A stretch of 64,000 nt of DNA from positions 35,609-99,608 of the forward strand of contig JAQBTR010000001.1 in the NCBI GenBank assembly GCA_027624915.1. Reading direction: 5' to 3'. The notes beneath the pieces were generated by a model. The model did not search any database. It worked only from the letters and a program-made list of their open reading frames with translations, and was not told the origin of the DNA. Source of the DNA: a bacterium (GTDB taxonomy: Bacteria > Patescibacteriota > Minisyncoccia > Ryanbacterales > GWA2-47-10b). The position numbers were made by a program, and so were the translations under genes. Below, one piece after another: positions 1-64,000 of the stretch. The stretch's first letter is position 1; each line of letters starts with the position of its first letter.

Positions 1-2043
1 GACGCCGGTAAGACTACAGTCTCCGAGCGTATACTTTTTTATACTGGTGTTTCCCACAAGATTGGTGAGGTACATGAGGGCGAAGCAATCATGGACTGGA
101 TGGAACAGGAACAGGAACGAGGTATTACTATTACGTCTGCTGCCACAACCTGTTTTTGGAAACCAACATATTCACAAGACAAAAAAGACGAACATCGAAT
201 TAACATTATCGACACACCAGGTCATGTAGACTTTACGGTAGAGGTAGAGCGTTCACTACGTGTTTTGGATGGTGGTGTAGTTGTGTTTGATGGTGTTGCC
301 GGCGTAGAACCACAGTCAGAAACCGTATGGCGACAGGCTGACAAATATAATATTCCACGAATTTGTTTTATCAACAAGCTCGACCGAACAGGAGCATCTT
401 GGGAATTTAGTTACAAATCGATTCATGAAAGACTTTCACCAAATGCAATTGCAGTACAGCTTCCACTCGGTCTTGAGGCAAATCACGAAGGATCCGTCGA
501 TCTTTTAGCTCAAAAAGCTTACAAATTTGAAGGCGAGCGAGGTGAAAAAGTTGTTGAGACAGAAATCCCGGCCAACATGGCAGAAGATGTCAAAAAGCAC
601 CGAGCAAACTTAATTGAAAAAATTGTAGAAAATGATGATGCAATGATGGAGGCATATCTCGAAGGAAAAGAGCCACCACTCGATGAGCTCAAGCGCGCCT
701 TACGAGCCGCAACAATCGCATACAAAGTAATTCCTGTATATTGTGGAACCGCACTCAAGAACAAGGGTGTTCAACTTCTTTTGGACGGTGTGATTGATTA
801 TCTCCCAAGCCCACTTGATGTTCCTCCAGTTGAGGGTACCAAGCCAGATTCAGAAGATGTGATTACGCGCGAGGCCAAGGATGATGTATCATTTTCCGCA
901 CTTGCATTCAAGCTTCAGAACGACCCATTTGTAGGACAGTTAACATATTTCCGTGTGTATTCGGGTGTTCTTACCTCAGGTTCTTATATCTATAACTCAA
1001 CCAAAGATACTAAAGAACGAGTCGGACGAATTTTGCGCATGCACTCAAACAGCCGAGAAGAAGTAAAGGAAGTATTTACTGGTGAGATCGGTGCAATTGT
1101 TGGGCTCAAGGGAACCACAACTGGTGATACTCTGTGTGATCCAGAGAACCCGATTGTTCTTGAGCGGATCGTATTCCCAGAACCTGTTGTAGACCTCAAG
1201 ATTGAGCCAAAAACCAAGGCAGACCAAGAAAGGATGGGTCTTGCGCTCAAGCGACTTTCGGACGAAGATCCAACATTTAAAATTCACACTGACAAAGACA
1301 CGCTAGAAACTATTATTTCGGGTATGGGTGAACTTCATCTAGAGGTTTTGGTAGACCGAATGAAACGAGAGTTTAAGGTTGAAGCTAATATTGGTCAACC
1401 ACAAGTAGCATACAAAGAAACTATTCGTTCTGAAGCACAGGGCGAGGGAAAGTACATCAAGCAGTCTGGTGGTAAGGGTCAGTACGGTCACTGCAAGATT
1501 AAGGTTGAGCCCAATGAATCGGGCGCAGGATTTGAATTTGTTAATGAAATCAAGGGTGGGGCAATCCCCCAAGAATTTATTACGCCGGTAGAAAAAGGTA
1601 TCAAAGAAGCGCTCGATCGAGGTGTTATCGCGGGCTACCCAATGGTAGATGTAAGGGCACGTCTCTATGATGGTACATTCCATGACGTTGACTCGAGTGA
1701 ATCAGCCTTTAAGATTGCAGGCTCAATGGCACTTAGAGATGCAGCTCAAAAAGCCAATCCAGTTATTCTTGAGCCAATCATGCGCGTTGAGGTAATTGTA
1801 CCTACCGATTTTATGGGTGAAATTACAGGTGACCTTAACTCAAAGCGTGGGCGCATTGAAAGCATGGAAGACCGACTTAATCTCAAGGTAATTGATGCCA
1901 AGGTTCCACTTTCAGAAATGTTTGGATATGTTACACGACTTCGTTCTATGACAGAGGGACGAGGCTCATACACCATGGAGTTCGACGCATTTGAAGAAAT
2001 GCCAAAGAACATCTCTCAAGAGCTGATAGCTAAGAAGCAGTAA
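1..2043 (+). CDS. fusA: Elongation factor G, 5'-truncated at the window edge. The frame is open from nt 1 ([16 protein letters not shown]...), so the G1 motif lies upstream of the window.
   Basis: GTPase motifs DTPGHVDF and NKLDR; EF-G domain IV/V-like C-terminus; sits immediately upstream of tuf. Confidence 0.95.
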
Positions 2044-2087
2044 GACCAAAACAAAAATACTGCATATGCGGTATTTTTGTTTTGGTC
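2044..2087 (+). terminator. Rho-independent terminator after fusA: perfect 17-bp AT-rich stem gaccaaaacaaaaatac / gtatttttgttttggtc.
   Basis: Perfect inverted repeat starting 1 nt after the fusA stop codon, followed by ctat aatac. Confidence 0.6.
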
Positions 2088-2515
2088 TATAATACGGGCA
2101 TGGAGAAGAAAAGGAGTTCTATACCGTTTTATGTAGCGGCTACCATAACATTTGATACGATAGAGGTCTACGTGTCCCGTACAAAGTTTAGACGTGATAC
2201 TAGCTACAAAATATGAACATCAGCGATCTAAAACAATGTAAAATAAATTCTCGCTTTGGAGCGGAAATGTTTACATTCTCTATTTTGTATAGGATGGCAG
2301 ATGAAGACAAGGAAACATTTGCAAAGGAGGCGCCGACCGAGGACATTGATCTGGAGGAGGTTCCCCTTGAAGATTTGCCCTTGTAGGGGGGTTTGACAAA
2401 AACCCGTATTTTCCTTACCATTGGGCTTATCGAGCCCGTGTAGGAGTTTGCTTAAAAACAAGGTGTTTTTAGACTCCAATACAATTATTAATGTTTAGAG
2501 GTTATTTTTTTTACT

Positions 2516-3709
2516 ATGGCAGAAAAATTTGATCGAACAAAGCCACACGTCAACGTAGGAACCATTGGTCATGTAGACCACGGTAAGACTACTTTGACAG
2601 CGGCTATTCTCCATGGTCTCAACCTCATGGGTTACAAGGCGCGAGTTGAAGACGTAAGTCAGATCGACAAAGCACCTGAGGAGCGTGCACGTGGTATTAC
2701 CATTTCGCTTCACCACTCTGAGTATGAGACTGAAAAGCGTCACTTTGCGCATATTGATGCGCCAGGTCATGCTGACTATATCAAGAACATGATTACCGGG
2801 GCTGCCCAGATGGATGGTGCTGTCCTCGTGGTTGCCGCAACTGATGGCCCTATGCCACAGACCCGTGAGCACATTCTTCTTGCACGTCAGGTAGGTGTAC
2901 CTGCAATTATTGTTTTCATCAACAAGGTGGACGCAGTTGATGATCCAGAACTCGTAGAACTTGTTGAAGCAGAAATTCGTGAACTTTTGACAAAGTATGA
3001 ATACGATGGTGAGAACGCACCGATTATTAAGGGTTCGGCACTTAAGGCGCTCCAAGCTAAGTCAGTAGATGACGAAGCTATTAAGCCAATCAAAGAGCTT
3101 GCTGAAGCCTTGGATAACTATATTCCAGAGCCAAAGCGAGAACTCGACAAGCCATTTCTTATGCCAGTTGAGGATGTATTCTCAATTGAAGGACGTGGTA
3201 CCGTTGTAACGGGCCGCATCGAGCGAGGTCAGGTAAAGGTAGGTGAGGACATTGAAATCATTGGTCTTAAGGACACCGCAAAAACTACTGTTACTGGTAT
3301 TGAGATGTTTAATAAACAGCTTGATTCTGGTCAGGCGGGCGACAATGCAGGACTCCTCCTGCGAGGTCTTAAGAAGGAAGACGTAGAGCGTGGACAGGTA
3401 TTGGCAAAGTCAGGAACTGTCACACCTCACACCGAATTCGAAGCTGAAGTATATATCTTGAGCAAGGAAGAGGGTGGTCGTCATACTCCATTCTTCAAGG
3501 GCTACAAGCCACAGTTCTACATTCGAACAACTGACGTAACTGGTGAGGTTACTCTCCCTGAGGGTACTGAAATGGTTATGCCGGGGGATACCATGACATT
3601 TGATGTAAAACTTATCCAACCAGTTGCACTTGAAGAGAAGCAGCGGTTTGCTATCCGTGAAGGTGGCAAGACAGTTGGTGCTGGGGTTGTAACTAAAATC
3701 AAAAAATAA
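2516..3709 (+). CDS. tuf: Elongation factor Tu.
   Basis: [13 protein letters not shown] and NKVD motifs; 397 aa; canonical EF-Tu sequence throughout. Confidence 0.97.
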
Positions 3710-3711
3710 AC

Positions 3712-4074
3712 ATGGTAAAAAAAGCGGCAGCAAAGCCTGCAAAAGCAGAGAAGCCTGAAAAGGCGGAAATCAAAAGCAAGTTACGTATTCGTATTCGCGC
3801 ATACGACAACAAGGTAATTGATGCTTCGGTTAGGCAAATCGTTGATACCGCTCGTAGATACGGAGGTGAAATAGTTGGTCCTGTGCCACTTCCAACAGAA
3901 ATCCGTAAGTACACAGTGAACCGCTCAACCTTCGTTCACAAAAACGCCCGAGAGCAGTTTGAGATGAGGGTACACAAGCGAATAATCGACATTCTTGATC
4001 CAACGGCCAAGATTGTAGACTCGCTCACCAATCTCAACTTGCCAGCCGGCGTAGACATTGAAGTTAAAATGTAA
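3712..4074 (+). CDS. rpsJ: 30S ribosomal protein S10 with a Lys/Ala-rich N-terminal extension.
   Basis: Core ...RIRIRAYD...VDTARRYG...PLPT... matches S10; starts 3 nt after the tuf stop. Confidence 0.93.
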
Positions 4075-4080
4075 ACAAAA

Positions 4081-4107
4081 AACCGCCTTCTGGGCGGTTT
4101 TTTTGAT
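4081..4107 (+). terminator. Terminator hairpin aaccgcc-ttctg-ggcggtt followed by a T-run, immediately after rpsJ.
   Basis: GC stem plus ttttttt; a terminator between S10 and L3 is unusual. Confidence 0.6.
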
Positions 4108-4276
4108 GTTCGATTGACTACTAGTAGAGATTTGAGAGGGGGCTTTACATTTAAAGCCTAATTTGCTATATTTTAGAGCATGTTTTCGGAATGTTGAGGT
4201 AGTTAAAAGGCAACGCGTTGTCGGGGTCTAACCCGATTTTTTTTACCAAAATTAACTAGTGGGATAGCTCAAGAAA

Positions 4277-4822
4277 ATGAAGAAATTCATGCTTGGAAAA
4301 AAGCTCGAAATGAGCCAGATTTTTGAGGAAGACGGTACAGTAGTTCCTGTAACTGTTATTAAAGCTACTCCAATTGAGGTTACTCAGGTAAAAACAGATG
4401 AGAAGGATGGCTACAAGGCTGTTCAAGTTGCCACTGGCACCACACGACGAGAGTTTCGACCCGAAGAGAGCGAATTCAAGATGGGCGAAAAAATTGATGT
4501 CACCATTTTTGAAGCAGGCGACAAAGTAAAGATTGCAGGAGCCGTTAAGGGTCGCGGTTTCCAAGGTGTTGTAAAGCGACACAACTTTGCAGGTCAGCCA
4601 AAAACTCACGGCGTTAAACACGCTCACAGACAGCCAGGTTCCATTGGTGCTGTGTGGCCACAGCGCGTTGTAAAAGGAACTCGTATGGCAGGTCACATGG
4701 GTACCAATCGCGTAAGCATCCAGGGACTTAGGGTTGTTAAGACCGACAAAGAACAAAATCTTTTGTATATTCGTGGCGCCGTTCCAGGTGCACGCGGAAC
4801 TCTTTTAGAAATAACTGCATAA
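4277..4822 (+). CDS. rplC: 50S ribosomal protein L3.
   Basis: LGKKLEMSQIF...VTVIK... and GKGFQGVVKRHNF-like core motifs. Confidence 0.93.
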   Translation: MKKFMLGKKLEMSQIFEEDGTVVPVTVIKATPIEVTQVKTDEKDGYKAVQVATGTTRREFRPEESEFKMGEKIDVTIFEAGDKVKIAGAVKGRGFQGVVKRHNFAGQPKTHGVKHAHRQPGSIGAVWPQRVVKGTRMAGHMGTNRVSIQGLRVVKTDKEQNLLYIRGAVPGARGTLLEITA

Positions 4823-4823
4823 C

Positions 4824-5468
4824 ATGAAAGCTCCACTTTACAGTAAAGAAGGAAAGCAAGTTGGTGATGTAACACTCTCCGAATCACTCTTTGGTGTCCG
4901 TTGGAATTCAAAAATGGTTCAGGAAGTTGTTGTTGCTCTTCAGACTAATCGACGAGCAGGAACTGCACACACAAAAGATCGTGGAGATGTACGCGGTGGT
5001 GGTAAAAAGCCATGGCAACAGAAGGGAACTGGTCGCGCACGACACGGTTCAAGTCGTTCACCAATTTGGATTGGTGGAGGTGTAACCCACGGCCCAACAT
5101 CAGAAAAAAACTATTCAAAGAAGATTAACAAGGTTGTTAAGCGTAAGGCCCTTGCTACTGTATTATCCAAAAAACTCAAAGAAGGTGAGGTATATTTTGT
5201 TGAGGATTTAGTTATGCCAAACCCAAAGACAAAAGAGGCCTTCACTTCGGTTGAGTTGTTTGGAAAGAATGTTGGTATTGAGAAGCTTGGCAAAAAGGGA
5301 GGGCGCGCGCTCCTTCTTCTTGAAAAGCCTCACCCAGAAACAATCCGAGCATTCCGAAATCTTCCTTATATAACAATTGAGGAGGCACGAAACGTAAACG
5401 TCGAAGAGGCTTTGATTCCAAAGTACATTGTACTTACTAAGAACGCAGCTGATTCGATTAAGGCATAG
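4824..5468 (+). CDS. rplD: 50S ribosomal protein L4.
   Basis: ...KPWQQKGTGRARHGS...IWIGGGVTHGP... L4 signature. Confidence 0.93.
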   Translation: MKAPLYSKEGKQVGDVTLSESLFGVRWNSKMVQEVVVALQTNRRAGTAHTKDRGDVRGGGKKPWQQKGTGRARHGSSRSPIWIGGGVTHGPTSEKNYSKKINKVVKRKALATVLSKKLKEGEVYFVEDLVMPNPKTKEAFTSVELFGKNVGIEKLGKKGGRALLLLEKPHPETIRAFRNLPYITIEEARNVNVEEALIPKYIVLTKNAADSIKA

Positions 5469-5476
5469 GAGATTAT

Positions 5477-5902
5477 ATGGCACTTTTTGACTTCTTAAAG
5501 AAAAAAGAATATCAGGAAAAAATTGCACAACGTGCTGAGTCTAAAAAGGCACCTATTGAGAAAGCTACTGAGGCCCCAAAGGCCAAAGAAGCAGAGGAAA
5601 GGGTACCAGCTAGCTTGGAAGCACAGGTAAGTACCGAGGGTGTTTTGATAACCCCACACATTACAGAGCGAGCACGCGCTTTGGCTGAGATTGGGCAATA
5701 TGTTTTTCGAATTAACCGAGACGCAAACAAAGCTCAGGTTAAAAAGTCAGTGCAGGGCATGTACGGTGTTAACGTTGAGGGCGTAAAAGTTATTACAGTA
5801 CACGAGAAAAAGCGTCGTAGAGGCTTGACAGAGGGAGTTAAAAAGGGTTATAAAAAGGCGGTTGTAAGCCTTAGAGAGGGTGAAAAAATTGATATCTTTT
5901 AA
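5477..5902 (+). CDS. rplW: 50S ribosomal protein L23 with an N-terminal Lys/Glu-rich extension.
   Basis: C-terminal ...YVFRINRDANKAQVKKSVQGMYGVNVEGVKV... L23 core. Confidence 0.88.
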   Translation: MALFDFLKKKEYQEKIAQRAESKKAPIEKATEAPKAKEAEERVPASLEAQVSTEGVLITPHITERARALAEIGQYVFRINRDANKAQVKKSVQGMYGVNVEGVKVITVHEKKRRRGLTEGVKKGYKKAVVSLREGEKIDIF

Positions 5903-5904
5903 AC

Positions 5905-6747
5905 ATGAAGTTATATAAACCAACAACTCCAGGGCGACGAGGGATGACGGTAATTGAATACCGTAAGTTCCTCTCAAAAAAGACTAAAGAAAAGTCTTTG
6001 ACTTTTGGTTTCAAAAGGAGTGTTGGACGTAACAGTGCTGGACGTATTACTACTCGTCACAAGGGTTCTGGTAACAAGCGATTGTATCGTTTGGTATCTT
6101 TCAAATATGATAAAAAGGGTATTCCTGCAAAGGTTATTGGTATCGAATACGATCCAAACCGAAGTGCATTTATTGCGGCCGTCAACTACAAAGACGGTGA
6201 GAAGCGCTACCTTTTGGCAGACAAGGAAATGAAGGAAGGTCAGGCAATTATTCACGATGAGAATGCACCAGTACAATCAGGAAATGCACTTCCTCTTTCA
6301 AAGATGACACCAGGAACATTTGTCTATAATGTAGAACTTAAGCCAGATGGTGGTGCTAAGCTTATCCGAAGCGCCGGTTCTCACGCGGAGGTTATAGCTC
6401 AAGAAGATAATTACACCACGCTCAAGATGCCATCAAAGGAAATCCGAAAGATTCCAGCAAAGTCATGGGCAACTGTAGGTGTGCCATCAAATGAAGAGCA
6501 CGGATTTGTTGTCTTTGGTAAGGCCGGACGTTCACGTCACGCAGGTATTCGACCAACTGTTCGTGGTTCTGCTATGAACCCAGTGGATCACCCATATGGT
6601 GGTGGTGAGGGCGCACAGCCACGAGGTACAAATCGACCAAAGAATAAGTGGGGTCGTGGCACCCGTGGAGTAAAGACTCGAGACAAGAAGAAATATTCAA
6701 CAAGACTTATTGTGTCACGTCGACCTAAAACAAAACGTAAAAAATAA
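5905..6747 (+). CDS. rplB: 50S ribosomal protein L2.
   Basis: 280 aa; ...[16 protein letters not shown]... and ...HPYGGGEG... L2 motifs. Confidence 0.96.
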
Positions 6748-6749
6748 TC

Positions 6750-7076
6750 ATGAGTAGATCACTTAAAAAAGGACCATTTATTGATGCAAAACTCTTAAAA
6801 AAAATTAAGGCAGCCGCGCCTGGATCAAAAGAGGTTATTAAGACGTGGTCACGTGCTTCTACTATTTCTCCAGAAATGGTTGGATTTACCTTTGGCGTTC
6901 ATAATGGTCGCGAACACCTCAAGGTTCATGTCATTGAAGAAATGGTTGGACACCGATTGGGTGAGTTTTCGCCAACACGCAAGTTTATTCGTCATGGTGG
7001 AAAAATGCAGAAAGAATTAGAGGTGGCTGCAAAGCAGAAAGAAGTTGATGCGGCAAAAGCCGCTAAGGTCGCATAA
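6750..7076 (+). CDS. rpsS: 30S ribosomal protein S19 with a C-terminal Ala/Lys-rich tail.
   Basis: SLKKGPF...[27 protein letters not shown]19 core. Confidence 0.94.
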
Positions 7077-7085
7077 TAATTACAT

Positions 7086-7430
7086 ATGTCTAAATCAACA
7101 GCAAAACTTAGCTTCTTACGAATCGCACCACGAAAGGTACGCTTGTTAGCTGACCTTGTTAAGGGAAGCGAAGTTAGTATTGCTATCAATCAGTTGACTA
7201 TAAATACTAAGCGTAGTGCTGAGCCACTTTTGAAGTTGATCAAGAGTGCCGTTGCAAATGCTCACGAAAACTCGAAGGTTCCGGAGGGTACACCTCTATA
7301 TATTCGAAGTCTCCGAGTGGACGAGGGTCGTACGCTCAAGCGTATGATGCCACGAGCAAGAGGTCGTGCGACAACTATTCGCAAGCGATCTAGTCATATT
7401 ACTCTCGAGTTAGATACAGAAAAGAAATAA
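7086..7430 (+). CDS. rplV: 50S ribosomal protein L22.
   Basis: ...RIAPRKVRLLADLVKG... and ...LRVDEGRTLKRMMPRARGRA... L22 motifs. Confidence 0.93.
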   Translation: MSKSTAKLSFLRIAPRKVRLLADLVKGSEVSIAINQLTINTKRSAEPLLKLIKSAVANAHENSKVPEGTPLYIRSLRVDEGRTLKRMMPRARGRATTIRKRSSHITLELDTEKK

Positions 7431-7431
7431 T

Positions 7432-8100
7432 ATGACACACTCAGTTCACCCATACTCATTCCGTATTGGCACACTCCGCGACTGGAAATCGCGTTGGTTT
7501 CAGCGTCACGATTATGCCAAGTCTCTAGAGGAGGACGTAACCGTACGAGAGTGGCTCATGGAGAAGCTTCGTCCAGTGCAGGTTTCTGATATTGAAATTG
7601 AGCGTTCACGAAAGACAATAACCCTTATTATCAAGACTCCACGACCAGGACTTTTGATTGGTAGAGGTGGAGAAGGTGTCGAAAAGCTACGAAAGGAAAT
7701 TCAGAAGAAGATGGGATTTAAGGACTTTAAGGTAACTGTTGAAGAGGTACGAACCCCATATGCTGATGCACGAGTTGTAGCGCGTCTTGTAGTCACAGAC
7801 CTCGAACGACGTATGTCTTTCCGACGTGTACTTAAGATGACTATAGAAAAGGTTATGGCATCGGGTACCGTTAAGGGTGTTCGAATTGAGGTCTCTGGAC
7901 GATTGGATGGTGCAGAAATGGGTCGACGACAATGGCTTAGAAAGGGTCTTATTCCTTTGCAAACACTTCGCGCAGATGTTGATTACTGTCGAGACCGGGC
8001 AAGACTTCCATACGGAACAATTGGTGTTACCGTTTGGATTTATCGGGGTGAAGTATTTGAAAAGGACTCAAAAGACGATAAGAAAAAGCTTAAGAAATAG
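7432..8100 (+). CDS. rpsC: 30S ribosomal protein S3.
   Basis: HPYSFRIG...KH domain (GLLIGRGGEGVEKLRKE)... S3 C-terminal domain. Confidence 0.95.
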   Translation: MTHSVHPYSFRIGTLRDWKSRWFQRHDYAKSLEEDVTVREWLMEKLRPVQVSDIEIERSRKTITLIIKTPRPGLLIGRGGEGVEKLRKEIQKKMGFKDFKVTVEEVRTPYADARVVARLVVTDLERRMSFRRVLKMTIEKVMASGTVKGVRIEVSGRLDGAEMGRRQWLRKGLIPLQTLRADVDYCRDRARLPYGTIGVTVWIYRGEVFEKDSKDDKKKLKK

Positions 8101-8109
8101 GAGATTATT

Positions 8110-8523
8110 ATGTTACTTCCAAAAAAAGTAAAACATCGAAAATGGCACAAAGGCCGCTCACGAGCGCGTGTTATCGAGACTCGCGGCGTTAATGTCTCTT
8201 TTGGTGCATATGGTCTCAAGGCAACAACCTCTGCGTGGATTAACTCACGACAGATTGAGGCTGCTCGTAGAACCATTTCACGATATGTTCAGAAAGGAGG
8301 TAAGATTTGGATTCGTATTTTTCCTGACAAGCCAGTAACGAAAAAGCCACCCGAGGTAGGAATGGGTAAAGGAAAGGGTGCTCCAGATCATTATGTATTT
8401 CCTGTACGACCTGGCCGAGTATTATTTGAAATCGATGGTGTACCTGAAGCAACAGCAAAAGAAGCAATGCGACGTGCTGGTGCAAAGTTACCACTTAAGA
8501 CTAAATTCGTGGAGCGCGTATGA
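8110..8523 (+). CDS. rplP: 50S ribosomal protein L16.
   Basis: [16 protein letters not shown]...GKGAPDHYV... L16 signature. Confidence 0.95.
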
Positions 8524-8702
8524 AAATAAAAGACTTACGAGCAAAATCTGCGAAGGATCTGGAAGAGCTTTTAAAAACGACAACGCAAAAGATTGCTGAC
8601 AGCACGTTTTATCACGCACAGTCTCGATCAAAAAATGTTAAGGAAGTAAAAGAGCTTCGTCGAAGGCGAGCGCGAATCATCACGGTATTAAAGGAGAAAT
8701 AA
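8520..8702 (+). CDS. rpmC: 50S ribosomal protein L29.
   Basis: 60 aa; [17 protein letters not shown]...; overlaps the rplP stop (ATGA). Confidence 0.9.
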
Positions 8703-8704
8703 TC

Positions 8705-8947
8705 ATGACTGAAATAACAAAACATATTCAGAAATTACGAGGCACGGTAGTCTCAACAAAAATGCCAAAAACGGTAGTTATTTCAGTTACTCGTTTGGCC
8801 AAGCACCCACGTATTCACAAGTATGTGAAGATTACAAAGCGATACAAGGCTCATACTGAAGATACTTTTGAGGTAGGAGATTATGTAACAATCCAGCCAT
8901 CACGACCGATTTCAAAAGATAAACGATGGATAGTCGTTAAAGAATAA
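8705..8947 (+). CDS. rpsQ: 30S ribosomal protein S17.
   Basis: ...[32 protein letters not shown]...YKAHTE...[18 protein letters not shown]... Confidence 0.93.
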
Positions 8948-8956
8948 TAAAACACC

Positions 8957-9322
8957 ATGATACAACCACAAACATTATTAAATGTAGCGGACAACTCGGG
9001 AGCAAAAATAATCCGAGTGTTTAAGGTTCTTGGAGGCTCAAAGCGTAGGTACGCTCGAATTGGGGATCTTGTGGTTGCTTCAGTACAGGTGGCAGAACCA
9101 CGAAAGCAGGTTAAGAAAAAAGATATTGTGCGTGCAGTGATCGTTCGACAGCGAGCGCCAATGCGACGCAAGGATGGTTCATATATACGATTTGATGACA
9201 ACGCAGCAGTACTCGTAGAAAAGGGTGAGCCACGAGGTGCGCGTATTTTTGGACCGGTAGCACGCGAACTCCGAGATAAAGGTTATATGAAAATTATTTC
9301 TCTTGCCGAGGAGGTTTTGTAA
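8957..9322 (+). CDS. rplN: 50S ribosomal protein L14.
   Basis: [17 protein letters not shown]...; near-canonical L14. Confidence 0.96.
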
Positions 9323-9323
9323 T

Positions 9324-9629
9324 ATGAATATTTCAAAAAATATTAAAAAAGGCGACACAGTAATTGTTCTATCGGGCAAGGATCGTGGCAAAAAAGGGAA
9401 AGTAACCCGTCTCTCTAAAGTTGAAGACAAGGTTGTTGTCGACGGCATTAACCAGCGAATACGACACACACGCCCAAAGAAGCAAGGGCAAAAGGGACAG
9501 AAGGTTACAGTAACTCACCCAGTATGGTTATCAAACGTTATGATCGTTTGTTCAAAATGTGGAAAGGGCGTTCGAGTTGGGAGAAGTGACGGAAAACGAG
9601 TATGTAAGAAATGCGGGGGTAACTTGTAG
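9324..9629 (+). CDS. rplX: 50S ribosomal protein L24 with a C-terminal CxxC...CxxC zinc-ribbon extension. The start is moved to the ATG at 9324, which follows RBS gaggagg.
   Basis: KOW motif IKKGDTVIVLSGKDRGKKGKV; C-terminal CSKCGKG...CKKCGG. Confidence 0.88.
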   Translation: MNISKNIKKGDTVIVLSGKDRGKKGKVTRLSKVEDKVVVDGINQRIRHTRPKKQGQKGQKVTVTHPVWLSNVMIVCSKCGKGVRVGRSDGKRVCKKCGGNL

Positions 9630-9637
9630 GAGATATT

Positions 9638-10189
9638 ATGGCACCAAAAGAATTACATTTGAAAGACATCTATAAGGAAAAGACACTTCCTCTTTTTCAG
9701 AAAGAGCATGATTATAAAAACATCATGTCTGTTCCGCGTATCAAAAAAGTTATTGTAAACATGGGAATCGGACGCCTTAAGGATGACAAAGAACAGGATA
9801 CTGCACGTCAGGCTCTTGAGCTTATCACCGGACAGAAGGTTCAAATTCGTCCAGCTCGTATTTCAATTGCCTCGTTCAAGCTTCGAAAGGGCATGCCAGT
9901 TGGGTTTAGGGTTACTCTTCGTGGTAAGCGAATGTATGAGTTTCTTGAGAAGCTTATCTTTTCTGCAATTCCACGTATGCGTGACTTCCGAGGCTTCGAA
10001 GACAATATTATAGATGAGCATGGAAATCTTCACATTGGTATCAGAGAGCATATTATTTTTCCAGAAATGGTTGGTGAAGATGTTAACCGTATTTTCGGAT
10101 TTCAGGTATCAATTGTGACGAGTGCTGGGACAAAAGAAAAGGCCGACGCTCTGTTCCGGTCGTTACATTTTCCGCTTGCTAAAAAGTAA
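9638..10189 (+). CDS. rplE: 50S ribosomal protein L5.
   Basis: ...PRIKKVIVNMGIG...GQKVQIRPARISIASFKLRKGMPVGFRVTLRGKRMYEF... Confidence 0.95.
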   Translation: MAPKELHLKDIYKEKTLPLFQKEHDYKNIMSVPRIKKVIVNMGIGRLKDDKEQDTARQALELITGQKVQIRPARISIASFKLRKGMPVGFRVTLRGKRMYEFLEKLIFSAIPRMRDFRGFEDNIIDEHGNLHIGIREHIIFPEMVGEDVNRIFGFQVSIVTSAGTKEKADALFRSLHFPLAKK

Positions 10190-10217
10190 TTTTTAACGTA
10201 TTATATCCGAGTTCAAC

Positions 10218-10403
10218 ATGGCTAAAACATCAGTAATCGAACGAGCAAAAAAGAAACCAAAATTCTCATCCCGTATAGTGAGACGATGTTTTCGGTGTGG
10301 TCGAAAGCACGGTTTTATGAGAGATTTTGGTCTTTGTCGAATTTGCTTCAGAGAGCTTGCGAATGAAGGAATGATTCCAGGAGTTAAGAAATCATCATGG
10401 TAA
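10218..10403 (+). CDS. rpsZ: 30S ribosomal protein S14, zinc-binding type Z.
   Basis: 61 aa; [20 protein letters not shown] (C-x2-C...C-x2-C). Confidence 0.93.
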
Positions 10404-10792
10404 GAGATCGTATTTCAGATTACATAGTACGCTTGAAGAACGCCCAGGCAGTAAGCCGTGAGGTGACTACTGTTCCGTATACAGATCTTTTGTGGGAAAT
10501 TTCAAAGAAGCTCGAAGAGACTGGATATGTATCAAAGATTGATAGACGAGGAAAAAGAATTCAGCGTTCTATTGAACTTTCGTTTAAGTATGACAAAGAT
10601 GGCATAGGAAAAATTGATGGCGTGCGTCGAATATCAAAACTTTCACGTCGAATATACAAAAAATCAACCGAGCTTTTTCCTATTAAGCATGGACGTGGTC
10701 ACTCTATTATTTCTACTTCAAAAGGAATAATGACTGATGCTGAGGCAAGAAAAGGAAAAGTTGGGGGCGAGGTGTTATTCGAAATTTGGTAA
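10397..10792 (+). CDS. rpsH: 30S ribosomal protein S8.
   Basis: ...[12 protein letters not shown]...[31 protein letters not shown]. Confidence 0.94.
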
Positions 10793-10801
10793 TAAATAAT
10801 T

Positions 10802-11344
10802 ATGAGTCGAGTAGGCAAACAACCAATTGAAGTGCCAGCTGGTGTAGAGGTATCAATCGAACCTCGCCAGGTGACAGTGAAGGGACCGAAAGGAACTCTT
10901 GCTTTTGTTATGCCTCACGGAATCGAAGTAAAGAAAGAAGAAAGCTCGCTCGTTGTAACAACAACACAAAAAACACTCAGCACTAAAAAACTTTGGGGTA
11001 CCGTACGTTCAATTATTGCGAATAATATTGACGGCGTTACAAAGGGGTTTGAAAAGAAACTCGAAGTAGAGGGGGTTGGTTTTCGAGTGACGCTTCAGGG
11101 TAAGGACTTAGAAATGACTCTTGGATTTTCTCACCCAGTGAAATTCCCAGCACCAGAGGGTGTTGAGTTTGTGGTTGAAAAAAACACTATTACAATAACA
11201 GGTCCATCAAAGGATGCAGTTGGCCGTGCAGCCGCTGAGATTCGTTCACTCAAAAAGCCGGAGCCCTACAAAGGTAAGGGTATTCACTATGTTGGTGAAA
11301 TTATAAAACGTAAGGCTGGTAAGAAAGCTATGGGATCCGCTTAA
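10802..11344 (+). CDS. rplF: 50S ribosomal protein L6.
   Basis: MSRVGKQPIEVPAGVEV...; two-domain L6 of 180 aa. Confidence 0.94.
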   Translation: MSRVGKQPIEVPAGVEVSIEPRQVTVKGPKGTLAFVMPHGIEVKKEESSLVVTTTQKTLSTKKLWGTVRSIIANNIDGVTKGFEKKLEVEGVGFRVTLQGKDLEMTLGFSHPVKFPAPEGVEFVVEKNTITITGPSKDAVGRAAAEIRSLKKPEPYKGKGIHYVGEIIKRKAGKKAMGSA

Positions 11345-11353
11345 TACATCATT

Positions 11354-11701
11354 ATGTCTACTTCAACATCACGACAAAAACTAACAAGACGTCATGCTCG
11401 AGTTCGAGCTAAGATTTCGGGTACAGCTAAGTGCCCACGTATTTCTGTTTCTCGCTCTTCTCGTCACATACAAGCTCAACTTATTGATGATGAAAAGAAT
11501 GTAACACTTTTTGGTATGAGCGACCTGAAAGCAAAGAAAGGAACAAAAACAGAGCGTGCCGGAGCAATTGGTGCAGAAATAGCAAAAGCAGCTGCAGACA
11601 AAGGAATTAAAGAAGTCGTATTTGATCGTGGCGGGTTTAAGTACCATGGACGAGTTAAGGCATTAGCAGAAGCAGTCCGTCGCGGGGGGATTAAATTTTA
11701 A
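11354..11701 (+). CDS. rplR: 50S ribosomal protein L18.
   Basis: ...RHARVRAKISGTAKCPRISVSRSSRHIQAQLIDD...FDRGGFKYHGRVKALAEAVRRGG... Confidence 0.93.
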   Translation: MSTSTSRQKLTRRHARVRAKISGTAKCPRISVSRSSRHIQAQLIDDEKNVTLFGMSDLKAKKGTKTERAGAIGAEIAKAAADKGIKEVVFDRGGFKYHGRVKALAEAVRRGGIKF

Positions 11702-11703
11702 AT

Positions 11704-12198
11704 ATGGTTAAACCACCTACACCAACAAAGCGAGGACGACAAGGACGCGGCCGAAAACCTCGAGATCCAGAAGAGGGATTGAATCGACTTCTCGACCTTC
11801 GTCGTGTGACACGTGTTGTGTCCGGAGGCCGTCGATTTAGTTTTCGTGCAACAGTTGTAGCCGGTACAAAAAACGGTGAGGTTGGCGTTGGAACTGGTAA
11901 GGGAACTGACACAGCACTCGCAATTGAAAAGGGATTAAGACGTGCAAAGGCAAACTTTGTTAAGTTTCCTATTACAAAAGATAAGTCTATTCCATATGAG
12001 GTGGAGGCAAAATTTGGTGCCTCACGTCTTAAACTTAAGCCAGCACGAAAGGGGCGTGGTTTAATAGCTGGTGGAGCGGTACGATTGGTACTTGAATTCG
12101 CTGGTGTAGAAAACGCAAGCGCCAAAATGATTTCCCGTGGTACTAATAAGCTCAACAACGCACTTTGTGCAGTTGAGGCTCTCAAAAAATTAAAATAA
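11704..12198 (+). CDS. rpsE: 30S ribosomal protein S5.
   Basis: ...RVTRVVSGGRRFSFRATVVAGTKNGEVGVGTGKG... and ...KLNNALCAVEALKKLK. Confidence 0.95.
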   Translation: MVKPPTPTKRGRQGRGRKPRDPEEGLNRLLDLRRVTRVVSGGRRFSFRATVVAGTKNGEVGVGTGKGTDTALAIEKGLRRAKANFVKFPITKDKSIPYEVEAKFGASRLKLKPARKGRGLIAGGAVRLVLEFAGVENASAKMISRGTNKLNNALCAVEALKKLK

Positions 12199-12202
12199 TA
12201 GT

Positions 12203-12682
12203 ATGCAATCTCACACCCTTACAGCAAGTAAAAATAGAACAAAGCGACGTGTTGGCCGCGGAGGAAAGCGCGGTAGTTTTTCTGGGCGTGGAATTAAGGG
12301 TCAAAAGGCTCGAGCAGGACGCAAGATGCGTCCAGAGCTCCGTGATATTATTAAGAAAATTCCTAAGCATAAAGGATACCGTCATTCCTACAGACCAAGT
12401 AATATAGTGACAGTACGAGCCTCATCCATCTCAAAAGCCTTCAAAGCTGGTGAAACAGTTACTCCAAAGACATTGGTAGAGAAGCGAATCGTAAAGCGTC
12501 TTTCAGGAAGGGTTCCAACTAATATTAGAATTCTTGGAGACAAGAAGCTTCTTGCAAAGCTTGATGTGAACGGTGTTACGTTTACAGGTGAGAGCAAGAG
12601 TAATGCTAAGACTAAGGCAAAACCAGAAGTAAAAGTAAAACCAGAAGTAAAAACGAAAGCCACAAAAACAAAGACTAAATAA
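12203..12682 (+). CDS. rplO: 50S ribosomal protein L15 with a Lys-rich C-terminal tail containing a direct KPEVK repeat. It follows rpsE directly, with no L30 gene in between.
   Basis: ...RRVGRGGKRGSFSGRGIKGQKARAGR... L15 motif; tail ...KAKPEVKVKPEVKTKATKTKTK. Confidence 0.93.
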   Translation: MQSHTLTASKNRTKRRVGRGGKRGSFSGRGIKGQKARAGRKMRPELRDIIKKIPKHKGYRHSYRPSNIVTVRASSISKAFKAGETVTPKTLVEKRIVKRLSGRVPTNIRILGDKKLLAKLDVNGVTFTGESKSNAKTKAKPEVKVKPEVKTKATKTKTK

Positions 12683-13944
12683 TGAATACACTAGCAGCTA
12701 TTTTTAAAGACAAGGACCTTCGAACACGAATCCTTTTTGTTTTGGGTTTCTTGGGTGTTTTTCGACTTTTGGCGGTAGTCCCAATTCCAAATATTGATAC
12801 AAGCCAGTTAGCAGGTTTTCTTTCAGGTAATAACTTTCTTGGACTTTTGAATATCTTCTCGGGAGGTGGACTCGATAACATTTCTATTGTGATGCTCGGT
12901 GTTGGTCCATATATTACAGCCTCAATTATCATGCAGCTCTTCACTATGATCTTTCCTTCTTTGAAGGAGATGTATCAAGAAGATGGTGAGGCAGGCCGAC
13001 GCAAGTTTAATCAGTATTCACGACTTTTAACTGTGCCCCTCGCATTTTTGCAGGCGTATGGAATTTTGACACTTCTCATTAGACAGGGCGCACTTCCAGA
13101 GCTCGCGGCTTTTGGCATGTTTACAAGCATGATGGTGGCTGCCGCCGGTAGCATCCTTCTTATGTGGATGGGTGAGCTTATCACCGAGTATGGCATTGGC
13201 AACGGTGTATCATTGATTATCTTTGCAGGTATTGTCGCCTCAATTCCACAAACAGCTCAGCAAATTATTTTTCAGTATGATCCAACACTCTTGCCGACTA
13301 TCATTGGATTCTTGATTGTATCCATTTTGGTTATTGCAGGCGTTGTCATGGTAAGTGAGGCCGAACGACCGGTTCCGATTTCGTACGCACGACGTGTACG
13401 CGGCTCAAAAGTATACGGTGGTGTTTCAACCTACCTACCGCTTCGAGTTAATCAAGCGGGAGTCATCCCAATTATTTTTGCGCTTTCAATTCTTATCTTT
13501 CCATCAATTGTAGGAAGCTTCTTGGCAGCTGCCTCAAACCCAACTATTGCTGCCATCGGTTCTTATTTGGCCAACTTTCTAAACAACCTTTGGTTATATG
13601 GAATCTTTTACTTTATTTTGGTTGTTGCGTTCACATACTTTTATACGGCCGTCACATTTGATCCAGATGCAATCTCTAGTAACCTGCAAAAGCAAGGAGG
13701 ATTTATTCCTGGTATTCGTCCTGGACCATCGACCTCGCAGTTTCTTTCTCGACTTATCACGCGAATTACACTCGTTGGAGCCCTGTTCCTTGGTGTAGTT
13801 GCTGTTTTGCCTATTGCGATGCAGGGGCTCTTGGGAACGGCAACTCTTACGCTTGGAGGTACTGCACTTCTCATCGTGGTATCGGTGGTTCTTGAAACAC
13901 TCAAACAGGTGAAAGCGCAGATGACACTCCGCGAATACGACTAA
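12682..13944 (+). CDS. secY: Preprotein translocase subunit SecY.
   Basis: 420 aa; 10 predicted TM segments; ...LGVGPYITASIIMQL... and ...GNGVSLIIFAGIVA... SecY signatures. Confidence 0.95.
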   Translation: MNTLAAIFKDKDLRTRILFVLGFLGVFRLLAVVPIPNIDTSQLAGFLSGNNFLGLLNIFSGGGLDNISIVMLGVGPYITASIIMQLFTMIFPSLKEMYQEDGEAGRRKFNQYSRLLTVPLAFLQAYGILTLLIRQGALPELAAFGMFTSMMVAAAGSILLMWMGELITEYGIGNGVSLIIFAGIVASIPQTAQQIIFQYDPTLLPTIIGFLIVSILVIAGVVMVSEAERPVPISYARRVRGSKVYGGVSTYLPLRVNQAGVIPIIFALSILIFPSIVGSFLAAASNPTIAAIGSYLANFLNNLWLYGIFYFILVVAFTYFYTAVTFDPDAISSNLQKQGGFIPGIRPGPSTSQFLSRLITRITLVGALFLGVVAVLPIAMQGLLGTATLTLGGTALLIVVSVVLETLKQVKAQMTLREYD

Positions 13945-13980
13945 TCCCTCGGGCGGTTTTTTGGTCTTTTTTTCGTATAC
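13945..13980 (+). terminator. Possible terminator after secY: weak GC hairpin followed by two T-runs.
   Basis: ccctcgggcgg followed by tttttt ggtc ttttttt; the stem is weak. Confidence 0.35.
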
Positions 13981-14001
13981 TCAATATGCAATACTGTCTT
14001 C

Positions 14002-14691
14002 ATGGCATTCCCAAAGGCAATCCTCTTCGTTGGCCCACCAGGGTCCGGTAAGGGAACTCAAGCAGATGAAGTTCTCTCACGTTTTGACGGGTTTGTGCTT
14101 TTTGATACGGGACGAGAGATAGAAAAGACAGTTAATGATCCAAAACAGCTCGAGGACCCCGCCATTCGAATGGAGAAAGAAATGTTTGAGAAGGGCGAGC
14201 TTAACACTTCGTCTTGGGTTCAGGACTTGGTGAGAGATGGAATCAAAAGAATCTCAATGTCAGGGCAGGGGGTTATTCTCTCTGGTTCACCACGAACACG
14301 AGAAGAAGCGCAGTTTCTTATACCACTTCTGTTTGAAGTGTATGGAGAGGGTTCAGTTACGGTTTTTCAGCTTTTTGTAAGTGAAGAAACATCAATATTT
14401 AGAAATGGACACAGACGAATTTGCGAAACATGCGGTAGGTCAATAATGTGGTCAGAAGAAAACAAGGAAATTACATTTTGTCCTGTGTGTGGTGGTAAGG
14501 TTATCACGCGCGCACTTGATAAGCCCGAGATTATAAAAGATAGACTCAAGGTGTATAGGCGAAGGACGGAAGCTATCATGCCATTTATACGAGCGCTTGG
14601 GATTTCAATAATTGAAATTAATGGAGAACAGACACCCGATGCCGTGAGTGCGCAAGTTATTGGTACATTAAACGAACTAGCGTCTCATTAA
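14002..14691 (+). CDS. adk: Adenylate kinase with a zinc-binding LID, divergent from canonical forms.
   Basis: P-loop GPPGSGKGTQA; LID CETCG...CPVCGG; located after secY as in the spc operon. Confidence 0.75.
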   Translation: MAFPKAILFVGPPGSGKGTQADEVLSRFDGFVLFDTGREIEKTVNDPKQLEDPAIRMEKEMFEKGELNTSSWVQDLVRDGIKRISMSGQGVILSGSPRTREEAQFLIPLLFEVYGEGSVTVFQLFVSEETSIFRNGHRRICETCGRSIMWSEENKEITFCPVCGGKVITRALDKPEIIKDRLKVYRRRTEAIMPFIRALGISIIEINGEQTPDAVSAQVIGTLNELASH

Positions 14692-14713
14692 ATGAATTTT
14701 ATAATTCATAATC

Positions 14714-14803
14714 CCAAAATTTCGGCTACGACTCATCAGAAATTTTTCAAAGTATCTATGGATATTCCTCAAAATTTTTGATTTCGTCTCACTCAAAATT
14801 TTA
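14714..14803. repeat. Copy A of a ~95-nt intergenic repeat family (the other copies are at 48340-48436 and 50989-51084).
   Basis: Shares aaatttcggctac...aaatttt...tatctatggatatt...tcaaaattttt...cactcaaaattt blocks with copies B and C. Confidence 0.7.
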
Positions 14804-14842
14804 AGATTCTTAATCACAAAATTAAATTAACAAGACACTCAA

Positions 14843-15601
14843 ATGATTATTACAAACCCAAGTGCAATAGAAAATCTTCGCGAGGGCGGTAAAAAACTTG
14901 CTGAAATTTTACGTATGGTGGTTAGTCACGTAAAACCAGGTGTTATGACGATTGAGCTAGATCAGTTAGCAGAAGAAGCAATTTTAAAAGCTGGCGGTCG
15001 CCCATCGTTTAAGAATTATAAGACCGAGGGAACACGAGGTGCATATCCTGCGACCCTCTGTGTTTCACTTAATAATGAAATTGTTCATGGCATTCCAGGT
15101 CGCTATGTAATTAAGGAGGGAGATGTTGTTAGTCTTGATATAGGCATGCAGTACAAACAGATTTTTACTGACACGGCACTAACTGTTTCTGTTGGAGATG
15201 TTGGTGAAGACGTGGAACGTCTAATACGAGCAACAAAAAGGTCTCTTGATGTGGGCATTGAGGCTGCTGGCCCAGATGTTCCTATAGGGACAATTGGTAG
15301 TACAATTCAGAATCACCTAGAAGGAGAGGGTTTTGGTGTTGTTCGAGAGCTTGTTGGACATGGCGTTGGCGCTGATGTACATGAAGAACCAGAAATTCCT
15401 AATTGGGGCACAGAGGGACAGGGAGAAAAACTTGTTCCTGGCATGGTATTAGCGCTCGAACCAATGGCAACGTTGGGTTCTCCAGACGTTTCTCCAAGCG
15501 AAGACGGATGGGTGTGGTCAACGGCTGATGGTAGTATGTCTGCCCATTTTGAACATACAATTTTAATAACTGAAAACGGAAGAGAAATCATAACTAAATG
15601 A
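14843..15601 (+). CDS. map: Methionine aminopeptidase type I.
   Basis: ...VVSLDIGMQYKQIFTD...VGHGVGADVHEEP...EHTILITENG... metal-ligand pattern of MetAP. Confidence 0.93.
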   Translation: MIITNPSAIENLREGGKKLAEILRMVVSHVKPGVMTIELDQLAEEAILKAGGRPSFKNYKTEGTRGAYPATLCVSLNNEIVHGIPGRYVIKEGDVVSLDIGMQYKQIFTDTALTVSVGDVGEDVERLIRATKRSLDVGIEAAGPDVPIGTIGSTIQNHLEGEGFGVVRELVGHGVGADVHEEPEIPNWGTEGQGEKLVPGMVLALEPMATLGSPDVSPSEDGWVWSTADGSMSAHFEHTILITENGREIITK

Positions 15602-15718
15602 GTCCCGTTAGAGGCCGCGGTCACAAATAAAAAATAAAAATATGTATAAAATTCAGGTAAAAATTTGTTTAATTAAAAAAAATGCATGTCGCAGCAAACG
15701 CGACCTGCCTCTAACGGG

Positions 15719-16129
15719 ATGAGTCGAATCTTGGGATTAGATTATGGAATGCGCCGCATAGGGATAGCCTTGAGTGATGAGCGTGGTATGATGGGATTTC
15801 CATACGGTGTTTTGGATACAAAAGAAATGGAAGAAAAAGAGATTTTTGAGTACTTCGAGTCTTTGTGCAAAAAGGAAAGCGTTGGGGATATTGTACTTGG
15901 TATTCCTCGTGGACTGTCAGAAATGCAGGAAACCGAGATGACAGACCGCACGTTCACATTTGGTAAAAAGCTCAAAAAATTTGATATACCAGTACACTTT
16001 ATAGATGAATTTCTCTCGACAAAAGAAGCTAAACACGGCCCAACAACAAAGGAAAACATTGATGCGTCAGCTGCAACTATAATTCTCCAAAGTTTTATCG
16101 ATTCTAGAAAACAATTTGTGCTAGAATAA
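15719..16129 (+). CDS. ruvX: Holliday-junction resolvase-like YqgF/RuvX (pre-16S rRNA nuclease). Start assigned to the ATG at 15719 (MSRILGLDYG...).
   Basis: ILGLDYGMRRIGIALSD N-terminal RNase H-like motif; ~137 aa is typical for RuvX. The longer ORF from 15686 begins inside an inverted repeat. Confidence 0.8.
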   Translation: MSRILGLDYGMRRIGIALSDERGMMGFPYGVLDTKEMEEKEIFEYFESLCKKESVGDIVLGIPRGLSEMQETEMTDRTFTFGKKLKKFDIPVHFIDEFLSTKEAKHGPTTKENIDASAATIILQSFIDSRKQFVLE

Positions 16130-16133
16130 TTAC

Positions 16134-16868
16134 ATGAATCCACATCTTTCTGTAATCATTCCAGCATATAAAGAGGAGAAGAGACTCTCCAAATCTTTTA
16201 CTATGTTTGTTGATTATCTATCGGCTCAACCCTTTGAGTGGGAGCTTATTATTGTTGTCGATGGATCTCCTGACAAGACGGGTGAGGTTGCAAAAAAACT
16301 TGCACAAAATAACCCAAGCGTGCGTGTTATAGATCGTAAGGATAACCATGGCAAGGGTTATACCGTTCGCGAGGGCCTTTTGGCAGCCAATGGTGATATT
16401 AGACTTTTTGCTGACGCAGACAACTCAACCGACATTAATCATTTTGATAAGATGAAATCTCTTTTTGAAAATGGAGCAGATGTCGTAATTTGTTCACGAG
16501 ACGCAAAGGATGCGGCAGGTGCTTCCCAAGCAGTTAAACAACCTATTTTAAAACGAACACTTGGTAATCTCGGAAATCTCTACATACAGATAATGGCAGT
16601 ATGGGGAATTTGGGATACGCAATGTGGCTTCAAAGCATTTTCTGCAAAAGCTGCTGAAGATATTTTTTCAGTATCAAAAATTGATCGTTGGGGTTTTGAT
16701 GTAGAAACTTTAGCACTCGCACGACATTTTAAATATAAGATTGAAATTGTCCCAGCGTATTGGATTAACGACACGGCAAGCACCGTTACTCTTTCCGGAT
16801 ATCTAAAAGTGCTTTGGGAAACTCTTTTGGTTAGGTGGTGGCTGCTAACGGGAGGATATAAAAAATAA
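16134..16868 (+). CDS. Family 2 glycosyltransferase, dolichyl/polyprenyl-phosphate glycosyltransferase-like.
   Basis: ...LSVIIPAYKEE...IIVVDGSPDKT... and DxD (FADADNS) GT-A fold motifs. Confidence 0.8.
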   Translation: MNPHLSVIIPAYKEEKRLSKSFTMFVDYLSAQPFEWELIIVVDGSPDKTGEVAKKLAQNNPSVRVIDRKDNHGKGYTVREGLLAANGDIRLFADADNSTDINHFDKMKSLFENGADVVICSRDAKDAAGASQAVKQPILKRTLGNLGNLYIQIMAVWGIWDTQCGFKAFSAKAAEDIFSVSKIDRWGFDVETLALARHFKYKIEIVPAYWINDTASTVTLSGYLKVLWETLLVRWWLLTGGYKK

Positions 16869-17896
16869 TGGATAAAGATAATATTCCAGAACTTCGCCAA
16901 AACCCCGTAAGCGGCGATTGGCAACTAGTAGCACCGGGACGCCGTGGCCGTCCCGATCAGTTTATTCGTGAGAAAAAAGACAAAAAAGTACCAAAGAGTA
17001 AGTGCGCATTCGAAAATCCTCAAAAGTCTGGCAATGGTGAGCCAATCGTTTGGTATTCAAAAGATGGTGAGGAACATGACCCGGTTCGTCAAAAGGATTG
17101 GTTGGTGCAGGTAATACCAAATAAGTATCCAGCGCTTGTTCCACATGAGAATACGTGTCCGACAGCATCATCTCTTGATCTCACTCGTAAAATGGAGGGG
17201 AGAGGATTTCATGAGGTTGTTATATCACGTGACCATGAGCGTTCACTTGCGGACATGACGGCCGAAGAGGGGGAACCTGTTGTCCGAGCTTACCATGACA
17301 GGAGTCGGGCGCTTACTAAGGAGGATTGTTTAAAGTACACTATTATTTTTCATAACCATGGCGAGGCGGCTGGCGCTTCCATTGCTCACCCACATTCTCA
17401 AATTTTGGCATTGCCAATTATTCCGACCGACGTTCGTCGGTCGCTAGACGGCTCTTTGCGTAACAAAGAGAAGTTTGGAAAGTGTGTTCATTGCGAAATG
17501 ATTGCCTTTGAACAAAAGCAAAAGGTTCGGGTTATCTATCAAAATAAAAAATTTATAGTGATAGCACCTTTTGCATCAAGCGTTAATTTTGAGATGCGAA
17601 TTTTTCCGCTAAAACACGAGTCACACTTTGAGCACGTAGATGGCAAGGATCTTATTGATCTTTCTGACGCTCTCACAACGGCACTACACAAGTTACAGGT
17701 AGTATTAAAACATCCAGCATTTAACTTTTTTATTCATACGGCACCCATGCATGAAGGACAATACATGTTTTATCACTGGCACCTTGAGATTTTTCCTAAG
17801 ACGTCTCACATGGCTGGTGTGGAGTTGGGTACAGGAATTGAGGTTGTTACAATGCCACCAGAAGATGCCGCCAAGTTTTTACGAGAAGCAAAGTAG
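16868..17896 (+). CDS. galT: Galactose-1-phosphate uridylyltransferase, HIT superfamily.
   Basis: ...NPVSGDWQLVAPGRRGRP...; active site HPHSQI (HxHxQ); second half-domain ...HWHLEIFP... Confidence 0.75.
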   Translation: MDKDNIPELRQNPVSGDWQLVAPGRRGRPDQFIREKKDKKVPKSKCAFENPQKSGNGEPIVWYSKDGEEHDPVRQKDWLVQVIPNKYPALVPHENTCPTASSLDLTRKMEGRGFHEVVISRDHERSLADMTAEEGEPVVRAYHDRSRALTKEDCLKYTIIFHNHGEAAGASIAHPHSQILALPIIPTDVRRSLDGSLRNKEKFGKCVHCEMIAFEQKQKVRVIYQNKKFIVIAPFASSVNFEMRIFPLKHESHFEHVDGKDLIDLSDALTTALHKLQVVLKHPAFNFFIHTAPMHEGQYMFYHWHLEIFPKTSHMAGVELGTGIEVVTMPPEDAAKFLREAK

Positions 17897-17912
17897 ATTC
17901 TAAATACATTTT

Positions 17913-18662
17913 ATGAAAAACATAATTGTAGGTAACTGGAAGATGAACCCCAAGACCAAAAAAGAGGCCGAAAGTCTTGCAAAATCAGTCATAAAGGGAA
18001 TTGGCTCAAGTTCAAAAGTAGACGTAGTAATAGCACCCCCCCACGTTTTTCTAGGGGCTATTTCGGGCTCAAAAGCAGTATCTCTGGGGGCTCAGGATGC
18101 CTTCTATGAGCCTTCTGGGTCACAGACGGGTGAAGTATCCCCCCTGATGGTAAAGAGCCTTGGGGTTAAATATGTGATTCTTGGGCACTCATCGCGTAGG
18201 GCTCGTGGTGAGACGGATGAGGTCATAGCAAAGAAGGTTATAGAGGTCTTGAAGTCAGGGCTTGTGCCCATAGTATGTATTGGAGAGCGAGAGCGTGACC
18301 ATGATGGCAGGTTTTTGGCAGCAATAAAAGATCAGCTCATGTCTGCATTTTCAAAAGTTGCACGCAAGGATATTACAAAAGTTATAGTTACGTATGAACC
18401 AGTATGGGCAATTAGTGCAAATAAGTCTTCCCATCCAGCAAGTCCAGGGGACGCAAATGAAGCAGCACTTTTTATTCGAAAGACACTCGCACATAATTAT
18501 GGCATTCCAATCGCCAAAAAAGTTCGTATAATCTATGGAGGCTCATCTAATGCTAAAAATGCTGAATCTTTTTTGGCCGAACGCGAGGTTGCTGGTTTGC
18601 TGGTTGGTAGCGCAAGTTTAAATGCAAAAGAATTTGTAGAGATGGTAAAATGCGCCAGATAA
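17913..18662 (+). CDS. tpiA: Triosephosphate isomerase.
   Basis: GNWKMN..., ILGHSSRR, YEPVWAI and GGSS...N motifs. Confidence 0.88.
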   Translation: MKNIIVGNWKMNPKTKKEAESLAKSVIKGIGSSSKVDVVIAPPHVFLGAISGSKAVSLGAQDAFYEPSGSQTGEVSPLMVKSLGVKYVILGHSSRRARGETDEVIAKKVIEVLKSGLVPIVCIGERERDHDGRFLAAIKDQLMSAFSKVARKDITKVIVTYEPVWAISANKSSHPASPGDANEAALFIRKTLAHNYGIPIAKKVRIIYGGSSNAKNAESFLAEREVAGLLVGSASLNAKEFVEMVKCAR

Positions 18663-19789
18663 AATTTAAAAAACTTCCTAAGAATTTAAAAGACAAAACA
18701 GTACTATTGCGTGCTGGTTTTAATGAACCCGTAAAAAGTGGAAAAATTATTGATACCTTCAGAATTAAAAGTATTGCACCAACCGTACAAGAATTACATA
18801 GACGCAGCGCCCAACTGATAATCTGTGCTCACTTAGAGGGGCCATCTGGTAAGCCAGTTTCTTTTGCACCTTACGTTTCGCAAATCGAAAAAATACTCAA
18901 AACAGATGTAGTCTTTGTTAAGAATTACAAAAAACTACCAGACACCAAGGGTAAGCCTATATTTTTAGAAAACCTACGTCTTAACAAGGGAGAAAAGAAA
19001 AACGATCCAAAGTTCGCAAAACTTTTGGCTTCTCTAGCGGACGTATATGTTAATGAGGCGTTTTCAGTAAGCCATAGAAAACATGCCTCCGTTGTTGGCG
19101 TACCAAACTATTTGCCTTCATTCGCAGGCCCTCTTTTTTTACGAGAGATTTCCAAGCTCTCAGAAGTGCAAAAGCCGAAACACCCATACTTGGTAATGAT
19201 TGGCGGCGCAAAATTTTCAACCAAGTACGGACTTTTGAAAGAGCTTCTGAAACAAGCAGATGGCGTATTCGTTGGTGGCGCGCTCGCTAATACATTTTTG
19301 GCGGCCCACGATATCGAAATTGGCCAATCTGTTTATGAGCCATCAGCAATTAAGGATATAAAACGAAACCTACTTAAAAACAAAAAAATAATGCTCCCGT
19401 TTGATGTTGAGGTTAGGGGATCACACAAGAGCAAGAGTATATTTGAAGTAAAAAAATCAGAAGCAATTTTTGATATTGGAAAAGAGACCATAGAACTTTT
19501 AACAACTCTCGCCAAAAGTACAAAATATCTTCTGTGGAACGGTCCTCTGGGCTTCACTGAAAGGGGATATGATAAGGGAACCCGTGAGCTTCTAAAGGCT
19601 TTTGCCAAGATTAAATCAACCAAGGTAATTATCGGTGGTGGAGATACTCTTGTTGAGATAGACCAGCTTAGGTATCACGACAAGTTTTATCATGTCTCAA
19701 CCGGTGGCGGCGCCATGCTCGATTTTTTGGCAGAGGGTACATTACCGGGACTAGAGGCTATTATTAAGAGTCAAAAAAAGTTAAAATAA
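18650..19789 (+). CDS. pgk: Phosphoglycerate kinase.
   Basis: ...LLRAGFNEP... N-terminal motif; ...GGGDT...GGGA... C-terminal nucleotide-binding motifs; 379 aa. Confidence 0.85.
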   Translation: MRQIKFKKLPKNLKDKTVLLRAGFNEPVKSGKIIDTFRIKSIAPTVQELHRRSAQLIICAHLEGPSGKPVSFAPYVSQIEKILKTDVVFVKNYKKLPDTKGKPIFLENLRLNKGEKKNDPKFAKLLASLADVYVNEAFSVSHRKHASVVGVPNYLPSFAGPLFLREISKLSEVQKPKHPYLVMIGGAKFSTKYGLLKELLKQADGVFVGGALANTFLAAHDIEIGQSVYEPSAIKDIKRNLLKNKKIMLPFDVEVRGSHKSKSIFEVKKSEAIFDIGKETIELLTTLAKSTKYLLWNGPLGFTERGYDKGTRELLKAFAKIKSTKVIIGGGDTLVEIDQLRYHDKFYHVSTGGGAMLDFLAEGTLPGLEAIIKSQKKLK

Positions 19790-19793
19790 TCTT

Positions 19794-19982
19794 ATGTTAG
19801 GAGCCAAAGAACAACAAACAGCGGAAGAAAAATCATCGAGTTGGGTATGGGTGTTATTTATCATATTTGCCGCAGGTGTGCTTTTACTAGCCTGGTACTC
19901 TTCCCAAATCTTTTTGCTTGAGGAGGATTCTGTTGAGCAGGACTCTCAATTTCTCATTCCTCCAAAGGCGTTAAAAAAATAA
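19794..19982 (+). CDS. Small single-pass membrane protein, hypothetical.
   Basis: One TM helix followed by WYSSQIFLLEEDS; paralogous to the N-terminus of the next gene. Confidence 0.5.
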   Translation: MLGAKEQQTAEEKSSSWVWVLFIIFAAGVLLLAWYSSQIFLLEEDSVEQDSQFLIPPKALKK

Positions 19983-20536
19983 TGAACAACGAAGTTCATC
20001 CAAACAGGATCCTTTTTTATTTTATAGCGCTAAGTGCGATACTTCTTTTAGGTGTCTACTGGTACTCCCAGATGTATGTCATCGAAGAAGAAAATCTTTT
20101 GATTGATACGGTTAACAGCGTAGCCCCACCCGGAAGTATTTCAGACGATACTCAAAATTGGGAAACCTACCGCAACGAAGAATTTGGGTTTGAGTTAGTT
20201 TTCGGAGATGATTGGGGCGGGTATAAGATTGTGGAAAAAAGATATGATGGCGGTGTAGTTGGTTTTCTTTTCTGTCTACCTACACTACAAGAAAACTATC
20301 CTGATTCTGGTTGCGTTGAGGAGGAGATATATAGTGGATATGCCTCAGTGTTTTATTTGGTTTTAACTCCACGAAATGATTGGGTTGAGCCTGGAGATGA
20401 ACCAGGAGCGTCGTATTTAGATGAGAATGCGACTTATGTTGCTGCAATTGCGGGGCCACACGATATTCCAGACGACCTTATGGTTCAGTATATGGACAGA
20501 GAAAAAGTTATAAAAACCTTCAAGTTTATCCAATAG
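19982..20536 (+). CDS. Membrane-anchored hypothetical protein, N-terminal paralog of the preceding ORF.
   Basis: TM helix followed by WYSQMYVIEEEN, then a ~140-aa extracytoplasmic domain. Confidence 0.55.
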   Translation: MNNEVHPNRILFYFIALSAILLLGVYWYSQMYVIEEENLLIDTVNSVAPPGSISDDTQNWETYRNEEFGFELVFGDDWGGYKIVEKRYDGGVVGFLFCLPTLQENYPDSGCVEEEIYSGYASVFYLVLTPRNDWVEPGDEPGASYLDENATYVAAIAGPHDIPDDLMVQYMDREKVIKTFKFIQ

Positions 20537-20587
20537 CCGGCTTCAAAATTTATCCACAAGAGGTCATGGGGGCAGGCTTGATACATA

Positions 20588-20615
20588 CACTACTACGATA
20601 TATCGTAGTAGTGTA
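20588..20615. promoter_or_regulatory. Perfect 28-bp palindrome acactactacgatatatcgtagtagtgt abutting the start codon of the TrpR-like gene; putative operator.
   Basis: The same 22-bp core, ctactacgatatatcgtagtag, recurs at 21047-21068. Confidence 0.55.
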
Positions 20616-21022
20616 TGCCGCATATTTCCCAAAAACAACTCAGCAAAAAGGTTCAAAAACGTATCTCTCAACAGTTTTTTGAGACCCTTTATGATCTAAA
20701 GTCTCGAGAGGATTTTATTGGTTTCTTAAATGAACTGTTAACTGAAACCGAGCAACTCATGCTCATGAAACGTATGGCTCTCATTGTGATGACCGAGCGA
20801 AATATTCCCTTCAAAGTTATTGAAAAGACTCTTCATATGAGTCCTGACACCATAGCGCGTTATTGGAAACGCTCAAAAACAAAAGAGCATAAAATAATTA
20901 TGAGACGTCTTAATAAAGAAAGCGTGTGGGGTGAACTGTGTGACGACATAGAGAGAGCCCTTCTTTTTGGAATGCCATCTAGGAGTATGAAGCAGCGAAG
21001 GCGACTTGGGCGACCTCTGTAA
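20615..21022 (+). CDS. TrpR/YerC-like helix-turn-helix DNA-binding protein.
   Basis: ...FIGFLNELLTETEQLMLMKRMALIVMTERNIPFKVIEKTLHMSPDTIARYWKRS... aligns by eye to TrpR ...[25 protein letters not shown]...IATITRGS. Confidence 0.55.
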   Translation: MPHISQKQLSKKVQKRISQQFFETLYDLKSREDFIGFLNELLTETEQLMLMKRMALIVMTERNIPFKVIEKTLHMSPDTIARYWKRSKTKEHKIIMRRLNKESVWGELCDDIERALLFGMPSRSMKQRRRLGRPL

Positions 21023-21046
21023 TTACTTTATTGTCGCATGAACCAT

Positions 21047-21068
21047 AACATCTACTACGATATATCGT
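21047..21068. promoter_or_regulatory. Second copy of the palindrome ctactacgatatatcgtagtag, ~50 nt upstream of the nuclease gene.
   Basis: Identical 22-bp perfect palindrome; could also act as an RNA hairpin. Confidence 0.55.
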
Positions 21069-21119
21069 AGTAGTCTTGTTATACGTTTACAGCGGCAGTG
21101 GCGGGTATATACTGATGGA

Positions 21120-21932
21120 ATGCAATATGAGGGACCGGATGATTTTAAGGAGCAGAACGGTTACGAGGTGAATGGCACATGGTATCCTCGCGTAACACGC
21201 ATTTTGGATGTTATACCAAAGCCCGCCTTAAAATATTTTTTCCGCGAGATGGGTTCGCAAGAGGCGGCAGACAAAGTTACCAAAAAATCTGCAGAAGAAG
21301 GAACTTTAGTACATGAAATGTGTCAGAGCCTGGCAGTTGGTGAGAATGTGCACGTACCTGAGTCTGTAGCACCATCCGTTTTTGCCTTCTATGACTTTTA
21401 CAAAAAGAATAATATCCACTTTCACCCAGAGTTTATAGAAAAGACTATTTGGTCAGTAGAGCATAAGTACGCAGGCACCATCGACGCACTCGCCGAAATA
21501 GACGGCAAATTTGGTGTGTTGGATATTAAGACCTCAACTGGCGTTTTTGATACGTATGGATATCAAACAGCCGCTTATATGCAGGCATTAGTCGAAGAAT
21601 CGGTGCACAAAGCATTAGCGTTACCTCGTCAGGTAGAAAAGCGTTGGATACTGCGAATTGATCAACATCGGTTATGTCGTTTGTGCAGCGCGCGCCTTCG
21701 TGAAAAGGGGGGACGCAAAAAAATCCGAAACGCATATTCACAAAAAGCAAAAGTATGTGACCACTCATGGACCGAACCCATGGGTGAGGTACAACTCCAC
21801 TGGCTTGATAGCAAAAACGTTGATAACAATTATTATGAATATCTGAGGGACGCGAATCAGTTTAATGACGCAAAAGCAAAGTGGACACATCAAAATCGTT
21901 ATTGGCTAGAACAAATAGGATATTTTTCATGA
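21120..21932 (+). CDS. RecB-family PD-(D/E)XK nuclease (Cas4/lambda-exonuclease-like), stand-alone.
   Basis: Motif I YPRVTRIL; II/III GTIDAL...VLDIKTS; QxxxY YGYQTAAYMQAL; Cys residues at MCQ, CRLC and VCDH may form a metal/FeS site. Confidence 0.6.
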   Translation: MQYEGPDDFKEQNGYEVNGTWYPRVTRILDVIPKPALKYFFREMGSQEAADKVTKKSAEEGTLVHEMCQSLAVGENVHVPESVAPSVFAFYDFYKKNNIHFHPEFIEKTIWSVEHKYAGTIDALAEIDGKFGVLDIKTSTGVFDTYGYQTAAYMQALVEESVHKALALPRQVEKRWILRIDQHRLCRLCSARLREKGGRKKIRNAYSQKAKVCDHSWTEPMGEVQLHWLDSKNVDNNYYEYLRDANQFNDAKAKWTHQNRYWLEQIGYFS

Positions 21933-22369
21933 GTAAAGAAAAACTGATCATTTACACAGATGGCGGGTCGAGAGGAAATCCTGGGCCTTCGGCTCTTGGT
22001 GTGTCCATCAAAGACTCAAGCGGCAAGATACTCAGAGAGTTTGGCGAGACGCTTGGCCGGCGCACCAACAACGAAGCAGAGTATGAAGCGATTGTGGCGG
22101 GACTCAAAAAAGCAAAAGCTATGCTTGGCAAGACAAAGGCCAAGAAGATGACGATTGATATGCGCATGGACTCTGAACTCGCATGCCGCCAACTCAACCA
22201 TATTTACAAGGTAGAAAATGAAAAAATTATTCCACTCTTCTTGCAGATTTGGAACTTGATGCTTGATTTTGGTGAAGTTACATTTACCCACGTGTTGCGA
22301 GACAAAAACAAAGACGCAGATCGTATGGTAAATGAGGCACTTGATGGTGAGCAAGGGACGCTGCTCTAG
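21929..22369 (+). CDS. rnhA: Ribonuclease HI. Start set to the ATG at 21929, which overlaps the nuclease stop (ATGA).
   Basis: IYTDGGSRGNPGPSALG, TNNEAEYEA, DSELACRQL and ...RDKNKDADRMVNEAL RNase H catalytic motifs. Confidence 0.85.
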   Translation: MSKEKLIIYTDGGSRGNPGPSALGVSIKDSSGKILREFGETLGRRTNNEAEYEAIVAGLKKAKAMLGKTKAKKMTIDMRMDSELACRQLNHIYKVENEKIIPLFLQIWNLMLDFGEVTFTHVLRDKNKDADRMVNEALDGEQGTLL

Positions 22370-22380
22370 AGCGCATTTTA

Positions 22381-22410
22381 AAAAACACCCCGCCTTGGCG
22401 GGGTGTTTTT
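22381..22410. terminator. Bidirectional terminator caccccgcc-tt-ggcggggtg flanked by an A-run and a T-run, between rnhA (+) and the 64-aa ORF (-).
   Basis: GC-rich stem followed by tttttt; A-run upstream serves the opposite strand. Confidence 0.65.
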
Positions 22411-22604
22411 TATTTGATATGTTCTTTGATGAGGGATGAGAGTTCGTTTATGTGATCCTCTTTGTCTTTGGCGAGTTTTTCCCAAATGCCCTTGCACCCA
22501 GAACAGTCCCCAGCGTCTTTTGTATATTCATTTTTAATTCTCCAGAGACTTTTGTGCTCCTCAGTCATTTGAAGCATGAGGTTATACGCATGATTGTCAA
22601 ACAT
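22410..22604 (-). CDS. Small hypothetical protein of 64 aa.
   Basis: ORF with a terminator at its 3' end; contains a CSGCKG motif. No clear RBS. Confidence 0.4.
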   Translation of the reverse strand: MFDNHAYNLMLQMTEEHKSLWRIKNEYTKDAGDCSGCKGIWEKLAKDKEDHINELSSLIKEHIK

Positions 22605-22655
22605 GATATTTATTGTTAGGAATATTGATAATACAAGTAGTATACCACTTTAAAT

Positions 22656-23648
22656 ATGCGGGCACATTATGTTATTCTCGCGCTCATTGCGGGGATTTCA
22701 TTTCCAGTTTCAATAGATATTAGAATTCCGTCGGTAATTGCCGGGGTTCTTATCGCACTTTCTTTTTGGCGACCCGAGCTACGACTATGGGCAGGGGTCG
22801 CTACAGCCTTTGTTTTAGGGGTATTACGCGCTTCATTCGGCCCGTGGGAGCTTTGGTTTGTTGGTGATATACGTATATTGCTGGAGGCTATGCGTGACAT
22901 ATTTGCCGCTCGAATTTCGCTTATATTGCCAGAACCCCATGCTTCATATTTAAATGGTCTTTTGTTAGGGCTTCGTGGTGATATTCCTATTGCAATACGC
23001 GACGCATTTCGTGATACAGGAACAAGCCACCTCATCGCGCTTTCTGGTTATAACGTAACCATTATTACTTCATACTTAGGAAAGATATTTTCTGGGTTTT
23101 GGGTGCCAGTCGTTGGAGTTGTTTTGTTTGTGTTGGGTACTGGTGCTCAAAGCTCTTTAGTGCGAGCAGCACTCATGGGTATATTGGTTCTGGGTGCTCA
23201 AAAGTTAGGGAAAAAATATACACCAACACGTGCGCTTCTTTTGGCAGCAACCCTCATGATTTTGTTTGAGCCTACAATTCTTTTTGAAGATGTTGGATTT
23301 CAGTTGTCGGTTGCCGCAACTGCGGGACTTATATATCTGACACCGATGATTGAACCGTATTTTAAATGGCTTACTAATAAGTGGTCAGTTCGCGAATCAC
23401 TTGTTGTGACATTGGCGGCGCAAGCAGCTACCTTTCCAATTATCTTTTATTATTTTGGTTCGCCATCACTATGGTCGCCATTCGTAAATGTGTTAGTTAT
23501 CGTAACGATACCGGCTGTGATGTTTTTTGGTTTTGTAGCTGGCGTTGCTGCATTTGTGCACACAACAATCGGTATTATTGCGGTGAGTCCAGCCTATGCG
23601 CTACTTTTATACCAGCTTTTTATTATTGAGTTTTTCGCGAAGCTGTAG
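22656..23648 (+). CDS. comEC: ComEC/Rec2 competence (DNA-channel) domain protein, encoded on its own without OB or MBL domains.
   Basis: ...EPHASYLNGLLLGLRGDIPIAIRDAFRDTGTSHLIALSGYNVTII... matches the Competence-domain signature; ~8 TM segments. Confidence 0.75.
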   Translation: MRAHYVILALIAGISFPVSIDIRIPSVIAGVLIALSFWRPELRLWAGVATAFVLGVLRASFGPWELWFVGDIRILLEAMRDIFAARISLILPEPHASYLNGLLLGLRGDIPIAIRDAFRDTGTSHLIALSGYNVTIITSYLGKIFSGFWVPVVGVVLFVLGTGAQSSLVRAALMGILVLGAQKLGKKYTPTRALLLAATLMILFEPTILFEDVGFQLSVAATAGLIYLTPMIEPYFKWLTNKWSVRESLVVTLAAQAATFPIIFYYFGSPSLWSPFVNVLVIVTIPAVMFFGFVAGVAAFVHTTIGIIAVSPAYALLLYQLFIIEFFAKL

Positions 23649-24843
23649 GGTGTGCAAAGTCTAGGTCGCGCGCTCTAATGAGGTTAAACGCAATTGCGGC
23701 GATAGCGGCAAAAACAAAACTCCAATTAAGCGAAACCAAGAGAGAGACCCCAATAATGATAAGTGCAATCAAGACCTTACCAAAATTTAGAGCCATTTCT
23801 TTGATGACGGTATATTCGTCCACATAGTGTCCTTCGTCAGCTGCCATTTCGTAATCGAGCGTAAGAAAAGGAGTTTGCGCGAAGATTTGTACAACACGAT
23901 GATAGACGCCGGCGATAAAAATATGAAATGCGGTCAGTATAAAAATTTTGAAAATCCACCCAAAGGCATAGAGCCAACTACCAAAGCCCAGCACCTTTTC
24001 TTTTCTGATATTCTTATCCATATATTTTCCAAGGGTGAGTTGAAGTATGACAGCAACACCGGTGATAAGTGTTGAGAGAGCACCCACCTGAAAGTAGTCT
24101 CCTTTAAGAAGTTGAAATATAAATATCGGCCACACAACAAAACCAAAAATATTTTCGGCACCGTGTGCGGCATAGGCCCAAAAGACACGGGTTTTCATAC
24201 TTTTGAAAAGCTCTTGCCATGTTTTTTTGACGGACCAGCTAAACTTTTCTTTTGCATGAGGAACTGCAGTATATGCGAGCGAGGCCACAATAAACATGGC
24301 TATTCCAAGTAGGAATAAGACCTCAAATCCATAAAGGCTAATGATTACTCCAGAGATAAGTGGGATAAAGACACTCAAAATGAGTTGAAGCGCGATAAGT
24401 GCTGATAGTTCTCGACCCCTACTTTCACGATCGGTAAACTTTGCCATGTCTATGTGGTAGGGAAGCCAATAGAGAAGCCTAAATAGAGTAAGTGCCGCAA
24501 TCGTCAGCGGGATAATATAGAGAATGTTTTCTTTGTTTGCAAAGTAAAAAAGTCCATAAAAGATTGAGCTTGCGTACATACTTATAATAAGCGCCCTTCG
24601 AAATCCAAAGGTATTGAGCTTGATGGCAATAAAAGGGACAGAGATGGCGTATAAGAATTGACCAACTGCCATATAGAGCACGACCAAAATAAAACTTTCA
24701 TTGAGAAGTTCATAAAGAAAAATGGGGAGAAAAAGCCCCATGAGTCCAAACCCAAGGGCGGTGATAGTCCGAGCAATAGTAAGTGACACAAATGCTGGAG
24801 AAACGGATTTGTCGAAATATGTCATTTGTATTGGGAAGTGCAT
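23623..24843 (-). CDS. Major facilitator superfamily transporter.
   Basis: 406 aa; 12 predicted TM helices; MFS-like loop motif FGFRRALI. Confidence 0.7.
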   Translation of the reverse strand: MHFPIQMTYFDKSVSPAFVSLTIARTITALGFGLMGLFLPIFLYELLNESFILVVLYMAVGQFLYAISVPFIAIKLNTFGFRRALIISMYASSIFYGLFYFANKENILYIIPLTIAALTLFRLLYWLPYHIDMAKFTDRESRGRELSALIALQLILSVFIPLISGVIISLYGFEVLFLLGIAMFIVASLAYTAVPHAKEKFSWSVKKTWQELFKSMKTRVFWAYAAHGAENIFGFVVWPIFIFQLLKGDYFQVGALSTLITGVAVILQLTLGKYMDKNIRKEKVLGFGSWLYAFGWIFKIFILTAFHIFIAGVYHRVVQIFAQTPFLTLDYEMAADEGHYVDEYTVIKEMALNFGKVLIALIIIGVSLLVSLNWSFVFAAIAAIAFNLIRARDLDFAHPTASRKTQ

Positions 24844-24927
24844 ATTAGCTATTGTACTACAGTTGGCTTGATTTTATCGGGGTCTTTGGGCTAGTTTTAA
24901 TACAGAGGTTAAGGGGCGGAGGGCCTT

Positions 24928-25869
24928 ATGCATTCGTTTATGCGCGGACTACTTTTAGCTCCAATTTTTTTGTTGGCATGTGCACGAGTTGTTTCTCACG
25001 ATGACTTTTTGAGAACAGAACAACTTTCTCGTGATGTAAAGAAGTTTGGCGAGAGTATCGGTATAGATTCAACCAAAGTTCTTACAAAAAGCTACAAAAA
25101 AGGAGAACGTGTATTTTCCTTTATGTGGATTTGGGTTCAAAAAAACGGTGTTATTTCTGCTGAACTTGTAGATAGGGTATATATAAAAATTGAGGGTCTC
25201 GTTGAAGACACCAACCCTCTCGAGCACCCAAGGGTAAAAAAGACGTTTCTAAAATATTCATCAGGATACAGTCTTTTTTATAGGCATGAAAATCAGAGTT
25301 CGTCCACCGATTCTTTGATAACACCTAGCTTTGTACGAGAAAGACAAAGACGACAGGTTGAAGTAATTCTCCATGAAGACCTACACCACAGTGTAGGGGC
25401 GCCGTACAGGATAGATGAGTCTATTTCGACGGCACTCGGTCATTTGGCAACGGTCAAATTTTTTGAAAATATTGGAGATGCGACCGGTCTCGAAGAGGCT
25501 AAAAGTCAGCTTCGAGCAACTTGTCGCGGGCCAAGCAGAGACCTTAATACTTTTGTTGTGCGGGCGAGACGCCTGTTTGCTACATTTCCACTCAAAGAAG
25601 CTCGCTCTCGCATCAGGTCAATGATACGCTCATATCCTTCGTACTATAGATACCGATGGCCCATAACAAAAGATGGGTCTCCAGTTGAAGCCATGTTAAG
25701 CCACGACCTTGTGTATTTAAAATACTGCGACAGTATTGTTGAACTCTATGAACATACGGGTGGGGATCTAAAGTCTATCATTACTTTTGTTCGGACAATA
25801 CCGGATGAAATAACAGACGAAGAGTTTGAAGACCTGCTTCTATCATTTAGAGTATCATATGTCCGGTAA
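24928..25869 (+). CDS. Putative lipoprotein with an HEXXH zinc-peptidase motif.
   Basis: Signal peptide plus lipobox LLAC; ILHEDLHHSVG (HExxH). Confidence 0.45.
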   Translation: MHSFMRGLLLAPIFLLACARVVSHDDFLRTEQLSRDVKKFGESIGIDSTKVLTKSYKKGERVFSFMWIWVQKNGVISAELVDRVYIKIEGLVEDTNPLEHPRVKKTFLKYSSGYSLFYRHENQSSSTDSLITPSFVRERQRRQVEVILHEDLHHSVGAPYRIDESISTALGHLATVKFFENIGDATGLEEAKSQLRATCRGPSRDLNTFVVRARRLFATFPLKEARSRIRSMIRSYPSYYRYRWPITKDGSPVEAMLSHDLVYLKYCDSIVELYEHTGGDLKSIITFVRTIPDEITDEEFEDLLLSFRVSYVR

Positions 25870-25893
25870 CATCTGTTACCGGTTTTTGTTTGC
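25864..25893 (+). terminator. Terminator ccggtaac-atct-gttaccgg followed by tttttgtttg.
   Basis: Perfect 8-bp stem overlapping the stop codon, then a T-rich tract. Confidence 0.6.
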
Positions 25894-25924
25894 AGAAAAC
25901 AAAAACCCCAGCTAACATGCATTC

Positions 25925-26779
25925 ATGTTTTCCCGCCTCCAGAAGTTTGTGTTAATCGCCCTCACCCTAGGAGCGTTTTTTGTTTGGAATACAATTTTTA
26001 CTCAAGACTCTGGATTATTAAAAGTTGTGTTTTTGGATGTGGGACAGGGGGATGCGACTTTTATTGAAACTCCATCAGGTAATCAGGTTTTGGTTGATGG
26101 AGGGTATGGACGAAAGGTTTTATCAGAACTTGGACGTGTTATGTCAGGTCATGACCGCACCATTGATGTTTTGATAGCAACACATACAGATAGTGATCAT
26201 CTCGGAGGACTCGTTGAGGTTTTAAATAGGTACGAAGTAACCACTGTTATTGATAATGGATTCAAAGCAGAGTCCGGCGTCTACAAAGAATGGGAGCGCC
26301 TACTTGTAGAAAAAAATATAAAACGAATAATAGCTAACTCGGGTGATGTTTTAGATTTGGGCGAAGGGGCTCTTCTAGAGATATTAAGCCCAACAGAAAA
26401 TGATAAAAATGATACGAGCGCCAACGATGTCATGGTTGTTTCAAGGCTTATATATGGCGAACATGAGTTTTTGTTAGCAGGAGACATTGAGCGCGGAGAT
26501 GAGCTTGCGCTTGCAAAATCCAACGCCGAGCTCAGTGCAGATGTTTTGAAGGTTGGTCATCATGGGTCCAAGACGTCTTCAACTAATCTATTTTTAAAAA
26601 GTGTTGCGCCAGTTTATACAGTAGTTTCTGTAGGGAATAAGAATATATATGGTCATCCAGACGAAGAGGTATTGAGAAGACTTGCGAGTCTTGGGGCAAC
26701 CATTTTTCGTACAGATACAGATGGAAGGATTGCATTCTTTTCAGATGGTTTTATTCTCGGGTTTGACCCCCCATACTAA
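25925..26779 (+). CDS. comEC: ComEC-type metallo-beta-lactamase domain protein (the C-terminal domain of ComEC) encoded separately.
   Basis: N-terminal TM; ...VVFLDVGQGDATFIETPSGNQVLVDGG...IATHTDSDHLGG...VGHHGSKTSS... ComEC-MBL pattern. Confidence 0.75.
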   Translation: MFSRLQKFVLIALTLGAFFVWNTIFTQDSGLLKVVFLDVGQGDATFIETPSGNQVLVDGGYGRKVLSELGRVMSGHDRTIDVLIATHTDSDHLGGLVEVLNRYEVTTVIDNGFKAESGVYKEWERLLVEKNIKRIIANSGDVLDLGEGALLEILSPTENDKNDTSANDVMVVSRLIYGEHEFLLAGDIERGDELALAKSNAELSADVLKVGHHGSKTSSTNLFLKSVAPVYTVVSVGNKNIYGHPDEEVLRRLASLGATIFRTDTDGRIAFFSDGFILGFDPPY

Positions 26780-26828
26780 TTATCACAATGTATTTTATGC
26801 GGTGCGCAGCACTTTTGCTAGGCCTTTT

Positions 26829-28166
26829 CTAACTCTGTTTATCTTTGAGTGGGAAGGTGACGATAAAACTCGAACCAGTTCCCTTTATAGATTCGACAAC
26901 AATATCTCCGTTCATAAGTTCAACAATTCGTTTTGTAATCCATAGACCAAGTCCTGTGCCACGAACCTTACTTGTTCGCTCATCTTTGATTCGTGAGAAC
27001 TTGTGGAACAGCTTCTTTTGGTCTTCACCAGATATTCCGATACCACTGTCGTGCACGCTTACCGCTAACTCATCTCGTGTAGTCTCAAGGTCAACAGTTA
27101 CACTTCCTTGAAGTGTGTACTTAACAGAGTTGGACACCATGTTAGTTATTATCTGACGGAAGCGCTCAGGGTCTATTGTTACAACACCAGAACTTTTATT
27201 AACGAGATCAAGTGTGAGCCCTTTTTCTTTGGCCTGTCCCTGGAACATGCTCACAATATTTTCAACAATATCAGCTGGGTCAATATCTTGGTTTTCCATC
27301 TTGAGTCGTCCAGATTCGATTCGTGAGACTTCGAGAATATCTTCAACAAGTTTGGCAAGTTGATCCGAGTGATTTTTTATTATTTCAATTTTGTCTTTGT
27401 CTGACGGGTCCCCCTTGAGTTCATCCGCATAACCTCTGATTAGGGTTAAGGGAGCGCGAAGTTCGTGAGAGGCAATAGAGATAAACTCGTCTTTGAGTTG
27501 GTTAAGTTCCGAAAGCCTCCTATAGAGAGCTGTATAGTCGACGATACGAGCATGACGAAGGATAAAGAGAACGATTACTGCAACGATTGCCGCTAAAATA
27601 ATATATGCAATTTGTATGTTGCGAGCACTAATACTATCTATGTGCTCCATGGAGATTTCGGTCATCAAAAATCCCGTAAGATTACCATCGTTGCTCAGGA
27701 TTGCGCGAAAGGCTTGCCAGTGTCGTATCCCGTCCTTAAATTTTTCTAGAATAAACGATTCCTCGAGATTTAGGCCAACGAGTCCATATTCTTGTGGGTA
27801 TTCTAAGTCTTCATTTCCAACCTCGTTTTTATTAAGTGAGGCAATAATAAATTGACTGTTACCAGTTTTTCGTAATACTCGAAAGGTGATGATGGAGTTG
27901 TTTTGTGAGCCGAGGCTTTCTATCCGTTCTTGTAAGAAATCTGGATCATCCAAAAACTCTGCAGCAAATGCAACAAACGTATCCTGCATAAGACCGATAC
28001 GATCTTTTTCAATTCGTTCCTGGTTTTTTTCGGCTACACTTAAGAAGTTTTGACCTGTGTATATAAAAGCGAGCGGAATCAAAATAGACAGCGATAATGT
28101 ATAGATAAGCTGTGGGTTTTGGCGGAGAAATTTTGTGCCGCGTTGTATACTGTCTTTTAAACTCAT
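26829..28166 (-). CDS. Two-component sensor histidine kinase.
   Basis: N-terminal TM, extracytoplasmic domain, second TM; HisKA box SHELRAPLT; HATPase_c with N, G1 (DSGIGI) and G2 (GTGLGL) boxes. Confidence 0.85.
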   Translation of the reverse strand: MSLKDSIQRGTKFLRQNPQLIYTLSLSILIPLAFIYTGQNFLSVAEKNQERIEKDRIGLMQDTFVAFAAEFLDDPDFLQERIESLGSQNNSIITFRVLRKTGNSQFIIASLNKNEVGNEDLEYPQEYGLVGLNLEESFILEKFKDGIRHWQAFRAILSNDGNLTGFLMTEISMEHIDSISARNIQIAYIILAAIVAVIVLFILRHARIVDYTALYRRLSELNQLKDEFISIASHELRAPLTLIRGYADELKGDPSDKDKIEIIKNHSDQLAKLVEDILEVSRIESGRLKMENQDIDPADIVENIVSMFQGQAKEKGLTLDLVNKSSGVVTIDPERFRQIITNMVSNSVKYTLQGSVTVDLETTRDELAVSVHDSGIGISGEDQKKLFHKFSRIKDERTSKVRGTGLGLWITKRIVELMNGDIVVESIKGTGSSFIVTFPLKDKQS

Positions 28167-28374
28167 CCCGTATGAAATAGGAAAGATCTCAAGCGCGACT
28201 CAAGCCCTCCCTGTATTAAGCAGTTACTGCTACCTTGTATATTTTGTAATATATTCATGATATTCCTTGAGATATTTCCGTTAGTTTTTCTAATGACTTT
28301 AATTTAAGTCACAGCTCCATAAGATTTGTATCTTTGTAGATTTCTTACGTGATGTATTTCGTACGGGACTCATA

Positions 28375-30321
28375 TTAACCAGGGAAGTTTGGAATATTTA
28401 TTCCTGATGTTGGGTCTTCCCGTCTTTTGCGCCCAAGGACTACGAGTATGATTACTAATATTACAATCATACCGGCTCCCGTAAGTCCAAGTGTGGTTGA
28501 GTTAAAGAAGCTGGGAGCCTTTTCTTGTTCTGGGAGATTCAGTCCGATTTTACCAAGTTCAATAGCTTGCGCCTCTTTTACGAATGGTACCGGGCTACCT
28601 TTGGCAACAATTCCACCTCGTGCATCTGTAATTGCTACATATATTTCATGATTTCCTTTATCTAATTCTCGGTCAAGTTCATACACCCAGTTACCATCGG
28701 CGTCAGTTTCAACCGTTACAATTATTGGTGTCGAAAAGAAGTAAAGTGTAACAATGCTATTTGGCGGACCCGTACCCTTAAATATAAACGACGACGGTTC
28801 GTATGTATCTGCAGGAATCGGACCTGGCGTAACCTCGTCTACTGAGAAAAGCTCTGGTTTTTCCTCACCTCTCTGTCTTGGGTCATGATAAATAATCCCA
28901 GACTCCCTTAAAAGAAGTGATGGATTGGTAGGGTTAATACCCCTTAGAAGTTCTTCCTTGTCCTTCATACCATCTCCATCTGTATCATCTGATTCTGGGT
29001 CTGTTCCATAAAAGTAGACTTCGTCGTAATCTGTTATGCTGTCGCCATCTTTGTCTACTGTTTGTGACGCGCGCTCCGCAAAAATTGTGTCAGAAAGTGC
29101 CACCCGTTCTTTTGTTGTGGGTTTTTCAACAATCTGAGAAATCCTTTCTTCGCTTTGCGCTTCACGTATAACATCTACGAGAGAGATAACTTTTACAATC
29201 CAGTCCTGTGACACCCATCCATCTGGCGAAGAGTCAAAGTCCACCTGCCACCATGTGAGGTTAGCCGCACTTCTTGGCCCCCCAGTAATATTTCCTTCGG
29301 CTCCCTTCAGCTGCGCTCGTATGATTGTTGATTTTTCGGTTGATGGAGTACTACGAACATTGACTATGTCGAGCGCGCGTACACGATCCCCGAGTGCAAA
29401 AATTATTTGAGTTGTTGGGATTGTTGGTGCGCCCGTTGTAGTTACTGGCTTAGGGGGTGGTGGAGTCACAACCGGTGGAGGTGGTGGCGCTGGGTCTTCT
29501 ATGCCAGTGGGTGGAGGTGGAGTTCCGGTTGTGCCAGATGGGGGTGGCACTATTTCAGGAGCCTCTTTTATACTAAATGACCATATGGAGCCAAGCTTTA
29601 CTTCACCATCTGTTAGATGAGTAACAATTCGCCAGTAGTAGGTCGTATTATATTCAAGAAGTCCAGGATTATAGTTAGTGTTCACATAATTATTTACTAC
29701 AAGTTGAGGCGGGCTAATTTTTCCAAAAAATACATCGTAGTAGGATGCGTTGTTAGCGCTCCAGTTGAGTTCCACATTACGAATTAAATTGTCGGCACCA
29801 TCCGCAGGCCCAGCATTTACTGCCGGTCCAGATGTACCACCGCTTGGAGGTGGAGGTGTTGGCGATGGAGGTGTTGGATCTGGTGGTGGTTCACTTCCAC
29901 CATCTGCCGCGACATCAAACACCACCTGATCTTCATTTACAAAAACATCATCATCGCTACCACTATTATAATTTCCATTTATTCCATGGTTATAGCATTT
30001 TACGCCAGCAGTTATATTTCCGCTGGTGTTCATTACCATTTTGTATGCGCCGACCAGACTAAGATTTGTAACTGGAATTCTCCAGCTGTTGCCTCCGAAT
30101 TGGTAGAGGACATCGTCTCCATCGGCGATACAAAAATCTATAGTACTTCCAGCGGTAAGGGTAACACTCCAACGGTACTCCACAATCTCATTTTCTTTGA
30201 TGCTCGTTGGGTTATCACTTCCATTGACAAGAAAATCGACGGTGCTTTGAGCCTGCACACTGCTAGCAACCGCAAAAAATGCCAAACTGACTAAAACGAT
30301 GTATTTGAATTTTAAAATCAT
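28375..30321 (-). CDS. Large cell-surface protein: signal peptide, Pro-rich linkers, FN3/PKD-like and SH3b-like modules, thrombospondin-type-3-like Ca-binding Asp repeats, C-terminal TM anchor plus KRRE.
   Basis: SH3b-like LDIVNVRSTPSTEKSTIIRAQLKGAEGNITGG...WWQVDF; DKDGDSITDYDE...DPESDDTDGDGMKDKEEL; PPPP linkers. Confidence 0.6.
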   Translation of the reverse strand: MILKFKYIVLVSLAFFAVASSVQAQSTVDFLVNGSDNPTSIKENEIVEYRWSVTLTAGSTIDFCIADGDDVLYQFGGNSWRIPVTNLSLVGAYKMVMNTSGNITAGVKCYNHGINGNYNSGSDDDVFVNEDQVVFDVAADGGSEPPPDPTPPSPTPPPPSGGTSGPAVNAGPADGADNLIRNVELNWSANNASYYDVFFGKISPPQLVVNNYVNTNYNPGLLEYNTTYYWRIVTHLTDGEVKLGSIWSFSIKEAPEIVPPPSGTTGTPPPPTGIEDPAPPPPPVVTPPPPKPVTTTGAPTIPTTQIIFALGDRVRALDIVNVRSTPSTEKSTIIRAQLKGAEGNITGGPRSAANLTWWQVDFDSSPDGWVSQDWIVKVISLVDVIREAQSEERISQIVEKPTTKERVALSDTIFAERASQTVDKDGDSITDYDEVYFYGTDPESDDTDGDGMKDKEELLRGINPTNPSLLLRESGIIYHDPRQRGEEKPELFSVDEVTPGPIPADTYEPSSFIFKGTGPPNSIVTLYFFSTPIIVTVETDADGNWVYELDRELDKGNHEIYVAITDARGGIVAKGSPVPFVKEAQAIELGKIGLNLPEQEKAPSFFNSTTLGLTGAGMIVILVIILVVLGRKRREDPTSGINIPNFPG

Positions 30322-30366
30322 AGGGTTTTAAAAATTAATTAAATATGATATCTTATCTACTATTAT

Positions 30367-30957
30367 ATGATACATCCACGAGAAGAAAAAACATTTATCA
30401 TGGTAAAACCCGACGGAGTACGTCGAGGTCTTACAGGTGAGATAATTAAGCGAATAGAGCAGCGAAACCTCAAGATTATAGCTCTTGAAATGGACAGTCC
30501 CTCAAAGGACAAATTTGATGGTCATTATCCAAAAGATCCAAAATGGATCAAACGAGTAGGTGAAAAAACCCTTACTACGTATGCAAAATATGGATTTGAT
30601 GCAAAAAGAGAGCTTGGGACTGACAAGACCGAGGAGATTGGTCCTATGGTTCGAGAGTGGCTTTTGGACTTCATGACATCTGGTCCAGTGGTGCGTATGG
30701 TTGTTGAGGGCGTACACGCTGTTGACATGGTACGAAAGATAGTTGGTGATACTATGCCTGCAAAGGCCGAGATGGGTACTATTCGAGGAGATTTTTCTGC
30801 AGACAGTGCAGCATCAGCCAATCGTGATAAGCGTGCCGTACATAACCTAGTTCATGCGTCTGAAACCCCAGAAGAAGCAGAACACGAAATCGGATATTGG
30901 TTTGAAAAAGGCAGTGTGTATACCTACAAGCGAACAGATGAAAATCTCACTCATTGA
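30367..30957 (+). CDS. ndk: Nucleoside diphosphate kinase.
   Basis: EKTFIMVKPDGV...; active-site region NLVHASE (NxxHxSD-like). Confidence 0.75.
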   Translation: MIHPREEKTFIMVKPDGVRRGLTGEIIKRIEQRNLKIIALEMDSPSKDKFDGHYPKDPKWIKRVGEKTLTTYAKYGFDAKRELGTDKTEEIGPMVREWLLDFMTSGPVVRMVVEGVHAVDMVRKIVGDTMPAKAEMGTIRGDFSADSAASANRDKRAVHNLVHASETPEEAEHEIGYWFEKGSVYTYKRTDENLTH

Positions 30958-30966
30958 AAATTTTTT

Positions 30967-31347
30967 GTGATAAGAATAGTAGTTTTTACAATAATTCTTG
31001 CGGCAATTCTAACGGCGCATAGTTATATTGTCGATCATAATCTTTATAACGAAATTTGGTGGCTTGATATGGTCCTCCACTCTCTCGGTGGGTTATTGGC
31101 GAGCTCAGTGTTTGTTACCTTTTTAAGGCCAAAGAATTATTGGCCCCTTTTTGGTTTTATTTTTCTCGTTGCTGCTGCGTGGGAGCTATTAGAATTTTTT
31201 ATAGATGTTCCATTTTTTGGTGGCGGTCCCATACGTCTTTCCGATCCGATTTGGGCGCTCGATATGCTTTCTGATATGGCAATAGCGCTAAGCGCGTCAT
31301 TCCTTTTATGGCTCGCATATTGTCTATATAATAAAAGTAATGTCTAA
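30967..31347 (+). CDS. Hypothetical 4-TM membrane protein with a GTG start.
   Basis: Hydrophobic ORF filling the gap between ndk and the MBL gene. Confidence 0.4.
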   Translation: MIRIVVFTIILAAILTAHSYIVDHNLYNEIWWLDMVLHSLGGLLASSVFVTFLRPKNYWPLFGFIFLVAAAWELLEFFIDVPFFGGGPIRLSDPIWALDMLSDMAIALSASFLLWLAYCLYNKSNV

Positions 31348-32692
31348 ACTTACTTTTTATGGGGGTGCGCAAGAAGTAACTGGTGCGAATTATCTACTAG
31401 AGACTGACGGAGGAGCTAAGATATTAATTGATTGTGGGCTATTCCAATGTCCTGGATTTTGTCGCTCTCTTAATCAAGATAAGTTTGAATATGACCCAGC
31501 AGAAGTAGACGCTCTTTTTGTAACGCATGGTCACATTGATCACTTGGGACGAGTACCAAAGCTCGTTCACGAAGGCTTTAAAGGAAAGATCTATTCTACC
31601 CCACCAACAAAAGACTTTGGTGCAATCATGCTCGAAGATAGCATGGGTATTTTGGGTAAGGAAGCAGAGCGTGAAAAACGAAAACCCATTTACGACCTTA
31701 ATGATGTAGAAGCTACCAAAAAATTATGGGAGGGAATTCCGTATGGTGAGTCGGTTACAACTAAGGACGTGACGGTAACGGTACGAAATGCGGGTCATAT
31801 TTTAGGCTCGGCTATCTACGAGTTTAAGGTGGCCGACAAAAAACTAGTCTTTACAGGAGATTTGGGCAATACTCCGATGCCTCTTTTGCCTCCACCTGAC
31901 AAGGTAACAGGAGCTGATTACCTAGTGATTGAGTCGGCATATGGAGATAGAGAGCATGAAGACATAACCGAAAGAAAGGGTAAGCTAGAGGGGGCAATCG
32001 AAGATGTAGTAAAACGTAATGGTACTCTTATAATTCCTTCGTTTGCACTTGAACGAACACAAGAGATTTTGTTTGAACTCAATGATCTTGTTGAAAATGG
32101 CCGTATACCACGGGTTCCTATATTTATAGATAGTCCACTCGCAATTAAGGCAACGACCGTGTACAAAAAGTACGAAAATTATTTTAGTAAAAGCGCTCAA
32201 AATATCATCAAGTCGGGGGATGACTTATTTAAGTTTCCTGGTCTTCATATGACACTAAAGACCGAGCAGTCAAAAGCGATCAAGGATCAAAAGGGTTCAA
32301 AGATAATTTTGGCAGGAGCTGGGATGATGCATGGCGGCCGTATAGTACATCACGCTCGTGAATATCTACCAGGAAAAGATAATATGATTTTGTTTATTGG
32401 ATATCAGGCGGCAGGTTCTCCAGGGCGTCGAATTTTAGAGGGAGAAAAAGAGGTTCGAATCACAGGGGAGATGGTGCCGGTTCGTGCAGAGGTTCGAAAA
32501 ATCAGAGGGTATTCGGCACATGCAGATACTAATGCTCTGTTTGAATTTATCCAGAACAACGCAGAAACTCTCAAAAAGGTCTTTGTCGTACAGGGAGAGG
32601 CCAAAGCATCACTGTTTTTGGCCCAGCGAGCAAGAGACCATCTCGGGTTAGATGCAATAGCGCCTGAGCTTGGGTACAGTTTTGAATTTTAA
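31340..32692 (+). CDS. Metallo-beta-lactamase-fold beta-CASP ribonuclease (RNase J / CPSF-like).
   Basis: ...VTHGHIDHLGRVP... (HxHxDH); 450 aa; downstream beta-CASP motifs (D...H...H). Confidence 0.7.
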   Translation: MSKLTFYGGAQEVTGANYLLETDGGAKILIDCGLFQCPGFCRSLNQDKFEYDPAEVDALFVTHGHIDHLGRVPKLVHEGFKGKIYSTPPTKDFGAIMLEDSMGILGKEAEREKRKPIYDLNDVEATKKLWEGIPYGESVTTKDVTVTVRNAGHILGSAIYEFKVADKKLVFTGDLGNTPMPLLPPPDKVTGADYLVIESAYGDREHEDITERKGKLEGAIEDVVKRNGTLIIPSFALERTQEILFELNDLVENGRIPRVPIFIDSPLAIKATTVYKKYENYFSKSAQNIIKSGDDLFKFPGLHMTLKTEQSKAIKDQKGSKIILAGAGMMHGGRIVHHAREYLPGKDNMILFIGYQAAGSPGRRILEGEKEVRITGEMVPVRAEVRKIRGYSAHADTNALFEFIQNNAETLKKVFVVQGEAKASLFLAQRARDHLGLDAIAPELGYSFEF

Positions 32693-32765
32693 AGAACTAA
32701 TACCCTTTTTATTATGACCTTCGTAGTGCCTAGAGAACATAAAAAGGTTCTGATATACTAGCGCT

Positions 32766-33344
32766 ATGAGTGACAAACACATACACCATAAGCTAAAGTT
32801 TTGCGTTTCAGGGGCGGCAGAAACCGGCATGTGCTCTGAGAATGCACTTGAAAATGGTAAGACGATTGGGCGTGAGATAGCTAAGATGGGTGCGGTACTT
32901 GTTAATGGTGCGACGAGTGGATTTCCATATTGGGCAGCAATTGGAGCAAAAGAAGCTGGTGGGTTTACTATTGGTATTTCTCCAGCAGAATCAGAGCGAG
33001 AGCATGTTGACCGTTACAAGCTTCCACTCGATTATATGGATATGGTTGTTTATACAGGCATGGGATACTCGGCACGTAACTTACTTCTTACACGAACTGC
33101 AGATGCCGTTATTATTGGATGCGGAAGAATAGGGACGCTTAACGAGTTTACTGTTGCATTCGAAGACGGCAAGCCAATAGGAATACTTGAAGAAGATGGC
33201 GGTACTACAAACCTTCTTGATGAAATAATTGAGGCTTCACATCGTTCACAAGATAATCCAAATATAGTTTTTGAAAAAGATCCAAAAATTCTTCTAAAAA
33301 AGCTAACAGAACTTGTAGAAAAAGGCAAAGTTAAAAAGGATTAA
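32766..33344 (+). CDS. LOG/TIGR00725-family Rossmann-fold nucleotide-binding protein.
   Basis: ...CVSGAAETG...VLVNGATSGFPYWAAIGAKEAGGFTIGISP... pattern. Confidence 0.5.
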   Translation: MSDKHIHHKLKFCVSGAAETGMCSENALENGKTIGREIAKMGAVLVNGATSGFPYWAAIGAKEAGGFTIGISPAESEREHVDRYKLPLDYMDMVVYTGMGYSARNLLLTRTADAVIIGCGRIGTLNEFTVAFEDGKPIGILEEDGGTTNLLDEIIEASHRSQDNPNIVFEKDPKILLKKLTELVEKGKVKKD

Positions 33345-33349
33345 TTACT

Positions 33350-34444
33350 ATGCGCTCCCTTAAGGCGGCAGGGCTGTTAATAGGGATGATTGTTGGGGCA
33401 GGAATCTTTGCCCTTCCTTTTGCTGTCTTTCGCGGGGGACTATACTGGTCTTTGTTTCATTTTGCTCTGGCAATTTCTATTGTTACTGTCCTACATCTTC
33501 TGTATGGAAAGATGTTCTATGACCATCGTTCGCGACATCATTTACCAGGTTACGTTAAGCAATATTATGGAAAGTATGCTAGTAGATTAGTTGTTGTATC
33601 GAGGCTGTTGAGTTACTACGGCTATCTCTTGGCGTACAGCGTACTTGGAGGAATTTTCTTGTCCAATGTACTACCTGTTGGAAAAAAGACTCTTACTATA
33701 ATAATTTTTTTGGTATTATCTCCTGTTGTATACGCTAATCTGCGCAAGGCCGGGTCAATTAACTTTTTTCTGACTATACCTCTTGTGGCATTCCCAGTAC
33801 TACTCTTTTTAGTACTAGCACCAGAACTGTCCTTTAAGGATGTTCCTTTGATGGCTACAGGCTCTGACTGGTTCTTCCCATACGGTGTCTTTTTGTTTGC
33901 CCTGAGTGGGGCATCTGTCATACCAGAGGTGGTAAACATACTTGGAAAATATGAAAGGAAACATTTTTCTAAGGTTATCATTGGTAGCGCCATTGTTGTC
34001 TCTTTAATTTACTTTTTATACATAGCATCTATATTGGGGATTGCTGGCGGAGAGGTATCTAGCGACAGCTTGTCTGTGCTTGCCTCTCAGGGCAGTCTTC
34101 TTCTTGGTATAGGCTCCTTGATAGGCCTCTTGGCTATTGTTACGTCCTTTATAGCGCTTGGTCTTGAGCTACGTCTCACGTTTCAATACGATCTTCGTTT
34201 CAAGCGTTTACATGCGTGGCTTCTAACAGTTTCAATTCCACTCGGATTGTTTTTGCTCGGGCTTAATGACTTTGTTTTAATTATAGGAATCATTGGTGCG
34301 ATTGGTATTGGTATCGAGGGTACGTTCATAGTACTTTTGAGTCACAAAATTAGTAAGACTAACATAGCCCTAGTCGCAACGCTCATAGGAATTTTTGCGC
34401 TAGGCGCTCTATTTGAAATTGCCACTGTTGTTGGTATTCTCTAA
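33350..34444 (+). CDS. Amino acid permease-like membrane transporter.
   Basis: GMIVGAGIFALPF N-terminal motif; ~11 TM segments. Confidence 0.5.
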   Translation: MRSLKAAGLLIGMIVGAGIFALPFAVFRGGLYWSLFHFALAISIVTVLHLLYGKMFYDHRSRHHLPGYVKQYYGKYASRLVVVSRLLSYYGYLLAYSVLGGIFLSNVLPVGKKTLTIIIFLVLSPVVYANLRKAGSINFFLTIPLVAFPVLLFLVLAPELSFKDVPLMATGSDWFFPYGVFLFALSGASVIPEVVNILGKYERKHFSKVIIGSAIVVSLIYFLYIASILGIAGGEVSSDSLSVLASQGSLLLGIGSLIGLLAIVTSFIALGLELRLTFQYDLRFKRLHAWLLTVSIPLGLFLLGLNDFVLIIGIIGAIGIGIEGTFIVLLSHKISKTNIALVATLIGIFALGALFEIATVVGIL

Positions 34445-34446
34445 CA

Positions 34447-34995
34447 ATGGATAAAAAATTAGAGCTCGGTCGGCTTGCTTCCAAAATGCAGACCGCCAAG
34501 CTTCCTCTAAAAACAAATTTGGTTTTTGGTGAGGGCTCACCCGAGGCTCAAGTTTTATTTATTGGTGAGGCACCGGGTGCAAAAGAAGATTTACTTGGTC
34601 GACCGTTTGTTGGTCGAAGTGGTGAACTCCTTACAAAAACAATTGAGGAGATTGGCTGGAAACGCGAAGATGTTTACATAACGAACATTGTAAAACGAAG
34701 ACCTCCTGAAAATCGTGACCCCTCGCCTGAGGAAATCGAAGCCTACACTCCCTATTTAGCCAAACAAATTGAAATAATCAATCCAAAAATTATTGTAACT
34801 CTCGGGCGCTTCGCTACGAATTATTTTTTACCAGAATTAAAAATAAGCAAAGATCAGGGTAGTGTGTTCAAATATGAGGGGAGGACGATTATCCCTCAAT
34901 TTCATCCAGCTGCGGCCCTACGGGGAACAACCGTAAAAAATAAATTTCGTAAAAGTTTTGCTAAGCTTCCAAGACTTATCAAAAAGATTTCCTAA
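34447..34995 (+). CDS. Uracil-DNA glycosylase, family 4.
   Basis: ...GEGSPEAQVLFIGEAPGAKEDLLGRPFVGRSGELL... and ...HPAAALR motifs. Confidence 0.8.
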   Translation: MDKKLELGRLASKMQTAKLPLKTNLVFGEGSPEAQVLFIGEAPGAKEDLLGRPFVGRSGELLTKTIEEIGWKREDVYITNIVKRRPPENRDPSPEEIEAYTPYLAKQIEIINPKIIVTLGRFATNYFLPELKISKDQGSVFKYEGRTIIPQFHPAAALRGTTVKNKFRKSFAKLPRLIKKIS

Positions 34996-35045
34996 GAGTA
35001 CTCAACTTTTAAAAATTAAAGAATAGACTTACTATAAAAAATAAT

Positions 35046-35666
35046 ATGAAACTATCAGTAAACAACGTTATAAAAATTCTTCTCGGTTTTCTTTTTGTGC
35101 TCAATGTTAGTGATGGATTGTTTACGCCAATCATTGCTGTTTTTGTTGGCAACACAATTTTAGGAGCCTCACTTTCTACAGTTGGTTTTTCTATAGCAAT
35201 ATATTCAATCTCAAAATCTATTGTTCAGATTCCTGTAGCTCGTTGGTTGGATACTCAGATAACTGAAAGAATTGATTTTTATGTTTTGCTCACAGGGGTT
35301 GTTATCGGAATTGTATTTCCCCTTGCTCTCATCTTTACAACAACAATCACAATGCTCTATCTTCTTTTTGCCCTTACCTGTGTTGGGGCTGCATGTTTAA
35401 TGGCGTCATTCTATGCGCTCTTTAATGATCATATAGATAAAGACAGGGCGAGTTATGAGTGGAGTTTGTTTAGTGTTGGTGGCTTAACAATCTCTTCTGC
35501 GATAGGTGGCGCTGTCGGCGGTGTAATTGCAGATTACTATGGGTTCAAAACTTTGTTTCTTATAAGTGCGATTCTTTATGCTGTTGGTGGCTCCATACTT
35601 TTGTTTTTGTACCCCCATATTTCTAAGTTCAGAATTCCAAAAGTTTTATCTGCTGAGACTAGCTAA
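35046..35666 (+). CDS. 6-TM membrane protein, MFS-half-like.
   Basis: Six TM helices; PVARWLD resembles an MFS loop motif. Confidence 0.45.
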   Translation: MKLSVNNVIKILLGFLFVLNVSDGLFTPIIAVFVGNTILGASLSTVGFSIAIYSISKSIVQIPVARWLDTQITERIDFYVLLTGVVIGIVFPLALIFTTTITMLYLLFALTCVGAACLMASFYALFNDHIDKDRASYEWSLFSVGGLTISSAIGGAVGGVIADYYGFKTLFLISAILYAVGGSILLFLYPHISKFRIPKVLSAETS

Positions 35667-35678
35667 AGAATTAAAAAA

Positions 35679-35708
35679 ACCCCTGAGCTTTGCCCAAGGG
35701 GTTTTTTT
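35679..35708 (+). terminator. Terminator acccct...aggggt followed by tttttt.
   Basis: Stem plus T7 immediately after the stop codon. Confidence 0.55.
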
Positions 35709-36171
35709 AAAAAAGAAAATACACCAATGATACGGTGCATCGCTTTTAAAAATAGAAAAAATTAAGACCCGCACGCTGGCAGGTCTTTACGAGAGAGATA
35801 AATTGTCCAAGGTTCAGGAGAGGAGAGTGACGAAAGAGAAAGAGAGTTTAATGTGATGCAGGAGCATCGGGTCTAAGGTTGAGAGCCAACGGGCTCTCCT
35901 CTTCTTGTGTCACTTTGCCTCTGTCGAAGTTCTGATACTAGTATAAGATGTGGCTCATGAAGTCTCAATAGATTTTAAAAAAATCCCTGTGGAAAACATT
36001 CAAAATAAAATAAAAAGTATACAATTAGGTATTTTTGTTCATTATAAATCTTGCACTAATACCAAATATGTGTTAGGGTGCAGGTAAGCGTGTCTCGTTT
36101 GAACCGCATGGTTAACCTCTTCGGGAGAGATTATAAAGAAGTTTCAGCCGTGCTCGAGCGCCACATTATCT

Positions 36172-36672
36172 ATGGAAAACAAAAAAGTAAAAGTAGAACG
36201 GTCTGCTGGTGCCGTTGTGTTTCGTAAACAAGGAAGAAGAATTCTTTACCTGCTTTTGCAACACATGCGTGGTCACTGGGCATTTCCAAAGGGTCACATA
36301 GAAGAGGGTGAAAAACCAGTTGAAGCGGCCCGACGTGAAATAAAAGAAGAAACTGGAATTGGTCGCATTCGTTTTTTGCAGGGATATAAAGAAAATATTC
36401 GTTTTCGTTTTCAGTGGCCACCGAAATCACTTGACGCAGAGTCACGTTTGAAGTTTGTTGTGTTTTACCTCGGCCAGGTTTTTACTCGTGACGTAGTTAT
36501 CTCCGAAGAGCATAAAGATTTTCAGTGGGTTCCCTATGAAAAGGCAATGAAAATATTAAAGCATAAAAATGTTCGAGAGCTGCTCACAAAAGCTCACGAA
36601 TTAGTTACTAAAAAACCAGCTCCAGAAATAGTAAGAAAACCACCGATACAACACAAGAAAGAATCAAAATAA
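36172..36672 (+). CDS. NUDIX hydrolase.
   Basis: Nudix box GHIEEGEKPVEAARREIKEETGI. Confidence 0.85.
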   Translation: MENKKVKVERSAGAVVFRKQGRRILYLLLQHMRGHWAFPKGHIEEGEKPVEAARREIKEETGIGRIRFLQGYKENIRFRFQWPPKSLDAESRLKFVVFYLGQVFTRDVVISEEHKDFQWVPYEKAMKILKHKNVRELLTKAHELVTKKPAPEIVRKPPIQHKKESK

Positions 36673-36705
36673 AAAATCCTCCAGAGTTGGAGGATTTTTT
36701 ATTTT
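36670..36705. terminator. Bidirectional terminator atcctcca-gagt-tggaggat with flanking A- and T-runs, between the NUDIX gene (+) and rplT (-).
   Basis: Perfect 8-bp stem; aaaaaa upstream and tttttt downstream. Confidence 0.7.
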
Positions 36706-37064
36706 GCCTCAACAGGTTCTTTGGTCACCTCTTCTACAATCGAATTGAAAATGTTTGGATGTTTTTGGGCAAGCTGTGAGAGAATCTTTCGGTCTAGTTT
36801 AATGTTCGCTTTTGTTAGCTGGTCTATGAGCTTGCTGTATGTGATACCTTGTGCGCGTGCTCCTGCATTAATTTTTATAGTCCAGAGACGTCGCATTGTT
36901 CGTTTCTTTTTTCGTCGGTCATTGAACGAATGTGTGTATGCGTGAAGAAGAGCTTCGCGTGCTGCGCGCTCTTTAGAACTTCGATCCCATCTAAACCCTT
37001 TTGTTTGTTTAAGGATTGAGCGACGTCGTTTTATTGAAGTTGTTCCTCGTTTAACTCGTGTCAT
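36699..37064 (-). CDS. rplT: 50S ribosomal protein L20.
   Basis: MTRVKRGTTSIKRRRSILKQTKGFRWDRSSKERAAREALLHAYTHSF... near-canonical L20. Confidence 0.95.
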   Translation of the reverse strand: MTRVKRGTTSIKRRRSILKQTKGFRWDRSSKERAAREALLHAYTHSFNDRRKKKRTMRRLWTIKINAGARAQGITYSKLIDQLTKANIKLDRKILSQLAQKHPNIFNSIVEEVTKEPVEAK

Positions 37065-37070
37065 ATGTTA

Positions 37071-37259
37071 TTACGTACCTGGCAAATACCTTCTTTTTAT
37101 TTGTTCACCAAAATCAAATTCCTTCCAACCTTTGTTGGTGATTTGTTTGCTCCGACTTTTCTTTGCTTTGAAGTGATTAAGATGGGGAGTCCGTTTTAGA
37201 ACTTTCCCCGTCCGAGTCACTCGGAGTCGCTTGCTTGCTGATTTGTTTGTTTTTGGCAT
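37071..37259 (-). CDS. rpmI: 50S ribosomal protein L35. Start assigned to the MPKT... ATG at 37259.
   Basis: MPKTNKSASKRLRVTRTGKVLKRTPHLNHFKAKKSRSKQ matches L35 (E. coli [26 protein letters not shown]...); the longer ORF from 37313 lacks this conserved N-terminus. Confidence 0.8.
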   Translation of the reverse strand: MPKTNKSASKRLRVTRTGKVLKRTPHLNHFKAKKSRSKQITNKGWKEFDFGEQIKRRYLPGT

Positions 37260-37770
37260 GATCTGGCTCAATTGTTGTAAGAAGTCCTCGTGGTCCCTTT
37301 TTTGGTCCTTCACTAATTTTAAATGGAACAGTAATGGCTTCGAGTAGTTTTGTTATTCTACTCTCAATAAACTTTCTATCGAGATATTTTTCCCGTCCTC
37401 GCAAGGTCATCTGTACAAGTACGCGATGACCCTCTTTGAGAAATTCTTCAGCTCGTTTTGCTTTTAGCGTTAAGTCGTGTGCTCCAGTTCCAAGCCTCAC
37501 GCGTATTCCTTTTATTTCTACGTCATGAGATTTTTTCTTGGTCTTTCTGGCTTCTTTATCAAGTTGGTACTGATATTTACCCCAATCCATTATGCGCACA
37601 ACTGGTGGCTTTGCGGTTGGAGATATTTCGATGAGATCGAGATCGGCTTGCTGCGCCAACTCAAGCGCCTCCTTGGTTGGTTTAACGCCCAAATTTTCGC
37701 CTTCCGCTCCGATTACTCGGACCTCGGGTGCTGAAATCGCCTTATTAATTCGAGTTTTTTTCTGTACCAA
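37177..37770 (-). CDS. infC: Translation initiation factor IF-3 with a TTG start and a ~25-aa Ser/Asp/Lys-rich C-terminal extension that overlaps rpmI by ~83 nt in another frame.
   Basis: ...VRVIGAEGENLGV...ALELAQQADLDLIEISPTAKPPVVRIMDWGK...HRVLVQMTLRGRE...; infC-rpmI-rplT gene order. Confidence 0.85.
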   Translation of the reverse strand: MVQKKTRINKAISAPEVRVIGAEGENLGVKPTKEALELAQQADLDLIEISPTAKPPVVRIMDWGKYQYQLDKEARKTKKKSHDVEIKGIRVRLGTGAHDLTLKAKRAEEFLKEGHRVLVQMTLRGREKYLDRKFIESRITKLLEAITVPFKISEGPKKGPRGLLTTIEPDHAKNKQISKQATPSDSDGESSKTDSPS

Positions 37771-37852
37771 TGTTTTACTAGTCTACCTACTTTGACCCAA
37801 AAAGTCAAGCTATAGAGCACTAAAATAAAAGGCCTCCGAGCAAGGTCGGAGG

Positions 37853-38278
37853 CTAACTAAGGACCGGGTCTTCTTCTGGGCTTGGAAGGAGGGTCGCCTC
37901 ATTTTTGAAGGCCTCCCGAATTTGTCGTTCAAGCGGACTTCTGGACTTACCTCCAGCACCTGGATGGGTTCCAGGATAAAGCATGATGATTATCTTGAGG
38001 GATCCCTCAGGATTTCCCTTAGGATGCGACCCAAGAAAGATTGCAGCAACTTCGCTGATGCGAAAGAGCTCTTTAACGGACGCCGCAACTCTAGCGCTTG
38101 TCTGCTCTTCGATGTGCGAAAACTTTTCGGTGATTGGATTTACTTCGTCTGGAGCATCGATGTAGAGTTCTTTTTTTGGTCTCGAAAATTTACTCATGAG
38201 AAAGAAAAAGGCTGGTATATACTTATCTCGTGCCGCGAGTGTGAGTGCACCTTTTTCGGACATTCCGATTATTGGCAT
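37853..38278 (-). CDS. Hypothetical protein of 141 aa.
   Basis: Longest ORF in the region; no recognisable motif. Overlapping plus-strand ORF 37922..38293 is the alternative. Confidence 0.35.
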   Translation of the reverse strand: MPIIGMSEKGALTLAARDKYIPAFFFLMSKFSRPKKELYIDAPDEVNPITEKFSHIEEQTSARVAASVKELFRISEVAAIFLGSHPKGNPEGSLKIIIMLYPGTHPGAGGKSRSPLERQIREAFKNEATLLPSPEEDPVLS

Positions 38279-38326
38279 TATTCTCCCTCCTGAAATGGAA
38301 ACTGGTAAAAAGTATACCCAAAAACT

Positions 38327-38340
38327 CTTGACTAGTCAAG
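38327..38340. promoter_or_regulatory. Perfect 14-bp palindrome cttgactagtcaag in the divergent intergenic region. Each half contains TTGACT (-35-like) on opposite strands.
   Basis: Reverse-complement identity; lies between the divergent genes 37853..38278 (-) and 38389..38679 (+). Confidence 0.4.
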
Positions 38341-38388
38341 AATTTTTGGTAAAACTAAGAGTAGTAAGTACCAAGGAGTCTATTAGAC

Positions 38389-38679
38389 ATGGAAACTCCT
38401 GCCGCTCGAGGCACACTCCAAGAATTTGAAGCCGAGATAGAGTCTTATCTCAGTGAAAATTGCCTAAAGAATGAATCGGATGAAGTAAGATGTCGTTGGT
38501 GTTGGACGAAGACAGAATTCAAAGTCTGCTATGTCTCTATACATACGACAGCTTTTGATAATTGTTCTGGCAGTGGAAGAGTTAAACAGATACCCATTCC
38601 TTACTGTCCTAATTGTGAGACAGAGCCAACGCAAGATAGAAGCTGTGTTCATTTGAGTCCAGCTGAAGAGCTTTATTGA
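38389..38679 (+). CDS. Cys-rich small protein of 96 aa, putative zinc-binding.
   Basis: CRWCW...C...C...CPNC pattern. Confidence 0.4.
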   Translation: METPAARGTLQEFEAEIESYLSENCLKNESDEVRCRWCWTKTEFKVCYVSIHTTAFDNCSGSGRVKQIPIPYCPNCETEPTQDRSCVHLSPAEELY

Positions 38680-38721
38680 GTCCAGCTTTGGGCTTTTTTT
38701 GTTTCAAGCTATACTACGGAT

Positions 38722-39504
38722 ATGACGACCTCTATATTATATGCGTTTGGTAGTGTGGTCATTGTTAGTTTGATTTCGCTCATTGGTTTATTTACCTTGT
38801 CGCTCAACGAGCGCATATTACGTAAATCAATTTTTGTCCTTGTAGCTCTTGCTGTTGGAGCTCTCTTGGGGGATGCATTTTTGCACTTGATTCCTGAAGC
38901 ATTAGAGGCAGACTCAACAGGACTCGCTCCACTATTAATAGTGGCAGGAATCCTATCATTTTTTGTTTTAGAAAAAGCACTCGGGTGGCATCACCACAGT
39001 GCTCACGATGAAGACTCTCACCATCACGCGAGAGAGGAAAGAGTGGGTCAGCCGGACATTCAACCAGTAGGAAAAATGGTTCTCATCTCCGATGGTCTTC
39101 ATAACCTCATAGATGGGATTATTATCGGTGCCAGTTTTTTGATTAGCATTCCTGTTGGAGTAGCATCTACTATTGCGATTATTCTCCACGAAATTCCTCA
39201 GGAGATAGGAGACTTTGGGGTTCTTCTTCATTCTGGATATACCAAGTCTCGTGCCTTGGTTCTTAATTTCTTCTCGGCGCTTCTAGCGGTACTTGGTGTC
39301 GTGATAGTTGTAGTCATGGGTGAAACTGCTCAAAAATTTGTTGAATATGTTATTCCATTTGCAGCTGGTGTCTTTATATATATTGCGACAGCAGACTTGG
39401 TGCCCGAGCTACACAAGCGACATTCGCAAGCAAGTACATTTTTTGAAACGGCGGCAGTTTTTGCAGGTGTGTTCATGATGTATGGACTCCTCTTTCTAGA
39501 GTGA
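38722..39504 (+). CDS. ZIP-family metal (zinc) transporter.
   Basis: His-rich loop HHHSAHDEDSHHH; conserved ...LHEIPQEIGDFGVLL... ZIP signature; 8 TM segments. Confidence 0.8.
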   Translation: MTTSILYAFGSVVIVSLISLIGLFTLSLNERILRKSIFVLVALAVGALLGDAFLHLIPEALEADSTGLAPLLIVAGILSFFVLEKALGWHHHSAHDEDSHHHAREERVGQPDIQPVGKMVLISDGLHNLIDGIIIGASFLISIPVGVASTIAIILHEIPQEIGDFGVLLHSGYTKSRALVLNFFSALLAVLGVVIVVVMGETAQKFVEYVIPFAAGVFIYIATADLVPELHKRHSQASTFFETAAVFAGVFMMYGLLFLE

Positions 39505-41003
39505 GAGCAAAACAAGAGATCCCCTTGAAAAAACCTACAAAATGTTGTATGGTTTTTTTAGAATTCATCCCGAGACAGGAGTGGAAATTGGATAAGTCTG
39601 CCCGTGGAAAGATCATATGTACTGATACAAGTACTATAGTTCACGATCCTCATGCAATCTTGCGTTTTGAAGAAAACGAAGTACGCCTTGATGCCGTCTC
39701 TGTCCAAGAGCTTGAAGCTCTAAAAACTAAGAAGTACGGCGCACGCGAAGCAATTCGTGTTCTCGATGAGCTAAAAAGGCGAACTCGAGACGCAGGTCTT
39801 GAAATCAAGGATGGAATGCCTACACCAGGTGGAGGTAGGGTTTTCTTTCACAACTATAAGCCACAATGGGATTTGGCCCCCAACTTTGAAAGAACCAATG
39901 ACCTCCGTATTGTTCTTGCAGCTCTTAGTATGCAAAAAAATACTAAAGAGTGTAATGGCCGTGAGGTTGTACTTGTTAGCAAAGACATTGCACAACGACT
40001 TACTGCTGAAATTCTAGGCGTTCGAGCCGAGGACTATAAGCATGACAGAACGTTTGAGAATTATGGAGATGTATACACAGGTCATCGGCAAATTGTTCTT
40101 CCTAATGGAGATGTAGGTAACATCTTTGGTCTATTGCCTCGTGAGAATTTTGTTTCGCTCAGTGCGGCTCAAGAATCTGTAGAGGATTCTATCGAAGACC
40201 TTCATCCGAATGAGTGTGTGACTTTTGTCCGCAGCGATGAAAGCAGGGCGTGTGCTATCTATGATGCAGGAGCCGAGAGATTTGTTCGGGTTCCGTTTAA
40301 ATACTCTGATCTTGAAAGTTATAACGATGGCAGGAAGAAGGGCATACGTCCCAAGACAGAAGAGCAGGGTTTTGCCCACACACTTTTGACCAATGATAAT
40401 ATCTCACTCGTTACTCTGATGGGAGTCGCGGGTTGTGGTAAGACTCTCATGGCATTGAATGCTGGTATCGAACAGATGTCAGGTTCGAATCAGAAATTCG
40501 AGAGAATAGTCGTCTTTCGTCCAATGGAAACAGTGGGGGAAAGCATGGGTTATCTTCCTGGCTCTGTTGCTGAAAAGTATGAGCCATGGACCGAGGCGGT
40601 TCGTGATCAGCTCGAAGTTATTTTTCAGCATGACATAAGACCAGATTATGATCATGACAAGCAGGGCACTAGGGGCGACATGCTTTTAACTTCGAAAAAA
40701 ATTGTTTGTTCGCCCATTACGTTTACTCGTGGGCGAACATTACGAAACACATTCATTATTATTGACGAGGCTCAAAACCTTACCCCACTCGAGGCAAAGA
40801 CCCTTGGTACTCGTGCGGGGACTGGCTCCAAACTTGTATTTACTGGAGATCCGGAACAGATTGATACTCGTAACCTCGATATATTGAGCAATGGCCTAGT
40901 GCATGCTGTTGGTCGCTCAATGGGTGCTGCCCACTATGGTCACATTCGCATGAGACGATCTGTACGTTCTGAGTTGGCTCAGTTCGTCGCCGATCGGTTC
41001 TAA
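39501..41003 (+). CDS. PhoH2-type protein: N-terminal PIN domain fused to a PhoH-like ATPase. The start may be internal (MVFLEF...).
   Basis: PIN-like ...KIICTDTSTIVHDP...; Walker A GVAGCGKT; Walker B IIIDEAQNLTP; overlaps the ZIP stop by 4 nt. Confidence 0.75.
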   Translation: MRAKQEIPLKKPTKCCMVFLEFIPRQEWKLDKSARGKIICTDTSTIVHDPHAILRFEENEVRLDAVSVQELEALKTKKYGAREAIRVLDELKRRTRDAGLEIKDGMPTPGGGRVFFHNYKPQWDLAPNFERTNDLRIVLAALSMQKNTKECNGREVVLVSKDIAQRLTAEILGVRAEDYKHDRTFENYGDVYTGHRQIVLPNGDVGNIFGLLPRENFVSLSAAQESVEDSIEDLHPNECVTFVRSDESRACAIYDAGAERFVRVPFKYSDLESYNDGRKKGIRPKTEEQGFAHTLLTNDNISLVTLMGVAGCGKTLMALNAGIEQMSGSNQKFERIVVFRPMETVGESMGYLPGSVAEKYEPWTEAVRDQLEVIFQHDIRPDYDHDKQGTRGDMLLTSKKIVCSPITFTRGRTLRNTFIIIDEAQNLTPLEAKTLGTRAGTGSKLVFTGDPEQIDTRNLDILSNGLVHAVGRSMGAAHYGHIRMRRSVRSELAQFVADRF

Positions 41004-41037
41004 CCCCAGCAACACTGCTGGGGCTTTTCTTTTGTTT
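41004..41037 (+). terminator. Terminator ccccagc-aacact-gctgggg followed by cttttcttttgttt.
   Basis: Perfect 7-bp GC stem plus a T-rich tract directly after the stop. Confidence 0.65.
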
Positions 41038-41061
41038 AAAAAAAGATGATAGCATTGAGCT

Positions 41062-41610
41062 ATGAGCTACGCGCATATTTGGAAAAAAGTGGTTAATTCT
41101 GACGAGCTTATTGTATATGAATTTTCAATCGGAAAAGGTTACATAACATACAATCTTGTCGTGTGGACATTGTTGAGTATGGCACTTATATTTATTCCGA
41201 TGGCCACAACGAGTCTTGCCGATAACCCAGCTATGCTATCTGTGAGCGCTGCTGGCTTTATTTTTTTTCTTTTATCTTTCTTTCATTTTGGTTTTTATCT
41301 TCGAATTGCTAATGCGTATGCTTTTACATCAAAACGAATCTTGATACACAGGGGTTGGTTTTCTACACATACGATAAGTATCCCGTACCACAAAATCACC
41401 GATGTTTCGGTGACAGAGTCTTTCATCGAACGAATTCTTACACGAACCGGTCAAATTTCAATCAACACAGCTGGAACCAATGTACATGAGATTCACTTGC
41501 GTCACATAACTAATCCTTATGAAGCAAAAAAAGAGCTAGATAAGGTTCGTGATCGATATAGACGATTGCACATGAGTGGCACGATAGCCGATCATTACGA
41601 GTCTCCATAA
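41062..41610 (+). CDS. Bacterial PH-domain (bPH_2/DUF304, YdbT-like) membrane protein.
   Basis: Two TM helices, then ...YAFTSKRILIHRGWFSTHTISIPYHKITDVSVTESFIERILTRTGQISINTAG... Confidence 0.6.
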   Translation: MSYAHIWKKVVNSDELIVYEFSIGKGYITYNLVVWTLLSMALIFIPMATTSLADNPAMLSVSAAGFIFFLLSFFHFGFYLRIANAYAFTSKRILIHRGWFSTHTISIPYHKITDVSVTESFIERILTRTGQISINTAGTNVHEIHLRHITNPYEAKKELDKVRDRYRRLHMSGTIADHYESP

Positions 41611-41615
41611 AAAAA

Positions 41616-41634
41616 GAACTCCCATTGGGAGTTC
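41616..41634. terminator. Convergent terminator hairpin gaactccc-att-gggagttc with an A-run upstream, shared by the 41062 (+) and 41633 (-) genes.
   Basis: Perfect 8-bp stem; on the minus strand it is followed by ttttttt. Confidence 0.55.
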
Positions 41635-42217
41635 AAACATGACGTACACTTTCCTTGAGCCTTTGTAGTTCATTTATTTTTTCAAAAAGCGATGGAGTGT
41701 CTGGAGCTGCACGATTGACAGCCTTTTCTATTTCATGAAAATAGGTAGCCTTTTGCAATTCATCTTCCGAAAATTCTTGCCACCGTTCGAGTGATTCACG
41801 CTCTTCTTCAGAGTTTACTGGTGCATTGGCCCAGGCTGCTTGAGCCTCCTCGAGAGTGGTAATGGCGGCTACCTCATAGGCAGATAATTGTCTCCAGTGA
41901 GTGAGCGCTATTTTTTTTGCATCACATTTTTCGTCATCGGGCGCGCGTTCAAAAATAAATTTAGTTTCGTATATGTCTGTTGCTCTAAGAGCGAGCCTGG
42001 TTGATATTCGACACCACCTATCAAGGGCCTGTGTCTCTGCAACGCTTCCTTGAGGGGAGGTCATATGAACCATTTTTGCTTGAGCAAGTATCGAATACAG
42101 AGTGTAGTTACCATTATGTTTGGGCAGCGTATCCAGATTAATTTTTGCTGTATAGATGGCACGACAGCCATTTGTCAAAATTGTGATCAGTGCGATTGCT
42201 ACAAGCGCAAATTTCAC
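41633..42217 (-). CDS. Hypothetical lipoprotein.
   Basis: Signal peptide plus LTNGC lipobox; no other motif. Confidence 0.5.
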   Translation of the reverse strand: MKFALVAIALITILTNGCRAIYTAKINLDTLPKHNGNYTLYSILAQAKMVHMTSPQGSVAETQALDRWCRISTRLALRATDIYETKFIFERAPDDEKCDAKKIALTHWRQLSAYEVAAITTLEEAQAAWANAPVNSEEERESLERWQEFSEDELQKATYFHEIEKAVNRAAPDTPSLFEKINELQRLKESVRHV

Positions 42218-42247
42218 CGTCTTATCTCCTATCTATATATAACCCTG

Positions 42248-42284
42248 CCAAAGAAAAAAAATACCCGCAAGGATTATCCACTTG
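42248..42284 (-). terminator. Minus-strand terminator acccgcaag...cttgcgggt with a T8 run on the minus strand, at the 3' end of the 42274..43447 minus-strand gene string.
   Basis: Perfect 9-bp stem; reverse complement is followed by tatttttttt. Confidence 0.55.
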
Positions 42285-42516
42285 CGGGTTTGAGGGTTAT
42301 AGACCTGACGGTAAAATCTCCAATTGCTCGTGCGAGTTTGTGATTTTGTTCGACGACCAGTTTGAGGATGCTATCTGAAAGCTGGCACCCTTTAAATGTT
42401 GCCCAAGGCAAGAAGAAGAGCGCAACCACCCCAAAGGTGATGGTTTCTTCGTGCCCGAGTTGATGCTCAACGCTGACCTTTGTTAGGAGATCGAGCGCTC
42501 CTCCATGGATTTTCAC
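42274..42516 (-). CDS. Hypothetical protein of 80 aa.
   Basis: ORF only; its 3' end overlaps the terminator stem. Confidence 0.35.
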   Translation of the reverse strand: MKIHGGALDLLTKVSVEHQLGHEETITFGVVALFFLPWATFKGCQLSDSILKLVVEQNHKLARAIGDFTVRSITLKPASG

Positions 42517-42617
42517 CGTGTTAACTCCTTTCGGTGCATGGATTGAACCGCCCCTACTATACTATAACTGAGCCATTTTGTAAATAGTTTCAAAGCCAAA
42601 AAAAAGAGCAGTAATTA

Positions 42618-43019
42618 CTACTGCTCGTGAATTGCGAGGGTTGCTTCAACCCCATCGATAAGGGCTTGGAGGTATGCCATGGTATGAAGCGCTGATTCGC
42701 GTGCTTCTCTGTCGTCGGGATTTTGTCGTACACGATCTATGTGACGTGCCAGTTCAGATACGCTATGTGAAAATGAGCCCATTTGCTCGGCGTGTTGAGA
42801 AAGACATGTTGTCTTGTCAGATTCAGTGCTGGCCTCGATGACTTTTGTCATGCGACGGTCCAGGTCGTGGGCCACCTGATCATTTACTCGATCATGAAAT
42901 GCTCGAATGACATAGAGACTCTCTGGTCCATAGACCTGAGGTCTAAATGATACGATATTTGCTTCGCTCGCATTACAGATGGAGCGAGCCGAGTCTTCTA
43001 CTGCTCGTTCGAACGACAT
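42618..43019 (-). CDS. Hypothetical protein of 133 aa.
   Basis: ORF only; GC-richer than the core genes. Confidence 0.45.
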   Translation of the reverse strand: MSFERAVEDSARSICNASEANIVSFRPQVYGPESLYVIRAFHDRVNDQVAHDLDRRMTKVIEASTESDKTTCLSQHAEQMGSFSHSVSELARHIDRVRQNPDDREARESALHTMAYLQALIDGVEATLAIHEQ

Positions 43020-43099
43020 CCTAACCTCCTTTTATCTAGGAGAAAATATACCATAAAAAACTTATTTTGTAAATAAAAGCACTTCCCGAGTAGGAAGTG

Positions 43100-43447
43100 T
43101 TATGAAATTGGCTTTCGCATGGCGGTCAAGATGATTTCTCGTAGCTGGTAGTTTTGAACACTAAGGTCTTTTCTTGTTGGCCTGGTACATTCTTCGGGGA
43201 CTGTGTCCTTGGGGATCTCTCCACGAATTGCACCATGAATAAGTTCTATGAGAACTCTATTTTCAAACATCAGATATTCTTCACAACTTTCATATCGCTC
43301 AATTTCCTCAGACTGACGTTTGTTACGTTCTTCCAAGTCTCTAACATCAGCCTCAAGTTCTTCCACTCGTGCACGGAGTTGGATTGTTTGTCTTACAGCG
43401 GCACTACCCCTTGGTAATTCGCTAGAGCTCCAAGCTGTTTTTTTCAT
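43100..43447 (-). CDS. Hypothetical coiled-coil protein. Start assigned to the ATG at 43447 (MKKTAWSS...), which has RBS ggagg 5 nt upstream.
   Basis: RBS plus ATG; the track's TTG start at 43459 lacks an RBS. Confidence 0.5.
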   Translation of the reverse strand: MKKTAWSSSELPRGSAAVRQTIQLRARVEELEADVRDLEERNKRQSEEIERYESCEEYLMFENRVLIELIHGAIRGEIPKDTVPEECTRPTRKDLSVQNYQLREIILTAMRKPIS

Positions 43448-43477
43448 AGGTGCCTCCAAAAAAATTGTAACAAAAAT

Positions 43478-43520
43478 GCCCGGTTTGCGATACGACTATG
43501 CTAGTCGTTCGCAAACCGGG
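43478..43520. promoter_or_regulatory. Near-perfect palindrome with 21-bp arms: gcccggtttgcgatacgacta / tagtcgttcgcaaaccgggc. Operator or terminator.
   Basis: 20 of 21 positions complementary; on the minus strand it is followed by a U-rich tract and then the RBS of the 43447 gene. Confidence 0.5.
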
Positions 43521-43528
43521 CTTCAGCT

Positions 43529-43747
43529 TCAGTTCTTGGCGGTCTTCTTGCCGGCGCGAGCGCCACCGGCCTGCGAGCCACCGACGCCAGCGACCGGCGC
43601 ACCGCGCGTGACGCTGTCAGTCGGCTGGTTTCGGCGACGACGATGGGCGCGCTCCTGGCGACCACTCTTCCCAGAGTTGGCCTTGGGAGGGCAGTTGAAC
43701 TTTTTGTGCTCACGAGTTCCGGTACCACACTTACTGCAATGTGCCAT
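43529..43747 (-). CDS. Small basic Arg/Gly-rich protein with an N-terminal zinc-ribbon-like motif.
   Basis: Strong RBS aaggagg 6 nt upstream of the ATG; MAHCSKCG...FNCP; locally >60% GC. Confidence 0.5.
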   Translation of the reverse strand: MAHCSKCGTGTREHKKFNCPPKANSGKSGRQERAHRRRRNQPTDSVTRGAPVAGVGGSQAGGARAGKKTAKN

Positions 43748-43782
43748 TCTCTTCCTCCTTGGTTGGGCTCGCTACCGGCGAG

Positions 43783-44139
43783 CTAGTCTTTTCTCATCCC
43801 GCTGTCACCCGTTACTGGGTAGGGGATTTTTTGTTTCGCGATCGATACCCTGACAAGGGTGAAGACTGCGATGCTAACCCAGACCACCTCTAGGCCGACC
43901 ACCGGCCAGGCTGTTCTCACGTAGGCATGAAAGCCGTACGCGAGACCGCCTACGAGATTGATCCATTGGTACGAACGCCCAGTTGCCGCGACCTTCTCGG
44001 TCGAGACCAGGGCGTATGCAACGATGAAGCAAATGGTTCCGAACCACCCGACGTATTCGTCGAAAGCAAGTTGCAGGACACTCCTCCTGTCTGAGAACTG
44101 ATTTGTGAGCATATTAGCATGAAAATAAGCATTTGTCAA
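43783..44139 (-). CDS. Small 3-4 TM membrane protein.
   Basis: Hydrophobic ORF of 118 aa. Confidence 0.45.
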   Translation of the reverse strand: MTNAYFHANMLTNQFSDRRSVLQLAFDEYVGWFGTICFIVAYALVSTEKVAATGRSYQWINLVGGLAYGFHAYVRTAWPVVGLEVVWVSIAVFTLVRVSIAKQKIPYPVTGDSGMRKD

Positions 44140-44200
44140 TGCTTAGGAAAAGATGCAAAAAATATGTATTCTAAAAAAAGATAACGAAAGGAGGTGCGAC

Positions 44201-45058
44201 ATGTCTTACGTAGCTCATCATGCGACTATTCTCGCATCGTTCCTTGTAACATATGTTCTTCTTTATAATCAGATTCAACCCGGATTTATCTTGGCGTATT
44301 TAACGGCATTCAACATAATGCTTTTGCTTACACTCGAGCAATTGCTTCCGTACAAAAAGTCTTCGAGTCCGTTTAGCGACCAAGCGACACCTAGCGATCT
44401 AGGACATTTTCTTGTTTCTTCATTTGGCCGTGCAATCATCGGTGGCGGAGTACTCATGGTGGCCACCCTGCAAGGTGAAGGTGGAGTGTTTGGCATGTGG
44501 CCAAGGCATCTCCCATGGATGATTCAGTTCTTGATTGTAATCTTTGTATGGGAGGCCGTGGTGTATTGGAGACATCGGATTCAGCACGGAGTGTTCGGTG
44601 TCGAATATTTTTGGCCGATGCATGCGATTCATCACGATACGAAAGTTTTTCATACGTTCAAAGCTATTCGTGCTCACTTTTTGGACGACTGGTTCTCGTA
44701 TGGGTTTGAGGTTTTCATACCACTTGTTCTTGGAGCCCCCGTTGAGATATATGTTTGGGTCTACACCTGGAATATTAGCTTTGGCAACCTCACTCATGCC
44801 AATATTAGACAAGATAATCCAGCGTGGCTACACTATTTTTTGCCAACGATTCAGCTACATCAGTGGCACCACAAAGTAGATGGAATGAATAAAAATCTCG
44901 CAAACAATTTTCCGTTAATTGATATATTGTTTGGTACGTATCAACACCCAAGTACATACAAAAAAAGCGAACTCGGCTGCGGAATACCCGAAATGCCCAC
45001 CACTTTCTTGTGGCAGCTCTGGTATCCTGTTCGCCTGCTCAACCCATGGTCGACCTAG
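44201..45058 (+). CDS. Fatty acid hydroxylase / sterol desaturase family membrane oxidoreductase. Start assigned to the ATG at 44201, which has RBS aaaggaggtg.
   Basis: Three His boxes: WRHRIQH, HAIHHD and HQWHHK. Confidence 0.75.
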   Translation: MSYVAHHATILASFLVTYVLLYNQIQPGFILAYLTAFNIMLLLTLEQLLPYKKSSSPFSDQATPSDLGHFLVSSFGRAIIGGGVLMVATLQGEGGVFGMWPRHLPWMIQFLIVIFVWEAVVYWRHRIQHGVFGVEYFWPMHAIHHDTKVFHTFKAIRAHFLDDWFSYGFEVFIPLVLGAPVEIYVWVYTWNISFGNLTHANIRQDNPAWLHYFLPTIQLHQWHHKVDGMNKNLANNFPLIDILFGTYQHPSTYKKSELGCGIPEMPTTFLWQLWYPVRLLNPWST

Positions 45059-45072
45059 TGTCGACTTTTTTG
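45049..45072 (+). terminator. Terminator gtcgac-ctagt-gtcgac followed by tttttt.
   Basis: Hairpin overlapping the stop codon, then T6. Confidence 0.5.
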
Positions 45073-45123
45073 TTGTTTGGCGGCGACTTGATATTTTAAC
45101 CTTTTTATGCTATAAGTAGAGTT

Positions 45124-45687
45124 ATGAAAAAGCACATATTACCAGCTATTATTCTCTTTCTTTTGCTTTTGGCAGCAGCCGCCCTATTGATTGGGTACTT
45201 GCGAGCCGAGACAGAAGTAATTGATCCATTCGTACGAGTACAGGAATCCGAGGTTCGGATTCCAAATGATACAGAAGATATTTTTGTATCTCTCGATGAG
45301 GGTGTAGGACATTACATTGTTCCTGAGACTGGCGTTGTTGGTCACGTGTTGATTGGCGATGCACATGATTCTTGGAGCGGCGAGGAACATGAAGATCTTT
45401 TGGTTGTTTTCGATGTTAACGAAGATGGCTCAAGGACTAACACATTTCTTGTTGTTATCGATGTAGAGTCGGGCGACTTCACACAAGTTTCTGGTGTATT
45501 CGTTGGTAGTCGAATTGAGGTTGAGTCAGTAGAGGTTGTAACCGATACAGATTCAGAAGATTCAGATTACGAAGTACTAGTCAAAACACTTGTACGTCCT
45601 GCAGGAGCTTCATTCAGCCAACGACCATCAGTCGAAGTTGAGCGAGTATTCTCTGTAAAAGATCAAGAAATTAAAGAGATTAAATAA
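45124..45687 (+). CDS. Secreted or membrane-anchored acidic hypothetical protein.
   Basis: N-terminal signal/TM (LLLLAAAALLIG) followed by a very acidic domain. Confidence 0.5.
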   Translation: MKKHILPAIILFLLLLAAAALLIGYLRAETEVIDPFVRVQESEVRIPNDTEDIFVSLDEGVGHYIVPETGVVGHVLIGDAHDSWSGEEHEDLLVVFDVNEDGSRTNTFLVVIDVESGDFTQVSGVFVGSRIEVESVEVVTDTDSEDSDYEVLVKTLVRPAGASFSQRPSVEVERVFSVKDQEIKEIK

Positions 45688-45690
45688 GCT

Positions 45691-45728
45691 AAAAATCCCC
45701 TCCGACGTTACGTCGGAGGGGATTTTTG
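45691..45728 (+). terminator. Terminator atcccctccgacg-tta-cgtcggaggggat followed by ttttg.
   Basis: Perfect 13-bp stem. Confidence 0.7.
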
Positions 45729-45741
45729 TTATGCTAAAGAC

Positions 45742-46005
45742 ATGGGACTATTTTCAAGCGAACCAAAAATATCAAAACGTGAACTCGACGAGGCTCGTTC
45801 TACTTTGTTACGCAAGGGATTTAGTGATGCAGATGTTGATGCGGTCATGATGACGTTTCGAGGAGATATAGAAGAAGTAGATGTCGGCATAACAAAGCAG
45901 GAATTAGAGCGTGGACTTAAGTGGCTTCGTGACAACAAGTCACGCCATAGTTTGTCTGATTCGCAAATTGATACATTAAAGGAAGTATTAGAAAGTAAAT
46001 TATAA
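45742..46005 (+). CDS. Hypothetical protein of 87 aa.
   Basis: ORF only. Confidence 0.4.
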   Translation: MGLFSSEPKISKRELDEARSTLLRKGFSDADVDAVMMTFRGDIEEVDVGITKQELERGLKWLRDNKSRHSLSDSQIDTLKEVLESKL

Positions 46006-46007
46006 AT

Positions 46008-46304
46008 ATGGAAGGATCACCAACATTTGAAGAAGATCAAGAAAGTACTGAGGCAGAATTTACTATAGAGGAGGGTGAGACAGAGCTTTCACCAGAAGGT
46101 GAGATTAGTCTGATACACGAAATGGTTTTGGAAGGCGAGCAAGCACTAAGAGATCTTGCTGCCCTAATTGAAGATCCTGATATTAACGACGATGAAAAAA
46201 GAGATGCACAACGCCAAGTGGGTATTGTACTAGCCGGAATGTCAGAATACGAAGAACTAATTGTTGAGCTTCAAAAGCCAGACCAAGAAGTAAAAAGTAA
46301 GTAA
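46008..46304 (+). CDS. Hypothetical highly acidic protein of 98 aa.
   Basis: ORF starting 3 nt after the previous stop. Confidence 0.4.
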   Translation: MEGSPTFEEDQESTEAEFTIEEGETELSPEGEISLIHEMVLEGEQALRDLAALIEDPDINDDEKRDAQRQVGIVLAGMSEYEELIVELQKPDQEVKSK

Positions 46305-46399
46305 GAAACGTTATATTCTATAACGTTTCTTGAAACTCCGTCACTCGCTCCAAATAAATACAAGCTTTTATTTGTAAGCTCGCTAGGAATTATAAAAAT

Positions 46400-46421
46400 A
46401 CCCAGGATTATTTTCCTGGGT
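46400..46421 (-). terminator. Minus-strand terminator acccagga-ttattt-tcctgggt overlapping the stop codon of the 46408 gene.
   Basis: Perfect 8-bp stem; on the minus strand it is followed by atttttat. Confidence 0.55.
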
Positions 46422-46599
46422 GTTGCGTTCTGTCTAGTATTGTTCGGATTGTTTCTTTGGCCTCATGACATTGGAAAAATTCCTTTTTCATGACGGCCGT
46501 GTGTGCAAGGGCTGTTTTCACCGCAATTCGGATTTTTTGATCCGTATAACCTTTTTCGTACAAGAGCTCACGAGCATGCGTCGGACCTGTGATGATCAT
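46408..46599 (-). CDS. Hypothetical protein of 63 aa.
   Basis: Overlaps the upstream gene's stop (ATGA); ends in the terminator. Confidence 0.4.
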   Translation of the reverse strand: MIITGPTHARELLYEKGYTDQKIRIAVKTALAHTAVMKKEFFQCHEAKETIRTILDRTQHPGK

Positions 46600-46892
46600 A
46601 GAGTTTTATAAAGCTCAAATCCGTTTACTGGTCTCTCAAGGTCTGATTGTCCATCTGCACTGATGGATTTTTCGCGACAATTTTCACACGATTGAATATG
46701 ATCGAGTAACGCCCTAACTAGAGGGGTGATTGATGTGTGAGTCGAGGCTTTTTCAAATTGAGCCTCAAAATTCGCACACGTGACTTTCAGATCGTTCATC
46801 GCGGCCAGTAAATCAGAAGGAGTAATGGGATTAAAAGTACAACTTCTACGCCAAGTGCAGACACAAGGCATCTGTACATGGGGAAATCCCAA
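46596..46892 (-). CDS. Small protein with an HxxxCxxC motif, putative zinc-finger anti-sigma-like.
   Basis: ...LLDHIQSCENCRE... (H-x3-C-x2-C). Confidence 0.35.
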   Translation of the reverse strand: MGFPHVQMPCVCTWRRSCTFNPITPSDLLAAMNDLKVTCANFEAQFEKASTHTSITPLVRALLDHIQSCENCREKSISADGQSDLERPVNGFELYKTL

Positions 46893-46994
46893 ATGCTATC
46901 GTTCATTCCAAACTCGTCGCGCTTGGTTTTCATGCCCACTCCTATTTCCGATAGGAGATTGCAACAAAAAACTTAATAAGTCAATCTTTCTTAT

Positions 46995-47288
46995 TTAAGC
47001 TTTTTGTTTTGGAGCTCTGCGCCCCCATTCGATAACACCCCAAATACGTTCGTGGCCATAGTAAAATAGTAGTTTTAATACAACCTCAAGTGCTCCGATT
47101 TCTGCAGCTATAGTTAGATTCCCAGTAAAAATCCAAACAAGAAAAAACGTTATAATTGTAGCAACTGCGCGCCAACTAACCGTTTTGATAATGCTTCGAC
47201 TCTGCGATTCTTTGCACTCACAAGGGCTTTTGTGTTTTATTTTCTGTGCGTCTTCAATTACTCTTTCGGGTGTAATGATATCATCCAT
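46995..47288 (-). CDS. Small 2-TM membrane protein, DUF2061-like.
   Basis: ...KTVSWRAVATIITFFLVWIFTGNLTIAAEIGALEVVLKLLFYYGHERIW... Confidence 0.45.
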   Translation of the reverse strand: MDDIITPERVIEDAQKIKHKSPCECKESQSRSIIKTVSWRAVATIITFFLVWIFTGNLTIAAEIGALEVVLKLLFYYGHERIWGVIEWGRRAPKQKA

Positions 47289-47324
47289 TGATATGTATTA
47301 TAACGTAGCGTACGTGATACACAA

Positions 47325-48296
47325 CTATCCCTGACTTTTTTTGTTAGATAGGCTAGATAATATTTTTTCAACCGCCTTTATATCATCATCTTTTAATATA
47401 GAGAGACCCATTACCTTTTTGCTGTGTTTTTTGAGGATCGTTATTTTTTTCTTAAGCTCCTTTTCGTCTACTTCGTCACTTTTGCTTACAAATATATATT
47501 CTGGCTTGTCCATTAGTTCTGGATTATGTGCTTTGAGTTCTTTTCGTATTGTTTTGTAGTCGGCAACTGGAGTGGTGGATTCCGCGGATATAAAATGAAA
47601 TAACGTGCCAGTTCGTTCTACATGGCGCAAAAATTTTATTCCGAGACCCTTCCCTTTCGAGGCCCCCTCAATAAGTCCTGGGATGTCAGCTAAGATGAGG
47701 TCATGATATACACCAAGTGCTGGTTCAAGTGTAGTAAATGGGTAGTTAGCAACCTTACTTTGCGTATTGGTGATTTCGTTAATGAGGCTTGATTTGCCAA
47801 CATTTGGAAGACCAACAAAACCAACGTCAGCAATAAGCTTAAGCTCAAGACGTAACTCGAACTCTTCTCCAGGAAGTCCGGGTTGAGTTTGGGTAGGGCT
47901 CGTGTTGGTGGGTGAGCGGAAGCGATAGTTTCCCTTTCCTCCGAAGCCTCCTTTGGCGAACAATGTTTTTTCGCCGATAATTAAAACTTCTATGTCTTTT
48001 TTTGTGGTGAGGTTATGAATGACGGTCCCAACTGGGATTTTAATAACAAGGTCTTCTCCATGAGCACCATCATTGAGTTGTATTTTACCAGCTTCACCAT
48101 CCTCTGCTCTCACTTCTTTTTTGTATCTAAATTGATTCAATAGGTCGATATTGGACGATCCCTCTATATATATATTGCCGCCACGCCCTCCAGAACCTCC
48201 AGTTGGTCCCAAAGCAAGCGCATTCTTATCAAATGCGGACTTTCCAGGGCCACCGTGACCGGCAGCTAATGTGATTGTTATATCATCAATAAGCAT
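47325..48296 (-). CDS. obg: GTPase Obg/CgtA.
   Basis: Obg fold with Gly-rich loops (GGPGKS..., GGSGGRGGN, GGFGGKGN); G domain ADVGFVGLPNVGKSSL, ...DIPGLIEGA... Confidence 0.9.
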   Translation of the reverse strand: MLIDDITITLAAGHGGPGKSAFDKNALALGPTGGSGGRGGNIYIEGSSNIDLLNQFRYKKEVRAEDGEAGKIQLNDGAHGEDLVIKIPVGTVIHNLTTKKDIEVLIIGEKTLFAKGGFGGKGNYRFRSPTNTSPTQTQPGLPGEEFELRLELKLIADVGFVGLPNVGKSSLINEITNTQSKVANYPFTTLEPALGVYHDLILADIPGLIEGASKGKGLGIKFLRHVERTGTLFHFISAESTTPVADYKTIRKELKAHNPELMDKPEYIFVSKSDEVDEKELKKKITILKKHSKKVMGLSILKDDDIKAVEKILSSLSNKKSQG

Positions 48297-48339
48297 AAAG
48301 TAGTTGTGGGGCTACTACCAAACTTCATTTCTACCAAAA

Positions 48340-48436
48340 TCTCTAAATTTCGGCTACAACGTGTCAAAAGTTTTTTACCAATACCTATGGCATTAAGCTC
48401 AAAATTTTTGACTACGTTTCGCTCAAAATTTAGAGA
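48340..48436. repeat. Copy B of the ~95-nt intergenic repeat family. Its ends are perfect 10-bp inverted repeats, ctctaaattt / aaatttagag.
   Basis: Aligns by eye with copies A and C; internal tcaaaagtttttt / aaaatttttgac complementarity suggests a long hairpin. Confidence 0.7.
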
Positions 48437-48486
48437 CCCTGCTAACGAAAGCAAGTTTAGGAGTAGCCCCATTGTAGCGTGTATTG

Positions 48487-48515
48487 TCTTTAATCCAAAA
48501 AAACATCCTCGCACG
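48487..48515 (-). terminator. Minus-strand terminator atcctcgca-cgt-tgcgaggat plus T7 on the minus strand, after the oxidoreductase gene.
   Basis: Perfect 9-bp stem; A7 on the plus strand equals a T-run on the minus strand. Confidence 0.65.
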
Positions 48516-48524
48516 TTGCGAGGA

Positions 48525-50165
48525 TTAGAATCGGAGCATTTCGGCTGCTGCATTTCGACCGCAGATTCCCATGACGCCACCACCAGGATGACTAGCCGCT
48601 CCACACAAAAACAGGTTTTTGATTGGAGTTGTATGGTCGGCCCATCCGGCGACAGGTCTAAATGAAAAGAGCTGATGGGGGAGCATTGCCCCCTGAAAGA
48701 TGTTTCCACCAGTAAGACCGTATCTTGCCTCAATGTCAGGTGGCGCGAGCACTTCGCGATGGATGATTGAATTTCTAAATCCAGGTGCATACTGCTCGAT
48801 TTCTTGAGTACACAGATCCCCAAACCATTCGCGCTTATCATCCCACGTTCCGTCTCTTAGCTCGTACGGAGCGTATTGCACAAATATGTTCATGACATGA
48901 TGACCACTTCCTTCAGGTACGAGCGTTTTATCGATACTCGTTGGAAGTGTCATCTCGAGCACGGGTTCGTCGCTTGGATGCCCCATGAGCGCATCATGAT
49001 ATGCTTGCTCTATGTATCTGACATCAGGTGAGATGTGCATCGTACCCATATGGCACTCACCAATCCTGCCACCTGTTGGGAATGCAGTGAATCTTGGAGG
49101 TTCAGAAAGCACAAGATTGATTTTTGCTGATGCGGACGAGTAGTCAATTTTTTCTACTTCCTGTGCGAATAGCACAGGAAGTTCTTTTCGATCAACAAAG
49201 TGTAGAAAGGTATGATTAGCGTCCACGCTTGAAGCAATTTGTCTTGCATTAATGACAGTACCATCTTTGAGTTCGACAGCGCGTGCTTCTCCACCTATGA
49301 CAAAAATTTTGCCGACAGGTGATTCGCGCTTGATATCAACACCCAGGTCAAGACATGTTTTTTTGAGTGCACTGGCCAGTCCGCCCATGCCTCCACGGAC
49401 GTAGCCCCATACTCCACGAGCTCCACCCGCATCTCCCATTACGTGATGCAAGAGTACATAGGCACTACCAGGTGAGGACGGTGGCATGAAGGCGCCAATG
49501 ATGGCGTCTGTTGCGAGCGTTGCTTTGAGTGCATCGGTCTCGAACCATCTATCAAGAATAGGAGTCGCAGCACCTGTCAAAAACCTGATGGCATCCGGAA
49601 CATCATGCCCCAGTGAAATAGCAGACTTAAAGAGGGTAAAGAGTTTACGCGCATCGCGCATTCGTTTTGTGACACCCATCTGACGCCAAAAGTGTCCCAT
49701 TGGTATAATATCGGGAGCCGCCATCTGAATCGCGGGCTCGATTGCATCAGCAATGCGTTCAAGCAATGCTTCGTATGCGGGGTACCTTTCTGCATCAGTT
49801 TTACTAAAGCGCGAAATTTCTTCTTGGTTACGAACCATGTCTGCCCCTAAGATGAGGCTTCGATTATCAAGGAGTGGCGTAAACGAAGATGGTACTCGAG
49901 GTAGGATCTCGAGACCATTTTGCTTAAGTTTGAGACTATCAATGATGTCACTTGGCATGAGACTTAGAACGTATGCGGCAGTTGAGATTTTGTATCCCGG
50001 CCACAACTCTTCAGTTGTCGCCGCACCTCCAAGCACATGACGTCGCTCAAGTACGCAAACCTTCTTACCGGCTTTTGCCAAATAAGCAGCACACACAAGT
50101 CCATTGTGTCCGCCACCAATGATGATCGCGTCGTAGTCATGCTCTTCCATCACGATTCCTTTCAA
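48525..50165 (-). CDS. FAD-dependent oxidoreductase, phytoene desaturase (CrtI)-like / amine-oxidase family.
   Basis: N-terminal dinucleotide fold YDAIIIGGGHNGLVCAAYLAKAGKKVCVLERR; 546 aa; C-terminal ...GAASHPGGGV... Confidence 0.75.
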   Translation of the reverse strand: MKGIVMEEHDYDAIIIGGGHNGLVCAAYLAKAGKKVCVLERRHVLGGAATTEELWPGYKISTAAYVLSLMPSDIIDSLKLKQNGLEILPRVPSSFTPLLDNRSLILGADMVRNQEEISRFSKTDAERYPAYEALLERIADAIEPAIQMAAPDIIPMGHFWRQMGVTKRMRDARKLFTLFKSAISLGHDVPDAIRFLTGAATPILDRWFETDALKATLATDAIIGAFMPPSSPGSAYVLLHHVMGDAGGARGVWGYVRGGMGGLASALKKTCLDLGVDIKRESPVGKIFVIGGEARAVELKDGTVINARQIASSVDANHTFLHFVDRKELPVLFAQEVEKIDYSSASAKINLVLSEPPRFTAFPTGGRIGECHMGTMHISPDVRYIEQAYHDALMGHPSDEPVLEMTLPTSIDKTLVPEGSGHHVMNIFVQYAPYELRDGTWDDKREWFGDLCTQEIEQYAPGFRNSIIHREVLAPPDIEARYGLTGGNIFQGAMLPHQLFSFRPVAGWADHTTPIKNLFLCGAASHPGGGVMGICGRNAAAEMLRF

Positions 50166-50275
50166 TGTTTTTCTAGCTACACACTAAGCCGTGAGTAGTA
50201 TTTGGTCAAATAAAAAAGACACGAGTAAAGCCGCATGTGCGCGCGGCTTTTACAGTTGGACCTAACTCTTTCAAT

Positions 50276-50299
50276 AAAAAAGCCCGCACATGGTGCGGG
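50276..50299 (-). terminator. Minus-strand terminator cccgcac-atg-gtgcggg plus T6 on the minus strand, after the 50310 gene. A G9/C9 homopolymer follows at 50301-50309.
   Basis: Perfect 7-bp GC stem; A6 on the plus strand. Confidence 0.6.
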
Positions 50300-50309
50300 A
50301 GGGGGGGGG

Positions 50310-50540
50310 TTAGTGAGGAGTTAGGCAAACTCGGTGAGTTTTTCCAGCAGAGTCTTTTACGGCTACAACCACAGGACCCTCACCAGGTTCTAGTGTCTGT
50401 ACCCGTAGTACCGTAGACATATCAGCATCAGGAACGATTGATTCCACGCGTTCCATTTCTTCCACGGTATACGTGGCGAGTCCAGCATCTTCCACTAAAT
50501 CTCGGACTGTTGCTATGAAGTCGTCTTTAGGGTTTGGCAT
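50310..50540 (-). CDS. Hypothetical protein of 76 aa.
   Basis: RBS aaggtg upstream; terminator downstream. Confidence 0.5.
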   Translation of the reverse strand: MPNPKDDFIATVRDLVEDAGLATYTVEEMERVESIVPDADMSTVLRVQTLEPGEGPVVVAVKDSAGKTHRVCLTPH

Positions 50541-50717
50541 GTGCTACACCTTTCTCTTGATGTACCGTAGGACTCCTTTGTGATGTGCAGTTCGAAAAAA
50601 CAATATCATGAAAAAAGCAAAAAGTCAACGGCTCATCATGAGCCGTTAAATATGCTAGTATAAAAACATAGATAAAATAGGACTCGTTTAGTTGGAGATT
50701 ACAATTAATTTTAAAAC

Positions 50718-50954
50718 ATGAAGAAATTAACATGTGTTGATCTTGGTGGTCCTGAGGATTGCCCAGCAGAGTTTGAGGCAGGTACGTTTGATGACATGGG
50801 CGAAAAGTGTAAGTCTCATGTCATGGAAAGGTTCCAGGCAGGAGATGAGGCTCACACGACAGCAATGAACAAGATGAAGAGTGCAACGACCGAACAACAA
50901 CAAGCGATAATGGAGGGGTATCGCAAGAAGTTCCAAGAAACTCCAGACGAGTAA
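50718..50954 (+). CDS. Small protein, DUF1059-like.
   Basis: MKKLTCVDLGGPEDCPAEFEAGTFDDMGEKCKSHVMERF... resembles the C.D.G..C...EEL...H pattern of DUF1059. Confidence 0.4.
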   Translation: MKKLTCVDLGGPEDCPAEFEAGTFDDMGEKCKSHVMERFQAGDEAHTTAMNKMKSATTEQQQAIMEGYRKKFQETPDE

Positions 50955-50988
50955 AGGGACTACTTCAAAACTCCACTTCTGACAAAAC

Positions 50989-51084
50989 TCCTAAATTTCA
51001 GTTGCAGCTAGGTAAAAATTTTTCATCAATACCTCCGGCATTAGATTCAAAATTTTTACCTTCGCTTCACTCGAAATTTAAAAT
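50989..51084. repeat. Copy C of the ~95-nt intergenic repeat family.
   Basis: ctaaatttcagttgcagctaggtaaaaatttttcatcaatacctccggcattagattcaaaatttttacc...cactcgaaattta aligns with copies A and B. Confidence 0.7.
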
Positions 51085-51119
51085 TTTTACCAAGAAAGCG
51101 AGCTTTGAAATAATCCCAT

Positions 51120-51152
51120 AAAAAACTCTAGAGTTAACTCTAGAGTTTTTTT
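51120..51152. terminator. Bidirectional terminator aaaaaa-ctctagag-ttaa-ctctagag-ttttttt.
   Basis: Perfect stem flanked by an A6 and a T7 run. Confidence 0.7.
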
Positions 51153-51204
51153 GTCCATTAAAATAAGTTATCCAGTGCTGACATAATGAGCTCTTTGGGT
51201 TATC

Positions 51205-51567
51205 TTGGTCTCTATGAAATCAGCACAAGAAATTTTCGATCGGATGCAAGAGGTTAAAGTCGAACAGCGCGAGCTACGCCGAGCGTATAAAGATACGCTT
51301 GATAACATGACTGACTACAGAGAACTAGTAGACCAGTACAACAAGGCCAGAGACAAAAAACTATCTATAGAGCACAAAGTTAAGCAGGATTCGGCTAACG
51401 AATTCGCCAAGCTCGAGACCATGAAGATGAATCTTAAGAGCGACCAAGAGATGTTAAGTGATATCGCGCTTACAACTATGATGAAGGGGGAGCAGGTGGA
51501 AATAACTGACCAGCACCAAAACGAATACGAACCAGTATTTTCAGTAAAGTTCAAAAAAAGGACCTAA
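51205..51567 (+). CDS. Hypothetical coiled-coil protein of 120 aa.
   Basis: ORF only. Confidence 0.45.
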   Translation: MVSMKSAQEIFDRMQEVKVEQRELRRAYKDTLDNMTDYRELVDQYNKARDKKLSIEHKVKQDSANEFAKLETMKMNLKSDQEMLSDIALTTMMKGEQVEITDQHQNEYEPVFSVKFKKRT

Positions 51568-51725
51568 AATTCAACGGCTCACCACAAGGGCATTTCCATT
51601 TTTATACTCTTTCCAGCCGTTAAAAATTAGGTCACATATATAAGCCGTTGAATTTTTGCATGAGAAAAGCCACCCATCGGGGTGACTTTCGCAGATCGGC
51701 TAGGACTCTGCGGATCCTTAGGTCT

Positions 51726-51935
51726 TCAGGCGATGTTGATGGTTTGCGGTATACTTCCGACGCCATCTTCACACCATGGGCCGGAGTCACCGAACATTTT
51801 GTGAGGTGCTATGACCCAGTTCATTTCCTCGCCATGGCCGGACTCCTCGAGCTCTTCTTGTTCGATGCTCGAGAGGCTGGCCGGGATGATTTGGTGCACA
51901 GACTGACACGAACAGCACACTCCTTCTTTTGTCAT
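51726..51935 (-). CDS. Possible small protein of 69 aa in a GC-richer segment just downstream of ssrA.
   Basis: aggaaa 4 nt upstream of the ATG; hairpin plus U-tract downstream on the minus strand. The overlapping plus-strand ORF 51648..52049 runs into the tmRNA gene and is judged spurious. Confidence 0.3.
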   Translation of the reverse strand: MTKEGVCCSCQSVHQIIPASLSSIEQEELEESGHGEEMNWVIAPHKMFGDSGPWCEDGVGSIPQTINIA

Positions 51936-51983
51936 GAGCTTTCCTGTTCGATTCCGCTTTTACCTATCCACCAACAAAAAACA

Positions 51984-52006
51984 CGGACACAAGGTCCGTA
52001 TTTTTT
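51984..52006. terminator. Hairpin cggac-acaag-gtccg with flanking T-runs on both strands; terminates ssrA on the minus strand.
   Basis: Located immediately 3' of the tmRNA CCA end. Confidence 0.5.
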
Positions 52007-52008
52007 AT

Positions 52009-52351
52009 TGGTGGAGACGGGCGGAATCGAACCGCCGTCCGAAGAGTAATATAGAAAGAATTTGTTACAAGCTTGTCTAGTTTTTAAGGCTAGAGGTTTG
52101 CTCGATGGGGTGTCGCGATACCGTATCGAGCAGTAGTATCGCCAAGCTCGAATTTATAACACCGGTTACCAGACAGTCGAGCGCCAACTGGGCCGATGGC
52201 CTATGCTATTTAAGCGTAGGCGGGTACGAGCTCTCGCTCGCCAAATAAGTTTGCACTTATCAAGTACACGGACAGTTTTGAAAGAGTTAGCCGTGTCGGC
52301 TCTTGCTTGATCCCTAATATAAAAGCTTCCCCGTCGAAGCCTAGCGTCCCC
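52009..52351 (-). ncRNA. ssrA: tmRNA (transfer-messenger RNA, SsrA), ~343 nt with an encoded CCA end. Predicted tag reading frame resumes at GCA-AAC and reads ANLFGERELVPAYA-stop (UAA at 52210-52212).
   Basis: 5' end GGGGACGCUAGGCUUCGACGGGG (compare E. coli GGGGCUGAUUCUGGAUUCGACGGG). 3' end GGCGGUUCGAUUCCGCCCGUCUCCACCA (T-arm + acceptor + CCA). A 7-bp acceptor stem can form with one G-U pair. Adjacent to smpB. Confidence 0.85.
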
Positions 52352-52422
52352 CGCGCACGATTGATAATGCATCAAAAGAAATGCTTCAATCATGCGCGGC
52401 GAAAGCCAGACATACGCTTTGT

Positions 52423-52866
52423 TTATTCGTACTTGAGAGTTCGGCTGATGTTGCGGTCAGACTCACGCTTTTTAATCTTGTCGCGTTTGTCGAACTTCTT
52501 TTTACCACGTCCAACACCAAATTCAAGTTTTAAGTTTCGACCCTTATTATACAACGAAATAGGCACTAATGTCAAGCCCTTCTCGTGCTCTTTTCCAGCC
52601 AGATAGCTAAGCTCTTTTTTACCTAAAAGAAGCTTGCGCGTACGTCCTACATCATAGTCACTTGGAGTGTTTGCTGATTGGTATGGTGGCACATGTCCTC
52701 CAATTAAAAATGCCTCACTTCCGCGGACAATCACGCGAGCTCCATCGAGCTTTGCATCTCCGCGTCTGATTGCTTTTACTTCATATCCAAAAAGCTCGAT
52801 GCCTGCTTCGAACTTCTCAAGAATCTCATAATCAAAATAAGCTTTTTTGTTTGATGCTAGTGCCAT
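52423..52866 (-). CDS. smpB: SsrA-binding protein SmpB.
   Basis: ...NKKAYFDYEILEKFEAGIELFGYEVKAIRRGDAKLDGARVIVRGSEAFLIGGHVPPYQ... SmpB signature; basic C-terminal tail. Confidence 0.9.
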   Translation of the reverse strand: MALASNKKAYFDYEILEKFEAGIELFGYEVKAIRRGDAKLDGARVIVRGSEAFLIGGHVPPYQSANTPSDYDVGRTRKLLLGKKELSYLAGKEHEKGLTLVPISLYNKGRNLKLEFGVGRGKKKFDKRDKIKKRESDRNISRTLKYE

Positions 52867-52938
52867 ACCTTTAATATAGTATATGTAACGAAATTACGTT
52901 AGAGTAGGGCTATTAGCGACGTATGGCTCGTATTTCCT

Positions 52939-54540
52939 ATGAATATCAACCCAAGACAGGCCGTAAAGGAATTACTATCCAAGGAAATCGGGGACGATGT
53001 CCATTTTTCGGTTGAAATCCCTGAGGTTAAGGGTCGTGGTGACTACTCTACTAATATAGCACTCGCTCGCGCCAAGGTTGAGGGCAAGAATCCTATGGAT
53101 ATGGCCAAAGAGTGGTCAAAAGAGCTTGCTGACAAACACCCTGAGATATTTAGTGAGGTAGTACCACTAGAGCCAGGTTTCATTAATATGCACTTGGCTC
53201 CCAAATATATTTGGAAGCAGGTTGAGGGTTTTCGTAAACGAAAGAAAGCCAAGCGAAAGGGTAGGGCATCAGTTGAGTTTATCTCAGCTAACCCAACAGG
53301 ACCTTTACATATAGGAAATGCGAGGAGTGGTCCAATTGGTGATACCATTTCGAATGTTTTGATGGAGGATGGATACAAAGTAAAAAGAGAATATTTGCAT
53401 AATGACGCGGGAGCTCAAATTGATCGTTTTGGTGAAAGTTTGTGGCACTGGTACCAAGTGGCCATTAATAAACCAAGCGAACTTCCGGAACATGGATATG
53501 AGGGCGAGTATGTAAAAGAAATAGGGCGCGAAGCCGAAGAAAAATTTGGTAAGGAACTTAAAGGTAAGAAGGGGCAAAAAGTGGTAACCGAAATGGCTCT
53601 CGCCAAATTCGAAAAAGAAAATTTTGATGTAATGCGTCACATGGGGGTTGAGTTTGATCTTGTAACCAAAGAAAGCAAGCTCGTCAAGACCAAGACCAAA
53701 AAAGCAATCGAAGATTTGCGCGAGAAGGGACTCCTCGAAGAAAAAGAGGGAGCTACATGGTTTGTACCAAAAGACGAGCACCTCAAGGACCGTGAGACTG
53801 TAGTTATCAAGGGAGATGGCACCTATTTATATTTTGCGAATGACATTGCGTATCACCGCGAAAAGTTTAAAAAAAATGACTTTGTTATTGATATTTTGGG
53901 TGAGAACCATGAGGGGCACGTACCTAAGCTTAAGGCTGTTGCTAATGCCTTTGGTTTTGATGAGAGTAAGTTTGAAGTGCTTATCTATGGTCAGGTTACA
54001 GTCAAGGATGGAGACAAGGTTATATCTATGTCCAAGCGAAAGGGGAACTTTGTAACAGCCGAAGAAGTATTAGAAGAAGTTGGAGTAGATGCCTTTCGAT
54101 ATTTTATGCTTCAGTACGCCCCACGTTCGGGTATGAAGTTCGATCTTGAGCTTGCAAAACAGCAGTCAAAAGTTAATCCTGTCTACTATATACAGTACGC
54201 GCATGCACGCGCTTGTAGTATTTTGGCTAAGGCTGAGACCGAGACACCAGCAAAACCAAAATGGAAAGTACTTGGTACAACACACGAACTCGAGCTTATA
54301 AAAAAATTGATTAGATATCCAGAAATGATGGAAGAAATAGCTCACAGTTTTCAGGTACAGCATTTGGCAAAGTATGCGCACGATTTGGCGCACGCATTCA
54401 CTCGATTTTATGAAAGCACTAAAGTGATTGGCGCTGACGGTGAGCTAGAAGCAAATAGAATCGCACTTGTTACCTTGACTCGCGATACCATCGCACATCT
54501 TTTGAGTCTCATGGGCATCTCAGCCCCAGAACACATGTAG
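52939..54540 (+). CDS. argS: Arginyl-tRNA synthetase.
   Basis: HIGH-class motif ...SANPTGPLHIGNARSG...; N-terminal MNI...; C-terminal DALR anticodon-binding region. Confidence 0.9.
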   Translation: MNINPRQAVKELLSKEIGDDVHFSVEIPEVKGRGDYSTNIALARAKVEGKNPMDMAKEWSKELADKHPEIFSEVVPLEPGFINMHLAPKYIWKQVEGFRKRKKAKRKGRASVEFISANPTGPLHIGNARSGPIGDTISNVLMEDGYKVKREYLHNDAGAQIDRFGESLWHWYQVAINKPSELPEHGYEGEYVKEIGREAEEKFGKELKGKKGQKVVTEMALAKFEKENFDVMRHMGVEFDLVTKESKLVKTKTKKAIEDLREKGLLEEKEGATWFVPKDEHLKDRETVVIKGDGTYLYFANDIAYHREKFKKNDFVIDILGENHEGHVPKLKAVANAFGFDESKFEVLIYGQVTVKDGDKVISMSKRKGNFVTAEEVLEEVGVDAFRYFMLQYAPRSGMKFDLELAKQQSKVNPVYYIQYAHARACSILAKAETETPAKPKWKVLGTTHELELIKKLIRYPEMMEEIAHSFQVQHLAKYAHDLAHAFTRFYESTKVIGADGELEANRIALVTLTRDTIAHLLSLMGISAPEHM

Positions 54541-54582
54541 AGGGTTTGCCACTTACAGAGATTTCCTATATCTTATTTTTAT

Positions 54583-55269
54583 ATGGATATACAAGACCCA
54601 AAGCACATGATAGGCGCATTTCTAGTAATAGTAGTAGTTTTTGCCGGAGGTGTATTTTTATTAAAAGGTAGTGACACCACAGTCGATACTAATAACCAAG
54701 GTCGTGGCGGGGCTATGACCGATGAAGTAACAGCTATGACAGACAAATTAAAAGAGGCATTATCAGAAACAGTTAAAGTAACTATTTCTACAGAGAAGGG
54801 TGACATCAAATTGGATCTATATCCAAAGGTAGCACCAAAGACAGTAGAGAACTTTACCAAGCTCGCACGTGATGGATTCTATGATGGGATTACATTCCAC
54901 CGAGTTATTCAAGAATTTATGATTCAAGGTGGTGACCCAGACGGAACTGGTTCGGGCGGACCTGGTTATAGCTTTGAGGATGAAATTAATCCAGAGTTTC
55001 TTGGTCTCCCATCAGAAGCAATTGCGGCCAACGAAGCACGAGGATATGTGTACAACAAAGACCTAGTATCTTTGCCGAACCTCCCAGGCTCACTTTCAAT
55101 GGCGAACGCTGGCCCAAACACAAATGGTAGCCAATTTTTCATCATCACACGTGAAGCACAATCACACCTCGACGGACTCCACACGGTTTTCGGTCAGGTT
55201 GTTGAAGGCATGGATGTTGTCCTAAACATCGCTCAGGGCGACAAGATGACCAAGGTAACAGTTGAGTAG
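54583..55269 (+). CDS. ppiB: Cyclophilin-type peptidyl-prolyl cis-trans isomerase with an N-terminal TM anchor.
   Basis: ...[15 protein letters not shown]...GSGGPGY...[17 protein letters not shown]...[14 protein letters not shown]... Confidence 0.88.
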
Positions 55270-55502
55270 TTAATACTTAAGTAATAAAAAATGCCGGAGT
55301 CTCCGTTTGAGGCTTCGGCTTTTGCTAATTGACACGCAATACGGTACCAAGAATGCTGAGAGCGATGTCTACCATCGCGGTGATAGGCCCTCGGTGAAGA
55401 GGGCGTTTGACCTCCTCTGTTGTTGGCATTGCTGACGATTGATGAATATTCTTCGTGTTCTGATTTGTTGAATAATAACTAAATTTTTAGTACACTGACC
55501 TC

Positions 55503-58500
55503 ATGCATGATGAGCATGAGGTCCTTGGATTTTGGGCCCAGCGGAAGATATTCGAGAAGAGTATCAAACAACGCGGGGCGAAAGCCAAGCGTTTTGTTTT
55601 TTTTGAGGGTCCACCATATGCCAATGGTCTCCCTGGTATACATCACGTAGAAGCACGTGCTTTTAAGGATGTTGTTGCGCGCTACAAGACATTGCGTGGT
55701 TTTCGTGTTGAGCGTAGAGCTGGATGGGATACTCATGGTTTGCCAACGGAGATGGCAGTAGAAAAGAAGCTTGGCATCAAATCCAAGCGTGAGATTGAAG
55801 AAAGGATAGGTGTTAAGGCCTTTGTTCAAGCAGCTAGAGAGGACGTGTTTTTCTATAAAAGAGAGTGGGAGCGCATGACCGAGCGAATGGGGTATTGGCT
55901 CGATTTTAAAAATGCCTATGTCACCATGGATAACTCATACATTGAGTCTTTGTGGTGGATTATGAAAGAGTTTTGGGACAAAAAGCTTTTCTATGAGGAC
56001 AGAAAGGTTTTGCCGTGGTGCTCTAGGTGTGGAACGGGACTTTCTACACATGAAGTAGCGCAGGGTTACAAAAAAATTACAGAAACATCTGTTTATGTAC
56101 GATTTTATCTCAAAACACGCAGAGGAGTTCTCTTAGTGTGGACAACAACACCATGGACGCTTCCTGCCAACGTGGCAGCGGCTGTTGACCCCAAGGCAAC
56201 ATACGTAACCATTGATGACCGAGGCGAGAAGTTTATTTTGCATGAGAAGTTGGCGTCCAAGCTATTCCCTAGTGTTGAGCCACAGTTCAAAGAAAAGGGT
56301 AGCGACCTAGTTGGTCTTACGTACGACCCGCCATTTGGTCACGATGACATTCCTTATAAAGTAGTAGGTGCTGATTTTGTTTCAGACAAAGATGGAACGG
56401 GTATCGTACATATTGCACCAGCCTTCGGTGAGGACGATATGCGTGTTGCTAAAGATGAGGAGTTACCCGTTTTGATGACGGTAGATGACGAAGGAAAATT
56501 TAACGATGAAGTTCCACAATGGAAGGGACAGTTTGTAAAAGATGCTGACCCAGACATAATCAAAGACCTAAAGCAAAAGGGTATTTTGTGGCGCGAAGAA
56601 GAGTACGAGCATGATTATCCATTTTGTTGGAGATGTGATTCTCCGCTTATTTATCTAGCGCGCAAGTCCTGGTGGGTGAAAGTGAGCAGTATGCGCCAGC
56701 AATTAGTTGAGGCAAACAAAGAAATTAATTGGTACCCAGAATATCTCAAGGAGGGTCGCTTTGGACAGTGGATTAGTGAAGCAAAAGACTGGGCGTTTTC
56801 CAGAGAACGATATTGGGGGACACCAATTCCTGTTTGGCAGTGTACCGAATGTAACAATTCTGAAATGTTTGGTTCGGTAGAAGAGATGAAAAAGCGTACA
56901 AGGCCATCATTAAATAATTACTTTTTGATGCGTCATGGACTTGCCAAGTCAAATATGCTTGATATTGGTGTTGGCAATCCAAAAGACGATGTGTGGGGGA
57001 TTACCCCAAAGGGAAAACTTCAGGTTAAAAAAGCTATAACAAAACTTAAAAAAGAAGATATTGATTTGGTTATTTCTTCTGATCTTTTACGTACAAAAGA
57101 AACAGCACAGATGATTGCTAAGGAATTACATGTTCCTATTTTGTATGATGAGGATTTACGCGAGATGCAGTTTGGAGACTATGAGCGTAAAAATTCTCGC
57201 CCAATTATGGATGAGTGGGGTTTGACTGCCGAGCGACTCGATATGAAACTTCCTGGCATGGGCGCCGAATCATGGAACGATATTAAAGCACGTATGAATA
57301 AAGTCTTTAAGCGACTTGAGGAACTACATAAAAATAAAAATATTGTCCTTGTTGGCCACGGTGACCCACACTGGTTTTTGGAAGCTATTATGACGGGCTC
57401 ATCTGATCCAGAGGGTATTCCCGATGTTGCCGTCTATCCAACCAAGGGAGATTTTCATAAGGTTACACCTGTTTCTCTCCCTCGAGATGATAAGGGTAAT
57501 CTAGACTTGCACAAGCCTTTTATTGATGAGGTTAAAATCGATTGTACTCGCTGTCGAGCACCCATGCGCCGCACAATTGGAGTAGCTGATGTGTGGTTTG
57601 ATTCGGGCTCTATGCCGTATGCCGCATGGCACTATCCATTTGAGAACAAAGCACAAATCGACAAAAAGATTTCATTCCCAGCAGATTATATAGCAGAGGC
57701 AATCGACCAGACGCGTGGATGGTTTTATAACCTACTATCTGTATCTGTGCTCCTTGGAAAAGGTGCTCCATATAAAAATGTAATTTCACTCGGTCACGTA
57801 CTCGACAAAAAAGGTAAGAAAATGTCTAAGTCAAAGGGTAATGGAGTCAACCCAATGGATCTCTTCGAAAAGTATGGTGCCGATGCCGTTCGATGGTACT
57901 TCTTTACGGTGAATCAACCAGAGGATTCTAAGGTATTTGATGAACTTGATATACAAAAAGCAAAACGAAACTTTCTTGATCTATTAACAAACTCGGCCAA
58001 GTTCTACGAGATGTATAAAACAAGCAAGCGTACCACCAAGAAACACGTCCTTGATGAGTGGGTGCTTGCTCGTCTAGGCGAAGTTAGAGAAGACATGACC
58101 AAAAAAATGGATGAGTATGATATTGTTGGGGCCGCACGAGAACTCGAAAAATTTGTAGCAGAAGATATTTCTAGATGGTATTTGCGTCGTTCGCGTGAGC
58201 GTATGCGGACCGGACAAGGAGTGTCCATCCTACGAACGGTCTTGCTAGAGACGGCAATTCTTGCATCGCCCTTTGTACCGTTCACTTCAGAGATTCTCTA
58301 TACTTCTCTTGGTGGCAAATCAAAGAGCGTTCATTTAAGCGATTGGCCAGAAAAACGAGCTTCCACACGCAAACTATTAACTGACATGCAAGAAGTACGA
58401 ATGTTGGCAGCACGAGGGCTCGAATTGCGTTCCCGTTCGGGATTAAAAATTAGACAGCCCCTTGCATCATTCTCTGTAAAATCACGAAAGTTAAAAGAGA

Positions 58501-58820
58501 AAAAATTGTTAAATGTGCTTGCCGAAGAGCTTAACGTAAAAAATATTCTTATTGGTAAAAAAATAAAGGAGGACGTAGAGCTCGATACTGTTCTTACCCC
58601 AATCTTGAAAGAGGAGGGTGAGGTACGAGAGACTATTAGATTAGTACAGAACATGAGAAAGGAAGAGGGGCTTCATCCAAGAGACCTTATTATGCTTACT
58701 TTATCTGGAACATTTTCAAAGGTATCACTCAAAAGTATTAAGGATGGCGTGCATGCAAAAACGGTTACATTAAAAAATAAGACTGTGAAAGTCGAGATAC
58801 ATGGGATTACAAAAGTTTAA
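55503..58820 (+). CDS. ileS: Isoleucyl-tRNA synthetase (KMSKS type) carrying a ~190-aa in-frame histidine-phosphatase (PGAM-like) domain at aa ~466-660.
   Basis: HIGH region PPYANGLPGIHH; editing domain TTTPWTLPAN...GTGIVHIAPAFGEDD; KMSKS = KKMSKSKGN. Insert carries LMRHGLAKSN (RHG motif) and ...IVLVGHGDPHW... (second catalytic His). Confidence 0.9.
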   Translation: MHDEHEVLGFWAQRKIFEKSIKQRGAKAKRFVFFEGPPYANGLPGIHHVEARAFKDVVARYKTLRGFRVERRAGWDTHGLPTEMAVEKKLGIKSKREIEERIGVKAFVQAAREDVFFYKREWERMTERMGYWLDFKNAYVTMDNSYIESLWWIMKEFWDKKLFYEDRKVLPWCSRCGTGLSTHEVAQGYKKITETSVYVRFYLKTRRGVLLVWTTTPWTLPANVAAAVDPKATYVTIDDRGEKFILHEKLASKLFPSVEPQFKEKGSDLVGLTYDPPFGHDDIPYKVVGADFVSDKDGTGIVHIAPAFGEDDMRVAKDEELPVLMTVDDEGKFNDEVPQWKGQFVKDADPDIIKDLKQKGILWREEEYEHDYPFCWRCDSPLIYLARKSWWVKVSSMRQQLVEANKEINWYPEYLKEGRFGQWISEAKDWAFSRERYWGTPIPVWQCTECNNSEMFGSVEEMKKRTRPSLNNYFLMRHGLAKSNMLDIGVGNPKDDVWGITPKGKLQVKKAITKLKKEDIDLVISSDLLRTKETAQMIAKELHVPILYDEDLREMQFGDYERKNSRPIMDEWGLTAERLDMKLPGMGAESWNDIKARMNKVFKRLEELHKNKNIVLVGHGDPHWFLEAIMTGSSDPEGIPDVAVYPTKGDFHKVTPVSLPRDDKGNLDLHKPFIDEVKIDCTRCRAPMRRTIGVADVWFDSGSMPYAAWHYPFENKAQIDKKISFPADYIAEAIDQTRGWFYNLLSVSVLLGKGAPYKNVISLGHVLDKKGKKMSKSKGNGVNPMDLFEKYGADAVRWYFFTVNQPEDSKVFDELDIQKAKRNFLDLLTNSAKFYEMYKTSKRTTKKHVLDEWVLARLGEVREDMTKKMDEYDIVGAARELEKFVAEDISRWYLRRSRERMRTGQGVSILRTVLLETAILASPFVPFTSEILYTSLGGKSKSVHLSDWPEKRASTRKLLTDMQEVRMLAARGLELRSRSGLKIRQPLASFSVKSRKLKEKKLLNVLAEELNVKNILIGKKIKEDVELDTVLTPILKEEGEVRETIRLVQNMRKEEGLHPRDLIMLTLSGTFSKVSLKSIKDGVHAKTVTLKNKTVKVEIHGITKV

Positions 58821-58830
58821 CATATAGTAT

Positions 58831-59370
58831 ATGTCTCAGTATTATGGGACGGAGGCGATAATTCTTTTCTCTCGTGATTGGGGCGAGGGTGACCGTTTAA
58901 TAACCTTCTATACAAAGGACTTAGGGCGTATAGACGCAATAGCAAAGGGTGTTAACAGAGCAAAGTCAAAATTGCGTGGCCACCTTAATCTTTTTTCTCG
59001 CTTGCGTATCATGGTCACACCAGGGAGGGAGTACTGGAGACTTTTGGATGCTGAACAGACTCCTTTAGACGGCGTGCGTTATGGACTAGCTAGCAAAAAT
59101 GAATATGCAAGGTTTCTTGTACGAGTGTTAGCAGAATCAGCAAAAGACAATGAGGTCTGGCAAGTCCTCGATAGGTTTGAGGGGTTAAAAACTCGTAGCC
59201 AATTATTTTTTGAAAAAGTAAGAATATTAAAGGCTCTTGGACTCATGCCAGATACGGGTTTGATGTGCGCAAAAACATCACGCCGGATAGAGGAGGATGA
59301 TCATGAGGGCTTCATGCCGAGTGCGGGCGAAGAAGGGGTTCTTGAGAAAATTATCGCTCAAAATATATGA
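58831..59370 (+). CDS. recO: DNA repair protein RecO-like (short form).
   Basis: N-terminal OB-fold ...EAIILFSRDWGEGDRLITFYTKDLGRIDAIAKGVNRAKSKLRGHLNLFS... resembles the RecO N-terminus. Confidence 0.55.
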   Translation: MSQYYGTEAIILFSRDWGEGDRLITFYTKDLGRIDAIAKGVNRAKSKLRGHLNLFSRLRIMVTPGREYWRLLDAEQTPLDGVRYGLASKNEYARFLVRVLAESAKDNEVWQVLDRFEGLKTRSQLFFEKVRILKALGLMPDTGLMCAKTSRRIEEDDHEGFMPSAGEEGVLEKIIAQNI

Positions 59371-59382
59371 TATACTTGCCAT

Positions 59383-61281
59383 ATGCCACTTGATGACTTA
59401 CGGAGAAAATTATTTCGAAAGAGTTCGGATTTTTCACGTCGTACGAAAGAGCCTACCTTAGAAAAACATAAAGACAGTCCACCTGCATCGTGGGAGCATG
59501 AGACCCATGATGCTGCGGCTGCCATTGCATTGCGTAATCAAAAAATTGTGAAATGGGGACTTAGTATAGGTGTAGTTATTATAGTAGCGGGACTTTTAGG
59601 CCTGTTCTTTTGGTTTGGCGGTTTTGGAGGGAGTAATACACAAAAGTTATTGGAATTTAAAATAGAGGGCGGAGAGGAGGTAACCGCCGGACGGAAAGTC
59701 ATTTGGAAAGTTACGTATAACAACAAGAATCAGATAAATCTTGATGATGTAGTTATTACATTTCAGTATCCTGAAAATTCACAACCCTTGGTCGGACAAT
59801 TTTCTCAAAACGGATTAGGACGCGAAGTACGAAAACTTGGCAATCTGGAACCTGGTGAATCCGGTGAAGAAATTTTTTCAGCGCTCCTGTTTGGTGCTAA
59901 GGACCAGATTTTGACGGGACACGCAGTTATGGAGTATAGACCAGAAAGTTCATCAGCGCGTTTAACCAAAGATTCGGACTATTCTTCGCGTGTTGTCTCT
60001 ACACTTCTGGCGCTCGAACTTGATATACCAGAAGAGCTTAAGTCTGGTCAGGATGCTGACCTAACGCTTCGTGTTACAAATAGCTCTGAAACAGTGTTTC
60101 GTGGACTTACTGTTGGGCTCGAATACCCAGATGCCTTCGAGTTTATATTTTCACAACCAGAGGGAACTCGTGGAGATGGGCTCTGGAATATAGGAGATTT
60201 GGCGCCCGGAGCAGAATATATAGTTATTATTCGAGGACGGATTAAAGACTCGGCCTCAGCCGAGACATTCAGGTCTAAGGTTGGTATATATGATCGTATT
60301 GCAAATACACTTTCTGATTTTAATGAGATTGTACGATCATTCCAGACAACAGATGCTCTACTTGCCATACAGGCCTTTGTTGATCGAGGTGAAGAATTCC
60401 CTGGTGTTGTTGCTGCTGGGAGTAGAGTAGACGTAAGGGTTGTGTGGAAAAACAACCTACCAGTATCTATTTCTAATGTTGTTCTTGAGGTAGGTCTTCG
60501 TGGGATTGCAATTGAGCCAAGGTCAATTGATAGCCAGACTGGAGAATATTCGGCTCCAGCAAATTCTATGCGATGGATCCCAGGACGCATCCCTGAACTC
60601 TCTGTTATTGACTCTGGAGAGGAGGGCGAATTTACATTCCAGTTTAAGACAAAAGAGAATATACCTGTTACTGGTTTTTCTGACCGTGATTTCACAGTTG
60701 GTCTTGAGGGGCGCGTTGCCAGCTTTGATGTCCCATCAGGATATGAGGGTGTCGATATTTCAGGGCGTTCTTTTAAGGAATATAAAGTAGCAAGCAAAGT
60801 GACTCTTTTGCAGAAGGGTTTCTTCACGGATTCGCGTATAACAAATTCAGGTCCCATTCCACCAAAGGTGGGACAAGAGACAACATATCTTATCGTATGG
60901 TCGCTTCTCAATACTATTAGTGATATAGAAAATGTTGTCGTCCACGCGACCATACCTTCATATATACGATGGACTGGACGTGTCATTCCACCAGACCCAT
61001 CTCTTTCCTTTGATCCTGCAACGCGTGTTCTTGAATGGCGCCCTGGCGTAGTTCCCGCTGGAACAGGCCAGATACGACCAGCGAGAGAAGTAGCCTTTCA
61101 AATTGGACTAACTCCGTCGTTGCCACAGGTTGGAGATCGACCGGAGCTTATCTCTAAGGCAAAAATTACAGCAAAGGATTCGTTCGTAGAGACTCCGGTT
61201 GAGATAGAAGTCGCGAATGTAACTACGTTATTACCTGACGATACGGGTCCCGGCAAGGGTGGAGGCAGAGTTGAGGAATAA
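59383..61281 (+). CDS. Large membrane-anchored extracytoplasmic protein with ~4 DUF11-like beta-sandwich repeats.
   Basis: N-terminal cytoplasmic segment, one TM helix, then repeated modules (...VTAGRKVIWKVTYNN..., ...DADLTLRVTNSS..., ...SRVDVRVVWKNN..., ...QETTYLIVWSLLN...). Confidence 0.55.
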   Translation: MPLDDLRRKLFRKSSDFSRRTKEPTLEKHKDSPPASWEHETHDAAAAIALRNQKIVKWGLSIGVVIIVAGLLGLFFWFGGFGGSNTQKLLEFKIEGGEEVTAGRKVIWKVTYNNKNQINLDDVVITFQYPENSQPLVGQFSQNGLGREVRKLGNLEPGESGEEIFSALLFGAKDQILTGHAVMEYRPESSSARLTKDSDYSSRVVSTLLALELDIPEELKSGQDADLTLRVTNSSETVFRGLTVGLEYPDAFEFIFSQPEGTRGDGLWNIGDLAPGAEYIVIIRGRIKDSASAETFRSKVGIYDRIANTLSDFNEIVRSFQTTDALLAIQAFVDRGEEFPGVVAAGSRVDVRVVWKNNLPVSISNVVLEVGLRGIAIEPRSIDSQTGEYSAPANSMRWIPGRIPELSVIDSGEEGEFTFQFKTKENIPVTGFSDRDFTVGLEGRVASFDVPSGYEGVDISGRSFKEYKVASKVTLLQKGFFTDSRITNSGPIPPKVGQETTYLIVWSLLNTISDIENVVVHATIPSYIRWTGRVIPPDPSLSFDPATRVLEWRPGVVPAGTGQIRPAREVAFQIGLTPSLPQVGDRPELISKAKITAKDSFVETPVEIEVANVTTLLPDDTGPGKGGGRVEE

Positions 61282-61305
61282 TATACAATCTGATACCTTT
61301 CTTTT

Positions 61306-62601
61306 ATGGCAAATTTAGAAACAATTGTATCTCTTGCAAAACGCCGAGGATTTGTATTCCCCGGTTCTGATGTATATGGCGGTCTTGCAGGAACGTGGGA
61401 CTATGGCCCTTTAGGCACCTTGCTTAAGGAAAATATTAAGAAAGAATGGTGGGCCTCCATGTTGGAGCCACACATTTATCCATTGGACTCTGCAATTATA
61501 TCGACCAAAAAAGTCTGGGAGGCCTCAGGCCATTTAGAACATTTTTCAGACCCACTTGTTGAATGCAAAAAATGTAAAAAACGTTTTCGTGCTGACCATA
61601 TTGATGGTGACAACTGCCCCGAGTGTAAGGGCGAGCTTGGTAAAGCGCGAGAGTTTAACATGATGTTTAAAACTCATGCGGGAGCGGTAGAGGACGAAAG
61701 TGCTGAGGCATATTTACGACCAGAAACTGCTCAAGGCATTTTTATCAATTTCAAAAATGTCGTTGATGCTTTTCATCCAAAGATGCCGTTTGGTATAGCA
61801 CAAATTGGTAAGGCATTTCGAAACGAGATAACACCACGTAACTTTCTTTTTAGAGCACGTGAATTTGAGCAAATGGAACTCGAATATTTCTGTGATCCAA
61901 AAAATGCTGACCAATACTTTAGCGATATTCGTGAAATGCGCATGAAGTGGTTTTTGAAGCTCGGCATCAAGGAAAAAAATATTAAGTTTTATGATAATAC
62001 TGAGGATGAGCGATCCCACTATTCAGTAGCTACAACAGATATTCTATACAATTATGGGATTTCGGATGACGGGTTTGAAGAGCTTGAGGGTATCGCGAAT
62101 CGAACAGATTATGATTTAAAAAATCATTTCCCAGGTCACAATTGGACTGGTGAGGATTTTTTGGAGGACAAAGATGGTTTTGTTCCTTATATTATAGAGC
62201 CATCACTTGGTGTAGATAGGGCATTTCTTGCCTTCATGATGGATGCATATGATGAAGATGAGATTGGTGGAGAGAGGCGAGTAGTGTTGAGACTTCACCC
62301 AAAACTTGCCCCGTTCAAGGTTGCCGTGTTCCCACTTGTTAAAAATAAGGAAGAGATTGTGGGAAAGGCAAAAGAAGTTTTTGATGACTTACGTAAAAAA
62401 TTTATGTGCCGATGGGATGATAGCGGTAATGTAGGCAAGCGCTATCGCCGACAAGATGAAATTGGTACACCGTGGTGTGTAACAATAGACTATGAAACGC
62501 TCGAAGAAGGAACTGTGACAGTACGTGATAGAGATACCGCAAAGCAAGAAAGAATCAAAACTGAAGACCTGAACTCATACTTTCAAGAAAAATTGAGTTA
62601 A
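61306..62601 (+). CDS. glyQS: Glycyl-tRNA synthetase, homodimeric class II type.
   Basis: ...RRGFVFPGSDVYGGLAGTWDYGPLGTLLKENIKKEWW... plus class II motifs; 431 aa. Confidence 0.9.
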   Translation: MANLETIVSLAKRRGFVFPGSDVYGGLAGTWDYGPLGTLLKENIKKEWWASMLEPHIYPLDSAIISTKKVWEASGHLEHFSDPLVECKKCKKRFRADHIDGDNCPECKGELGKAREFNMMFKTHAGAVEDESAEAYLRPETAQGIFINFKNVVDAFHPKMPFGIAQIGKAFRNEITPRNFLFRAREFEQMELEYFCDPKNADQYFSDIREMRMKWFLKLGIKEKNIKFYDNTEDERSHYSVATTDILYNYGISDDGFEELEGIANRTDYDLKNHFPGHNWTGEDFLEDKDGFVPYIIEPSLGVDRAFLAFMMDAYDEDEIGGERRVVLRLHPKLAPFKVAVFPLVKNKEEIVGKAKEVFDDLRKKFMCRWDDSGNVGKRYRRQDEIGTPWCVTIDYETLEEGTVTVRDRDTAKQERIKTEDLNSYFQEKLS

Positions 62602-62629
62602 AAAGAGGAGCGAGACCCCTCTTTTTCTT

Positions 62630-63928
62630 TTGTCTAATTTTAGCTATACTCGGTATATGAAATTTAAGAAAAAGACATTCAAAAATGGTCTGCGCGCTAT
62701 AGTAGCCCCCATGCCCTCTACAGAGACCGTATCAATAATGGTTCTTGTTGGAACTGGTGCAAATTATGAAAATCTTGATAATAATGGCCTTTCTCACTTT
62801 CTTGAGCATATGTTTTTTAAAGGGACGAAAGACTTCCCAAAACCAGGAGAGCTTGATCGTGGATTGGATGCAGTTGGTGCGATTCACAATGCTTTTACGT
62901 CCCGCGAAGAGACGGCTTACTGGATTAAGGCTGATGCAAAAAAGTTTGATTTAACACTCCACTTTGTTTCAGATATTTTACAAAACGCACTCATCAAGCA
63001 AGAAGAAATTGATAAGGAGCGTACGGTTATTTTGCAGGAGATGAAAGTTTGGGCAGACAATCCGATCAACGATATTTGGTCTCACGTAGAGGCGTTAATA
63101 TATGGAGATAATTCATATGGCTGGCAGGTAATTGGAACCCCAAAAAATATTAAAACAATGGGTCGTGCTAAGTTTATGAAGTACTGGAAGAGTCAGTACG
63201 TGGCGTCTAACACGGTCGTTGTGGTAGCCGGAAATGTAAATGAAGAACAGACATTCCAAAAAATTGAAAAAGCTTTTGAAAACCTTAGAGTTGGTAAACA
63301 TGAAAAAGAGTCAGCATTCAAAACTCCAAAGCCAGGACCACGAACTGCAATAATAGAGCGAGAGACAGAGCAGTCCCACGTTGTTGTTGCAGCTCTTGGG
63401 TATGGAGAAAATCACAAAGATCGTTTAACGGCAGATGTACTAGGTACTATTCTTGGTGGGTACATGAGTTCGCGATTATTTGAGGATATCCGCGGCAAGC
63501 TTGGTTTGGCCTACGTTGTACGAGCTGGTCATGATTCATACAGACAAACAGGTTTTTTTGGGGCTTATGCAGGAGTTCTTACAGAAAAGAGACATGAAGT
63601 TATTGAGCGCATTGTTGGCCACTTAAATCGAATTAAACGAACAGGCCCTACAAGTGAAGAGGTCACGCGTGCAAAGGAGAACATCAAGGGTACTATGGCA
63701 CTCGCCCTTGAATCTACAGATAAGGTGGCACTCTTCTTGGGCGGACAGGAGATTTTGCATGGCAAGATTAAGAAGCCGGAGGACATAAAGAAGAAACTAG
63801 ACAAAATAACGAAAGCAGACCTTCAGCGGGTAGCAAAGGATCTCTTTAAGCCAGAGAATCTATATCTTACAATCATTGGCCCTCGCACCGACAAGGATGA
63901 TTATGATACAATATTGAATGAGGTATAA
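62630..63928 (+). CDS. M16-family zinc peptidase (pitrilysin-like). The start may instead be the MKFKKK... ATG at 62657.
   Basis: Inverted zinc motif HFLEHMFFKGT (HxxEH) and a downstream Glu; 432 aa. Confidence 0.85.
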   Translation: MSNFSYTRYMKFKKKTFKNGLRAIVAPMPSTETVSIMVLVGTGANYENLDNNGLSHFLEHMFFKGTKDFPKPGELDRGLDAVGAIHNAFTSREETAYWIKADAKKFDLTLHFVSDILQNALIKQEEIDKERTVILQEMKVWADNPINDIWSHVEALIYGDNSYGWQVIGTPKNIKTMGRAKFMKYWKSQYVASNTVVVVAGNVNEEQTFQKIEKAFENLRVGKHEKESAFKTPKPGPRTAIIERETEQSHVVVAALGYGENHKDRLTADVLGTILGGYMSSRLFEDIRGKLGLAYVVRAGHDSYRQTGFFGAYAGVLTEKRHEVIERIVGHLNRIKRTGPTSEEVTRAKENIKGTMALALESTDKVALFLGGQEILHGKIKKPEDIKKKLDKITKADLQRVAKDLFKPENLYLTIIGPRTDKDDYDTILNEV

Positions 63929-64000
63929 TAAAATAACGGGATGAATCAAAACAGGCAGCCAGCGACAAAAATAACGGTTTCAACCGGAACACTTGTCCGG

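Follow-up and report, generated by a model that had tools for sequence, protein, structure and literature searches.

The 64-kb stretch of DNA analysed here, called the window, is from an uncultivated Parcubacteria/Paceibacteria (CPR) bacterium, and it carries on its minus strand a tmRNA gene (ssrA) preceded by smpB, which encodes the protein partner of the tmRNA. An earlier note, made from the sequence, had placed such a gene at 52351..52009 (-), and within the window ARAGORN and the Rfam model RF00023 both return exactly these coordinates. The features of the gene pair are the following (labels such as L083 denote related loci, contigs or genomes used for comparison).

52423..52866 (-): smpB, 147 aa plus stop, tmRNA protein partner (Pfam PF01668, E 8.5e-46, profile positions 2-142 of 143)
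52546..52575 (-): candidate sigma-70-type promoter in the smpB codons G-L-T-L-V-P-I-S-L-Y-N-K (12/12 consensus match)
52009..52351 (-): ssrA, one-piece tmRNA of 343 nt with an encoded CCA end (ARAGORN and RF00023)
52345..52351 (-): acceptor-stem 5' strand GGGGACG (base-by-base pairing with CGTCTCC of the 3' end)
52244..52261 (-): predicted AU-rich hairpin (G)AUAAGU-GCAA-ACUUAU(U), with the resume codon GCA in its 4-nt loop (comparison with relatives)
52210..52254 (-): tag frame GCA AAC ... GCT TAA, encoding ANLFGERELVPAYA* (ARAGORN and sequence check)
52009..52036 (-): T-arm, acceptor 3' strand and ACCA end of the tRNA-like domain (Rfam alignment, posterior probability about 1.0)

The tmRNA gene and its candidate promoter

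The match to RF00023 covers the full length of the model (1-374 of 374) and scores 98.3 bits (E 3.7e-37) against a gathering score of 47 bits, and this search, which the earlier note had proposed as a check, confirms the ends of the gene. The 5' end GGGGACGCUAGGCUUCGACGGGG and the 3' end GGCGGUUCGAUUCCGCCCGUCUCCACCA that had been quoted as halves of the tRNA-like domain are both located in the sequence. The acceptor stem has 7 bp, with a G·T at position 3 (the G3·U70 wobble, which is an identity element for alanyl-tRNA synthetase), and is followed by ACCA. SmpB, correctly predicted to lie immediately upstream, is encoded at 52866..52423, separated from ssrA by a spacer of 71 nt, and shares 72-76% identity with SmpB of Cand. 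Ryanbacteria MAGs and of the metagenome contig L083. The gene is identified as a tmRNA because two independent detectors give the same ends, G3·U70 is present, SmpB is complete, and a second, independent assembly (L081, 99.97% identical) agrees at the locus and yields the same tag.

This RNA shares with the E. coli-type tmRNA (RF00023) the tRNA-like domain with its G3·U70 stem, T-arm and CCA end, an internal GCA-AAC frame without a start codon, a short hydrophobic tail, and a gene located beside smpB. On the other hand, it is shorter than the standard tmRNA (343 nt), its PK4 region is reduced (17 nt, compared with 52 in the consensus), a predicted AU-rich hairpin presents the resume codon in its loop, the probable promoter is found inside smpB, and the tag ends in ...PAYA instead of ...LAA. 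In the pseudoknot region the Rfam alignment is locally weak, with an average posterior of 0.73. Altogether, the ssrA of the window is an ordinary tmRNA gene.

The sequence TTGACA-N18-TATAAT, with its -35 element at 52575..52570 and its -10 element at 52551..52546, is the sole 12/12 consensus match in the 64-kb window, and it lies within the coding sequence of smpB. Its two elements are held at synonymous sites: among 106 unique smpB segments of relatives, TTGACA or TTGACT is found in 95 and TATAAT or TATACT in 93, and the leucine codon of the -35 element is TTG in 98 of 100 cases, compared with 28% elsewhere in the same genes. Moreover, the smpB-ssrA spacer of L083 and L001 has just 10-12 nt and thus leaves no space for an intergenic promoter. 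This smpB-internal sequence is probably the ssrA promoter, and the leader of the transcript would then be about 185 nt long; across the clade, the ssrA promoter seems to be encoded within smpB itself and preserved through the choice of synonymous codons. A search of the literature on a promoter within smpB returned nothing relevant.

The life of the RNA can be sketched from these elements. Transcription of ssrA would start from the sigma-70-type promoter in the 3' half of smpB, perhaps with some read-through from smpB, and would end at the intrinsic terminator directly after the encoded CCA, and RNase P would trim the transcript at G1. By the established tmRNA mechanism, alanyl-tRNA synthetase would charge the RNA through its G3·U70 acceptor stem, the charged RNA would enter stalled ribosomes together with SmpB, and translation would resume at GCA (52254), adding (A)ANLFGERELVPAYA to the stalled protein before the ribosome is freed at TAA.

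The DNA downstream of ssrA

Between ssrA and the next gene, which is convergent with it, lie 441 nt (51568-52008) that contain a terminator, an inverted copy of the ssrA 3' end and a GC-rich segment.

51975..52008 (-): intrinsic terminator, with A-tract 52008..52001, stem TACGGAC/GTCCGTG 52000..51982 and T-tract 51981..51975 (terminator scan)
51946..51974 (-): inverted copy of the ssrA 3' end, beginning with TTGGTGG (51974..51968), which complements CCACCAA
51568..51945 (-): GC-rich (0.52-0.53), genome-specific filler with an orphan ORF and a terminator-like hairpin near 51690
51935..51726 (-): orphan ORF of 69 aa
51214..51567 (+): conserved hypothetical gene of 117 aa, convergent with ssrA, with 72-79% identity to ORFs directly after ssrA in L002, L085 and L094

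The second part of the inverted copy is the 12-mer GCGGAATCGAAC (51957..51946), complementary to the T-loop GTTCGATTCCGC. The copy lengthens the terminator to a 36-bp imperfect palindrome, whose RNA fold reaches -55.9 kcal/mol (z -7.6), and the inverted match to the ssrA 3' end extends over 61 nt with 75% identity (E 3.6e-6); its local alignment score of 12 was reached in 0/300 shuffles, for which the maximum was 10. Three other readings of this arrangement were rejected. A convergent tRNA or tRNA pseudogene at the inverted T-loop copy is not seen by ARAGORN or by Rfam (E up to 10), and the putative T-stem is unpaired. A retroelement primer-binding site, which would pair with the mature CCA end, does not fit relatives without an encoded CCA, in which the copy follows the genomic flank and not CCA. 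Finally, the order T-arm, acceptor 3' strand and CCA, hairpin, acceptor-complementary sequence is shared with permuted, two-piece tmRNA (RF04321) and gives weak matches to that model (23 bits, E 0.0087, in the window and 21 bits in L030, both far under the gathering score of 47), but in the window the match is preceded by an intact standard tmRNA and has no coding piece after it.

The remainder of the segment differs from genome to genome. The earlier note had described the flank 51650-52000 as GC-richer and as carrying a small ORF, which is accurate: its GC content is 0.516, compared with 0.427 for the window, placing it in the top 1.4% of 351-nt windows, and an ORF of 69 codons occupies 51935..51726. 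Neither the DNA of the filler nor its translation matches anything in 160 related loci, and the 441-nt segment has no repeat elsewhere in the window. The segment 51568-52008 is missing at the same site in L002, L085, L094, L083 and L001, a coarse comparison because those relatives share just 70-76% SmpB identity. In four genomes, ssrA and the convergent gene are 45, about 400, about 610 and 441 nt apart, and what lies between them is unrelated from one genome to the next; the shortest slot, of ~45 nt only, is that of L002. Synteny with relatives resumes at the 117-aa convergent gene, which has a host-like codon score (0.24) and is also predicted in the ENA assembly. The 441-nt segment itself is a variable, GC-rich and probably non-coding filler.

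Many relatives appear to carry an unclassified structured RNA directly after ssrA or tRNA-Ile. At least 19 related loci have, after the terminator of ssrA or of tRNA-Ile(UAU) and on the same strand, a strongly covarying module of ~150 nt that has no Rfam family. It is composed, in this order, of an inverted copy of the 3' end of the upstream gene, hairpins, the conserved GAGCYGGGGTCG, a long hairpin and a direct copy. The inverted and direct copies, which reproduce the final ~10-25 nt of the RNA gene upstream, pair as the closing helix of the module and track the sequence of that gene in each lineage. An alanine-accepting minihelix was rejected as the identity of this helix, since an A-U stands where the tmRNA has G3·U70. 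The inverted copy at 51974..51946 could well be the 5' vestige of such a module, the remainder having been lost or overwritten here, although this falls somewhat short of being probable. The window shows the first two elements of the module in the same position and order, the inverted-copy motif also occupies that position in L083, L086, L012 and in the RNA module of relatives, and the resemblance to L012 is close (GTGGATGGCGGAATCGAACAGGGAGG vs GGTGGATAGG..GCGGAATCGAACAGGAAAG). Against this, a covariance model of the module (R1, comprising the closing helix, P3 and the long hairpin with its GGUCGCG/CGUGACC base) has no match in the ssrA flank region with default filters, and with filters off its best score anywhere in 51400-52100 is 1.9 bits; folding of 51980..51755 gives an unremarkable z of -1.9, and a bidirectional terminator could come to be flanked by such a long palindrome with no module involved.

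A little more tentatively still, the palindromic flank may be what is left of a hitherto undescribed parcubacterial RNA element, structured and ~150 nt long when intact. If so, the module could be a processed 3'-trailer RNA or a tiny element able to place copies of itself at tRNA and tmRNA gene ends, and either possibility would also explain the variable slot at the ssrA 3' flank in the clade.

The earlier note had instead viewed the ssrA 3' flank as a site of island integration, and had suggested looking for a direct repeat of the ssrA 3' end as the boundary of the inserted element. The tmRNA gene is the most enriched target for integration by tyrosine integrases (PMC4383910), and the flank resembles islands in the Islander definition (PMC4383910) in its location at the ssrA 3' end, its atypical composition and its lineage-specific content, absent from relatives; it differs from them in having neither a direct displaced 3' fragment nor a tyrosine integrase, and just 441 nt after ssrA are slot-specific. 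The repeat search found no direct copy of the ssrA 3' end in the window: the last 25 nt have no direct match with at most 3 mismatches, no k-mer of at least 13 nt from the last 80 nt recurs, and across positions 1-52008 (52 kb downstream) no direct repeat appears when 4 mismatches are tolerated in 20 nt or 9 in 30 nt. In the 12.5 kb that follow ssrA (39.5-52 kb), the longer ORFs (about 70-550 aa) were scanned against Pfam, which identified no integrase or transposase domain; the products recognised are PhoH-PIN, bPH, FA_hydroxylase, DUF2061, Obg, amine oxidase and hypotheticals. The gene for the essential GTPase Obg is located in this interval, and it is also downstream of ssrA in L083. The flank is GC-rich, genome-specific and variable among relatives, so it can be called a variable slot, and not an island.

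A weaker form of this idea, in which the GC-rich DNA is what remains, after decay, of a mobile element once integrated at the ssrA 3' end, is unlikely. It would account for the GC content and for the absence of the segment from every related locus, for the slot lengths and unrelated sequences in the four genomes, and for the partial inverted copy of the ssrA 3' end. In addition, two contigs of the original assembly, from the same sample, end with a 55-nt overlap exactly at the distal junction of the flank, leaving room for a past insertion event. However, the lack of a direct repeat and of an integrase in the window speaks against a remnant, as does the orientation of its copy: site-specific integration does not yield an inverted copy of the target 3' end. 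Direct repeats of the ssrA 3' end are found 110-200 nt downstream in L083, L086, L040, L059/L159 and L121, but they bracket just these 110-200 nt and form the closing helix of the covarying RNA structure, with a conserved G·U pair, and they are therefore under selection at the RNA level and not scars of attachment sites. Viral contigs were scanned with the 23-nt ssrA 3' end and with a 20-mer from L083, and every match fell in a tmRNA gene that belongs to an unrelated bacterium and encodes another tag, with no CPR phage attP among them.

The 69-aa ORF might also be a real, novel cysteine-containing protein, expressed by read-through from ssrA or from its own start, which is quite improbable. 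Its ATG follows GGAAAG, the frame is open for 69 codons, and a terminator-like hairpin (GTCACCC-CGAT-GGGTGGC-TTTT) lies ~40 nt beyond the stop. Nevertheless, Pfam gave no match, and a search of 5.8 billion protein clusters returned no homologue; its own sequence is missing from that collection too, which therefore has no record of it as a predicted protein; it is not called in the ENA assembly and is missing from all 160 related loci. Its codon score (-0.06) is below those of all 18 host genes (0.13-0.56) and no different from what its antisense frame gives (0.004); its GC3 is 0.62, compared with 0.37 for host genes. A gene prediction for this ORF should not be trusted, and 52009..52351 (-) should be annotated as ssrA.

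Tag frame and tag ending in the clade

The resume codon GCA is located at 52254..52252 and the stop codon TAA at 52212..52210 (-), and ARAGORN and the sequence check agree on the tag ANLFGERELVPAYA that the earlier note had predicted. That note took the site, at gene position 98, to be the only in-frame GCA-AAC; the choice of site was right, but GCAAAC is also present at gene position 251. Apart from this second site, nothing was found to suggest that ARAGORN chose the wrong resume codon and that the true tag is canonical, which is hardly conceivable given that the second GCAAAC encodes only ANL*, that no alanine-started frame in gene positions 50-170 has the LAA ending (a canonical ...ALAA tag from another resume codon being the result that the earlier note had named as refuting its prediction), that the Rfam alignment places the consensus UGCaAAC on position 98, and that frame, start and stop are kept across relatives. 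In 20 aligned relatives the resume codon is GCA, GCC or GCT, which are synonymous, and the TAA stop is invariant; between the window and L083 the tag codons show 3 synonymous and 2 replacement changes. The hairpin around the resume codon can be drawn in 21 of 24 unique tmRNAs with 'ANL...' tags, compared with 0 of 48 tmRNAs of other tag types, and it stands as a predicted structure because its stem is invariant and shows no covariation.

The E. coli SsrA tag is ANDENYALAA, and the C-terminal L-A-A-COOH of the ClpX-type degron is replaced in the window by A-Y-A. The comparison with tags of CPR relatives, proposed as an alignment in the earlier note, drew on about 94 related tmRNAs, which between them carry 69 unique tags: LAA is the ending of 0/69, A[Y/F]A of 26/69, AYA of 13/69 and PAYA of 5/69, and the tag of the nearest relative is ANLFGERQLTPAYA. 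The idea of an unusual degron thus holds with respect to E. coli and its ...ALAA, but not with respect to the clade; the ...PAYA ending is shared across related tags, is the norm for the clade and therefore says nothing special about this genome. Parcubacteria as a group would appear to have given up the LAA ending for A-Y/F-A. A comparable case is that of the Mollicutes, in which the Mesoplasma florum tag, ...NYAFA, is read by Lon, ClpXP being absent (PMC9382460). Both groups have a C-terminal A-Y/F-A instead of LAA across a whole lineage of reduced genomes; however, the phyla are unrelated, the tag of the window is shorter (14 vs 27 residues), and the likeness is known here from the tag sequence.

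Taken as a whole, the sequence evidence makes it very probable that this locus holds a functional one-piece tmRNA gene of Parcubacteria (CPR) directly after smpB, with a clade-standard ...PAYA tag ending, and a 441-nt flank that is probably non-coding filler and not an integrase-borne island. The points at the level of the clade, namely the A-Y/F-A tags, the smpB-embedded promoter and the RNA after ssrA, may matter more than the gene of the window itself.

The loss of LAA in Parcubacteria would raise a testable question: once a ribosome has been rescued in such a minimal cell, which protease degrades the tagged protein? As a guess, the ...PAYA tag may be read by an AAA+ protease such as FtsH or Lon, and not by the LAA-reading ClpX. 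In tblastn searches with E. coli sequences (ClpP, ClpX and the Lon/FtsH cores), ClpP, ClpX and Lon had no match in the window or in 169 loci, which are small neighbourhoods mostly around ssrA, and FtsH was the sole protease matched, never in the window. The literature search on CPR or Parcubacteria tag sequences and on their Clp, Lon and FtsH content retrieved nothing relevant. The FtsH gene adjoins smpB in 54 related loci, and in only 2/30 of the subgroup with ANL tags, to which the window belongs. As an observation on gene order, FtsH is encoded back-to-back with smpB in many Parcubacteria.

The tmRNA-SmpB locus and its tag

The sole RNA gene found by ARAGORN in the 64-kb window is a tmRNA gene (ssrA) with the tag ANLFGERELVPAYA*, and the Rfam model RF00023 matches it end to end at the same coordinates (98.3 bits against a gathering score of 47, E 3.7e-37). 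The earlier note had read an unannotated tmRNA at this place, immediately downstream of smpB, and both the 5' and 3' strings that it quoted are present in the sequence; smpB is complete and ends 71 nt before the tmRNA starts. The acceptor stem is GGGGACG/CGTCTCC with a G3·U70 wobble, followed by ACCA. A second, independently assembled sequence of this organism (L081, ENA ERZ23495043 scaffold_5097; 99.97% identity across 11.3 kb) gives an identical tmRNA. The tmRNA-SmpB locus is real and ordinary, and its source is an uncultivated Parcubacteria bacterium.

Features of the locus, all on the minus strand
52866..52423: smpB, complete ORF (PF01668, E 8.5e-46)
52575..52546: perfect TTGACA-N18-TATAAT, inside smpB codons GLTLVPISLYNK
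52009..52351: tmRNA (ssrA), by ARAGORN and Rfam RF00023
52244-52261: predicted resume-codon hairpin, GCA in a GCAA tetraloop on an AUAAGU/ACUUAU stem
52000..51982: ssrA terminator stem, preceding the inverted copy
51974..51968: TTGGTGG, complementary to CCACCAA, directly after the terminator
51957..51946: GCGGAATCGAAC, complementary to the T-loop, after the TTGGTGG element
51935..51726: small ORF after ssrA, without homologues

Relatives were retrieved by SmpB from GTDB genomes and JGI metagenomes, which returned only Parcubacteria/Paceibacteria (CPR), the nearest overall being the metagenome contig Ga0194121_10000448 (L083, 76% identity) and the nearest named ones two Candidatus Ryanbacteria MAGs (72-74%). 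ARAGORN found 94 tmRNAs in about 160 related loci, and among the 69 unique tags tabulated none ends in LAA or ALAA, while A[Y/F]A is the ending of 26, AYA of 13 and PAYA of five; AYA or AFA occurs among the last six residues of 48, and 14 start with ANLF. Across 20 aligned sequences only GCA, GCC and GCT are seen as the resume codon, and the TAA stop of the tag frame is invariant. The tag of L083, ANLFGERQLTPAYA, has two residues unlike the window tag, and its frame has three more codon changes, all synonymous. No alternative Ala-started frame of the window tmRNA ends in LAA, and a different resume codon giving a canonical ALAA tag was looked for and not found. Given this survey, the conserved frame and the lack of an LAA-ending alternative, the tag was correctly predicted in the earlier note; its "only" GCA-AAC site is in fact one of two GCAAAC copies, the second of which (gene position 251) encodes just ANL*. 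Its description of the tag as non-canonical holds in that the tag is unlike the E. coli type, yet within its clade the tag is entirely typical. Among documented tags the closest parallel is the NYAFA ending in Mollicutes, which is read by Lon in organisms that lack active ClpXP (PMC9382460).

A 4-nt loop on an AAUAAGU/ACUUAUU stem holds the resume codon in 21 of the 24 unique "ANL..." tmRNAs but in 0/48 of the rest, and the stem does not vary among the tmRNAs carrying it, hence shows no covariation. Since the hairpin is confined to the ANL tmRNAs, what keeps the N-L-F of the tag conserved may be a constraint on the RNA, not on the protein.

When E. coli ClpP, ClpX, Lon core and FtsH core were compared by tblastn with the 1.5 Mb of fetched loci, FtsH was the sole protease matched, with no match for ClpP, ClpX or Lon. 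The ftsH gene lies upstream of smpB, divergently, in 54 related loci (about 100 have enough upstream flank), for example at ~4475-5840 of the minus strand in the related locus L030. This arrangement occurs in 39/64 loci with non-ANL tags and in 2/30 with ANL tags, the subgroup to which the window belongs, and tblastn found no FtsH in the window itself. SsrA-tagged proteins are reportedly degraded by FtsH via their non-polar C-termini, a finding credited to Herman et al. in 1998. Because Parcubacteria loci with ftsH back-to-back with smpB-ssrA have mostly ...FAYAxA-type tags, the gene neighbourhood suggests FtsH as the tag-reading protease of those lineages.

A candidate ssrA promoter inside smpB

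The only 12/12 promoter match in the 64-kb window is the TTGACA-N18-TATAAT inside smpB. Among 106 unique related smpB segments, the -35 is TTGACA or TTGACT in 95 and the -10 is TATAAT or TATACT in 93. Leu at this site is encoded by TTG in 98/100, against 28% elsewhere in the same smpB genes, Tyr is TAT in 69/71 and Asn is AAT in 70/71, with third-codon positions between the -35 and the -10 near saturation. About 95 of the 106 unique Parcubacteria smpB genes thus preserve the motif at synonymous sites. In L083 and in another related locus, L001, the smpB-ssrA spacer of 10-12 nt leaves no room for an intergenic promoter. The element is probably the ssrA promoter, and transcripts starting from it would carry a leader of about 185 nt, to be removed by RNase P. 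A literature search found no paper on such a promoter within smpB. This candidate promoter, the tag ending and an RNA module downstream of ssrA in relatives are the points that deserve attention at the level of the clade.

The variable region after ssrA

The earlier note had proposed the ssrA 3' end as an island integration site. Islander defines islands inserted into tRNA or tmRNA genes by a displaced 3' fragment of the target, in direct orientation, together with an integrase (PMC4383910). The 52 kb downstream of ssrA within the window contain no direct repeat of its 3' end at any stringency tried, and no recombinase is found among the ORFs at 39.5-52 kb, which encode PhoH-PIN, a bPH protein, a fatty-acid hydroxylase, DUF2061, Obg, an amine-oxidase-like flavoprotein and small hypotheticals. 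The island hypothesis thus fails its two defining tests.

The flank at 51650-52000 is GC-richer, as had been noted (0.516 against 0.427, top 1.4% of windows), and the small ORF reported there is present. It is probably non-coding: its codon score of -0.06 equals that of the antisense frame and lies under all 18 reference genes, its GC3 is 0.62 against 0.37, no homologue exists among 5.8 billion protein clusters, where its own sequence is not on record as a predicted protein either, and no related locus matches it.

A convergent homologue of the window ORF 51214-51567 (72-79% identity) follows ssrA in the related loci L002, L085 and L094, at gaps of about 45, 400 and 610 nt respectively, compared with 441 nt in the window, and the gaps are filled by unrelated sequences. 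Gene order is different again in L083 and L001, and a ZIP-transporter gene (39504 in the window) that is 12.5 kb from ssrA in the window lies closer in L083 (about 4.3 kb) and closer still in L001 (about 0.5 kb). By these differences the region after ssrA is a variable slot in these genomes, GC-rich and probably non-coding in the window; as the relatives are distant, they are weak evidence for any particular event. Two contigs of the original ENA assembly, with ends at 51528 and 51582, overlap by 55 nt precisely where the 441-nt segment meets the conserved gene at its distal edge; this fits an assembly-graph branch and is a hint of strain heterogeneity, though it proves nothing.

An unalignable patch (51 nt against 56 nt) and one gap set the second contig apart from the window at 48557-48612, close to where the amine-oxidase-like gene ends on its 3' side, and the ENA assembly calls no gene there. 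This amine-oxidase/phytoene-desaturase-like gene (50165..48525) has no counterpart in any related locus and lies in one of the further GC-rich patches of the window, 48000-50200 (0.45-0.49) and 43000-44000 (0.51, against 0.427), the latter including overlapping ORFs with poor codon scores (43320-43853).

A structured RNA module in relatives

In 18/78 unique related loci ssrA is followed by an inverted copy of its own 3' end, and there the copy opens a conserved module of ~150 nt located directly after the terminator of ssrA or of tRNA-Ile(UAU).

Elements of the module in related loci, in order
1: inverted copy, acceptor 3' strand
2: optional hairpin
3: inverted T-loop copy
4: short helix around a second hairpin
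5: motif GAGCYGGGGTCG, opening a long third hairpin
6: GTGACC
7: direct copy of the upstream gene's 3' end, then a second terminator
Examples: L050:6954-7105, L009:7185-7329, L030:6945-7100, L016:7687-7832, L115:2385-2528, L018:4-88 (minus strand), L024:1264-1368

The inverted and direct copies of the upstream gene's 3' end form the closing helix. R1, a covariance model trained on 11 copies, finds copies outside its training set, three of them directly after tRNA-Ile(UAU) (L018, L024, L115). In a 19-sequence alignment, which was fitted to R1 and is so biased towards structure, pairing cells reach 91.3% against 70.1% in shuffles (0/500 as high), compensatory changes occur in 22/25 pairs and the covariation score is 0.58, against 0.21 in shuffles and about 0.09 in slid controls; independent MAFFT/RNAalifold is in agreement. 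One pair, G·U in 16/19 sequences, assigns the RNA to the ssrA-sense strand. The module has no match among Rfam 15 families.

In L083, L086, L040, L059/L159 and L121 the ssrA 3' end is repeated in direct orientation, and these repeats initially resembled att sites. In L086, L040 and L121 they are the closing helix of the module, with R1 matches that are just marginal for L086 (17 bits, E 0.026). In L083 (10758-10919) a perfect direct repeat of the last 20 nt of ssrA (AATTCCCACCATCTCCACCA) stands 122 nt downstream, ahead of a second terminator; this region looks att-like and is not matched by R1, but it folds into a closing helix and two hairpins (z -4.0), a minimal version of the module. The repeat of L059/L159, without an R1 match, would belong to the module by similar layout only.

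In the window, TTGGTGG and GCGGAATCGAAC extend the ssrA terminator to a 36-bp imperfect palindrome with a predicted RNA fold of -55.9 kcal/mol (z -7.6). Its inverted match to the ssrA 3' end has a blastn E of 3.6e-6 and an alignment score above 300/300 shuffles. The copy gives the island idea no support, since the repeats made by site-specific integration are in direct orientation, not inverted. The palindrome may simply be an extended terminator; the module is absent from the window, where R1 reaches at most 1.9 bits even with filters off and the fold of the region tested is unremarkable. That the palindrome is a stump of the relatives' module, which begins with such an inverted copy, is conceivable though somewhat doubtful.

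About 30 related loci have a TAT-anticodon (UAU) tRNA-Ile gene within a few kb of smpB-ssrA (for example L003:2810-2884, L009:3837-3912 and L024:1175-1249), while ARAGORN finds no tRNA gene in the 64-kb window. The window also encodes, at 55503-58820 of the plus strand, a 1105-aa isoleucyl-tRNA synthetase whose catalytic domain is split into two halves by an inserted histidine-phosphatase domain (PF00300, E 7.9e-30, residues 474-631). Five related loci (L001, L002, L068, L080, L045) align over the full length with this arrangement, and in L033 the phosphatase part is separately encoded, just upstream.

Follow-up and report, generated by a model that had tools for sequence, protein, structure and literature searches.

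The question raised by this locus is why an isoleucyl-tRNA synthetase (IleRS), an essential housekeeping enzyme, should carry in frame a domain of the histidine phosphatase superfamily, and what that domain might do there. The window, meaning the whole 64-kb stretch of DNA that was analysed, encodes the protein in a gene with the following features.

55503..58820, + strand: ileS, type-2 isoleucyl-tRNA synthetase of 1105 aa, host of the phosphatase domain (ORF; TIGR00392; Anticodon_1; DUF5915)
55635..55646, + strand: GIHH (aa 45-48), non-canonical G-x-H-H form of the class-I HIGH signature (sequence)
56139..56411, + strand: CP1 editing-domain motifs WTTTPWT (aa 213-219) and GTGIVH (aa 298-303), intact (sequence)
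56796..56819, + strand: CP2-CP3 linker FSRERYWG (aa 432-439; sequence)
56841..56852, + strand: first CxxC (C447, C450) of the CP3 zinc knuckle, invariant in 120/120 homologs
57543..57554, + strand: second CxxC (C681, C684) of the CP3 zinc knuckle, invariant in 120/120 homologs
57594..57608, + strand: WFDSG motif, where the Rossmann fold resumes (sequence)
57819..57833, + strand: KMSKS signature (aa 773-777; sequence)

The bacterium belongs, as the first-pass annotation had assumed, to the CPR (Candidate Phyla Radiation; Patescibacteria), whose members are ultra-small, and is related to Ryanbacteria; the host protein is its housekeeping type-2 IleRS. Its reading frame is a single one without interruption, and the whole protein scores 830.4 bits against the ileS equivalog model TIGR00392 (cutoff 621.4), with two matched stretches flanking the insert. 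Pfam analysis also matched Anticodon_1 and the type-2 C-terminal domain DUF5915. The closest solved structures are those of the IleRS2 of P. megaterium (8c8v) and the IleRS of T. thermophilus (1ile), with which it shares 33-37% identity, the same domain order and TM-scores of 0.79-0.89, and its AlphaFold2 (AF2) model is confident throughout (pLDDT 92, pTM 0.86). Among 119 homologs the invariant columns include G45, H47 and H48 of the first signature, W213-L220, G298, G300 and H303 of CP1, and W698, D700 and G702 of the WFDSG region. The G/AXHH form is a known signature variant of IleRS2, shared with active, hyper-resistant IleRS2 enzymes (PMC10485003), while the zinc-binding CP3 is shared with T. 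thermophilus IleRS, in which this subdomain binds the metal (PMC7191050). Judged from its sequence, the synthetase core is intact (GXHH, KMSKS, CP1 editing motifs, anticodon-binding and C-terminal domains), and the protein is therefore predicted to charge tRNA-Ile as usual. The ileS leader matched no Rfam family, such as a T-box, and the window holds a tmRNA gene and no tRNA genes.

The additional domain interrupts this protein within CP3.

56898..57503, + strand: histidine-phosphatase insert with linkers (aa ~466-667; indel against insert-less IleRSs; family HMM match aa 475-669)
56922..57395, + strand: Pfam His_Phos_1 (PF00300) match, aa 474-631 (E 7.9e-30 in the whole protein)

The first-pass annotation had described an IleRS with an in-frame histidine-phosphatase accessory domain at 56898-57483, and both the domain and its near-identical position were borne out: the insert alone matches His_Phos_1 with 108.8 bits (E 3.7e-31; gathering cutoff 21.7), and this match interrupts that of tRNA-synt_1 in the Pfam analysis of the IleRS. 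Set against three relatives that lack the insert, the protein has a single clean indel of ~200 residues, after ...GSVEEMKK and before DLHKPFID, and the spacing from RYWG to WFDSG, ~74 aa in ordinary IleRSs, is ~269 in the insert-bearing family. The insertion site lies in subdomain CP3, where the insert separates the two CxxC motifs of the Cys4 zinc knuckle. In the AF2 model, alternating strands and helices at aa 472-654 form a predicted alpha/beta fold, with block-mean pLDDT values of 92-98 over most of the domain (83-86 at aa ~570-590), on a par with the synthetase core.

The domain had been called PGAM-like, which holds at the level of the superfamily; below that level it resembles the phosphatases and not the mutases. 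Profile comparison assigns it to the PhoE/PspA/CobC-type phosphatases of branch 1 of the histidine phosphatase superfamily: this group scores 80-91 bits and PhoE and iPSP1 (PspA) are full-length profile matches, the CobC alignment having been checked residue by residue and those of PhoE and iPSP1 being known from the profile listing, which gives no alignments. Cofactor-dependent phosphoglycerate mutase (dPGM) was rejected as its identity on scores far below cutoff (TIGR01258, 21.8 against 81.7 bits; NF038349, 79.1 against 225 bits), and dPGM structures align only at profile positions ~38-143, the N-terminal half. CobC proper (TIGR03162, 79.1 bits against a cutoff of 162.9) was likewise rejected. 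Indeed, the insert falls below every curated equivalog cutoff tested, and therefore no substrate of the known relatives can be transferred to it. No paralogous His_Phos ORF was found elsewhere in the window with the family HMM.

The residues expected of a working phosphatase of this superfamily are all present, including both motifs quoted in the first-pass annotation, RHG (aa 477-479) and VGHGD (aa 617-621).

56931..56939, + strand: RHG motif, R477 and nucleophile H478 (and G479); R and H in 120/120 homologs, G in 114/120
57090..57092, + strand: R530, second phosphate-binding Arg (SSDLLRTKETA), invariant in 120/120
57162..57164, + strand: E554, putative proton donor (LREMQFG); E in 70/120, D in 50/120
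57267..57269, + strand: E589 of a conserved G-E-S motif, 119/120
57357..57359, + strand: H619, second catalytic His (VGHGD), invariant in 120/120

E554 is presumably the proton donor, by comparison with the PhoE motif LREIHLGDWEG. The complete R-H-R-[E/D]-E-H signature was found in 268 of 283 IleRS-associated or free copies, the exceptions being mostly truncated fragments. The domain scaffold evolves faster than its host (mean pairwise identity 41% against ~66% for the synthetase core). The catalytic residues are under purifying selection. As all of the superfamily's catalytic residues are kept, hydrolysis of a phosphomonoester via a phospho-histidine is most likely retained. One IleRS insert (P0219) was without the catalytic R530. 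It was considered as a 'duplicate then decay' intermediate, but no His_Phos gene was found among the called genes at this locus, where the contig ends 1.5 kb upstream of ileS, and such an intermediate was thus not captured. Apparent loss of RHG from the first domain of two further proteins (P0176 and P0252) and its replacement by an active copy downstream, suggested by a regular-expression search, were also dismissed, HMM alignment showing that both copies retain R-H...R...H.

Could the insert be an artefact or a selfish element, that is, an assembly chimera, an intein or a mobile insertion removed before function? The G+C content of its first half (0.34-0.38, against ~0.41-0.47 in the flanks) would fit such an origin. 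However, the identical protein is present on a 112-kb NCBI contig, the architecture is common to more than 119 independent assemblies, and the catalytic residues are under purifying selection. A chimera is excluded because the 120 closest orthologs, from independent assemblies, share the insert. The junctions read ...KKRTRPSLNNYF... and ...DDKGNL/DLHK..., and an intein was rejected, as it had been at first pass, since no Hint/intein family is matched (Pfam) and the splice-junction residues, a Cys/Ser at the N-junction and His-Asn at the C-junction, are absent. No meaningful repeats were found flanking the insert. An artefactual or selfish origin is effectively refuted.

The architecture is no rarity: it is widespread in Patescibacteria. 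All 120 of the nearest IleRS homologs (46-65% identity), drawn from many named CPR lineages and independent assemblies, have the insert, and the top 150 cluster representatives of an exhaustive search included 119 class-I synthetases, or pieces of them, that contain the domain, as well as 26 free-standing proteins. A word-indexed search with the insert alone had returned two free-standing proteins and missed the query itself; the view of the window protein as a singleton was dropped because the full-length and exhaustive searches exposed this result as a sensitivity artefact. Some IleRSs hold two tandem copies of the domain in CP3 and some a copy at a second site, ~75 aa after KMSKS. Among ValRS-like relatives, 71/120 have one to four copies, Gracilibacteria ValRSs being among those with the domain. 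These copies, most of which are in CP3 (from WWGHxIP to DTWFSS), make up an old clade of their own; the CPR ValRS copy was acquired independently at the homologous CP3 site. In one ValRS subgroup His619 is replaced by Asn and the proton-donor position holds Ser/Ala, with RHG, the second Arg and the whole domain kept, which hints at a possible non-catalytic role in that subgroup. Outside CPR, no related ORF was found within 6 kb of ileS at any of 68 loci. Paenibacillus (L023), Roseburia (L047) and a Clostridia MAG (L040) also gave long matches in CP3, but these consisted of tRNA-synt_1 sequence only and were discarded as alignment artefacts.

In some genomes related to that of the window the phosphatase is encoded separately, and the gene neighbourhood allows the two arrangements to be compared.

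52939..54540, + strand: argS, upstream member of the conserved block (ORF and translation)
54583..55269, + strand: cyclophilin-type PPIase, between argS and ileS (PF00160, E 4.6e-47)
58831..59370, + strand: recO-like gene, downstream member of the conserved block (PF11967 RecO_N)

The closest free-standing phosphatases are encoded directly 5' of an insert-less ileS in 6/7 sampled cases. The ileS genes of these split genomes encode 931-972 aa, and the distance from phosphatase stop to ileS start ranges from a gap of 1 nt to an overlap of 10 nt. The window block smpB-argS-ileS-recO-DUF11-aaRS is the block of the split loci, with the argS ... ileS order recurring at three loci (L085, L087 and L090) and recO following ileS at these and a fourth (L101); the window PPIase fills the argS-ileS interval in which split genomes hold the free-standing phosphatase gene. 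In trees built by neighbour-joining only, the split forms were never recovered as one group (0/200 bootstraps) and each joined fused forms at 89-100%, which indicates that conversion between fused and split forms probably occurred at least three times. That the free gene lies next to ileS could in part reflect the way in which fission happens, and to that extent it would not speak for selection. One free-standing relative (P0232) is not linked to any aminoacyl-tRNA synthetase gene, and the split pattern was not seen at valS, no phosphatase lying near three insert-less valS loci.

Comparison with known systems places this architecture close to several and identical with none. The domain has its fold family, size (~190-200 aa), RHG, second Arg, Glu and second His in common with PhoE, iPSP1 and CobC, but those enzymes are soluble, stand alone and act on known small molecules, whereas the present domain is nested in a synthetase or encoded against the 5' end of its gene. 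The top solved IleRS chains (821-1061 residues) are too short for an extra domain of ~190 aa, the window CP3 being ~200 aa longer. No foreign domain in CP3 is mentioned in the IleRS structural and phylogenomic literature surveyed, and full-text literature, including specialist IleRS phylogenomics, yielded no description of this architecture, in agreement with the first-pass annotation. Among curated families, NF040702 (isoleucine--tRNA ligase, N-acetyltransferase domain-containing) is a precedent for an IleRS with a further enzyme built into its chain; in that family the extra domain is a GNAT and, as offsets of model coordinates suggest, is apparently sited in the CP1 region and not in CP3; the window protein is not of this type (299.3 bits against 1999; acetyltransferase match absent). 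The bifunctional RNase H/acid phosphatases (NF005567, Rv2228c type) combine a nucleic-acid enzyme with a CobC-like His_Phos domain, and the insert matches their phosphatase half with 68 bits; these are end-to-end fusions with a different partner, in contrast to the nested insertion described here. AlaX, YbaK/ProX and the CP1 editing modules resemble the present domain in their evolution, as accessory hydrolytic modules that have switched repeatedly between a place within a synthetase and a gene of their own. This likeness is one of organisation, not of chemistry: these modules hydrolyse aminoacyl esters and have unrelated folds, and deacylation of tRNA would not be expected of a histidine phosphatase.

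The explanation preferred here, with a probability of roughly 60%, is that an active PhoE/PspA/CobC-type phosphatase nested in CP3 of IleRS works together with the synthetase. The domain would then be coupled to synthetase function and not merely be present alongside it. We infer this coupling because the phosphatase gene abuts the 5' end of insert-less ileS in related genomes and because ValRS, the sister enzyme, independently gained the domain at the same CP3 site. In yeast, the homologue of the CP2-CP3 linker (...SRNRYWG) lines the pocket for the tRNA 3' end and reveromycin (PMC7955072); CP3 starts right after this linker. In the mechanism preferred here, the domain may remove a phosphate from a nucleotide-type ligand located at the mouth of the synthetic site. 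Speculatively, this substrate could be the CCA end of a tRNA or an adenosine nucleotide, in each case with a 2'/3'-phosphate that would block charging if left in place. Alarmone hydrolysis and proofreading, roles put forward in the first-pass annotation, are likewise speculative. The recurrence of the pair across CPR, fused or as neighbouring genes, suggests that tRNA charging is linked to a phosphate-removing step not described before. A bolder version, tentative and rather doubtful, has such a step built into CPR tRNA charging itself, the domain dephosphorylating the tRNA acceptor end, the synthetase or its nucleotide ligand; an example would be the healing of 2'/3'-phosphorylated or pyrophosphorylated CCA ends left by RNases or toxins. 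If true, IleRS and ValRS would be combined repair-and-charging enzymes.

An alternative, which we consider unlikely, is that the domain is an ordinary metabolic enzyme, perhaps the phosphoglycerate mutase or the phosphoserine phosphatase of the cell, that hitch-hikes in the synthetase with no mechanistic tie to charging. Nested in a constitutively expressed essential gene of gene-poor, regulator-poor genomes, it would share the expression of IleRS. Phosphoglycerate mutase is undetected in several shallow Parcubacteria clades, where its forms are possibly too divergent (PMC7304191), and gene-level annotation would miss a domain buried in IleRS. The full retention of the residues for phosphoryl transfer, the rapid evolution of the scaffold, the separate protein of split genomes, the unlinked relative and the insert-less valS loci lacking a partner gene all agree with this explanation. 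The dPGM comparisons described above, far under cutoff and confined in structure to the N-terminal half, argue against it, as does a complete Gracilibacteria genome without glycolysis, given that Gracilibacteria ValRSs bear the domain. Nor does it predict independent nesting at the same CP3 site of two synthetases, the extra sites and copies in the same enzymes, or the six of seven free genes that abut ileS.

It seems improbable that the phosphate pocket serves for binding alone. Its ligand might be a phosphorylated metabolite, or the 5'-phosphate or backbone of tRNA, and the domain would then be a tRNA-binding, regulatory or sensor module or a brace of CP3. Accessory RNA-binding domains are common in synthetases, the ValRS subgroup with an altered second His and donor position keeps the remainder of the pocket, and one to four copies fit avidity better than catalysis. 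However, IleRS copies keep the nucleophile His, both Arg and the second His, with the acid always E/D, despite a scaffold identity of ~41%; binding alone would not need all of these residues, and the free-standing form operates untethered. More improbable still is a built-in protein phosphatase that reverses inhibitory phosphorylation of the synthetase (e.g. of a KMSKS-loop serine) or of a partner and so confers immunity to kinase toxins. The superfamily does include protein phosphatases (SixA, PGAM5 and Sts-1), the class-I synthetases GltX and TrpS lose activity when the kinases HipA and HipT phosphorylate a serine of their KMSKS region, and the second insertion site in IleRS follows KMSKS by ~75 aa. 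Against this, the domain has the size of PhoE (~190 aa) and can be aligned from end to end with small-molecule phosphatases, its match to SixA is weak and limited to the N-terminal ~70 residues (TIGR00249, 28.9 against 74.5 bits), and neither the window nor the related loci examined showed a kinase.

Two essential synthetases thus house in their catalytic cores a further active site, apparently functional, whose chemistry (phosphoryl transfer through phospho-histidine) is unrelated to their own. Few enzymes have been studied as closely as the aminoacyl-tRNA synthetases, and the catalogue of their bacterial domains is taken to be essentially complete. The radiation concerned makes up a large share of bacterial diversity, and the fusion or the abutting gene has been kept through repeated rearrangements; such conservation in extremely reduced genomes implies a needed function. 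The substrate could reveal a new step of tRNA quality control or repair, or else a metabolic enzyme so far overlooked, which would account for gaps in the metabolic reconstructions of CPR. In public databases the architecture is labelled 'class I tRNA ligase family protein' and the domain goes unremarked; pathway surveys of CPR genomes miss the domain because this gene-level label hides it.

An unbroken ORF on the + strand (window 55503..58820) encodes a protein of 1105 aa that was identified as an isoleucine--tRNA ligase by NCBIfam TIGR00392 (830.4 bits versus a cutoff of 621.4), the match falling in two stretches. Pfam analysis showed its tRNA-synt_1 domain to be split by a histidine phosphatase domain (His_Phos_1, PF00300) at aa 474-631, with Anticodon_1 and DUF5915 following. 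The first-pass annotation had recognised this insert from its RHG and VGHGD motifs, both of which were located, and its reading as a histidine phosphatase is borne out by PF00300: the insert by itself scores 108.8 bits (E 3.7e-31; gathering cutoff 21.7), which excludes chance.

Features of the window IleRS (motifs read from the sequence)
56898-57503, + strand, aa ~466-667: insert, a clean indel between ...GSVEEMKK and DLHKPFID in alignment with three insert-less relatives
aa 477-479: RHG motif
aa 617-621: VGHGD motif
aa 773-777: KMSKS motif

The spacing from RYWG to WFDSG is 269 aa, compared with ~74 aa in ordinary IleRS genes of Firmicutes, Chloroflexi, Actinobacteria and archaea. Judged from its motifs, the synthetase part looks fully functional; it retains both WTTTPWT and GTGIVH, the motifs for editing. 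It belongs to the IleRS2 type, and its nearest folds are P. megaterium IleRS2 (8c8v) and T. thermophilus IleRS (1ile). An AlphaFold2 model (119-sequence alignment) has a mean pLDDT of 92 and a pTM of 0.86, with values of 92-98 in the insert and 83-86 around aa 570-590.

No Hint/intein family of Pfam matched the protein, and the residues at the two junctions do not resemble those of an intein; this rules out an intein, as the absence of intein hallmarks had already suggested. A test for GNAT-IleRS membership was likewise negative. An assembly artefact, for which a chimera check had been proposed, is ruled out by the identical protein on an NCBI MAG contig of 112 kb and by the 120 best matches (46-65% identity, 1100-1212 aa), all of which carry PF00300 plus IleRS domains; their named sources are Ryan-, Taga-, Nealson-, Wildermuth-, Niyogi- and Uhrbacteria and 'Patescibacteria group'. 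Searched exhaustively with HMMER, 1.84 billion cluster representatives yielded 630 matches at E<=1e-10. The top 150 include 47 full-length class-I synthetases that contain the domain, 72 fragments in which synthetase sequence flanks it, and 26 free-standing proteins of ~190 aa. A scan of species-representative genomes added carriers in Yanofskybacteria, Paceibacterota, Spechtbacterales and Peribacteria, and in MAGs labelled Saccharibacteria and (label probably wrong) Gammaproteobacteria. The latter, locus L005 (contig CAYOXM010000018.1, 'uncultured Gammaproteobacteria bacterium'), encodes a CPR-type IleRS with the insert that is placed within the CPR clade, and is probably mis-binned or mis-labelled. 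No significant repeats were found flanking the window insert. G+C falls to 0.34-0.38 over its first half (window 56850-57300) versus ~0.41-0.47 in flanking ileS; Lys-rich composition may be the source, and recent transfer is not necessarily indicated.

The insert is flanked by the CxxC pairs C447/C450 and C681/C684, invariant in 120 homologs, and this Cys4 knuckle is subdomain CP3, the connection between CP2 and the Rossmann fold's second half; the CP3 of T. thermophilus IleRS is known to bind zinc (PMC7191050). In yeast IleRS, CP3 directly follows the CP2-3 linker ...SRNRYWG, part of the tRNA 3'-end / reveromycin A pocket (PMC7955072); the window counterpart is FSRERYWG (aa 432-439).

All 120 homologs share R477, H478, R530 and H619, and 119 of them keep E589 and R597; the putative proton donor at position 554 is E or D in every one. 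The full R-H-R-[E/D]-E-H signature occurs in 268/283 domain copies, the exceptions being mostly truncated fragments. Mean pairwise identity is 41% over the domain scaffold versus ~66% over the synthetase catalytic core, and an invariant catalytic set on a diverged scaffold is the pattern expected of purifying selection on catalysis. The sole full-length IleRS seen with Arg530 replaced (by Trp) is P0219 (locus L093, 1490-5239), whose insert may be a decaying internal copy. Phosphoserine phosphatase iPSP1 (4ij5, 91.5 bits), PhoE (1ebb, 91 bits) and CobC (6nru, 80 bits) match the family profile along its entire length, and cofactor-dependent PGMs match the N-terminal half only (55-60 bits). No curated NCBIfam equivalog cutoff was reached by the insert, those for dPGM and CobC included, and both assignments were rejected. 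The insert is thus a phosphatase-type superfamily member without an assignable substrate; of the earlier label 'PGAM-like', the superfamily stands and the likeness to a mutase does not. On these comparisons, the nesting in CP3 of CPR IleRS of a PhoE/PspA/CobC-type phosphatase with a complete catalytic set is real, ancient and widely conserved.

The same comparisons reveal an alternative split-gene state at this locus and a parallel acquisition by ValRS, the sister synthetase. The closest free-standing relatives (P0001, P0196, P0200, P0213, P0247, P0251) showed 33-39% identity to the window insert in searches; over the whole family, the best identities of free-standing proteins to IleRS inserts have a median of 47%. 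All six genes lie immediately 5' of ileS, with stop and start codons from 1 nt apart to 10 nt overlapping, whereas the seventh relative sampled, P0232, is unlinked to ileS and adjoins secA. Where ileS is complete (L085, L087, L090, L101) it encodes 931-972 aa without PF00300. Gene order at split loci (smpB, infC-rpmI-rplT, argS, phosphatase, ileS, recO, DUF11/DUF7619 protein, class-II synthetase) is that of the window, where a different gene occupies the argS-ileS interval.

Neighbouring features in the window
54583-55269: cyclophilin-type PPIase with N-terminal hydrophobic segment, in the place of the free-standing phosphatase of split-type genomes
52009-52351 and 52423-52866, - strand: tmRNA gene (tag peptide ANLFGERELVPAYA) and adjoining smpB, just upstream of argS

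The tmRNA was the sole ARAGORN match in the 64-kb window, with no tRNA genes. In a neighbour-joining tree of the IleRS core (insert masked, 889 columns, 200 bootstraps) CPR enzymes stand apart (82%) from outgroups that lack the insert. The three split forms grouped together in 0/200 bootstraps, and each has fused forms as its sisters: P0219 for L087 (100%) and L011 for L085 (89%), with L090 inside a fused clade (99%). Fused and split forms have therefore interconverted at least three times, both coding sequences staying together. As a control, a related ORF within 6 kb of ileS was found in 0/68 non-CPR loci.

Peribacteria-type IleRSs L015 (4453-8925), L016 (4492-8907), P0211 and P0276 carry two tandem copies in CP3, while P0176 and P0252 carry one there and a second between KMSKS and the anticodon-binding domain, ~75 aa past KMSKS; these proteins are ~1420-1490 aa long. 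The copies cluster by their order in the protein, first apart from second, which makes the duplication an old one. Among ValRS-like matches (P0277-P0394, relatives of P0131; loci L003/L004) 71/120 carry the domain, with one copy in 58, two in 11, three in one and four in one. Several lie on contigs of 0.7-1.4 Mb, the named ones being Gracilibacteria and Peregrinibacteria. The usual site, between WWGHxIP and DTWFSS, is the homologous CP3 position, and a second lies upstream of WWGHxIP. ValRS copies form a separate clade (~56% identity among themselves, 30-33% to IleRS or free copies), pointing to a separate, old acquisition. The acid at position 554 is absent in about a third of them, and one subgroup also has His619->Asn, with RHG and R530 retained. 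No phosphatase neighbour was found for insert-less valS genes. An IleRS-like ORF, P0243 (JGI contig, 1066 aa), has an IS200/REP-type tyrosine transposase (Y1_Tnp) match in its CP1 region, His_Phos in CP3 and GNAT at the C-terminus. Neither KMSKS nor the anticodon-binding domain is present, so this ORF may be a pseudogene, chimera or repurposed paralog.

We infer that the nested domain is catalytically active and tied in function to the synthetase, because fusion and fission recur without separation, two hosts share one site, extra sites and copies arise in the same enzymes, and the pairing is absent from the loci sampled outside CPR. PhoE-like enzymes take nucleotide monophosphates as substrates. 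As CP3 starts at the linker of the tRNA 3'-end pocket, the favoured substrate would, speculatively, be a phosphomonoester of nucleotide type where the synthetic site opens, perhaps a CCA end bearing a 2'/3'-phosphate or inhibitors that resemble 2'/3'-AMP.

In the chief rival reading, the domain would be a metabolic enzyme with a housekeeping task, carried along by an essential gene. Burial in IleRS could account for PGM going undetected in some shallow Parcubacteria clades (Jaffe et al., PMC7304191), but the domain is not mutase-like, and Gracilibacteria ValRSs keep it although a complete Gracilibacteria genome is without glycolysis (PMC7304191). With its invariant catalytic set, the IleRS domain is unlikely to serve for structure or binding alone, but such a role may hold for the degenerate ValRS subgroup; a protein phosphatase directed at itself is possible but unsupported.

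The component parts of the architecture are known families, and its sequences were already in public databases under generic names. Extra nested or appended domains have precedent in CP1 editing and in NCBIfam NF040702 (IleRS with GNAT), RNase H/acid phosphatase (NF005567) likewise fuses a CobC-like phosphatase to a nucleic-acid enzyme, and alternation between fused and free-standing forms resembles trans-editing factors. Full-text literature searches turned up no aminoacyl-tRNA synthetase described as containing a histidine phosphatase, and the recent IleRS phylogenomic studies consulted mention neither phosphatase, CP3 insertions nor CPR, in agreement with the first-pass annotation. To specialists in synthetases, a nested phosphatase that is conserved over so large a clade would come as a surprise, and it is directly testable.

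The class-I HIGH signature of the window IleRS is also altered.

55635-55646, aa 45-48: GIHH in place of HIGH, positions 1 and 3 swapped

The G/AXHH variant is known in IleRS2, where it gives mupirocin hyper-resistance (PMC10485003). G45, H47 and H48 are invariant across all 119 homologs.
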